IMG/VR virus record: IMGVR_UViG_3300043812_000021
Span: 70,099 to 96,693 of that record
Length of the DNA: 26,595 bases
Direction: 5' to 3' (one strand)
From: a virus
In this document: in pieces, positions 1-26,595 of the stretch
Layout of the letters: every line of letters starts with the position of its first letter
Numbering within the stretch: position 1 is the first letter of the stretch
The notes under the pieces: generated by a model
Told to the model about the DNA's origin: nothing
What the model saw: only the letters and a program-made list of their open reading frames with translations
Database searches by the model: none
Program-made: the position numbers and the translations under genes

Positions 1-255
1 CCAACTAATACTTCTAATGTTAATGTTAAAGCAGAAAGTAAAGACGAAGATATTGCCCTCGCTAAGTATAATAGTCAACGGGGTACTTATGATATTAACT
101 TTGTAAAAGAAGGAGAAACAGATATTGTATTTACTGCTTTAGACGGTGGCGGAGCTACTTTTGACCTATCTGTAGAAGTAAGACCTAAACCAGAAGCCCC
201 AGAAGAAGTAACTGTAGTTAGCAAGAATAATTCAGCTACAATTAAAGTAAATTAG
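1..255 (+). CDS. Ig-like (Big_2-type) domain virion/tail-associated protein, 5'-truncated by window edge
   Basis: Open frame 1 to TAG at 253-255 (PTNTSNVNVKAESKDEDIA...FVKEGETDIVFTALDGGGATFDLSVEV) aligns by eye with the Ig domain of 270..878 (PSDATNNTVSAVSADESIA...LVKAGRTTFNWTSADGGAKLTQNVEV). Not in the ORF track. Confidence 0.7.
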   Translation, partial: PTNTSNVNVKAESKDEDIALAKYNSQRGTYDINFVKEGETDIVFTALDGGGATFDLSVEVRPKPEAPEEVTVVSKNNSATIKVN

Positions 256-269
256 GAGGGTACGAGTAA

Positions 270-878
270 ATGGAAGATAGAACAAACGAACACTTAGTAA
301 TTTATGACAAAGATAATAGAGTAATTGCTACTGGAGAAAAGGGAGCTAAACAGGTAGAGATTACTGATTTAATTCCTAATACTGATTATTCAGACGGTTC
401 ATACACAGTAGCTTGGGTTAAGGAAAATGGAGATACTAGCGATAAAATTAGTGTGCCAGATTTTAAGACTTTAGCTATTCTAATGGAAAGTTTCACCTTA
501 GCTCCAGATACTATTACAGGTACCGAGGGTGACGACTTAAATGTTACAGTTACTAACATTAATCCAAGTGATGCTACTAATAATACTGTTAGTGCTGTTA
601 GTGCAGATGAAAGTATTGCTACTATTAAGTGGGATGACGCTAAGCACGCATTTTCTGCTCATCTAGTTAAAGCGGGTAGAACTACCTTTAATTGGACATC
701 AGCAGACGGTGGGGCTAAGTTAACCCAAAATGTAGAAGTTACAGCTAAACCCGCCCCTGCTCCAGAACCAGCCTCTAGTCAACCAGCAGAAAGTAATGAG
801 CCTACATCAGCTACTCCAGCAAGCCCAGCTTCTAGCCCTGCCAGTTCAGCTACTCCAGCAAGCCCAGCTTCAGTATAA
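270..878 (+). CDS. FN3-like + Ig-like (Big_2) virion decoration/tail protein with Pro/Ala/Ser-rich tail
   Basis: RBS GGAGG; N-terminal module (VEITDLIPNTDYSDGSYTVAW...SDKISVPDFKT) of the kind found in small 'major tail' proteins of Twort-like phages; Big_2-like motif; SATPASPAS repeated at C-terminus. Confidence 0.75.
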   Translation: MEDRTNEHLVIYDKDNRVIATGEKGAKQVEITDLIPNTDYSDGSYTVAWVKENGDTSDKISVPDFKTLAILMESFTLAPDTITGTEGDDLNVTVTNINPSDATNNTVSAVSADESIATIKWDDAKHAFSAHLVKAGRTTFNWTSADGGAKLTQNVEVTAKPAPAPEPASSQPAESNEPTSATPASPASSPASSATPASPASV

Positions 879-899
879 GGTTAAAGAGTGAGGTAACTA

Positions 900-1151
900 A
901 TGGATAATCAAGGACTACAATTACTCTTATTTAAGAACGGTCGCTTGGTTAATGTGGGGCAAGGTAATACGGTTACTCTTGTCACTAAAGAAAACGTTAA
1001 AGCTGGGGATTATAAAGTAGCCTTTAGTGACGGTATTAATAGGTCTGAATTAGTAGACGTACCAGAAATTATCTTAAATAAGGCAATTGAAAAACCAACA
1101 AATATTAAAGTAGTCGCAAGCAGTAAGAGAACAACAATTAGCGCAGAATAG
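900..1151 (+). CDS. small FN3-like tail-associated protein
   Basis: RBS GAGGT; GDYKVAFSDG...SELVDVPE motif paralogous to neighbours. Confidence 0.65.
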   Translation: MDNQGLQLLLFKNGRLVNVGQGNTVTLVTKENVKAGDYKVAFSDGINRSELVDVPEIILNKAIEKPTNIKVVASSKRTTISAE

Positions 1152-1164
1152 AGGGATTTAAAAC

Positions 1165-1377
1165 ATGGATAACGGACAAGGATTAATCTTAGAAGTGTTT
1201 AACCAAGCCGGTAGCTTAGTAGCTCAAGGTGATATTGGTAAGAACACTGTAGATATTAAAGGCTTAAAAGCTGGTCAAGCAGTTAAAGAAGGGGAATATA
1301 CAGTAGCCTACACAGATGGTAAAGTCATCGGTGATACTGCTAAAGTTCCTGCTTTCAACGTTCAAGCAAGTAAATAA
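1165..1377 (+). CDS. small FN3-like tail-associated protein
   Basis: RBS GAGGG; VDIKGLKAG...GEYTVAYTDG...VPAF motif paralogous to 270..878 N-terminus. Confidence 0.65.
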   Translation: MDNGQGLILEVFNQAGSLVAQGDIGKNTVDIKGLKAGQAVKEGEYTVAYTDGKVIGDTAKVPAFNVQASK

Positions 1378-1382
1378 TCAAT

Positions 1383-1416
1383 AAAAGGGGTTATTAATTT
1401 AACCTCTTTTATTTTT
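1383..1416 (+). terminator. intrinsic terminator
   Basis: AAAAGGGGTTA/TAACCTCTTTT stem followed by T-rich tract after the Ig-like cluster. Confidence 0.7.
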
Positions 1417-1433
1417 GCCCCTTGTACAAAAAC

Positions 1434-1463
1434 AGTTGAATATTTAACTAAAAGTGTTATACT
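1434..1463 (+). promoter_or_regulatory. sigma-A-like promoter with overlapping palindrome
   Basis: TTGAAT-16-TATACT with extended -10 TG; near-identical copy on the minus strand at ~23577-23625. Confidence 0.6.
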
Positions 1464-1493
1464 TAAAATATAAAAGAGAAAGGATGTGTAATA

Positions 1494-2393
1494 ATGGCTA
1501 AAAAACCTGTTATTATTTATTATCATACAGACAGAATAAGCTATTTAGCTGGATTACTAGCTAAAGCCTATTACCTTAATAAGGGATATAAGGTTGATAT
1601 GTATTCTATTAGTTATCTAAGTCAATTAGAGGGTATTACTCCCCAACAGCCTGTTAAAATCATTTTGATTGGAATTGCTTTATCGCCACAAGCTAACCTA
1701 TCTAGTTTAGCAGGTCAAGAGTTTATTTCTTTTAATCCTTATTGGACAAATTATGAAAAAACTGTTAAAAATATCTCAAATTGTAGTATAATATGTGAAG
1801 GGTATGGTTTTAGTTATTACTCTGATGATATGAGACCTAACGTTTTAGCAATGGTATCTTACTTTACAGGAATTTTACCAATTCTATTTGACCAAGAACA
1901 CAATAAATCATATAACTTGATTGATGAACTGGATAAATTAGAATATGGACTAAAAATCCCTGACCTAGATACTAAAGACGTTTATAATTTTATTAACACT
2001 AAGGTTGTAGTTAATACTCATTTTTACATACAATCTAATAAACTTCATTACTATATGCCTAAAGTGATTAATATGTATACTAAACCAGATAGTACAATGA
2101 TTAAGTATTATGACACTTATATTGTTATTGCTAGAGAAGAAGGAGACTATCGTAAGTCTCGCTTCGTATTAGGTCAATACCAGCAAGCTGATGTATTGGT
2201 TACGTTTGATATTAAAGCTTCGAAGAATTCAGTCGCTAAGTACCTAGTGTTACATCCTAGTGCTTACAATAATGAAAAACTCAAAGAATTCTTGACAAAT
2301 AATACTTTTATACCTAAACAGCCAATTAGCAAAGTCGGCTATGCTGTATCAGAGATTAACTTAAAAAACCTATTACTTAATTCGTTAGAGTAA
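1494..2393 (+). CDS. hypothetical protein, possibly degenerate DHH-like fold
   Basis: RBS AAGGA; 299 aa; N-terminal VIIYYHTDRISYLAGLLA loosely resembles the DHH motif I strand-helix but lacks catalytic Asp residues. Confidence 0.6.
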   Translation: MAKKPVIIYYHTDRISYLAGLLAKAYYLNKGYKVDMYSISYLSQLEGITPQQPVKIILIGIALSPQANLSSLAGQEFISFNPYWTNYEKTVKNISNCSIICEGYGFSYYSDDMRPNVLAMVSYFTGILPILFDQEHNKSYNLIDELDKLEYGLKIPDLDTKDVYNFINTKVVVNTHFYIQSNKLHYYMPKVINMYTKPDSTMIKYYDTYIVIAREEGDYRKSRFVLGQYQQADVLVTFDIKASKNSVAKYLVLHPSAYNNEKLKEFLTNNTFIPKQPISKVGYAVSEINLKNLLLNSLE

Positions 2394-2401
2394 GGGAAGG
2401 T

Positions 2402-3892
2402 TTGCTAATCAATACAAAGCTTGTATATGCAATTTTAGGTGATATTGCTCGTAAATTTAATAACCAAGTTTCTCTTGGTATCATTAACTCTTATTTAAGA
2501 GACTATAGTCAAAAAACAATCAACTCTAAAGACCTAGATCAATTCATTAGTAACCTATCTGATAAAGATAGTAGCGCTCATAAAGTATATATGAGTGTTA
2601 AAGAGGGTAGTGAAACTATTGAATCTGTTCTAGGTTTAACTTCTTCTCCAGTTAAAGTTCATTATGTTAATACTAGAGATGAAGTTTTGTCTATCCCTAC
2701 AACGGAATTGGATAAGGTTGTTATGATTGTTCGAGAATTAGAAAATGCTAGTCCTAGTAAATCTGTTTCATGGCGTAAGGTTAGAGCCAAGGCTAAAGAA
2801 TTAGATTTAGTCTTCTCACCAAGTAAAGACTTTAAAGAATTAGTCATGAGACGTAAGGACGAATTAGAGCAATCGCCTAGACAAGAGCTTTCAGCAACAG
2901 AACAACAATTTGTTAATAAAGCTTTTGGTAGTGAATTAGGCGAATACCAGATTAAGAAACGGGAATTACAAAATAAAAATCGTGAGCTTAATAAACTACA
3001 ACGTAAACTTACGGATCAAACAATTTTTAGTCGAGAACTAATTAAGAGTATTAGTAAGCCTCGAGTTATTCGTACTAATAGATATGTAAAAGATAATCTT
3101 AATACAAATAAGAATGATACTTTAATCGTCATTACTTCTGACTGGCACATTGGAGCTAAAGTAGAGCTTAAGAATAATGAATACAGCTATGCAATTGCTC
3201 AGCAACGTTTAGACAAATACATTCAAGCTATTTGTCGGGCTGTTCAATTATATAAGCCAAGCAATATTAAGATTATTAACCTAGGTGACTTAATTGAAAA
3301 TTCCCAGATGAGACAAAACCAAGGTTACTACACTGAATTTGAATTGTCTAATCAGATTGTTAAGGCTACCGAATTACAAGATAGTTTCTTATCCAGCTTA
3401 GCGATTAGTTTTCCTAATATTCAATTTGAATTTACTGAATTGGCAGGTAATCATGATCGCTTTGCTCCTAATAAAAAAGATCAACTCTATGGTGATAGTG
3501 TTGCTGTAGTAGCACGAGAATTAACTAAGAGCTTTAAAAATACTAATAAAGCAATGACTAATTTTAAAGTCATTAATCCAGATACAGAATACCGTCATAT
3601 TGTTAATGTGCAAGGTCATAATTTAGCTTTTGTTCATGGAGATTTAGATAAGGTTAATGACAACAACTGTCTTGCTAAGGTTGGAGCATTTGAACATACT
3701 ACTTTAGACGCATTGGTAGGAGGTCATTTACATTCATTAATGATTAAAGAAAATAATGGGCTAGTAGTTCAGTCAGGGTCGCTGATTGGTCCTACAGAAT
3801 ACAGCGATCGACTAGGGTGCTATGCTTCTGCTAGTCAAGTAATGTTAAATGTTACTCCAGAAACAATTACACCATTGGTAGTAAACCTATAA
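2402..3892 (+). CDS. calcineurin-like metallophosphoesterase (nuclease-like) with N-terminal coiled coil
   Basis: All five motifs present: SDWHIG, LGDLIE, AGNHDR, VHGD, GGHLH; TTG start after GGAAGG. Confidence 0.88.
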   Translation: MLINTKLVYAILGDIARKFNNQVSLGIINSYLRDYSQKTINSKDLDQFISNLSDKDSSAHKVYMSVKEGSETIESVLGLTSSPVKVHYVNTRDEVLSIPTTELDKVVMIVRELENASPSKSVSWRKVRAKAKELDLVFSPSKDFKELVMRRKDELEQSPRQELSATEQQFVNKAFGSELGEYQIKKRELQNKNRELNKLQRKLTDQTIFSRELIKSISKPRVIRTNRYVKDNLNTNKNDTLIVITSDWHIGAKVELKNNEYSYAIAQQRLDKYIQAICRAVQLYKPSNIKIINLGDLIENSQMRQNQGYYTEFELSNQIVKATELQDSFLSSLAISFPNIQFEFTELAGNHDRFAPNKKDQLYGDSVAVVARELTKSFKNTNKAMTNFKVINPDTEYRHIVNVQGHNLAFVHGDLDKVNDNNCLAKVGAFEHTTLDALVGGHLHSLMIKENNGLVVQSGSLIGPTEYSDRLGCYASASQVMLNVTPETITPLVVNL

Positions 3893-3899
3893 AATAAGT

Positions 3900-3953
3900 A
3901 AACCTCACTATTTATTAGCTATAATGAAGTTAATAAATTTAGTGAGGTTTTTA
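3900..3953 (+). terminator. long hairpin / intrinsic terminator
   Basis: AAACCTCACTA...TAGTGAGGTTT with inner TTTATTA/TAATAAA pairing. Confidence 0.65.
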
Positions 3954-3958
3954 ATTTA

Positions 3959-4591
3959 ATGAAAGATAATAAAATTATGAGTATTCCATATGATAAATTA
4001 ATTAACAGATTTCATTGGTCTTTTGGTCTATTAATTGCATTATTTACATTACTAATTATTGCCATTGTTACTGGGTGTACTATACCTATGTGGGGTATTT
4101 GGGCTTGGCTAGTCCTCTTAGTTGTTGGTATAGTTGTGCTAGGTGAAACAATGTATAACTTGGGACAACAAGAGCTATTTTATAACTATGACGAATTAGT
4201 GGTAAGTCGTCTAAACGAAAAAGGTGAAAAGGAAGTTATGTTCTTGTCTAATACTGAGAACTTAGCAGACCTATACGAAGAATTCGGCAATAATAAAAAA
4301 TCAAATGAATTACAAAAGTTAGAAGCACAGCATTTAATTGATAGTAAGATTATTCAAGGGTTCCAACGGGAAAATAATTGTATTAGTGGTGCTTACTACT
4401 TATTAACTAATGATAACCAACTATTCTGGTCTGATGATCTTAATGCTGTTCTTACTTTTTCTAGTAAAGACTCTGCCCAAGCTTATGTTAATGAACACAT
4501 TAAAGACTTCGATGGTAAAATTATGAATTTACCTATTGCCTTAGACGGTGAAGTAAAAACAGAGGACAATAAAGAGGTGATAACAGACTAA
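3959..4591 (+). CDS. membrane protein (2 N-terminal TM helices)
   Basis: RBS GAGG; two hydrophobic stretches at residues ~20-62. Confidence 0.75.
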   Translation: MKDNKIMSIPYDKLINRFHWSFGLLIALFTLLIIAIVTGCTIPMWGIWAWLVLLVVGIVVLGETMYNLGQQELFYNYDELVVSRLNEKGEKEVMFLSNTENLADLYEEFGNNKKSNELQKLEAQHLIDSKIIQGFQRENNCISGAYYLLTNDNQLFWSDDLNAVLTFSSKDSAQAYVNEHIKDFDGKIMNLPIALDGEVKTEDNKEVITD

Positions 4592-4962
4592 TGATACAAT
4601 ATTGTATAATTACTTATATTATAGTTGAAATCTTTGAAGGTATCTCTGCTTATACTAATATTAGACAAGATAAGCAAAACATAACCAGATTCCAAAGAAA
4701 CGTTTACAGTGTTAGTATCTTAATCTCTTATACCTTAACCATTCTATTAGGAGTACTTGGTATATACGGTGTATACACGTACTTGGGATTAGAAAATGAA
4801 GTTGCTTTTATTATTGGCTTAATTTTAGCTTTCTGGGTAAGAGATATTATTGACTCTGTAATCGTCCGTAAGTTTATCGCTTATCAGTATAAAGCTAGAC
4901 TTAAATATTATGAACATAAAGTAATGGGTGATAAGAATGAACGAACTGGAAAAGATGCTTGA
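4591..4962 (+). CDS. membrane protein (~3 TM)
   Basis: TAATG coupling with upstream gene; RBS GAGGTG; hydrophobic segments. Confidence 0.75.
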   Translation: MIQYCIITYIIVEIFEGISAYTNIRQDKQNITRFQRNVYSVSILISYTLTILLGVLGIYGVYTYLGLENEVAFIIGLILAFWVRDIIDSVIVRKFIAYQYKARLKYYEHKVMGDKNERTGKDA

Positions 4963-5497
4963 TGTACAATCAGGCGTTGTTATTGTTGATAATGAGCCTT
5001 ATTACTATATAGACTTAATCCAAGGTGACGATGGTAAATTAGTAATTGCCTATGAACTAGGTACTAAAGGAATTGAACTTTATAAGCAAACTAAGGACCC
5101 AAACGTATTGTTTAAGAAGCGAATGCTAGTAGAGACTAAGGAAAAGCCTTATGAGGGAACAAGCTTAGCTCAACACCTCAATAATAAGCGTAAGTTAAAA
5201 GTTAAACGTAAATTCAACTACTTGCCAGCTATTTTTACTACTCCAGTCATTAGGGGTACTGATACAGTTACCGGTAATTGGGGCTTAGGTTTCCCCGAAA
5301 TGCACAAAAAAGTGTTAGTAGGACCAAAGACAGGTAAATATGAAAAGATGGAAAAGACTGGTATATTCATTGGTCTTAATAATGTTAAATGGTTAAAAGA
5401 CACTTACCAATTTGATCGCTGGAAAGGATATATTGGGCCTTTATACAGTACTTATATGCCTTACTTTAATGTATTAACTTCTTCGGGGGCAATGTGA
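4937..5497 (+). CDS. conserved Herelleviridae-type hypothetical protein
   Basis: ATG at 4937 preferred (GGGTG upstream); motif PAIFTTPVIRGTDTVTG recalled from syntenic Twort-like proteins. Confidence 0.7.
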   Translation: MNELEKMLDVQSGVVIVDNEPYYYIDLIQGDDGKLVIAYELGTKGIELYKQTKDPNVLFKKRMLVETKEKPYEGTSLAQHLNNKRKLKVKRKFNYLPAIFTTPVIRGTDTVTGNWGLGFPEMHKKVLVGPKTGKYEKMEKTGIFIGLNNVKWLKDTYQFDRWKGYIGPLYSTYMPYFNVLTSSGAM

Positions 5498-6219
5498 TGA
5501 AACGATTAATGGAAGATGAGATTAAAAACAGTATCTTACATAATAAAAACCTATTTGATCGTTATGGTCCAATTGGTAACAGCTTAATTATCTACGAAAA
5601 GACAATTAACTGGAAAACAATTGCTGATTGCCTACTGTTTAGTAGTAATAAGGGTATCATTGGAATTGAAATTAAAACTGAATATGATACTCTCAGAAGA
5701 CTTCCTCATCAGTTAGCAGATTATATAAGAGTTTGTAAATATACTTATGTTTATTGCCACGACTCCCACGTTAAAAAAGTAAAAGAGCTGATTGAAAGTA
5801 ATCCAGAATTAAGTTGTGTAGGTATTATTAGCTATGAGCAATTTGAAGACCAAGCAATTACAGGAATGATTAAAAAGGCTGAACCTTCGCCTAAAGTAAC
5901 TTTAAGAGGAACTACTTCCATTTTATGGTCTAGCGAACTTAATGCTATCCTTAATGCTAAAACTCATACCCGAGAAAAGCGTAGACGGGTAGAAGCAGAA
6001 AATCTATTTGGTGAAATGTTTAATAAAGATAACCAACAAAAAGTAATTGCCAGTCTTTATATCAAAGGTATGTTAGATTCTAAAAAATCTTTACAACGTT
6101 ACCATTTTGGCAATATCTATACACACGATACTACAACAGGTGGTGAGTTTCATAGCAAAGCAGAAAAACGAAAGTGGCATCAAAGGTCTGTCGCTAACCG
6201 GCGCAGGGTTTTTAAATAG
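5497..6219 (+). CDS. PD-(D/E)XK-like nuclease-fold protein (sce7726-like)
   Basis: IADCL...IGIEIKTEYDTLRRLPHQLADY motif; TGATG coupling. Confidence 0.7.
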   Translation: MKRLMEDEIKNSILHNKNLFDRYGPIGNSLIIYEKTINWKTIADCLLFSSNKGIIGIEIKTEYDTLRRLPHQLADYIRVCKYTYVYCHDSHVKKVKELIESNPELSCVGIISYEQFEDQAITGMIKKAEPSPKVTLRGTTSILWSSELNAILNAKTHTREKRRRVEAENLFGEMFNKDNQQKVIASLYIKGMLDSKKSLQRYHFGNIYTHDTTTGGEFHSKAEKRKWHQRSVANRRRVFK

Positions 6220-6673
6220 TAAAAGAGGATATTACTTAGAGGGTTTCTTTACTAAGATTAATAAAGCCAGTAAAAAGGACCTGTACAACGCAGAAAAGTA
6301 TGGTCTGGAATTGGTCTCTAGGTATGAAAAGATTGACTTAAAACTACTACAGCTAAAAAAGATAGATCAGAAAGGTACTATTTCAACCACTACTGAAATA
6401 TACCAAGTAAGGACTGGGGCAATGATTAATGGTAAACTTTACATTACTGCACAGGTCTTATCTGAAAACTATATTACAATTATGTATAATTATCGCTATC
6501 GTACCACTTCACGTGACTTTTTTAATATTCATGACTCTCTGGATAGCAGAGTTACTCATAAAAACCCCGGTTACGGTAAAGGACGCAAAATAGGTAAGAA
6601 AAAGGTGTCCCGTAAGGTACAATTACACGAGAATAAGCAAGAAAATATTAGACGTAAATACAAGGAGAGATAA
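6107..6673 (+). CDS. basic hypothetical protein (start uncertain; may be GTG ~6143 or ATA 6152)
   Basis: Long ORF; overlap with upstream gene suggests a later start; Lys/Arg-rich C-terminus. Confidence 0.65.
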   Translation: MAISIHTILQQVVSFIAKQKNESGIKGLSLTGAGFLNSKRGYYLEGFFTKINKASKKDLYNAEKYGLELVSRYEKIDLKLLQLKKIDQKGTISTTTEIYQVRTGAMINGKLYITAQVLSENYITIMYNYRYRTTSRDFFNIHDSLDSRVTHKNPGYGKGRKIGKKKVSRKVQLHENKQENIRRKYKER

Positions 6674-6675
6674 AA

Positions 6676-7023
6676 ATGATTAATAAACGGATTGTTGAAA
6701 AGAAAACATATGAATTGATTGATAGCTTGGCTTTTAAGCAATATGAAGTTAGAGCTAAGGACCAAGAATACAATCGCCTTAATGGTTTGCCTACTTTCAG
6801 AGTTAAAGAACCTAATACTGGCGTTATCAAGTCCTATACTGTACAATTAACAGCAGATTTTAAGAATGTTAAAGTCGTAGAACATGGGATTTATGATACT
6901 GAGTGGGGATTCTTGCCCTTAAAGAAAGAAGAACCTAAGCCTAAGAAGACAGCAACTAAGAAAGTTACTAAGAAAGTTACTAGAACATCAGCTAACAAGA
7001 CAACTACTACAGCTAAGAAATAA
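6676..7023 (+). CDS. hypothetical protein with Lys/Thr-rich (histone-like) C-terminal tail
   Basis: RBS AAGGAG; tail KPKKTATKKVTKKVTRTSANKTTTTAKK. Confidence 0.75.
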   Translation: MINKRIVEKKTYELIDSLAFKQYEVRAKDQEYNRLNGLPTFRVKEPNTGVIKSYTVQLTADFKNVKVVEHGIYDTEWGFLPLKKEEPKPKKTATKKVTKKVTRTSANKTTTTAKK

Positions 7024-7034
7024 GGTAATCGCAG

Positions 7035-7241
7035 ATGAAAAAGCTAATTAATAATTGGTTGTTAATGACCCTTATAATGACGGTTGTTTATAGCTTTTTG
7101 TGGCAGGGTATTGTATTTGTTGGTTATTTGATTGGCTATGTATTAGGTTTACCTCATGTACAAATGTTAGAGTTAACTACTGCACTAGGGTTTGTAATTG
7201 GTGCTTCTTTACCAATCTTAATTAATTATCATAGACGCTAA
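7035..7241 (+). CDS. small membrane protein
   Basis: RBS AAGGT; two hydrophobic segments. Confidence 0.7.
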   Translation: MKKLINNWLLMTLIMTVVYSFLWQGIVFVGYLIGYVLGLPHVQMLELTTALGFVIGASLPILINYHRR

Positions 7242-7245
7242 ACAT

Positions 7246-7290
7246 AGGGATTTTGAGTGGTTTTAAGGCTATTCAAAGTCCCTTTTTGTT
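7246..7290 (+). terminator. intrinsic terminator
   Basis: 15-bp stem AGGGATTTTGAGTGG/CTATTCAAAGTCCCT (with G-U pairs) followed by TTTTGTTT. Confidence 0.8.
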
Positions 7291-7308
7291 TACAGTTTTG
7301 TATGTAGA

Positions 7309-7388
7309 ATTATATTAATTTTTGAGTACCAGAAAAAGTATTCACATTTTCATTAGCTTTTGTTCACTATATTAATTTTTGAAAACCA
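7309..7388 (+). repeat. direct-repeat pair (TATATTAATTTTTGAGTACCAGA-like)
   Basis: Copies at 7309-7333 and degenerate at 7368-7388; same motif as the pair at 9809-9891. Confidence 0.7.
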
Positions 7389-7684
7389 AGAATAACACAC
7401 AATTTAGTGTATTTATTTTAAGCGGGTTAAAATCGGCTAAAACTCCCTAAAATGACTATAATTCAGCATATATCTAAGTTTATTGAGTTAAACTATAAAC
7501 AGGGTCTAGCTAGGGCTACGATTAGAAGATACTTACAGACAGTAAGCAAGAACTGATTTTTAAAACAATCCTATCTAGGCTAAAACTCAATTTATATATG
7601 CCTAAATTAGGCTATAAGAGCCTGTTTTAGCGATTTTAATTTGTTCATGATAAATTATACTAAAATCAATTAGGAGGGCTTAGA

Positions 7685-8398
7685 GTGGCTACAGACTTAA
7701 AATCACTAAGCTTAAAAGAGCTTTATAACAATAAGGCTATTTTTAGTAAGGTTATCGGGCTAATGGAACAACAAATGAGCTATGATTATATCATTCGCTA
7801 TTTAAATTCCAAAGGCTATAAAATGGCTAAGGGAAACCTTACTAAACTCAAGAAAAGAATTAAAGAATCACAAGAACAAAATATTCCATTAGAACAGTTA
7901 ATGGATAAGCGAGAAAAGAACTCTATTGATGATGTAGACAGTAATAAGATTGTTGGCTTTACTGGTAAAACTAATGAACTTAAAAGTCAAAGTCAGCAAC
8001 CAGTAGTAAGCAACTCTGCAACTGGTCCAGTAAGTAAACTGTATTCAGAAGACCAAGCCTTGGAAATGATTATTAATAAGGGTATAAAAACTATTGAGGA
8101 GTCTGAATTTATTGACCCTAAAACATTAATGAGTGCCCTAAGTCTTCATGCTAAATACTTCGGTAGCAGAACAAGAGGTTTGACTGCGGAAGCTCTTATG
8201 CAGTACCAATTAATTAAAGAGTCTGAAATGACTGCACTAAAGGAAATTTTTGTTCGATACATTCCTAAGGATAAACAAGAAGAAGCCTTAAATGAAATTG
8301 ATAAGCGAGTAAACCAGATTGTTAATCAGATTGGTGCAACTAAAGATGGTAAAGAATTAATTAGACAATTAAACAATGCTGGGTTAAGCTTAAACTAA
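7685..8398 (+). CDS. conserved Herelleviridae-type hypothetical protein (possible N-terminal HTH)
   Basis: RBS GGAGG, GTG start; MSYDYIIRYL...LMDKR...LEMIINKG...IDPKTLMSAL...YIPKDKQEEAL resembles a syntenic ~240-aa Twort-like core protein (recalled). Confidence 0.75.
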   Translation: MATDLKSLSLKELYNNKAIFSKVIGLMEQQMSYDYIIRYLNSKGYKMAKGNLTKLKKRIKESQEQNIPLEQLMDKREKNSIDDVDSNKIVGFTGKTNELKSQSQQPVVSNSATGPVSKLYSEDQALEMIINKGIKTIEESEFIDPKTLMSALSLHAKYFGSRTRGLTAEALMQYQLIKESEMTALKEIFVRYIPKDKQEEALNEIDKRVNQIVNQIGATKDGKELIRQLNNAGLSLN

Positions 8399-8412
8399 AG
8401 GAGAGATTAATA

Positions 8413-9000
8413 ATGAAATTTAATGCAATGAGACATAACACTAGCTACTATATGACTAGTATGGGTGATGTTGACGTACAAATTGTTCCAATTGAAAACT
8501 TTAGTGTAATTAAAGTGGATAAAGATACTTACTTTATTCCATTCGGACTTGAAAATTATAAAGCACTAAGAAAGATGGGTAATACTCAACTACATGAAAC
8601 GTTAGAGAAGACGATTGCTGGTGCAGGTGTTTCTAAATATGGATATGATCGTGACCTACTAATTAGTAAGATTGAAGAGGTAGACGTAGAAGACTCTACA
8701 CTTAATGTGATCTTAGGGGTCTTAGAAAATGAATTGAAATCAATCTCAGATCATGTTTTAACCAAGAAACATTTAGTACAGTTAATCAACTTTATTTTTA
8801 ATGCTGGGGATTTAACACCAGACCAACATATTATTAATTACATCCTTGATTTAACACCGAAAGTAGTTAATAATAACATTAAAGCATATGCCATTCCTGC
8901 TCTATTGGACTTAATGAAGCAACTAGATGAAAGCGGGATTTTAGATGACATTATGGATCCGAAAGCTATGCTCAAAAAATACAGTGAAAGAATGAAGTAG
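8413..9000 (+). CDS. hypothetical protein
   Basis: RBS AAGGAG; 195 aa ORF. Confidence 0.8.
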   Translation: MKFNAMRHNTSYYMTSMGDVDVQIVPIENFSVIKVDKDTYFIPFGLENYKALRKMGNTQLHETLEKTIAGAGVSKYGYDRDLLISKIEEVDVEDSTLNVILGVLENELKSISDHVLTKKHLVQLINFIFNAGDLTPDQHIINYILDLTPKVVNNNIKAYAIPALLDLMKQLDESGILDDIMDPKAMLKKYSERMK

Positions 9001-9001
9001 T

Positions 9002-9809
9002 ATGATTACGTATAAGAAGTTAAAAACGTCTCGGGCAATGGCTAACCACTTAAAAAACTATCACTTAATTAGCATGAGTATTAGTCAAGCCTAAAGATGT
9101 AGGTCAAAGAGGTTTTACTTATCTAGTTGCTCAACCCCGTTTTAGTAAAGACTTAGAACTATTACAATTCAGCACTTTTTCAAGTCAAGAAATGCTAGAA
9201 TGGAATTTGAAGAATGACCCCTCTGGTCTGTTTGAGGAAAGTGAACCTCATGAATGGACTTTTCTAAATAAGGTACCCCGTTATTATGAGTATCGAGAAT
9301 TTAAAGTTGATAATCATGACTATACGATTGTTAAGCTTTACTATGACCAATACGTGTTTAACCTATTAATGGGGGAAAGGGAGTATCTAATTACCCCACT
9401 AATTAAGCCTAGTTGGGATGATAAAGATATTAGTCTTTATAATTTGTCTGAGTTAATTAATTTAGGTTTATTAGGACGAGTAACTAAATTAATGTTTAAC
9501 AGTACGCCGATATTTTTTAGCGAGATTAAAGACTTAGACTCTAGCGTAGTAAGAACTACCTATTTTAATGCTTATGGTATTGATATTAGAAATAATTACC
9601 ATATGTTATTAGATACTAAACCTTTAACATCGGTTAATTGCGACTCTAGTGCTTGGAAAAAATTAGACGGAACTAATTCCGAGGAGTCCTTAAATAAATT
9701 TATCAAAGGCGAAAGCGCACTAGAAACAGAAATTACACTTCGAGGTACAGAAGGAAACTTATTGATAATGGTGGTTAGTATGTTAACTGCTACCAATAAA
9801 CTAGACTAA
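9002..9809 (+). pseudogene. hypothetical protein with apparent +1 frameshift near 9075-9094 (or sequence error)
   Basis: ATG 9002 directly after upstream stop gives MITYKKLKTSR...ISM, ending TAA 9092-9094; the 9192..9809 frame is open back to 9078 and ATG 9192 has no RBS. Confidence 0.6.
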
Positions 9810-9891
9810 TATTATATTAATTTTCGAGTACCAGAGGGAATCCAGTAAAATGGGTTCCTTTTATATTATATTAATTTTCGAGTACCAGAGG
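9809..9891 (+). repeat. perfect 29-bp direct-repeat pair ATATTATATTAATTTTCGAGTACCAGAGG
   Basis: Copies at 9809-9837 and 9863-9891, with a terminator-like hairpin GGGAATCCA/TGGGTTCCT between them. Confidence 0.85.
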
Positions 9892-10082
9892 TTTTTTAAG
9901 AAAAAAGACAGATTAAAAAATGTGTTGTTTTACCTTGACTTCTATTGATTAGTGTGGTATTTATAAGCGTGTTAAATTTGTCCTATTTGCTATTATATGA
10001 AGAAAATAATCTAAAAAATTGTGTATCTGTTGAGTGAGTAGGGGTTATAGTTACCAAACCAGATAAAAATTAAAATTAGGGC

Positions 10083-10247
10083 TTGCATTTTATTAAAAGT
10101 ATGTTATTATAATAATGTAATAAGGAACAAGGATTATTTCAAGAGTTGAGCTTAAACTCTTAATTATTTAGAAAAAGGGTTGACAATAATAACTAACAAT
10201 GTTATTATTATAATGTAATAAGGAATTAAGAAAAGGAAGTTATAAAA
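10083..10247 (+). promoter_or_regulatory. tandem promoter cassette with stem-loop (copy 1)
   Basis: TTGCAT..TGnTATTAT; hairpin AAGAGTT-GAGCTTA-AACTCTT 10141-10161; TTGACA-17-TATTAT at 10180; RBS AAGGAAGT. Confidence 0.85.
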
Positions 10248-10644
10248 ATGACTAATGAAGAAATCATGAATGTTATTAATCAAATGGAATTAAAGAGTGC
10301 GCAAGTTGAAGCCTTAAGCGCTATTGACCTTGAAGATCGTGTTAATGATACAGTTAACGATTTATACAAGGGGGACTTTGATGGCTTTCATGGAAGAAGA
10401 TGAAACTGGACTTCGTGAGTGCTGGACTGAACTCGATGATTGGTATAATAACCATGACAATGATGAAACGCCTATTGCTTTATGGTTGTTTAACTGGATG
10501 GATGCAAGCGAGAAAGTATATTTTTTAGAAGATGTTAATTCTACAATCTTACATGACTACCTTGGTGTTGATGGTGTCAATCTATATTATCGTAATAATA
10601 TACTAGACTTAAGAGACAATTATATTACTAATATTTTAAGCTAA
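10248..10644 (+). pseudogene. acidic hypothetical early protein with apparent +1 frameshift (or sequence error)
   Basis: Cassette RBS+ATG 10248 (MTNEEIMNVINQ...DLYKGDFDGF) stops at 10401-10403; removing one base at ~10370-10389 joins it to MEEDETGLREC... of the 10324..10644 frame. Confidence 0.7.
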
Positions 10645-10661
10645 TTTTTTATAAAAAAGTA

Positions 10662-10788
10662 TTGACAATAATAACAGAACAATGTTATTATAATAATGTA
10701 ATAAGGAACAAGGATTTATTTCAAGAGTTAAGCTTAAACTCTTAAGTTATTCAGACTGTAATTTTAATAAGAAAAGGAAGTTATAAAA
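10662..10788 (+). promoter_or_regulatory. promoter + stem-loop + RBS cassette (copy 2)
   Basis: TTGACA-17-TATTAT; hairpin 10723-10743. Confidence 0.85.
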
Positions 10789-11229
10789 ATGACTGCATTT
10801 AATCAAAAAACTATTTCAACGTTAATTTTAGACAACCTAAACAAGTGCGAAGCGTTAGGTGATATTGAGGAAGAATTGACTTATGCCCACTGGTTTATTG
10901 ATAACGTTGATAAGGCTATCGAAGCCCTTAATGAATTTGAAAACTCGGATCAATTAAGGATTAAAACTTCTTTCAATGGTATTTTTGGCTCTATTCAATA
11001 CGCCCAAAACTACCTTAAAGAATTAGAGAACTCTAATTATGATTGTGACTCTTTAGATGAAGTAGACTTTGGGAATCCTTTAGAAGTTGCTTCTTATATA
11101 GCGCAAGCCAATTTTAGCTATATCTTTAATTTAATTAAAGATAATCTTAATATTGATGAGTGGGACTTACTAACACAAAAAGAGAAAACTAAAATCAAAA
11201 ATTATTTAAATGAATTAATCAGTCAATAA
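10789..11229 (+). CDS. acidic early protein, paralog of 17945..18373 (candidate Ocr-like DNA mimic)
   Basis: Cassette RBS; colinear similarity to 17945..18373. Confidence 0.8.
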   Translation: MTAFNQKTISTLILDNLNKCEALGDIEEELTYAHWFIDNVDKAIEALNEFENSDQLRIKTSFNGIFGSIQYAQNYLKELENSNYDCDSLDEVDFGNPLEVASYIAQANFSYIFNLIKDNLNIDEWDLLTQKEKTKIKNYLNELISQ

Positions 11230-11244
11230 TTTTAGCTTAATCTA

Positions 11245-11370
11245 TTGACAATAATAACCAACAATGTTATTATAATAATGTAATAAGGAACAAGGATTTA
11301 TTTCAAGAGTTAAGCTTAAACTCTTAATTATTCAAACTGTAAATTTAATAAGAAAAGGAAGTATATTAAA
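11245..11370 (+). promoter_or_regulatory. promoter + stem-loop + RBS cassette (copy 3)
   Basis: TTGACA-17-TATTAT; hairpin 11305-11325. Confidence 0.85.
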
Positions 11371-11592
11371 ATGGTTAATACTTTAGAAGTAGCAAACAAC
11401 AAAAAGAATATGAATACTGTTAAGTTTATGCAATACATAGAACCTCACATAGGATTTAGTAAAAACGGTGATAAGATTAATGTTGTAACTGATTATTATA
11501 GCAAGAGGGAACTTAAAAGCCTCTTTAATAGCTATCTTAAAAGGGACATTAATAAGTTAACAAACACTATAAAAGAACGTATTTTTAACTAA
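11371..11592 (+). CDS. hypothetical early protein
   Basis: Cassette RBS AAGGAAGT; stop abuts next promoter. Confidence 0.8.
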   Translation: MVNTLEVANNKKNMNTVKFMQYIEPHIGFSKNGDKINVVTDYYSKRELKSLFNSYLKRDINKLTNTIKERIFN

Positions 11593-11675
11593 TTTTTTAA
11601 CATTATCTATTGACAATAAGAACCAACAATGTTATTATTACAATGTAAGATAAATAAGAAAAGGAAGTTATAAAA

Positions 11676-12077
11676 ATGATTATTGAAACATATATGAACA
11701 ATTTGGAACTCAAAAAAGAATTATACAAGGACAATGAAAAAGTCTTAAAACAACTTGAATATTTAGAAAAAGCCTTTGACCTTGTTTCTGAAAGTAAATT
11801 TGATAAGGCTTTGGATGTTCTTACAAGTGGAAAAGCGGGGTCAAAAATTGCGATTGATGTTTTAAGTCAATACATCCAAAAATTTGAACTCAATAATTAT
11901 AATAAAATACAGTACAATGTACTCGGTATCCATGAAGTTAACGTTAACAATTTAGTCAATGAAAAATGGTGGAAAGTAGTAGAATTAGACAATACTAAAA
12001 AAGTTATTACTATTGCTAAGACTAGCAAAGAATTACAATATGATTTACTAAATTATCTATCAATATATTTTAAATAA
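11676..12077 (+). CDS. hypothetical early protein
   Basis: Own promoter at 11610 and RBS; first 10 aa identical to 13672..13983. Confidence 0.8.
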   Translation: MIIETYMNNLELKKELYKDNEKVLKQLEYLEKAFDLVSESKFDKALDVLTSGKAGSKIAIDVLSQYIQKFELNNYNKIQYNVLGIHEVNVNNLVNEKWWKVVELDNTKKVITIAKTSKELQYDLLNYLSIYFK

Positions 12078-12147
12078 TCTATTGACAATATAACAGAACA
12101 ATGTTATTATTACAATGTAAGATAAATAAGAAAAGGAAGTAATTAAA

Positions 12148-12441
12148 ATGGATAATGTGGAATTAACTAATAAAATTATGGAACTTGTAGATTTTGTTAT
12201 TGAAGGCGATGATATTACAATCGACCTTGATCTGTTAAATGTATATTATCAAGGCAATTGGCTTTTTGATTATGATAGTACGGATAAAAACGATGTACTA
12301 ATCTATACAACAAACGATAGCGGTTCCCGCAAGTTGTTAATTGACCGTAATAATCCTACTAATAAGGATTTGAAAAAAGTTAGTCAAGTGATTACAGATA
12401 GCCTTAACATGGTTGAAGCATTAATTGAAGGTAAACAGTAA
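12148..12441 (+). CDS. acidic hypothetical early protein
   Basis: Own promoter at 12082 and RBS. Confidence 0.8.
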   Translation: MDNVELTNKIMELVDFVIEGDDITIDLDLLNVYYQGNWLFDYDSTDKNDVLIYTTNDSGSRKLLIDRNNPTNKDLKKVSQVITDSLNMVEALIEGKQ

Positions 12442-12453
12442 GGGGGTATAATT

Positions 12454-12651
12454 ATGAATGAAAGGGACAACCGCCGTAATTATGTACATGATAAACAGAT
12501 TCCAGAATCTTATAAAAAGGCTAAAAAACTAATTGTTATTAGTTTACTGGTGCTTGTTACCCCTATTATTGTGTTATCTATGCTGGATCCCGCTAACTGG
12601 TGGATAATTATTTTCATAACAATTATGACCCCGCTTTGGTCAAGAAGATAA
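12454..12651 (+). CDS. small membrane protein
   Basis: RBS AAGGGGG; two hydrophobic segments. Confidence 0.7.
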   Translation: MNERDNRRNYVHDKQIPESYKKAKKLIVISLLVLVTPIIVLSMLDPANWWIIIFITIMTPLWSRR

Positions 12652-12668
12652 AAAGGGGTGATTAGATT

Positions 12669-13061
12669 GTGTTAACCTTAAAAGATTTTTTTAAAATCAA
12701 ACCCCAGTCTAAACAGTCTAAATCTATGTATAGCTTCTACCGTTCATATATGATTAATATGGACGACTATTCCAAACCAGATTCAGAGACTAGCTTAATT
12801 ACATTTAAAGCTTTAGATTATGAATTAAAGCAAGTAATTAAAATCGATACTATTAAAATCTATGCCCCTAACTTTTCCAGTTGTCTATTAGCTTGGCAAC
12901 CCCGTTATAAAAGAATGTTAACTATCTTCGATAATTATATATTTATTGATAATGTATTTATTGACTTGTTAACCAACCAACGGGAATATGGACATTCTTA
13001 TAATATGTATAATTCTTTGAAATTCTTAAAAGACAAGGATTTCAAAATTCCTAAAAAATAA
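12669..13061 (+). CDS. hypothetical early protein
   Basis: RBS AGGGGTG, GTG start. Confidence 0.7.
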   Translation: MLTLKDFFKIKPQSKQSKSMYSFYRSYMINMDDYSKPDSETSLITFKALDYELKQVIKIDTIKIYAPNFSSCLLAWQPRYKRMLTIFDNYIFIDNVFIDLLTNQREYGHSYNMYNSLKFLKDKDFKIPKK

Positions 13062-13074
13062 TTTGTAATAAGTA

Positions 13075-13241
13075 TTGACAATATAACAGAACAATGTTAT
13101 TATAATAATGTAATAAGGAACAAGGATTTATTTCAAGAGTTAAGCTGAAACTCTTAATTATTTAGAAAAAGGGTTGACAATAAGAAGTAACAATGTTATT
13201 ATAATAATGTAATAAGGAATTAAGAAAAGGAAGTAATAAAA
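13075..13241 (+). promoter_or_regulatory. tandem promoter cassette with stem-loop (copy 4)
   Basis: TTGACA at 13075 and 13174; hairpin 13135-13155 with loop variant AAGCTGA. Confidence 0.85.
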
Positions 13242-13595
13242 ATGAAAATCTACAAACTACCAGAGTATGGTGATTCCCGTTTTTACAAGCATTTTGTTTA
13301 TTCAAAGGCTAATGAATACGAAAATGCTAGTCTTTACTCCGTTACATATGAACACGTTTTGACTGATTGGGAAGGCAACGTCGAAGGGTCAAGTACTAAC
13401 CTTAATGAATTAGCTAATAAGCTAGAGTTAGGCTATTATCCAGAAGATACTTTGCAAGAAGAATATTTGCTTGTTAATGGTGAGAATGCTATTAAGGACT
13501 TGCTCAAAGATTACCCTTTGCCTATTCAACAAGAATTAGAGAATTATAAACAAACGCCTACGGGTATTTATTTCAAACCCTATTCAATTTTTTAA
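13242..13595 (+). CDS. hypothetical early protein
   Basis: Cassette RBS; 117 aa. Confidence 0.8.
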   Translation: MKIYKLPEYGDSRFYKHFVYSKANEYENASLYSVTYEHVLTDWEGNVEGSSTNLNELANKLELGYYPEDTLQEEYLLVNGENAIKDLLKDYPLPIQQELENYKQTPTGIYFKPYSIF

Positions 13596-13671
13596 CATTA
13601 TCTATTGACAATAAGAAGTAACAATGTTATTATTATAATGTAATAAGAAATAAGAAAAGGAAGTTATAAAA

Positions 13672-13983
13672 ATGATTATTGAAACATATATGAACAACCT
13701 TAATCAAGAGTGTGGAATTGCTGAAGATCTTGATTTTGATAATTTTGATAGTAATACCCGTTTGTTTGTTAATAATCAAAATCAAATCTATTTTGGAATG
13801 ATTGTTAACTATTTTGGTGATATTCAAGTAGTTAATCTAATGACTGGTGATTTTGGATTTTTTGACTCAGAAAACAACCAACTAGAAAAGGAGGGTCAAA
13901 TGAAAGTCACTTATTTTATGAAAGATTTAAACCGCTATTTATTGCAAGAGTTTGACTATGATAATATTATCGAACATATTTAA
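13672..13983 (+). CDS. acidic hypothetical early protein
   Basis: Own promoter at 13605 and RBS. Confidence 0.8.
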   Translation: MIIETYMNNLNQECGIAEDLDFDNFDSNTRLFVNNQNQIYFGMIVNYFGDIQVVNLMTGDFGFFDSENNQLEKEGQMKVTYFMKDLNRYLLQEFDYDNIIEHI

Positions 13984-14000
13984 TTTTTTAACATTATCTA

Positions 14001-14166
14001 TTGACAATATAACAAAACAATGTTATTATAATAATGTAATAAGGAACAAGGATTATTTCAAGAGTTAAGCTTAAACTCTTAATTATTTAGAAAAAGGGTT
14101 GACAATAATAACTAACAATGTTATTATAATAATGTAATAAGGAATTAAGAAAAGGAAGTTATAAAA
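14001..14166 (+). promoter_or_regulatory. tandem promoter cassette with stem-loop (copy 5)
   Basis: TTGACA at 14001 and 14099; hairpin 14060-14080. Confidence 0.85.
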
Positions 14167-14481
14167 ATGACTAATGTATACACTATGAAAGATTGGAATA
14201 ATGAAGCAACTGGTGAATTAAATCCAAAGTTATTTCAAGAAGTTGATCATGAAATCTATTCTGAAATGTATGAAGTTTTACCACCATTACCACTAGAAAA
14301 AGCAACGAAAAAAATTTTAGAAAATCAGTTAGGTATTAAGTTCATTCAAACATTTTGCATGGGTGAAGCTTATACAACGGATGATGACGACCCAGAAAGA
14401 TATTTATACCAATCATTTGGTAAAGCTGAAAATGGTAAATGTTATTATTTAGGCTTGCGCCGTTCAGAATATGATTATTAA
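14167..14481 (+). CDS. hypothetical early protein (weak resemblance to DUF1419)
   Basis: Cassette RBS; EVDHEIYSEMYEVLPPL...FCMGEAYT...GKCYYLG pattern; family call is from recall only. Confidence 0.75.
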   Translation: MTNVYTMKDWNNEATGELNPKLFQEVDHEIYSEMYEVLPPLPLEKATKKILENQLGIKFIQTFCMGEAYTTDDDDPERYLYQSFGKAENGKCYYLGLRRSEYDY

Positions 14482-14500
14482 TAAAAGGTAGGTAAATAAA

Positions 14501-14794
14501 ATGAATAATGTAATTAGATTTGAACTTGTAAAAGTTGACCCTCAAACTGAATTATCAATCGAACGGGGGGAGTATCGTATACGAAATGAATTTGGTGAAG
14601 TTGTTCCTGCTTGTAAATTAAGCATAGTTGTTAAAGATATGGCTAAGGCAAAAATTATCTTACAAGAACATGATACCATTATCAATGGCAAAGGATTTTA
14701 TGTTAGCGGTGAAAACAAACTAACTTTGGATTGCTTTAATAATAAACAAGTAGATAATTTACTTACTTATTATCAAGAAGTGTTTGGTTTATAA
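14501..14794 (+). CDS. hypothetical early protein
   Basis: RBS AGGTAGGT. Confidence 0.75.
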   Translation: MNNVIRFELVKVDPQTELSIERGEYRIRNEFGEVVPACKLSIVVKDMAKAKIILQEHDTIINGKGFYVSGENKLTLDCFNNKQVDNLLTYYQEVFGL

Positions 14795-14813
14795 AAAGGG
14801 GTGTGATTAAACT

Positions 14814-14996
14814 ATGGAGCCTATTATAATGCAGGGTCAAGATATGATCGATTTTCAAAACTCACAAGGCGATGATTGCTATTTTGACAAAGATTATCAA
14901 GTAGTTACTATCAATCCTAGATATAAGTATTTAGTAGGATTGGACGAAATCGAAAAGAATTCAATTATATACAAAGTAATTAAAGAAGGTGATTAA
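14814..14996 (+). CDS. small hypothetical early protein
   Basis: RBS AGGGGTG; followed by terminator. Confidence 0.7.
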   Translation: MEPIIMQGQDMIDFQNSQGDDCYFDKDYQVVTINPRYKYLVGLDEIEKNSIIYKVIKEGD

Positions 14997-15015
14997 TTTT
15001 ACCTTCTTTTTTTTT
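14983..15015 (+). terminator. intrinsic terminator
   Basis: AAGAAGGTGA/TTACCTTCTT stem + long T run. Confidence 0.8.
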
Positions 15016-15024
15016 GTCAAAGGG

Positions 15025-15203
15025 TATTAAGTTATTAAGTTATTCAGTTATTAAACTATACTCAGTTATTAAGTTATTCAGTTATTAAGTTATTCAGTTA
15101 TTGGGTTATTAAACTATTAAACTATTAAACTATTAAACTATTAAACTATTAAACTATTAAACTATTCAGTTATTAAGTTATTAAGTTATTAAACTATACT
15201 CAG
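15025..15203. repeat. tandem repeat, 22 units of ~8 bp (TATTAAGT/TATTCAGT/TATTAAAC/TATACTCAG)
   Basis: Read directly; includes seven consecutive TATTAAAC units at 15107-15162. Confidence 0.95.
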
Positions 15204-15416
15204 CCCTACCCTATTTAGCTATAAAAGTCAAATAATAGATTAAAAAAATGTTGCAAATACAACATAATTTCAGAAAGCCTAACTATATAAATTTATCTAG
15301 TAAAATCCTTGACTTCTTGCGATTATTATGGTATAGAATAATCTTAAAATTGTATCTTTACATAGTTAACAAAACATGATATAATATAATTAAAAGATAA
15401 GGAAGGAAGTATCACA

Positions 15417-15737
15417 ATGAAAAAAGGAATGCAACCAAAAAATTATATTGTTAGTACTATTGGCAATAAAGACAAAGTAAAAGTGAATTACTTTAAAGAT
15501 AGTAATAATTATTACATGGATCAAGACTATCGCAATTTAACAGTGGGTGATATTGCACTAGTAAAGGATAATGCACTCCACTACCTTGATAGTGTATATT
15601 ATAAGGAATTACACCGCCTTGACTCAATTCTGTTAAGTTATGATAAGGCGGAATATAAGGATTTAAGCAATAAACTAGCTAACGTTATCTTTGAATTAAA
15701 GCAAAAGCTAGTTGAAGAGTATAGACTCTTCCAGTAA
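15417..15737 (+). CDS. hypothetical early protein
   Basis: Promoter TTTACA-17-TATAAT (from 15357), RBS AAGGAAGGAAGT. Confidence 0.8.
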   Translation: MKKGMQPKNYIVSTIGNKDKVKVNYFKDSNNYYMDQDYRNLTVGDIALVKDNALHYLDSVYYKELHRLDSILLSYDKAEYKDLSNKLANVIFELKQKLVEEYRLFQ

Positions 15738-16060
15738 AAAGGTAAATAAATTAAACAATTCACAATCAAGGGTAAAAACTAAGAATGTTATTATATCAAC
15801 GTTCGTTAAGTCTCTACCCTTTTAGTTTTACATATAAAAGATAAAGACAATAAGGGTAATTAGTGATTATCTTCACTAATTAAAAACAACAAAAAAGCCC
15901 TATAAAAGCTAATAAAAGGCAAAAACAAGCCAAAAACGTATAAATAAATTAATAAAAATATTTTAACAGTTGATAAATTTTAGAGTTAAAAAAGCCCCGT
16001 AAAGACTGGTATAATAGCATTCTTAACAAGTGGATCGATCCAATTAATTCTATAAATGTG

Positions 16061-16089
16061 TTGACAATATGATTACATAATGATATAAT
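16061..16089 (+). promoter_or_regulatory. consensus sigma-A promoter without a convincing downstream gene
   Basis: TTGACA-17-TATAAT with extended TG. Confidence 0.75.
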
Positions 16090-16347
16090 ATAATTGAAAG
16101 ATAAGGAAAGGGAAGTGATTAATAGAAAACTAAACTTAATTAAACAACTGAATAAAATAGACTGTAACATTAAGAACAGAATATAGCTGGAGTTTATTAG
16201 GGCTATACGGTGGATGTATATGATTAGGGAAGAAGATACTTAATTTTTAAAAAGGTACGGATTACTCTAAACATATCTAGCTAACAACAACCAAAAATGG
16301 TTTCCCTTACCAGCTATCTGGGCGTTTGCTATTTACCTTTCAATATT

Positions 16348-16376
16348 ATAATAACATTAATAGGCTTCATTGTCAA
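16348..16376 (-). promoter_or_regulatory. minus-strand copy of the cassette-type promoter
   Basis: Reverse complement reads TTGACA-ATGAAGCCTATTAATGT-TATTAT (17-bp spacer). Confidence 0.7.
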
Positions 16377-16592
16377 TACTTATTTATAAAAAATCAACTT
16401 GATTATCTTATAGCCCTATTTCTTTATATAACCGTGTTTAATTCATTTTTAGGCTTTAATGGTAGATTATACCTAAACAGTGCTAAAACGCCTCAGAATA
16501 GCTTACATGGAAAATTAGTGCTATTCTAGTTATTGTTTATCTAGTAGGTGCTATAATTGCTAAAATCAATCAATAAAAATTAAAATTAGGGC

Positions 16593-16750
16593 TTGCATTA
16601 TGTTAAAAGTATGCTATTATAAAAGTGTAATAAGAAACAAGGATTTATTTCAAGAGTTAAGCTTAAACTCTTAATTATTTAGAAAACCTATTGACAAACT
16701 TAACTAACAATGTTATTATTATAATGTAATAAAGAAAGGAAGTTATAAAA
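16593..16750 (+). promoter_or_regulatory. tandem promoter cassette with stem-loop (copy 6)
   Basis: TTGCAT at 16593 (upstream ATAAAAATTAAAATTAGGGC shared with copy 1), hairpin 16652-16672, TTGACA at 16691. Confidence 0.85.
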
Positions 16751-17005
16751 ATGACTAATGATATTAAAAATGTTCTGAATGATTTAGCTAACAAGGTAAG
16801 GGAAGCAACTAATGCTAGTATCAGTTTACAGACTGTACATGATAATGCTAACATTTTTCCACAAAATCTAATTGTTAACGATAGTTGGCAATTGCTTACA
16901 CCAAAGGAGCAGGAACAGTTACAAGCCAATGGAATCACTAATAATTTAGTTATCAAACTAATTAATAGAATTAATAGAATTGAAGAATTTAACAAACTAA
17001 AATAA
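16751..17005 (+). CDS. hypothetical early protein
   Basis: Cassette RBS. Confidence 0.8.
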   Translation: MTNDIKNVLNDLANKVREATNASISLQTVHDNANIFPQNLIVNDSWQLLTPKEQEQLQANGITNNLVIKLINRINRIEEFNKLK

Positions 17006-17092
17006 TCAGACCAGATAAAAATTTAAATAAACTATTGACAATAACAACAATCAATGTTATTATAATAATGTAACAAGGAAGGAAGTAATAAA

Positions 17093-17368
17093 ATGAATTG
17101 GAATGATTTGATTATTGAGAAAAGTTGCGGAATTGTCACGGAGAAAAATATTGATAATTTTAATGTGGCTTTTTGGTACGCAATTAATAACGAACATGAT
17201 TCAGATACCCCCAAAGGAGAACTTTGTAAATTTACCATTGATATGTGGGGAATGAAACTTATGGGACACTATGTCGCAGATTGGATTGGCGATGATGAAT
17301 ACCCTAATGAAACAGAGCCTTGTGAAATTGAACTTGACCATTTAGCAATTATAAAACTTAAGAAGTAA
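17093..17368 (+). CDS. acidic hypothetical early protein
   Basis: Own promoter at 17035 and RBS. Confidence 0.8.
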   Translation: MNWNDLIIEKSCGIVTEKNIDNFNVAFWYAINNEHDSDTPKGELCKFTIDMWGMKLMGHYVADWIGDDEYPNETEPCEIELDHLAIIKLKK

Positions 17369-17460
17369 ATGAAATAAAATTTAAATAAACTATTGACAAT
17401 AATAACTAGCAATGTTATTATAATAATGTAATAAGGAATTAAGAAAAGGAAGTAATCAAA

Positions 17461-17769
17461 ATGGAAAAGTTAACAGACAATGTAAAAACTGAATTAGTTA
17501 GTCTTATTGAAACAACTTATGGTGAAGCAATCCTTACCTTGAAACGAGGTGAAGAAGAAAAAGAAATTGTCATTGCTAACACTGGTTTATCTGAAGTAGT
17601 GTATGAATCCGCTATTGATTATTATATGTATGACTTAAATTGGACTCAAGAACAATTTGATCATTATTGGGAAAACGGGGGCGAAGATAAGGAAATCGAT
17701 AATTACATTGAGGGGACTGTTGATTATTACGATGATGAGTCTACGTGGGAAGAATTACAACAAAATTAA
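17461..17769 (+). CDS. highly acidic early protein (candidate DNA mimic)
   Basis: Own promoter at 17393; hand count ~27 D/E vs 6 K/R in 102 aa. Confidence 0.8.
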   Translation: MEKLTDNVKTELVSLIETTYGEAILTLKRGEEEKEIVIANTGLSEVVYESAIDYYMYDLNWTQEQFDHYWENGGEDKEIDNYIEGTVDYYDDESTWEELQQN

Positions 17770-17778
17770 ATAAACCTA

Positions 17779-17944
17779 TTGACAATTATAACATTCAATG
17801 TTATTATTATAATGTAATAAAGAACAAGGATTATTTCAAGAATTAAGCTTAAATTCTTAATTATTTAGAAAAAACTATTGACAATAATAACTAACAATGT
17901 TATTATTATAATGTAAGATAAATAAGGAAAAGGAAGTAATCAAA
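17779..17944 (+). promoter_or_regulatory. tandem promoter cassette with stem-loop (copy 7, compensatory variant)
   Basis: TTGACA at 17779 and 17878; hairpin AAGAATT-AAGCTTA-AATTCTT 17838-17858. Confidence 0.85.
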
Positions 17945-18373
17945 ATGGGTGAAGAATTTAATTACAACACTATGTTATCAACTATTGCGGATGAATTGGA
18001 AAACGGAAGCAATTCACTTGAAGATATTCAAATGAATACTACTAGCAACGATTTATGGATTATTGGAACATATAAGGCTTCACAAGCATTAGAAGAGTTT
18101 AGTGAAGAAGATCAGCTTTATGCAAGCACTACTTTAAACGGTGTCTTTGGTGCTATTGAATACGTCAAGAATTATGAAACTGAACAATTTGGATTAGTTA
18201 ATACGGATTTAACCGACCCCGAAAAGGTTGCTAATATGGTTGCATATATTAACATAGAATGCGTGTTAAATGATTTAAGTGATGAGTTTGATATTGATAT
18301 TGAAGAAGACTTAACCGACCAGCAAGCAGATAGCATTGTGAACTACATTAATAACCAATTAGGATTTGAATAA
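17945..18373 (+). CDS. highly acidic early protein (candidate Ocr-like DNA mimic)
   Basis: Hand count ~31 D/E vs 3 K, 0 R in 142 aa; paralog of 10789..11229. Confidence 0.8.
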   Translation: MGEEFNYNTMLSTIADELENGSNSLEDIQMNTTSNDLWIIGTYKASQALEEFSEEDQLYASTTLNGVFGAIEYVKNYETEQFGLVNTDLTDPEKVANMVAYINIECVLNDLSDEFDIDIEEDLTDQQADSIVNYINNQLGFE

Positions 18374-18377
18374 TATT

Positions 18378-18407
18378 AAAGGGCTTTTCATAAGTCCTTT
18401 TTATTTT
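18378..18407 (+). terminator. intrinsic terminator
   Basis: AAAGGGCTT/AAGTCCTTT stem + T tract. Confidence 0.75.
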
Positions 18408-18728
18408 GCTTCTTTTATTATCCTTATCTATACAGGGGATGTTTTGTTGCAAATGCAACATTATTATTATTATTATTATTCTAGTTCATCCCCTTTGTCC
18501 TTGCTTATTTAACTCAATCTATTATTATTTTAGTCTGTTGGCTTGTCTGTGCTTGTTTTATTGCTTTAATGGTAAATTATACCTAACTACCCTAAAACGC
18601 CTCAGAAAGCCTTATATAAAGAATTAAGGCTATATAATAATTAAGCTATTATTTTATGATTATGTATTGACAATATAAAATGCTTATTGTATTATAATGG
18701 TGTAAGATAAAGAAAAGGAAGTATTATC

Positions 18729-18941
18729 ATGACTTTATTAATTAGTGTATATAACTTATTCTACCTACTTGCGAGCGGTTTAATTAGCTTGCTGGAGCTA
18801 ACTTGCAAGGTTACTTCTAAACTACTTGGAATCGACTACTCAACGGCTTGCACTGGTGTATGCACTATACTAGTAAGCTTTGCGGGTGCTGGTTTATTGT
18901 TGATTGTCTTATTCCTAAAATTAAAATTTAACCTAATCTAA
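18729..18941 (+). CDS. small membrane protein
   Basis: Promoter TTGACA at 18667, RBS AAGGAAGT; hydrophobic; terminator follows. Confidence 0.75.
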   Translation: MTLLISVYNLFYLLASGLISLLELTCKVTSKLLGIDYSTACTGVCTILVSFAGAGLLLIVLFLKLKFNLI

Positions 18942-18948
18942 CTATTAA

Positions 18949-18986
18949 CTCCTTTGGTACTTTTTACCGAAGGGGCTTTTTTATTT
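18949..18986 (+). terminator. intrinsic terminator
   Basis: CTCCTTTGGTA/TACCGAAGGGG stem + T tract. Confidence 0.8.
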
Positions 18987-19227
18987 CGCTTTATAGGTTT
19001 GCTAGTCTTTAATACTAGATAATACGGTTATGACCACACCCCCATCTTGTTCGAAGGTCTACCTCCTCAAGGGTGGTCACTCGCTCTGCCTAGGGTCATT
19101 AAAAAATATTTCCTAAATCCTAGCATTTTCCATAGATTCATGAACAGCTATCTTTACCCCTATCTCTATCTTTTTCTTAGCACACCCCCGTCTTTTTACC
19201 TAACTGGAATTTAGAAAAGAAAGCAAA

Positions 19228-19266
19228 ATAAAAAAGACCAAAATCTAATAATAAAATTTTTGGTCC
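19228..19266 (-). terminator. intrinsic terminator of minus-strand operon
   Basis: Minus strand GGACCAAAA...TTTTGGTCT followed by T run. Confidence 0.65.
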
Positions 19267-19287
19267 CTAATATGTTATTCACTATAG

Positions 19288-19482
19288 TTATGCTTGTTCC
19301 AAATAATCAACGTCAACATCAATTTCTTTATATCGATACTGATCCAAGCCTATTTTCTTAATTGTGGCAACCATCTTTCGTGTTCCATTAACGTGCTTAA
19401 TATCTAAGATATTATATAAGTCACCGACTAATCTAACCGGCTGTTTATTCTTCATAGCCAAACGTGCTTGTGTTGTTAACAT
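19288..19482 (-). CDS. small hypothetical protein (prophage-like)
   Basis: TAATG coupling, RBS GGTGGGAG. Confidence 0.75.
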   Translation of the reverse strand: MLTTQARLAMKNKQPVRLVGDLYNILDIKHVNGTRKMVATIKKIGLDQYRYKEIDVDVDYLEQA

Positions 19483-19742
19483 TATTCTCCCACCTTAAAA
19501 CATTTATTTTCTTGTTTGTTATAGACATCTAAGTAAAGTTCTTTCTTATCGCCATTGTAAGTTGCTTCATAATAATGCTGATCATCTTTAATATCAGTAG
19601 CTAATAAGGCTTTGTAGTTCTGTAAAACCTTAACCTGCCATACTACAAAAATTTCGATAGATGTTTGCTCATAGCCTAAAACATCAAAGGTGTAATGAGC
19701 TACCTTATCTTTTGCTAATTTAATAAATTCTCTATTATTCAT
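19482..19742 (-). CDS. DUF6275-like phage protein
   Basis: FVVWQVKVLQNYKALL...YYEATYNGDKKELYLDVY motif; start MNNREF at 19742 with RBS GAGGAGG and TAATG coupling. Confidence 0.8.
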   Translation of the reverse strand: MNNREFIKLAKDKVAHYTFDVLGYEQTSIEIFVVWQVKVLQNYKALLATDIKDDQHYYEATYNGDKKELYLDVYNKQENKCFKVGE

Positions 19743-20017
19743 TATTCTTCCTCCTCTTTCAAAGAACGTCCACACACGGGGCAATAGTTTATGTCAATAG
19801 TAAGTGCAACAGTACCTTCACCCCACGAGGTTAAAGTCCTATTAACAGGATCGAATCCAATATCACCCCAAACGTCCTCATCTGCTGAAACAATACTATC
19901 GTCTACACGTTCAAGCATTAGTTCGGTACCATTCCAAGGTGAACCATTATACAGGCTTTTTATTTTGCTCCCTACATGACAATAAGGACAATTCTCCTGC
20001 TTTTCGGTTAATTCCAT
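19742..20017 (-). CDS. split zinc-ribbon protein (CPYC...CPVCGR), prophage-like
   Basis: Start MELTEKQENCPYCH at 20017 with RBS GAGG; C-terminal INYCPVCGRSL. Confidence 0.8.
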   Translation of the reverse strand: MELTEKQENCPYCHVGSKIKSLYNGSPWNGTELMLERVDDSIVSADEDVWGDIGFDPVNRTLTSWGEGTVALTIDINYCPVCGRSLKEEEE

Positions 20018-20201
20018 TAATCTTCTTCCTCTTTCAAAAAACGACCACATTCAGGACAATGCTTAACTGGAAAGACGGTTTCAAAAGCATCCTCTCCATT
20101 CGTCCATAAGTGCCAACCATCATCTCTTAGTATCAAGCCATAGAATTTCCCGGTACATCATTAATCGTCTCTACATTATCAAATGGTAAAATACTTTTCA
20201 T
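20017..20201 (-). pseudogene. zinc-ribbon gene remnant / frameshifted small gene
   Basis: ATG 20201 MKSILPFDNVETINDVPG; -1 frame continues KFYGLILRDDGWHLW...VKHCPECGRFLKEEED to TAATG. Confidence 0.55.
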
Positions 20202-20204
20202 GAG

Positions 20205-21194
20205 TTAATATCTTTCCTTTCGCTTTCCTAGAGCAAACATCGCTGTTAAACTAGCAAGTGCCAATCCACCTAATCCAACTTTACTATTAGCATTCCCAGT
20301 TTGCGGTAGTTCCTTAGCTTGGCTAGACTGATTAGTAGTCGGGTCTGATGAATTACTTTGGCTAGGCTGGTTATTAGTTGGCTGTGACTGATTATCTTTA
20401 ATAAACAGTCCATTACCATACTGTTGGTTGTTTTGCTGTGGCTGTGGATGTGGCTGTGATTGTGACTGTAAGCGTTGCTTATATTCTTGACGAGTCATGT
20501 ATTGCATATTACCACTATCCTTAATTACTGCATTATCTGGCAAAACTCCAGACCGGTCTTGATACTGATAATTTTTAGTTTGAGCATTATAATAATGATC
20601 TAAGCCATCGCTATTAACATTATGTACACTACCATCTTGATCTTGCCAAGTAGCTTCATTTGTTAAGCCTAGTTGTTGACTATTCGCAGGCTTACTGCTT
20701 TCTTGCTCACCATTATTCTGTTGATTTACAGTGTAGTTAACCCCATCTTGAGTAGTTGAGATACCACTATCCTTAGTAAAGTTACTTAAAACAGTATTGG
20801 TATCACTTTCTGATGGTTGTTGCAAAGTTACTGATTGCTTATTATTAGTATTATCCTGCGTTTTCTGGCTCTGTTGCTTCTCATACTGGCTGACATCGTA
20901 GTTGTGCAACTCATCTCCCAGACGTGTCTGTGATCGTAGCCATTCCTGATACATGGCCCCAGCCTTCGCATCAGCGGTTATGTAGGCGTTACTGAAACGA
21001 TCACCATGACCCTGTTCCCAAGCTTGTTGGCGCTCTTGCAATCCCTGCTGATACTGGTTCCAGTAGTATTGGATCTGCTGATTACCTTGGGCTTCAATCT
21101 GGTCTCGGGTTTCATCAGCCTTAGCATTTTCAGAAAGACTACCTAATGCTAAACCACTGCAAATTAATGATGTTACTAAAAGTGTTTTCTTCAT
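20205..21194 (-). CDS. LPXTG sortase-anchored surface protein, Gln/Asn/Ser-rich
   Basis: Start MKKTLLVTSLICSGLALGSLSENAKA (signal peptide; RBS AAGGAAGT); C-terminal LPQTG + hydrophobic helix + KRKERY. Confidence 0.88.
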   Translation of the reverse strand: MKKTLLVTSLICSGLALGSLSENAKADETRDQIEAQGNQQIQYYWNQYQQGLQERQQAWEQGHGDRFSNAYITADAKAGAMYQEWLRSQTRLGDELHNYDVSQYEKQQSQKTQDNTNNKQSVTLQQPSESDTNTVLSNFTKDSGISTTQDGVNYTVNQQNNGEQESSKPANSQQLGLTNEATWQDQDGSVHNVNSDGLDHYYNAQTKNYQYQDRSGVLPDNAVIKDSGNMQYMTRQEYKQRLQSQSQPHPQPQQNNQQYGNGLFIKDNQSQPTNNQPSQSNSSDPTTNQSSQAKELPQTGNANSKVGLGGLALASLTAMFALGKRKERY

Positions 21195-21282
21195 TATAAT
21201 AACTTCCTTTCCTGTTTCCTTATTACAATTATATTTTAACCTTTTAATTAAAACAATCAAGAGTAAATTACTATTTTTTGGT

Positions 21283-21313
21283 AAAATAAAAAGTCCAAAT
21301 GTTAGCTGGACTT
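21283..21313 (-). terminator. intrinsic terminator
   Basis: Minus strand AAGTCCA...TGGACTT + TTTATTTT. Confidence 0.6.
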
Positions 21314-21415
21314 CAACTAAGTTAACCTAGCATATTAATGAATGTATCTTTAGACAGCTTATCTAAGCTTAAATCAATAACTTCATCAATGTTTAATGGG
21401 TCCTTGGCTTGAGCC

Positions 21416-21913
21416 TTAGTAATTGTCCTTATAAACCCTATTTACTACTAACAAGGGACTGTATATGTTAGTGCCCTCAAAAGTCAATTCAAAATCAAAT
21501 TCCGTTCCATAATTATCAATTAAAGAAGACCTCAACCAATAATCATATGTGTTATTCCAGATAAAAGATTGCCAAACTGAGTCTAAAAATTGAGGATCTT
21601 TTAACTTGTCTGGGTTAGATACTTGATAGTAGTAATCTGCAATATCATGGACTAGCATAGACCGATCTGTATAATGACCTTTACCATTCATATAATAATT
21701 ATACTTCTCATTCCAATAGTGAAATTTAGCCCAAACCTCTTCTTGAGCTGAACTAATCTCAGTTAAGTCAATATTAACATAACTAATCTCAGAACAATAC
21801 TTATAAAAGAACTGTACGTCTGTAAGCAGTTCTTTAGTTGCAGACTCTGAAAGTCCAATCATATTATCTTGGATAAAGTCATCAAACATAGACTCTAAAA
21901 TATTATTAATCAT
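21416..21913 (-). CDS. acidic hypothetical protein (probably extends to 21322 via a +1 indel)
   Basis: RBS GGGGG; +1 frame continues ITKAQAKDPLNIDEVIDLSLDKLSKDTFINMLG* up to the terminator. Confidence 0.75.
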   Translation of the reverse strand: MINNILESMFDDFIQDNMIGLSESATKELLTDVQFFYKYCSEISYVNIDLTEISSAQEEVWAKFHYWNEKYNYYMNGKGHYTDRSMLVHDIADYYYQVSNPDKLKDPQFLDSVWQSFIWNNTYDYWLRSSLIDNYGTEFDFELTFEGTNIYSPLLVVNRVYKDNY

Positions 21914-22002
21914 TACAAACCCCCATGTTTAATGTTATTGACAACCAACAAAGTTAATAAGTCAAACGTAGTCATTAAAAGCAAAACTAATAAAATTACC
22001 AT
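21913..22002 (-). CDS. 29-aa hydrophobic peptide MVILLVLLLMTTFDLLTLLVVNNIKHGGL
   Basis: RBS GGGGTG; TAATG coupling to next gene; not in ORF track. Confidence 0.5.
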   Translation of the reverse strand: MVILLVLLLMTTFDLLTLLVVNNIKHGGL

Positions 22003-22013
22003 TATCAACACCC

Positions 22014-22200
22014 CGGATTGTATAGTACCGTGAACTACTTGGACATCAATGTCCGAGCTTCTGGGAACGCTAAGTAGTATTTAGGATCTTACATGTGTAT
22101 TCACAATACCTAACTTACAGAACTAAACTATTTTACCACGGCTAGTCCCTAGCCTTTAGCTTTTCTAATCCTTTATTTAAGATATTAACTGCCGCATTAA
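22014..22200 (-). ncRNA. putative TnpB omega/reRNA scaffold plus flank-derived guide
   Basis: Established TnpB biology places the reRNA over the tnpB 3' end and right end; hairpins GGCTAG/CTAGCC and GGACAT/ATGTCC visible; limits approximate. Confidence 0.55.
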
Positions 22201-23412
22201 TATCTCTATCATGATGGGTGCCACACTTAGGACAGGTCCATTCCCTAATATTGAGTGGTTTAGGCCCACTGTGGAAACCACAATTTGAGCATATCTGTGA
22301 AGTATAGTTTGGCTTAACAGCTATTAATTGTTTGCCATACCATTCACATTTATATTCCAACATTTCTCTAAATAAGTACCAACTATTATTAGCAATGCTC
22401 TTAGCTAAAGAGTGATTTTTAAGAAGATTTTTGGCTTTCAAATCCTCTATTACAATCACATCATAATTCTTAACTAACTCAGTAGTAATCTTTTGTAAGT
22501 AGTCATTACGCTTATTGGCAATCTTAGCTTGGTAACGTGCTTTAATTACTCTAGCTATTTGCCAATTCTGGTAATCTTCCAATTCTTCTTTAATATCCTT
22601 ATGGTTATGATTAAACTGTCTTACCTTAACTGTAGCTCTATGCTTTCTTTTGCTAAATTTAGATTGCCAAGCTTTAGCTTGTTTATCTAAATAAGAAATT
22701 CTAAATTTAGAATATTTCTTACCATCACTAGTAATTGCTAAGTCAGCTACTCCTAGATCTATTCCCACTACTGCTCCTGTAGGTTCTAATTTACTAATAC
22801 TAGGATCATCAACTATTAGGGATAGATAGTATCTACCAGTTGGCTCTAAGGTAACTGTATATCTCTTAATCTTACAGTCTTTTAACCTACTAGTCTTACT
22901 AGTTCTAACGCTACCTAATTTGGGTAGTCGAACTCTCCTCTTAGCAATTACTTTACAAGTAGATCTACCAGTATAAGACTGTTTAGCAGAGTGTCTTGAC
23001 TTAAATTTAGGATAACCCCCCTTGATGCTTAAACAACATCTTAAAAGCTTGTGCTAGATTGTGATTCACCACAAGGAAACTAGTTGCATCACTTACTTTG
23101 AGATAAGGATATTCTTGCTTCAACTGTTTAAGTAAGTAATTCATTCCATATTCATTGACAAAAGGACTGCTAGGATTATTTTGGTAACGTTGCTTAGCCA
23201 TATCCAGCATCAGATTCCATACTTTACGGTCATTACCAAACATTTGTAGCAACTGATTTTGTTGGGATTTGTTTGGATACAAACGTAGCTTAATTCCTTT
23301 AATAGTCATTTTTGTTTCACCTCCTTCCATGTATAATTATATTGTAACATATTAAATTAAAAGAAAAGGCAATTCATCACGTCCTTAAAAGAACGTGTTT
23401 CCTTGCCCGATC
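22030..23412 (-). mobile_element. IS200/IS605-family solo-TnpB element (IS1341-like), no tnpA
   Basis: Left-end hairpin CACGTTCTT/AAGGACGTG inside GGCAA/TTGCC (23368-23407); right end GAAG-CTCGGACAT/ATGTCCAAG-TAGTTCAC ending at 22030; left boundary uncertain by ~3 nt. Confidence 0.85.
22142..23309 (-). pseudogene. tnpB: RNA-guided endonuclease TnpB, frameshifted at a G6 tract (23016-23021)
   Basis: KLRLYPN HTH, GYPKFK, LPKLG, GIDLG, IEDL, CSNCG/CPKCG, DRDINAA; removing one G gives an uninterrupted 388-aa frame; RBS GGAGGTG. Confidence 0.92.
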
Positions 23413-23545
23413 ATAAAAACAAGTAAACAACAGTACAGAATATCCACCCACCTAAGTAGATGAAAAGCTTAAAATCTGGGAATGCTTGAGTAATGCCCCA
23501 TAGAAAGGCAAAACAAATAGCAATGTAAACTAAGTATAAAACCAT
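23411..23545 (-). CDS. 44-aa two-TM membrane protein (possibly truncated by the IS)
   Basis: MVLYLVYIAICFAFLWGITQAFPDFKLFIYLGGWIFCTVVYLFL; RBS AAGGAAAGGAAG and own promoter; not in ORF track. Confidence 0.7.
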   Translation of the reverse strand: MVLYLVYIAICFAFLWGITQAFPDFKLFIYLGGWIFCTVVYLFL

Positions 23546-23576
23546 CCTTACAACTTCCTTTCCTTATTTCAATTAT

Positions 23577-23625
23577 AAGTATAACACTTTTAGTTGAATT
23601 TTCAACTGTTTTTTGCAAAAAAATA
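23577..23625 (-). promoter_or_regulatory. promoter with AGTTGAA/TTCAACT palindrome
   Basis: Minus strand AACAGTTGAAAATTCAACTAAAAGTGTTATACTTA, nearly identical to 1431-1465. Confidence 0.65.
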
Positions 23626-23653
23626 AAAATAAAAAGCCCTAATAAGGACTTTA
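23626..23653 (-). terminator. intrinsic terminator
   Basis: Minus strand AAAGTCCT/AGGGCTTT + T tract. Confidence 0.7.
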
Positions 23654-23655
23654 CA

Positions 23656-24249
23656 TTAATTATCAGCATCGCTAACCATTGAATACTTATTTCCATTAGG
23701 AACAAGCTTATAGTGCAGATCCCTAGAACGGGAATATTTACCCTCTTTATAATGACAGTCAATATCTAAGTAAATAGGAATGTAAGACTTATCATTAGAT
23801 TGCACAATCTTAGACGTATCATGGTCATTATTATCACTGTAATTCCAATGCAGACCATAAACATCAGTAGCCTGCTGTGTAGTCTTTTGATAGCTATGTT
23901 TAGTATGAGCATAATAGTCATAGGCTGGAACAGCGTTAAGATTTTGGATTACAGACTCATCCACTACCCTATCACCATCTGTTAAATAATTGTCAGAACT
24001 ATCCATTAGATCAGCTTCAAAACTATACAGAGAATCCCAGTCAACGCTAGAATCTGGATCAGCCCAATCGCTAGGCATTCCATAATAATCAACCGTTGCA
24101 TTGATATGATCTACTTTAATTGGTGCAGAATCTGAAACATTAATAGTTTGTGTATGAACAGTTTTAATATTGATTGGGATAAAAATTAAAAGAACAGCAA
24201 AGAACAAAATACCGAAAACTGAATAAATTATAATTCGTTTAATCTTCAT
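23656..24249 (-). CDS. N-terminally membrane-anchored extracellular protein
   Basis: MKIKR + hydrophobic helix, acidic ectodomain. Confidence 0.78.
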   Translation of the reverse strand: MKIKRIIIYSVFGILFFAVLLIFIPINIKTVHTQTINVSDSAPIKVDHINATVDYYGMPSDWADPDSSVDWDSLYSFEADLMDSSDNYLTDGDRVVDESVIQNLNAVPAYDYYAHTKHSYQKTTQQATDVYGLHWNYSDNNDHDTSKIVQSNDKSYIPIYLDIDCHYKEGKYSRSRDLHYKLVPNGNKYSMVSDADN

Positions 24250-24724
24250 TAGTTATACCCAATTCCATAAAATTATAATTAGTATTAAACTTTCCATTAA
24301 AATCTTTTGCAGGTACAATTACAACTTCATGATTATCTAAAAGTTTCAAAGAAGAATAAGTATATTCAGTATAGAAAATATCTTTAACTTCCTTATAAAG
24401 ATAAGCACCTATAAAAGTAAGCTCAGGCTTATTTAAAGCAAGAGATACATTAGTAGTTAGTAAAGTCATACTTAAATAATATTTATTATCAACCCAGATA
24501 ACTACATAATCGTCATCCGTTAAATCTTTTTTAGCTAAGTCTTCCTTTAATTTTTTAATTTCAGATTGCTGTTCTTTTACTTGATAAAGTAGAGAATAGC
24601 TAACATCAAGTAGATTTCTAGTACCCTTTTCCAAAGTATTGTTCAGTTCTGGGCGAGGAAACAGAAAGGAGTCACGTATTTTGTCTAAAACTTGTTCTAC
24701 TTGCTCTAATTTATCCTTACTCAT
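24239..24724 (-). CDS. hypothetical protein with coiled-coil N-terminus
   Basis: RBS GAGGTG; overlapping operon layout. Confidence 0.78.
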   Translation of the reverse strand: MSKDKLEQVEQVLDKIRDSFLFPRPELNNTLEKGTRNLLDVSYSLLYQVKEQQSEIKKLKEDLAKKDLTDDDYVVIWVDNKYYLSMTLLTTNVSLALNKPELTFIGAYLYKEVKDIFYTEYTYSSLKLLDNHEVVIVPAKDFNGKFNTNYNFMELGITNED

Positions 24725-25289
24725 GTTTTATCACCTCTTGTTCTACTGCGGGATCGGATAAAGTATGGATATAATAATCTTCCATATCATGAAACAGCAA
24801 AGCTAAATAACGGTGAGTATCTTCTCCATATCGCCGATCGTTTTTAGCTTCATAAACCTCCTGCATAGCCTTTCGGAATTCCTCTAAGGTATAGCCACCA
24901 AAATAGACCTTATTCTTAGGGTGAGTACGATTATATTCAAAAGTTGGAATTAATGGATTAACTGTATCTAGGGGCAAATCATCTTTAGTCTCATATAAGA
25001 TTACATAATTAAGTAAGTCAATTGAAGTTTTATCAACCGAATACTTAAAATAGTAAGCAATCAAACGAATACATAGATAAGCTAACAAACAAACTAAGAC
25101 CATTGCCCCTACATAGTAAAAGTACTGTTTAGGATTATTTAAGTCATTAGGAATTAAACCAGCAATAAAAACCGGAATATAAATTAAATAACGGGTTGCA
25201 GTATAGGTGTGATTAATTTGTTGCAACACATTACGCTTATATTTTTTCGCTCTAACAGCAGTAATATAAGGTGAGATAAAGTAAACCAA
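24717..25289 (-). CDS. membrane protein
   Basis: RBS AAGGGGG, TTG start; hydrophobic segments. Confidence 0.75.
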   Translation of the reverse strand: MVYFISPYITAVRAKKYKRNVLQQINHTYTATRYLIYIPVFIAGLIPNDLNNPKQYFYYVGAMVLVCLLAYLCIRLIAYYFKYSVDKTSIDLLNYVILYETKDDLPLDTVNPLIPTFEYNRTHPKNKVYFGGYTLEEFRKAMQEVYEAKNDRRYGEDTHRYLALLFHDMEDYYIHTLSDPAVEQEVIKHE

Positions 25290-25302
25290 TTAGAAACCCC
25301 CT

Positions 25303-25560
25303 TTATATTGTTATTGGTTTTATCTGATCATACTTCCACCACATTAACATTCTATCAATATAAACCGCATGAATCCAAGCAGGCAAGTCATCAGTAATTG
25401 ATTTTATTAATGTGTGCAAGTCAGTTTTAGGTAATTGACGCAGGCGAATAGTACTGCTTACTCCTGTAATATAAAATACAGCGTCATCTTCAATGGTATC
25501 ACGGATTAAGATTAACTTATAATTATCCTCTAAGGTATATACAATTTTATCTTTACTCAA
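25303..25560 (-). CDS. hypothetical protein
   Basis: RBS GGGGG, TTG start. Confidence 0.7.
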   Translation of the reverse strand: MSKDKIVYTLEDNYKLILIRDTIEDDAVFYITGVSSTIRLRQLPKTDLHTLIKSITDDLPAWIHAVYIDRMLMWWKYDQIKPITI

Positions 25561-25729
25561 TGGAATGCGCCCCCAAGAATATTAAAACTAGGATAGCTGG
25601 AATAAGAGCTACAACCACGCTAATCAAACCAGTTAAAACAGAGAAAATCAAATAGAGATACAGAGTATAGCAAACACCAATTGCTACAACACCTAAGATA
25701 ACACCGCAAGCGCTTAAAAATCGTCTCAT
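25553..25729 (-). CDS. 58-aa membrane protein
   Basis: MRRFLSACGVILGVVAIGVCYTLYLYLIFSVLTGLISVVVALIPAILVLIFLGAHSIE; ATGA coupling; fills gap; not in ORF track. Confidence 0.7.
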   Translation of the reverse strand: MRRFLSACGVILGVVAIGVCYTLYLYLIFSVLTGLISVVVALIPAILVLIFLGAHSIE

Positions 25730-26247
25730 AATAAATCACCATAGACCTTTTGTCGCATTTCCTTAAAGTTCCTATAACCTACCAGTAACAATCTAATTTC
25801 ATCTAGCAAAATAAGATTAGACTGATCAAGATACCCATTTTTAATTCTGCAATGATATGCACGTTTCCTCTTATGAATCGTCTTTTCATAATTTTTGCAC
25901 ATATCTCGATAAAAATGAAGATCTCCAATTACATCTCCGTAGTTTGGATACTTAGAACTGCTAAGTATAGTATTAAAACCATATTCTTTAGTATTTGAAT
26001 TAGAAACTTTAGTAATAATCTGTTCCAAAACATTATTGAAAATATCAGAATTAAAGTTTTTTAACAAGGGATAATATGCTAAGAATGGACGAGCAATACT
26101 TGCACAGAACAAATAGCAGAACTTTCCTTGGTGCATTAATAAATAATTATAATCGTCTATTTTCTTATACAATATGTGGTGTTTTCTAAACTCATTAACA
26201 TATGCTTGATCTAAAGTATCTAAAACTTCTTTTGTGCTATTAGACAT
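25726..26247 (-). CDS. hypothetical protein
   Basis: RBS GGGTG; 173 aa. Confidence 0.75.
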   Translation of the reverse strand: MSNSTKEVLDTLDQAYVNEFRKHHILYKKIDDYNYLLMHQGKFCYLFCASIARPFLAYYPLLKNFNSDIFNNVLEQIITKVSNSNTKEYGFNTILSSSKYPNYGDVIGDLHFYRDMCKNYEKTIHKRKRAYHCRIKNGYLDQSNLILLDEIRLLLVGYRNFKEMRQKVYGDLL

Positions 26248-26398
26248 TTTTCATCACCCACCATCCGACTAAAACTATCCATATAGGAAACAAATACAAG
26301 AACCAATCGAAGTAGGTTAAAAACAGCAAGACTTCAACCAAGGTTAATCCTGCTACCACTTTATTAAAACTAAACTTTTTATTTTTTAATCGAGTCAT
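26240..26398 (-). CDS. 52-aa membrane protein
   Basis: MTRLKNKKFSFNKVVAGLTLVEVLLFLTYFDWFLYLFPIWIVLVGWWVMKNV; fills gap with short overlaps; not in ORF track. Confidence 0.65.
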   Translation of the reverse strand: MTRLKNKKFSFNKVVAGLTLVEVLLFLTYFDWFLYLFPIWIVLVGWWVMKNV

Positions 26399-26567
26399 AA
26401 ACACTTACCAACTTATCTAAGGTTTTTCGCTGAATACGGCGTAGGGTATCACTGTCCTTCTGCCAACGATAAACTAAAGTAGTAGATACACCTAACTTCT
26501 TTGACAATTCATAAGGCGTAAGTCCACTATCAAATACTAACCAATAAGCTTTTTCTAAATCATTCAT
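26379..26567 (-). CDS. Cro/XRE-like helix-turn-helix protein
   Basis: GLTPYELSKKLGVSTTLVYRWQ HTH pattern; RBS AAAGGA. Confidence 0.8.
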   Translation of the reverse strand: MNDLEKAYWLVFDSGLTPYELSKKLGVSTTLVYRWQKDSDTLRRIQRKTLDKLVSVYDSIKK

Positions 26568-26595
26568 CTAAATTATTCCTTTCTAACAAATCACA

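Follow-up and report, generated by a model that had tools for sequence, protein, structure and literature searches.

Why would a phage genome carry some twenty near-identical copies of a promoter and ribosome-binding site, each leading into a different small gene? The question is raised by positions 10083-18728 of a 26,595-nucleotide stretch of viral DNA (the window), in which we identified 20 near-consensus sigma-A promoter units on the plus strand and one on the minus strand. Behind the 20 promoters lie 19 ORFs of 51-146 aa, all within 8.6 kb (Table 1). The explanation that best accounts for the whole, with a probability of roughly 0.8, is that the array is the early, host-takeover-type gene region of a Herelleviridae phage.

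The pattern TTGACAA-N11-AATGTTATTAT matched 16 times in the window, against 0.04 matches expected from shuffled sequences. A strict scan of the 96.7-kb record for TTGACA-17-TAwwwT recovered 16 plus-strand sites and one minus-strand site in the array region and one site elsewhere. The repeat family is confined to the array region, since the remaining 70 kb of contig has one comparable site. The plus-strand total of 20 comprises the 16 strict matches together with the units at 10662 (18-bp spacer), 10083, 16593 and 15357. Those at 10083 and 16593 are head units reading TTGCAT-16-TATTAT, and the unit at 15357 has TTTACA.

The units share a common order. The stop codon of the preceding gene, 4-29 nt upstream of the next -35, is followed by an A+T-rich block, TTGACA as a perfect -35 element, a 17-bp spacer and the extended -10 element TGnTATTAT. 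Then come the start-of-transcript region AATAATGTAATAAGGAA, a conserved purine-rich leader, a strong Shine-Dalgarno (SD) site and ATG. Among 83 units from seven genomes the segment CAATGTTATTATwATAATGTAA (-17 to +12) was nearly invariant, at 1.5-2 bits per position, while the 5′ half of the spacer was variable. The leader and ribosome-site block AAGAAAAGGAAGTwATnAAAATG recurred across units, and its 3′ end, AAAGGAAGTwATnAAAATG, which supplies the ORFan that follows with its SD site and start codon, was found in 15 of them. The short leader had no predicted structure (0 kcal/mol). Three builds occurred: promoter-leader-ATG, promoter-hairpin-leader-ATG and promoter-hairpin-promoter-leader-ATG. 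Each small gene or short operon is placed behind a standardised expression unit. These results agree with a preliminary description of the locus, which had reported about 20 near-identical copies, identity extending past the sigma-A hexamers and most genes ending a few bases before the next copy. It had also placed clear terminators only at about 14983, 18378 and 18949. The G+C-containing intergenic terminators that we found are those three (Table 1), with a further, weaker one at 18445.

Table 1. Features of the promoter-unit array, in window coordinates
Positions	Strand	Feature	Remark
10083..10247	+	Head unit: TTGCAT-16-TATTAT promoter, hairpin (~10141-10161), promoter (10180-10208), leader and RBS for g4	
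10248..10644	+	g4	131 aa in relatives; here split into ORFs of 51 and 87 aa
10662..10788	+	Promoter (18-bp spacer), hairpin, leader and RBS for g5a	
10789..11229	+	g5a, 146 aa, acidic, paralogue of g5b	Cassette only in this genome
11245..11370	+	Promoter, hairpin, leader and RBS for g6	
11371..11592	+	g6, 73 aa, basic	Cassette only in this genome
11610..12077	+	Promoter-leader unit (11610-11675) and g7 (133 aa)	
12082..13061	+	Promoter-leader unit (12082-12147) and operon g8 (97 aa), g9 (65 aa), g10 (130 aa)	
13075..13595	+	Promoter-hairpin-promoter unit (13075-13241) and g11 (117 aa)	
13605..13983	+	Promoter-leader unit and g12 (103 aa)	
14001..14996	+	Promoter-hairpin-promoter unit (14001-14166) and operon g13 (104 aa), g14 (97 aa), g15 (60 aa)	
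14982..15009	+	Intrinsic-terminator-like hairpin, end of left sub-array	
15357..15737	+	Divergent unit TTTACA-17-TATAAT, leader AAGATAAGGAAGGAAG, and g16 (106 aa)	
16061..16376	.	Convergent pair: perfect-consensus plus promoter (16061-16089) and minus unit (16376-16348)	Sole minus-strand promoter
16593..17005	+	Second head unit (TTGCAT-16-TATTAT, hairpin, promoter 16691-16719) and g17 (84 aa)	
17035..17368	+	Promoter-leader unit and g18 (91 aa)	Cassette only in this genome
17393..17769	+	Promoter-leader unit and g19 (102 aa)	
17779..18373	+	Promoter-hairpin-promoter unit and g5b (142 aa, pI 4.05)	
18378..18400	+	Terminator-like hairpin after g5b	
18667..18975	+	Last unit (TTGACA-17-TATTAT, without TG), g20 (70 aa, hydrophobic) and terminator (18949-18975)	

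Judged from its genes, the phage is an uncultured Herelleviridae myovirus whose nearest isolate is Lactobacillus phage LfeInf (Hopescreekvirus). The tail sheath was 60% identical to that of LfeInf in amino acids and matched 764 records, almost all from phages of the Firmicutes hosts typical of Herelleviridae (Staphylococcus, Bacillus, Enterococcus, Listeria, Lactobacillus and Brochothrix). The contig also encodes a baseplate, an SbcCD-type nuclease and a helicase, a gene set of large myoviruses. The host is probably a Limosilactobacillus, the genus with the closest copies of a TnpB fragment in the window. LfeInf itself carries, at the syntenic position and adjoining its 817-bp terminal repeat, a smaller array whose units have a related -10 and a related leader, TGTTATTATATAGTTGTAATAAGGAACAAGGAA. 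The tail sheath and gene set support a reading of the locus as the early, host-takeover-type region of an SPO1-family phage, a group with which the preliminary description had compared it.

The payload consists of 19 small ORFan genes, 12 of which encode products with a pI of 4.0-4.6. None had a significant Pfam hit or belonged to a PHROG family of known function, and no homologue among known host-takeover proteins was detected. The structure predicted for the g5b product was a confident model with no match among solved structures. Size, acidity and position point to a possible anti-host role for these products.

Gain, loss and reordering of cassettes, which the preliminary description had proposed, were examined by aligning this genome with seven related contigs, all metagenome assemblies. 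The eight genomes had seven arrangements, the relatives contributing six beyond that of this genome; an identical gene order, which would have spoken against the proposal, was contradicted. The g5a, g6 and g18 cassettes were restricted to this genome, and g30, g32, g33, g36, g38 and three further families were found only in relatives. The order g19-g30 was inverted to g30-g19 in contig G006, g14 was relocated behind its own promoter in G003, and replacement of cassettes was observed in addition. As had been predicted, the breakpoints fell in the units: of 32 clusters of homology breakpoints 27 were in repeat units (26% of the sequence), none was inside a coding region (66%) and five were at other gene edges, an enrichment that is confounded with selection against gene-breaking events, and is partly forced because nearly all intergenic DNA here is repeat and BLAST extends homology into any conserved unit.

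Genomes without a given cassette retained one chimeric unit. The unit before g19 in G002 combined the g19 leader with the upstream part and spacer that precede g18 in this genome, and the unit before g13 in G003 and G001 joined a distal spacer to a proximal-type leader. Both crossovers lay in the invariant core, whereas the g18 indel in G003 and G001 was resolved in the upstream/-35 block instead. Some events used the shared ribosome-site block or short homology at junctions within operons, without a promoter repeat; loss, movement or replacement of g14 involved such ribosome-site or microhomology junctions, or half a hairpin. The array was also mosaic, its nearest relative switching gene by gene. 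There were signs of concerted evolution: of 14 pairs of positional orthologues only 5 had a spacer variant in common (background, 17%), and one family of spacer variants was enriched in a single lineage (7/14 units, 2/67 elsewhere).

Since breakpoints fell in the units and chimeric units had crossovers in the core, the units are substrates of homologous recombination. As read from the aligned genomes, unit-to-unit recombination evidently deletes, duplicates, swaps and reorders whole cassettes; ordinary recombination would suffice because the units share exact matches of 40-68 nt. Such exchange could take place inside a single genome or between relatives infecting the same cell, and its products would all still be expressible. 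The comparisons also demonstrate how the copies would be kept alike, through recurrent homologous recombination and gene conversion among them. Selection is a second factor: conservation of the core and leader extends to the distant phage LfeInf. Judging from the promoter sequences, the host sigma-A RNA polymerase would fire every unit immediately after infection. The mechanism would be that of the T4-type cassettes described below, with no dedicated recombinase. The array ORFs included no recognisable recombinase, integrase or other, in accordance with the integrase-free platform that had been suggested. Taken as a whole, the earlier interpretation is partly supported.

Two known systems resemble the array closely. 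PeSL (promoter-early stem-loop) cassettes have been described in the T4-type phages RB49/phi1, T4/PST and KVP40/nt-1 (Arbiol et al. 2010, PMC2839356; Comeau et al. 2014, PMC4122927). They are likewise repeats of about 100 bp with an upstream stop codon, an A+T-rich block, host-type -35 and -10 elements, an SD site and a start codon. Their sigma-70/sigma-A-type promoters stand between genes, as they do by sequence here, and precede ORFans in a hyperplastic region. Where close relatives differ by an indel or a replacement, units border the change; a missing cassette leaves a single chimeric unit, and homologous recombination without a dedicated enzyme has been proposed. However, PeSL units reside in T4-type myoviruses and not in a Herelleviridae-like phage of a Gram-positive host, and the units here are far more uniform and gathered in one 8.6-kb array. 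PeSL units each contain a stable terminator or attenuator, a G/C-rich stem-loop for which termination has been shown (PMC2839356, PMC4122927). Excised cassette mini-circles are a further trait by which PeSL systems are recognised. In the present array only 7 of 21 units have a stem-loop; it is A+U-rich, follows the promoter within the transcribed region and has no predicted terminator activity.

The second system belongs to the same phage family. Host-takeover modules of Herelleviridae lie in the terminal redundancy, as do SPO1 genes 37-60 with early promoters PE1-PE12, and the Kayvirus "tre" genes lie in long terminal repeats (PMC6445280, PMC7414437). Their products characteristically stop or redirect functions of the host. 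Like these modules, the array is a dense, one-directional series of very short genes with a strong sigma-A promoter for every one or few of them, few terminators, and mostly small, acidic products without homologues. The unit gave weak DNA-level matches to intergenic sites that separate tre genes in staphylococcal phages. The syntenic LfeInf array abuts a terminal repeat, the one indirect indication that the present array, too, may lie in a terminal redundancy. Unlike the known modules, no payload gene was similar to a family of known function. Neither the standardisation of the units nor shuffling through them was found described for Herelleviridae in the literature searched.

The strongest competing explanation, possible although clearly less probable than the early-region reading, with which it is compatible, is that the core and leader are conserved mainly as protein-binding operators and that shuffling is a by-product. 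The binder could be a phage repressor ending early transcription, or a host factor. Early genes of SPO1-type phages are shut off through phage proteins. The core remains invariant in 83 units next to a spacer half that drifts freely. It contains AATGTwATwA twice, at a distance of 14 nt, and is related to the -10/+1 region that LfeInf retains. Many copies hold the inverted repeat ATAATAAC-N7-GTTATTAT, but many others lack it (e.g. those with spacers ATCTAAACCAACA and ACCTTAAAAATCA), and no DNA-binding protein was identified among the array ORFs. Conservation at the first transcribed bases would equally fit promoter escape or a 5′-proximal SD-like stabiliser. Such a stabiliser was shown in the SPO1 relative SP82, according to the citation of Hue et al. 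1995 in PMC7509114.

The hairpin bears on a further, unlikely explanation, in which the array is mainly a sink for the host sigma-A holoenzyme. About 20 near-consensus promoters with extended -10 elements and A+T-rich upstream blocks, doubled in number if terminally redundant, would titrate the enzyme, and gene-less promoter-hairpin units would produce a decoy RNA of about 55 nt, abundant and with SD-like tracts. The five promoter-hairpin-promoter units of this genome, whose first promoter lacks its own gene, fit this explanation, as do three compensatory changes and one G-U change in the stem across copies (the g5b unit has a compensatory G-C to A-U change). However, the 7-bp A+U-rich stem is weak (-5.4 kcal/mol; z-score +0.5, no better than shuffles) and its U tract is interrupted, so efficient termination is unlikely; a terminator scan did not call the hairpin, and no Rfam family matched it. 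The hairpin also lies in the 5′ UTRs of g5a and g6 here and, in relatives, in those of g7, g8 and g12, as a leader element would. Depending on the genome, the same gene is preceded by a promoter, a promoter and hairpin, or a promoter, hairpin and promoter, which suits unequal crossing-over. Doubtful to the same degree is a combined version, in which the gene-less promoter-hairpin units are themselves cassettes, their payload an abundant ~55-nt RNA with SD-like purine tracts and a covarying hairpin, and the core could be an operator, the array serving as a decoy for RNA polymerase and ribosomes, a timed shut-off and a shuffling platform.

It is very improbable that the gene orders are assembly artefacts created by mis-joining co-occurring strains at the repeats. 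Several relatives stem from the same samples, and three contigs (G001, G006 and OBLI01000024.1) break off within the array or at its edge. The array also contains four exact repeats, 57-68 nt in length, that are longer than a k-mer of 55 and could allow occasional mis-joins, but most exact repeats are shorter than 50 nt. In addition, an 18-kb stretch spanning the complete array is 99.98% identical between G002 and G005, which come from two different samples, the cassettes found in single genomes are real novel sequence and not rearranged pieces, and an independent ENA assembly shows yet another coherent order. Least probable of all is an integron-like or other site-specific system with a recombinase acting on the hairpin or core: the array superficially resembles an integron in its small, single, promoter-led genes of variable content and order between close relatives and in its recurring hairpin-forming element, but no integrase, serine recombinase or transposase was found in or adjoining it (the only transposase-like ORF, the truncated TnpB, is on the opposite strand at a distance of 3.4 kb), there is no attC, attI or common promoter, each cassette having its own, and junctions lie variously in the upstream block, core, ribosome site and hairpin loop.

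Arrays of this pattern have been known from other families of phages, so that the present one widens the PeSL principle and opens no new category. Its eight variants are a clear natural example of how ordinary recombination between standardised expression signals can turn over the early ORFans of a lytic phage, in a setting, Herelleviridae of lactobacilli, for which we found no earlier description. By its sequence, the unit is a compact and probably very strong promoter, leader and ribosome-binding site for Limosilactobacillus, and the variable payload offers about 30 small proteins for host-takeover and anti-defence screening.

Individual features of the array are also recorded here. The split of g4 is caused by a 1-nt insertion near 10385 in this genome. 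The convergent promoter pair encloses about 260 nt without a conserved ORF. The g9 product has a hydrophobic stretch, and g12 and g7 have their first 27 coding bases in common.

The window forms the final 26.6 kb of a linear, 96.7-kb IMG/VR virus record that is about 74% complete, and the repeat family is conspicuous in it between 10083 and 18728. The pattern TTGACAA-N11-AATGTTATTAT had 16 matches in the window, compared with 0.04 expected from shuffled sequences. When the entire record was scanned with the strict pattern TTGACA-17-TAwwwT, 16 plus-strand matches and one minus-strand match were found in the array, and a single one in the other 70 kb. Combining a reading of the sequence with a consensus scan and a script, we recognised 20 plus-strand predicted promoters in the array. 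The gap from a stop codon to the following -35 was 4-29 nt, as computed by script, and intergenic terminator-like hairpins containing G+C were limited to three sites (14982, 18378 and 18949) and a weak instance at 18445. The preliminary description of the repeats, their spacing and their few terminators was accurate in these respects.

Predicted promoters of the array, by sequence class
Feature	Window position	Strand	n
TTGACA-17-TGnTATTAT		+	15
Promoter with 18-bp spacer	10662	+	1
Promoter lacking TG	18667	+	1
'Head' units TTGCAT-16-TATTAT, first in each of two sub-arrays	10083, 16593	+	
Divergent units TTTACA or TTGACA-17-TGATATAAT	15357, 16061	+	
Single leftward unit	16376-16348	-	

We aligned 83 units from seven genomes, anchored on the -10. 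These units hardly varied in the -35 or in the block CAATGTTATTATwATAATGTAA (-17 to +12). In the spacer, the 5′ half varied freely, with about 12 recurring variants ("barcodes"), and the A+T-rich upstream block was of three or four types. An inverted repeat in the spacer, ATAATAAC-N7-GTTATTAT, was rejected as a selected feature because many copies lack it. Units were built in three ways. In the promoter-leader build (P), a short purine-rich leader with the 3′ end AAAGGAAGTwATnAAAATG had no predicted structure (0 kcal/mol). In the promoter-hairpin-leader build (P-h), found at genes g5a and g6, the promoter is followed by AAGGAACAAGGATTTATTTC, a hairpin with the stem AAGAGTT/AACTCTT, and the leader with its RBS. 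In the remaining build (P-h-P; five instances, at 10083, 13075, 14001, 16593 and 17779) the hairpin is followed by a second complete promoter and leader. Likeness between units often extended into the first codons; several genes start with ATGACTAATG, and g7 and g12 have their first 27 coding bases in common.

The unit hairpin was weak (-5.4 kcal/mol) and not better than shuffled sequences, and its energy and tail ruled it out as an efficient terminator. Among 27 copies compared, the stem had a compensatory change to AAGAATT/AATTCTT in this genome, two changed pairs in the related contig G007 (AAGGATT/AATCCTT) and one G-U change. Given these compensatory changes, pairing seems to have been kept up.

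Scanning IMG/VR for exact patterns yielded seven related contigs (G001-G007), and one scan of a metagenome collection yielded another (OBLI01000024.1). Plus-strand genes were called in their arrays and the proteins were clustered. G002 and G005, which derive from different samples, were 99.98% identical over 18 kb and all others differed, so that the eight genomes represented seven arrangements. Among the genomes compared, g5a, g6 and g18 were found only in this genome, and g30, g32, g33, g36, g38, a paralogue of g17 and another three families only in the relatives. The order g19-g30 was reversed to g30-g19 in G006. Gene g14 was missing from its operon in G001, G006 and OBLI01000024.1; in G003 its place was taken by g32, and g14 stood behind its own promoter unit. 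A single gene could be preceded by P, P-h or P-h-P, depending on the genome.

Breakpoints were located from chained BLAST alignments of this genome with each of the seven distinct relatives (G005 being identical to G002). The 72 breakpoint ends fell into 32 clusters. Of these clusters, 27 lay in units, which account for 26% of the two sub-arrays; this enrichment overstates any mechanistic preference for units because intergenic array DNA is nearly all repeat and gene-breaking events would be selected out. The remaining five clusters lay at other gene edges, and none lay more than 12 nt inside coding sequence, which occupies 66% of the two sub-arrays. All of the relatives are metagenome assemblies. 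Evidence against assembly chimeras comes from the identical arrays of G002 and G005 and from unique cassettes of novel sequence, though a few may be present.

The junctions themselves carried signatures of recombination between units. At sites of cassette absence, the shorter genome showed an overlap of 38-77 nt between the two alignment blocks, and three-way alignments identified chimeric units. In the G002 unit before g19, upstream block and spacer barcode matched those of the g18 unit of this genome, and the sequence changed to the g19 leader past the invariant core. Presence or absence of g18 in comparison with G003 and G001 was resolved in the upstream/-35 block, and in both of these contigs the single unit before g13 had a distal spacer barcode fused to a proximal-type leader. 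The nearest relative also differed by gene, being G002 for g8 (97.6%, compared with 85.9% for G003), G003 or G004 for g7 and g9, and G001 or G006 for g13. Tracts of approximately 100% identity began and ended near gene starts. Positional orthologues had the same spacer barcode in only 5 of 14 pairs, against 17% of unrelated pairs. "ATC" barcodes were found in 7 of the 14 units of G002 and in 2 of 67 elsewhere, a distribution consistent with gene conversion between the units of one lineage.

Within this genome the longest exact matches between units were 68, 64, 60 and 57 nt, and many were 40-50 nt. Exact matches of such lengths suffice for phage recombination systems. Some events bypassed the promoter. 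Loss of g14 occurred between two RBS regions sharing only short homology, replacement by g32 took place via a shared RBS block, and g14, where relocated, had its 3′ junction within half a hairpin. With breakpoints in the units and chimeric units where cassettes are missing, the comparison supports the earlier proposal of a recombination-driven platform for exchanging cassettes. Integrase-free operation of the platform was supported as well.

The closest known counterpart is the promoter-early stem-loop (PeSL) cassette of T4-type phages (PMC2839356, PMC4122927), which the array resembles in mechanism and unit layout. In both, a stop codon, an A+T-rich block, a host-type promoter, a Shine-Dalgarno sequence and a start codon precede ORFans, units flank indels, and a chimeric unit remains after a loss. 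Unlike PeSL, most array units lack a stable terminating stem-loop, and the phage lineage is not T4-type. The array also resembles the host-takeover arrays of Herelleviridae in gene content and genomic position, but shares no sequence homology with them, and terminal redundancy is only putative here. Among the papers searched, none described unit-mediated shuffling in Herelleviridae or in Lactobacillus phage LfeInf, the nearest isolate. The array is an extension of the already known PeSL principle.

The remainder of the contig codes for tail sheath, baseplate and tail-lysin proteins, a DnaB-type helicase and SbcC- and SbcD-type nucleases. The tail sheath was 60% identical to that of LfeInf (Herelleviridae, Hopescreekvirus) and matched 764 records, nearly all from phages of Firmicutes hosts typical of Herelleviridae. 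A truncated TnpB/OrfB_IS605 ORF (22142-22768, minus strand, 208 aa) covers only the C-terminal half of its family. Its closest relatives, at 70-75% amino-acid identity, were copies in Limosilactobacillus difficilis, L. fastidiosus, L. reuteri and L. galli, which makes Limosilactobacillus the likely host. When the 9-kb array was compared by megablast with 50,697 phage records, no near-identical isolate was returned, and no phage sigma factor was found by Pfam within the window.

LfeInf has a smaller syntenic array of 6-7 units, 3′ of the exonuclease block and running into its 817-bp terminal repeat. In the LfeInf record (NC_029058.1, 7900-12072) these early-promoter-like units (GTGTTGACTTT...TATGGTATTAT...GTAATAAGGAA) are unannotated and the 817-bp terminal repeat is annotated. 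The -10 and start-of-transcript sequence TGTTATTATATAGTTGTAATAAGGAACAAGGAA was common to the LfeInf and array units. That this non-coding string is kept though the sheaths are only 60% identical argues that the leader is under selection and not merely young. In the SPO1 relative SP82, early mRNA is stabilised in Bacillus subtilis by a 5′-proximal Shine-Dalgarno-like polypurine tract, according to Hue et al. (1995) as cited in PMC7509114. By analogy, mRNA stabilisation of this kind is a plausible reason for the conservation of the leader.

The payload of the array consists of 19 ORFs of 51-146 aa. Searches of all payload genes against Pfam and PHROGs gave no significant Pfam match and no PHROG of known function. 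Apart from a GA-like match of g17 slightly under the cut-off and a match of g5b to a PHROG of unknown function, the results were sub-threshold noise. Since no payload gene matched a family of known function, the "anti-host" label is an analogy with the host-takeover genes of SPO1 and Kayvirus (PMC6445280) and not a result. Twelve of the 19 products had a pI of 4.0-4.6, and those of g9 and g20 were hydrophobic. In this genome g4 is split by a 1-nt insertion at 10385 relative to G002, G003 and G004, giving 51-aa and 87-aa ORFs in place of 131 aa. Possible explanations are a pseudogene, a sequence assembly error or a gene in two pieces.

Gene g5 is present in two copies, g5a and g5b, whose products are members of a broad phage protein family with a typical length of about 140 aa. 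There were 233 close homologues of g5b (178 representatives at the 50% clustering level), and 42 family members checked had no Pfam match. The AlphaFold model of g5b was confident (pLDDT 96) and all-helical, with six helices. Neither a sequence search of PDB nor a Foldseek search of PDB with the model found a match, and Foldseek matches in BFVD were uncharacterised phage proteins only. Thus nothing except acidity favours g5b as an Ocr-like or ArdA-like DNA mimic.

Several further elements lie in or beside the array. No tRNA genes were found, and Rfam had no match in 9000-20000 at E<=1. Directly 3′ of the terminator closing the left sub-array, about 22 tandem eight-base units (TATTAAAC, TATTAAGT, TATTCAGT) occupy 15020-15205. 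This tract is variable in length or partly deleted in relatives (15022-15195 here, 46 nt in G001 and G006) and is a possible iteron-like or protein-binding site. At 16061-16376, convergent predicted promoters are kept in relatives: a perfect-consensus plus-strand promoter faces the sole minus-strand unit, which was found in all seven. The region had no Rfam match. The short ORFs between these promoters differ in length between genomes (23 codons here but 7 in G003), and the region may therefore be a sense/antisense RNA pair. Two copies of an approximately 80-nt element (GCTTTAATGGTAnATTATACCTAA...CTAAAACGCCTCAGAA...) are present, just 5′ of the second head unit (16446-16524) and just 5′ of the g20 unit (18556-18633). 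A 351-aa ORF (20205-21260, minus strand) with a C-terminal LPXTG cell-wall anchor motif (PF00746, E=6e-7) belongs to a minus-strand block converging on the array. The promoter-like motif CCTTGACTTCT...TGGTAT, which may represent a different promoter class, is found about 150 nt before the head of the left sub-array (9933-9960) and just before the g16 promoter (15307-15334). Directly 5′ of the array, at 9809-9891, two exact 29-nt copies of ATATTATATTAATTTTCGAGTACCAGAGG, 54 nt apart, flank a terminator-like hairpin.

Follow-up and report, generated by a model that had tools for sequence, protein, structure and literature searches.

Strong early promoters that are followed by a second promoter, with no gene in between, raise the question of what is made from the segment that separates them. 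The window analysed here, the whole 26,595-nucleotide stretch at positions 70,099 to 96,693 of the IMG/VR virus record IMGVR_UViG_3300043812_000021, contains five such promoter pairs, each enclosing a conserved stem-loop. The source appears to be an uncultured Lactobacillus-type phage with a Lactobacillaceae-type host. An initial annotation of this DNA described seven copies of the stem-loop and offered three readings: an abundant early small RNA, an mRNA processing or stabilising leader, and a dyad operator for early-gene shut-off. Here, we describe a computational analysis of the unit in this phage and in related phage records.

Results

A stem-loop unit directly downstream of early promoters

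A hairpin pattern consisting of a 7-nt arm, a 7-nt loop and a 7-nt arm matches the plus strand of the window seven times, at 10141, 10723, 11305, 13135, 14060, 16652 and 17838, reproducing every position of the initial annotation; 0.31 matches are expected by chance, and seven were reached in 0 of 100 shuffles. No further unit was found in the 96.7-kb record outside these seven copies. In all seven, the hairpin is part of a unit of about 60 nt that lies directly 3' of a predicted sigma-A-type early promoter of the form TTGACA-17-TATTAT with an extended TG, with a CTTGCA variant at copies 1 and 6.

Five copies stand in tandem modules, in which a second promoter follows the first after 98, 99, 98, 99 and 99 bp (copies 1, 4, 5, 6 and 7, respectively) with no open reading frame between, as the annotation had stated. 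Copy 1 (10082..10208, plus strand like all modules; covariance model score 91.5 bits) comprises a CTTGCA-type first promoter at 10082-10110, the unit at 10111-10173 and a second promoter at 10180-10208, upstream of the gene at 10248. Its hairpin (10141..10161) has a 7-bp stem and a 7-nt loop whose first base is G, and a predicted energy of -5.6 kcal/mol. Copy 4 (13075..13202; 91.2 bits) has its promoters at 13075-13103 and 13174-13202, the unit at 13104-13167 and the gene at 13242, and its hairpin (13135..13155; -4.6 kcal/mol) carries a G at the sixth loop position. The corresponding elements of copy 5 (14001..14127; 91.8 bits) are promoters at 14001-14029 and 14099-14127, a unit at 14030-14092 with the hairpin at 14060..14080, and a gene at 14167; those of copy 6 (16592..16719; 92.1 bits) are a CTTGCA-type promoter at 16592-16620, a unit at 16621-16684 with the hairpin at 16652..16672, a second promoter at 16691-16719 and a gene at 16751. 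Copy 7 (17779..17906; 79.6 bits), with promoters at 17779-17807 and 17878-17906, the unit at 17808-17870 and the gene at 17945, is the one in which the fifth stem pair is A-U in place of G-C, a compensatory swap (hairpin 17838..17858; -2.3 kcal/mol). This swap and the loop variants of copies 1 and 4 are as originally described.

Copies 2 and 3 have no second promoter, and the unit leads straight to a ribosome site and a gene, forming the 5' UTR of that gene. Copy 2 (10662..10788; 85.2 bits) runs from a promoter at 10662-10691 through the unit at 10692-10756 (hairpin 10723..10743) to the gene at 10789, and copy 3 (11245..11370; 89.4 bits) from a promoter at 11245-11273 through the unit at 11274-11337 (hairpin 11305..11325) to the gene at 11371.

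Upstream of the hairpin, at about +8 and +15 of a transcript whose start is predicted from the position of the -10 box, lie AAGGA motifs. The annotation had assigned two to the unit; this holds for five of the seven copies, and copies 6 and 7 each show a single motif. In strength, the AAGGA core roughly equals the phage's own ribosome sites (AAAGGA), and in most copies no ATG, GTG or TTG stands at working distance from it.

The hairpin stem covaries among related phages

An alignment was assembled from 26 unit copies (24 distinct) in eight phage records, the window's own and seven related ones. Every cell (100%) of the seven stem pairs holds a standard pair, and three of these pairs have changed on both sides, the relatives contributing two further kinds of compensatory change beyond that of copy 7. 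G.U occurs at three stem pairs, in three independent events, while A.C never occurs in the 24 distinct copies. The observed covariation score was reached in 0 of 500 shuffles, pairing fell to 52-58% when the partners were slid by one column, and RNAalifold independently recovered the same helix. Different complementary arm pairs coexist within single genomes (six copies and one in the window, two and two in G002, two and one in OBLI01000024), and in G003 and G005 a variant hairpin of different sequence occupies this position, and the promoters remain 99 bp apart. The earlier suggestion, drawn from copy 7, that pairing or symmetry is selected is thus borne out in the relatives, and as far as sequence comparison can tell, base-pairing of the hairpin in the plus-strand RNA is probably under selection.

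The symmetry might instead be read in DNA, by a dimeric regulator whose site, near +35 relative to the first promoter and near -64 relative to the second, would serve to shut off or activate early transcription. The site is indeed a 21-bp near-palindrome with a palindromic centre, it lies between two promoters in most copies, and in G001, which has lost the rest of the unit, a promoter is still preceded by the 3' arm and tail. However, two to three different, mutually complementary arm pairs are found within single genomes, which one protein reading half-sites would not enforce. Furthermore, every single-sided change gives G.T, and none A.C, when read on the transcribed-sense strand, leader-form copies lack a second promoter altogether, and the inner centre of symmetry is displaced from the outer one by half a base pair. 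The fully paired stems, the compensatory changes, the occurrence of G.U without A.C and the coexisting stem versions therefore favour RNA pairing over a repressor dyad, and we consider an operator very unlikely.

Distribution of the unit among promoter cassettes

The unit is kept in eight of eight records, with two to seven copies in the stretches examined of each, and a covariance model run over 393 kb (the phage's own record and two complete relatives) matched only behind early promoters, within the early module. Among the 26 copies, 17 have the tandem layout, seven are leader-form copies and two carry the variant hairpin; removing the core of the second promoter from the tandem form gives the leader form. 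The same gene may have a short leader, the leader form or the tandem form in different phages. Since a gene can carry the unit in one phage and lack it in another, the unit travels with the promoter cassette, and genes served by the short leader do without it. The unit is best explained as the transcribed leader of one subclass of interchangeable early promoter cassettes.

This shuffling of cassettes also bears on the idea that the unit has no function of its own and is a leader relic spread by recombination, its arms being kept complementary by templated mutation and gene conversion. Templated mutation in a quasi-palindrome could yield paired arm changes without selection, and both the half-unit relic of G001 and the derivation of the leader form from the tandem form by loss of a promoter core are in keeping with such a history. 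Nevertheless, hairpins are 90-92% identical between copies, compared with 60% for the promoter spacers of the same cassettes, and not one unpaired cell occurs in 24 distinct copies. The retention of the unit in all eight records, and of a hairpin at that position even where its sequence differs, likewise argue against a mere relic, which we regard as improbable.

Leader or small-RNA gene

The annotation had reasoned that the only unique product of the first promoter is an RNA of about 55 nt. This argument is not supported: no terminator-grade hairpin was found 3' of the unit, which in two of the seven copies here, and in seven of 26 in the clade as a whole, is an ordinary 5' UTR. Early promoters in tandem with no gene between them are, moreover, a classical phage layout. 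The A1, A2 and A3 promoters of T7 are strong promoters for the host polymerase, spaced about 100 bp apart without genes and reading into the same early genes; the pair described here differs in that it recurs five times per genome and encloses a conserved hairpin.

The unit hairpin, with two G-C pairs and predicted energies of -2.3 to -5.7 kcal/mol, is far weaker than the four terminator-like sites of the phage (-8.9 to -14.9 kcal/mol), and the terminator scan did not report it. It thus falls short of the stable G+C-rich hairpin that an intrinsic terminator calls for. The folded leaders of the five tandem copies are thermodynamically unremarkable (-4.4 to -6.4 kcal/mol, z-scores near 0), and folding of 63-96 nt of context gave no consistent longer helix (z-scores near 0). 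An RNase III site of the SP82, SPO1 or T7 type was likewise rejected, the stem being only 7-8 bp long where about two helical turns are required. Rfam returned no match at the gathering score; at E<=5 there were two chance-level matches, neither on a hairpin.

Could the unit nonetheless give rise to a dedicated, abundant RNA of about 55-60 nt that acts in trans, for instance as a decoy that captures a host defence or RNA-binding protein? Each genome has five to seven strong promoters reading into the unit, which is independent of the downstream gene and is present at two to seven copies in the stretches examined of eight records. Its tail has five T in eight in tandem copies, starting 2 nt past the stem (four in leader copies, two in the variant hairpin), so that a 3' end might arise by weak termination, by a roadblock at an occupied second promoter or by processing. 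Phage-made RNA decoys are known, among them the solitary repeat units called Racrs (PMC10651486), which resemble the unit in being short hairpin RNAs behind their own promoter in several copies per phage genome. The unit differs from these in having no terminator of its own and in mimicking no CRISPR repeat or other sequence of a species genome: a search of 185,579 prokaryote species genomes for the 19 specified hairpin bases matched just two unrelated contigs, never in an array, and identity with a Racr was rejected. In addition, leader-form copies would silence their own genes, the phage has no CsrA, and complementarity to early ribosome sites is nothing special (29% of shuffles equal it). 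Together with the weak hairpin and the lack of an Rfam match, these points make a dedicated small RNA improbable. More doubtful still is the specific proposal that the promoter-plus-unit modules are genes for a trans-acting early RNA representing a new class of multicopy phage decoy; the 3' end of such an RNA would be set by the weak hairpin with its T tract, or by a collision at the second promoter when that is occupied, and the RNA might sequester a defence or regulatory protein that binds RNA, or else 30S subunits, via its purine tract and hairpin. With moderate confidence, we favour a cis-acting leader over a dedicated small-RNA gene. The mRNA leader is also the one of the three original readings that lies closest to the evidence, the operator being disfavoured by the differing but complementary arms within one genome.

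A candidate pause site downstream of the hairpin

Two nt after the stem, 17 of the 26 copies carry the sequence TTNTTT, in which N is A or G; its background frequency is 0.4% per position. The motif is present in 15 of 17 tandem copies, two of seven leader copies and neither variant copy. Because TTNTTT begins 2 nt past the stem, we tentatively propose, as the likeliest of the mechanisms considered, that the hairpin may be a hairpin-stabilised RNA polymerase pause or a weak attenuation site. On this proposal, a hairpin of 7 bp with a 7-nt loop would form in the plus-strand early RNA about 27-47 nt past the predicted start and, having just left the RNA exit channel, would act on a polymerase positioned over the T-rich stretch, at about +58 to +62. 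This point would fall shortly before the second promoter, or some 30 nt short of the ribosome site. The majority of transcripts would read on into the gene, and a terminated fraction would yield an RNA of about 55-60 nt. The host factors involved would presumably be NusG and NusA of a Lactobacillaceae-type host.

A covarying stem with a variable loop fits a pause hairpin, since pause hairpins act through structure. Among the closest parallels are the NusG-dependent hairpin-stabilised pauses and the NusA/NusG-assisted weak terminators of Firmicutes, such as those of the B. subtilis trp leader and of riboswitch leaders, which share with the unit a small structure-only hairpin and TTNTTT at a fixed short distance. 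With the motif placed at -11 to -6, however, the last stem pair lies 13 nt upstream (12 with an extra U-A pair), 1-2 nt more than the canonical 11-12, and pausing and termination here are predictions. The unit also departs from these pauses in that its motif is degenerate in most leader-form copies, and in that it is multicopy, is carried along by phage promoter cassettes and often immediately precedes a second promoter. In tandem copies, TTNTTT coincides with the A/T-rich upstream region of that second promoter, which alone could explain its conservation.

Nor would structure alone account for the near-identical sequence of stem and loop, which calls for gene conversion or some additional constraint. 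Across 24 copies the loop core AGCU does not change while the stem covaries, a hint of sequence-specific recognition, and a protein might bind the loop and modify the polymerase or the transcript, in the manner of nut/boxB or of a translational operator. The lambda nut sites (boxA-boxB) and HK022 put are short conserved tracts with small hairpins 3' of early promoters that act on the nascent RNA, and the unit recalls them in both composition and position. Yet the variant loop of G003 and G005 is unrelated, and inspection by eye revealed no boxA or boxB likeness, a partial boxA match in the 3' arm covarying away; a lambda-type nut site was accordingly rejected. The early proteins are all orphans without a family match, and no N-like or other candidate protein was identified among them. 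There are few terminators within the module to be read through, the unit is present in two to seven copies per record in the stretches examined rather than two, and put needs two stem-loops. A protein-binding hairpin of this kind thus seems a poor candidate.

Discussion

Within the leader interpretation, the unit might serve to make early mRNAs defined and long-lived, either because its purine-rich 5' tract, with one or two AAGGA motifs, binds 30S subunits and blocks RNase J1, or because the hairpin directs an RNase Y-type endonuclease to cut in the A/U-rich sequence beside it. Whole transcripts in Bacilli are stabilised by a Shine-Dalgarno sequence that has no start codon, or by occlusion of their 5' end (PMC3997798, whose reference list includes the polypurine stabiliser of phage SP82, Hue et al. 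1995). The unit, with an SD-like AAGGA near its predicted 5' end, no start codon and a core about as strong as the phage's ribosome sites, resembles the STAB-SD and polypurine stabilisers of cryIIIA and SP82 early RNA. It differs from them in having only a 5-nt core and a first motif that is not conserved (it is missing in copies 6 and 7 and in G002), and in that its selected feature is a downstream hairpin that those stabilisers lack. That hairpin is not 5'-terminal, as about 26 nt of the predicted transcript precede it, and it is too weak to stop an exonuclease; genes with the short leader, moreover, manage without the unit.

The early leaders of SPO1 and SP82 offer a second precedent. Between promoter and ribosome site, the SPO1 host-takeover leaders contain hairpins as well as a structured element present in several copies, and Bs-RNase III is known to cleave SP82 early RNA (PMC4838370, PMC1935012), with cleavage sites attributed in the former to Panganiban and Whiteley 1983 and Mitra and Bechhofer 1994. 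As in those phages, the unit is a multicopy conserved stem-loop between strong early sigma-A promoters and ribosome sites, ahead of small host-takeover-type genes of a large Firmicute phage. The elements share no sequence similarity, however, and those of SPO1 and SP82 are G+C-rich, long and interrupted by internal loops, as RNase III substrates are, whereas a 7-bp A/U-rich hairpin cannot be such a substrate. On balance, a stability or processing role is rather unlikely.

These findings carry a caution for annotation, in that a gene-less promoter should not be equated with a small-RNA gene without 3'-end data. The unit represents a previously undescribed, covariation-supported RNA motif in the early region, of host-takeover type, of large Lactobacillus-type phages that form an uncultured clade. 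Two classes of early promoter cassette, one with a structured leader and one lacking it, are present in these phages and are swapped between genes. If the pause or attenuation reading is true, the unit would be a compact, portable element that tunes transcription from strong promoters in Gram-positive hosts, and the phages would be using the NusG/NusA pause machinery of the host at the very start of infection.

Results

The early module of the phage

The 96.7-kb IMG/VR phage record has an estimated completeness of 74%, and the window forms its final 26.6 kb. Near-identical DNA for the window was found in none of 50,697 phage records, and a search for distant DNA returned matches limited to the generic promoter part, in the early regions of Herelleviridae. 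The phage exonuclease shares only 34-38% identity with exonucleases of Lactobacillus phages; going by such distant protein matches, the host probably belongs to the Lactobacillaceae. A relative of the phage LPXTG protein, sought as a further clue to the host, was not found.

The early-type module spans ~10.0-18.9 kb of the window and contains ~20 co-directional σA-type promoters (TTGACA, 17 nt, TATTAT, extended TG), with a strong ribosome site and then a small gene behind each of them; these cassette promoters are absent from the rest of the 96.7-kb record. Terminator-like hairpins lie at 9833-9862, 14982-15009, 18378-18400 and 18949-18975. The small genes and their products matched no family, so no partner protein is indicated. 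The first early gene (10248-10644) is broken into two frames: set against the uninterrupted 131-aa versions of three relatives, it has a single additional base (C at about 10389), attributable either to a frameshift or to an assembly error.

Several other arrangements were observed in this module. Directly 3' of the terminator-like hairpin at 14982-15009, in mid module, are ~22 tandem 8-bp units (15025-15203). At 16061-16376 a perfect-consensus promoter (12/12, with TG) opposes the sole minus-strand cassette promoter; the ~290 bp between them hold very short ORFs only, and the arrangement is kept in relatives. Two non-coding segments, 31 and 42 nt long, each occur at 16446-16524 and again ~2.1 kb away at 18556-18633, with 79-87% identity. 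In the promoters at 10180, 11245, 14099, 17393 and 17878 the spacer starts with an 8-nt left arm, the perfect reverse complement of the extended -10 region, and the promoter itself is therefore an inverted repeat; this left arm is seen within many cassette promoters and is not conserved in the other cassettes.

A hairpin unit behind a subclass of early promoters

All seven hairpins that the initial annotation had placed within 10114-17870 were confirmed. The hairpin pattern matches the window seven times against 0.31 expected, a number reached in 0 of 100 shuffles. The ~60-nt unit starts directly 3' of the -10 box with a purine-rich tract; an A/U-rich linker leads from there to the hairpin (7-bp stem, 7-nt loop), and a T-rich tail follows. 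The purine tract holds one or two AAGGA motifs, not two in every copy as first described. Five copies (1, 4, 5, 6 and 7) have the gene-less tandem form already reported, with a second promoter 98-99 bp past the first and no intervening ORF. The unit of copies 2 and 3 continues into a ribosome site and gene, and alignment shows that this leader form equals the tandem form minus the ~41-bp core of the second promoter. As RNA, the hairpin alone is weak (-2.3 to -5.7 kcal/mol), and its folding in context does not surpass that of shuffled sequence.

Pattern scans of IMG/VR and metagenome contigs yielded seven further records, all from one phage clade and two of them complete (143 and 153 kb); a search for relatives beyond this clade by way of an early protein recovered only the same close clade. 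The same kind of early module is present in all seven, and the stretches covered of the eight records hold two to seven unit copies each. We aligned 26 copies, 24 of them distinct.

Paired changes in the stem

Every one of the 26 copies has standard pairs at 7/7 stem positions, and changes on both sides have occurred at three stem pairs. Window copy 7 and two copies of the related record OBLI01000024 have A-U for G-C at the fifth pair, and the two tandem copies of another relative, G002, combine G-C for A-U at the fourth pair with A-U for G-C at the fifth. The relatives G003 and G005 have a hairpin whose sequence is largely different equally far from a CTTGCA-type promoter, and the two promoters there are still 99 bp apart; this variant (7790-7853 of stretch L025; 3280-3343 of stretch L027) folds at -8.8 kcal/mol and lacks the T-rich tail. 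Neither the observed covariation score nor the observed pairing was reached in any of 500 shuffles, pairing fell to 52-58% when partners were slid by one column, and RNAalifold, unaided, predicted the same helix. The selected pairing suggested in the initial annotation is thus strengthened by standard pairs in every copy and by changes on both sides in relatives.

Identity between copies is 90-92% in the hairpin versus 60% in the 12-nt promoter spacer of the same cassettes, and this far lower conservation of the spacer argues that copying of entire cassettes in the recent past is not the whole reason why the hairpin is conserved. Paired changes could also arise without selection, by templated mutation within a quasi-palindrome; pure drift fits poorly with the high conservation of the hairpin and the complete absence of unpaired cells. 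A covariance model across relatives, a check proposed at the outset, was built from the 26 copies and run over 393 kb (the phage's own record and the two complete relatives). It recovered the unit and nothing besides; the sole weak extra match (29.5 bits) reflects likeness in promoter and short leader only.

Distinct arm pairs coexist within one genome (6+1 copies in the window, 2+2 in G002 and 2+1 in OBLI01000024, in addition to the variant in G003 and G005). Because the arms differ from site to site in one genome yet stay mutually complementary, a dimeric protein bound to two half-sites is disfavoured, which speaks against the dyad operator considered earlier. Changes confined to one side of the stem produced G.U on three independent occasions (pairs 1, 3 and 6) and in no case A.C. 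This bias, comprising three events, is suggestive of pairing in plus-strand RNA, the sense strand of early transcripts.

The unit belongs to the promoter

Genes matched across phages by N-terminal peptide show that one gene can carry the short leader in some genomes and the unit leader or tandem pair in others. A half-unit relic in G001 (stretch L024, 3618-3660) lacks the first promoter and the 5' arm, and its 3' arm and T-rich tail survive in the gap that separates a stop codon from the following promoter. As judged from these sequences, the unit is tied to the promoter and not to the downstream gene, and its role would therefore be generic to transcripts from that promoter class.

Discussion

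In layout the unit is like the phage early-leader elements of SPO1/SP82, the tandem promoters of T7, and nut or put sites, and it also bears a likeness to Firmicute pause sites; it fails, however, the sequence or size criteria of every named family that could be tested. In the SPO1 host-takeover region (L082), a small hairpin lies between promoter and ribosome site behind many early promoters, and a common ~55-nt G+C-rich structured element occurs in the intergenic regions at 5723-5888, 7114-7211, 11777-11851, 12194-12272, 12381-12526 and 12698-12793. These SPO1 structures are probably the counterparts of RNase III sites known from SP82.

Rfam gave no match at gathering score, and relaxing the limit to E = 5 added no meaningful hit. 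As a terminator of this phage's own kind the hairpin is too weak, and the stem lacks the length of an RNase III site. The second purine motif resembles the CsrA SELEX consensus; we rejected a CsrA sponge, since the phage encodes no CsrA gene, the two GGA motifs of the unit are only 7 nt apart, and CsrA is not known from most Lactobacillaceae. Antisense action in trans on early ribosome sites was rejected, with duplex energies no better than those of shuffled units. Among 185,579 prokaryote species genomes the 19 specified bases of the hairpin turned up in 2 unrelated contigs only and never as an array, and the hairpin is therefore not a CRISPR-repeat or host-sequence mimic at that stringency. 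A possible mini-ORF (ATT start, 11 codons, ending at the conserved TAG of the tail) was discarded because its start is non-canonical, its peptide is altered by the compensatory stem changes, and stops abound in the variant copy. By eye, the unit does not resemble the TnpB guide-RNA insert that this genome carries at another site.

The reading that we tentatively favour is a promoter-proximal pause or weak attenuation site. Transcription would start ~7 nt past the -10 box, placing the hairpin at about +27 to +47 of the transcript; it would be wholly clear of the exit channel with polymerase near +58 to +62, and the non-template strand of the bubble would then read TTNTTT. This motif starts 2 nt past the stem in 17 of the 26 copies, with the N position varying, against a chance start rate of 0.4% of positions. 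In Firmicutes, TTNTTT at -11 to -6 is the NusG pause motif, a small pause hairpin lying 11-12 nt before the 3' end assists NusG pausing, roughly one-fifth of such pauses fall in 5' leaders, and NusG with NusA enables termination at weak hairpins with A-U or G-U bottom pairs (PMC12288461, PMC11602163, PMC8060035). Pause hairpins work by shape, which fits both the covarying stem and the alternative hairpin. Our confidence is limited because most copies with intact TTNTTT are tandem ones, in which this stretch also serves as the region upstream of the second promoter, because the variant hairpin lacks the motif, and because the predicted hairpin-to-pause spacing exceeds the canonical value by 1-2 nt.

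The next best reading is an mRNA stability or processing leader. In Bacilli, transcripts gain stability from a Shine-Dalgarno sequence that lacks a start codon (PMC3997798), Bs-RNase III processes SP82 early RNA (PMC4838370, PMC1935012), and the SPO1 host-takeover leaders bear both hairpins and a multicopy structured element. The multicopy small RNA first proposed for these units is possible and unsupported; under either a pause/attenuation or a stability/processing mechanism, a discrete short RNA would be its by-product or its purpose. We class the unit as a structured leader that probably acts in cis on early phage transcripts, in a clade without cultured members.
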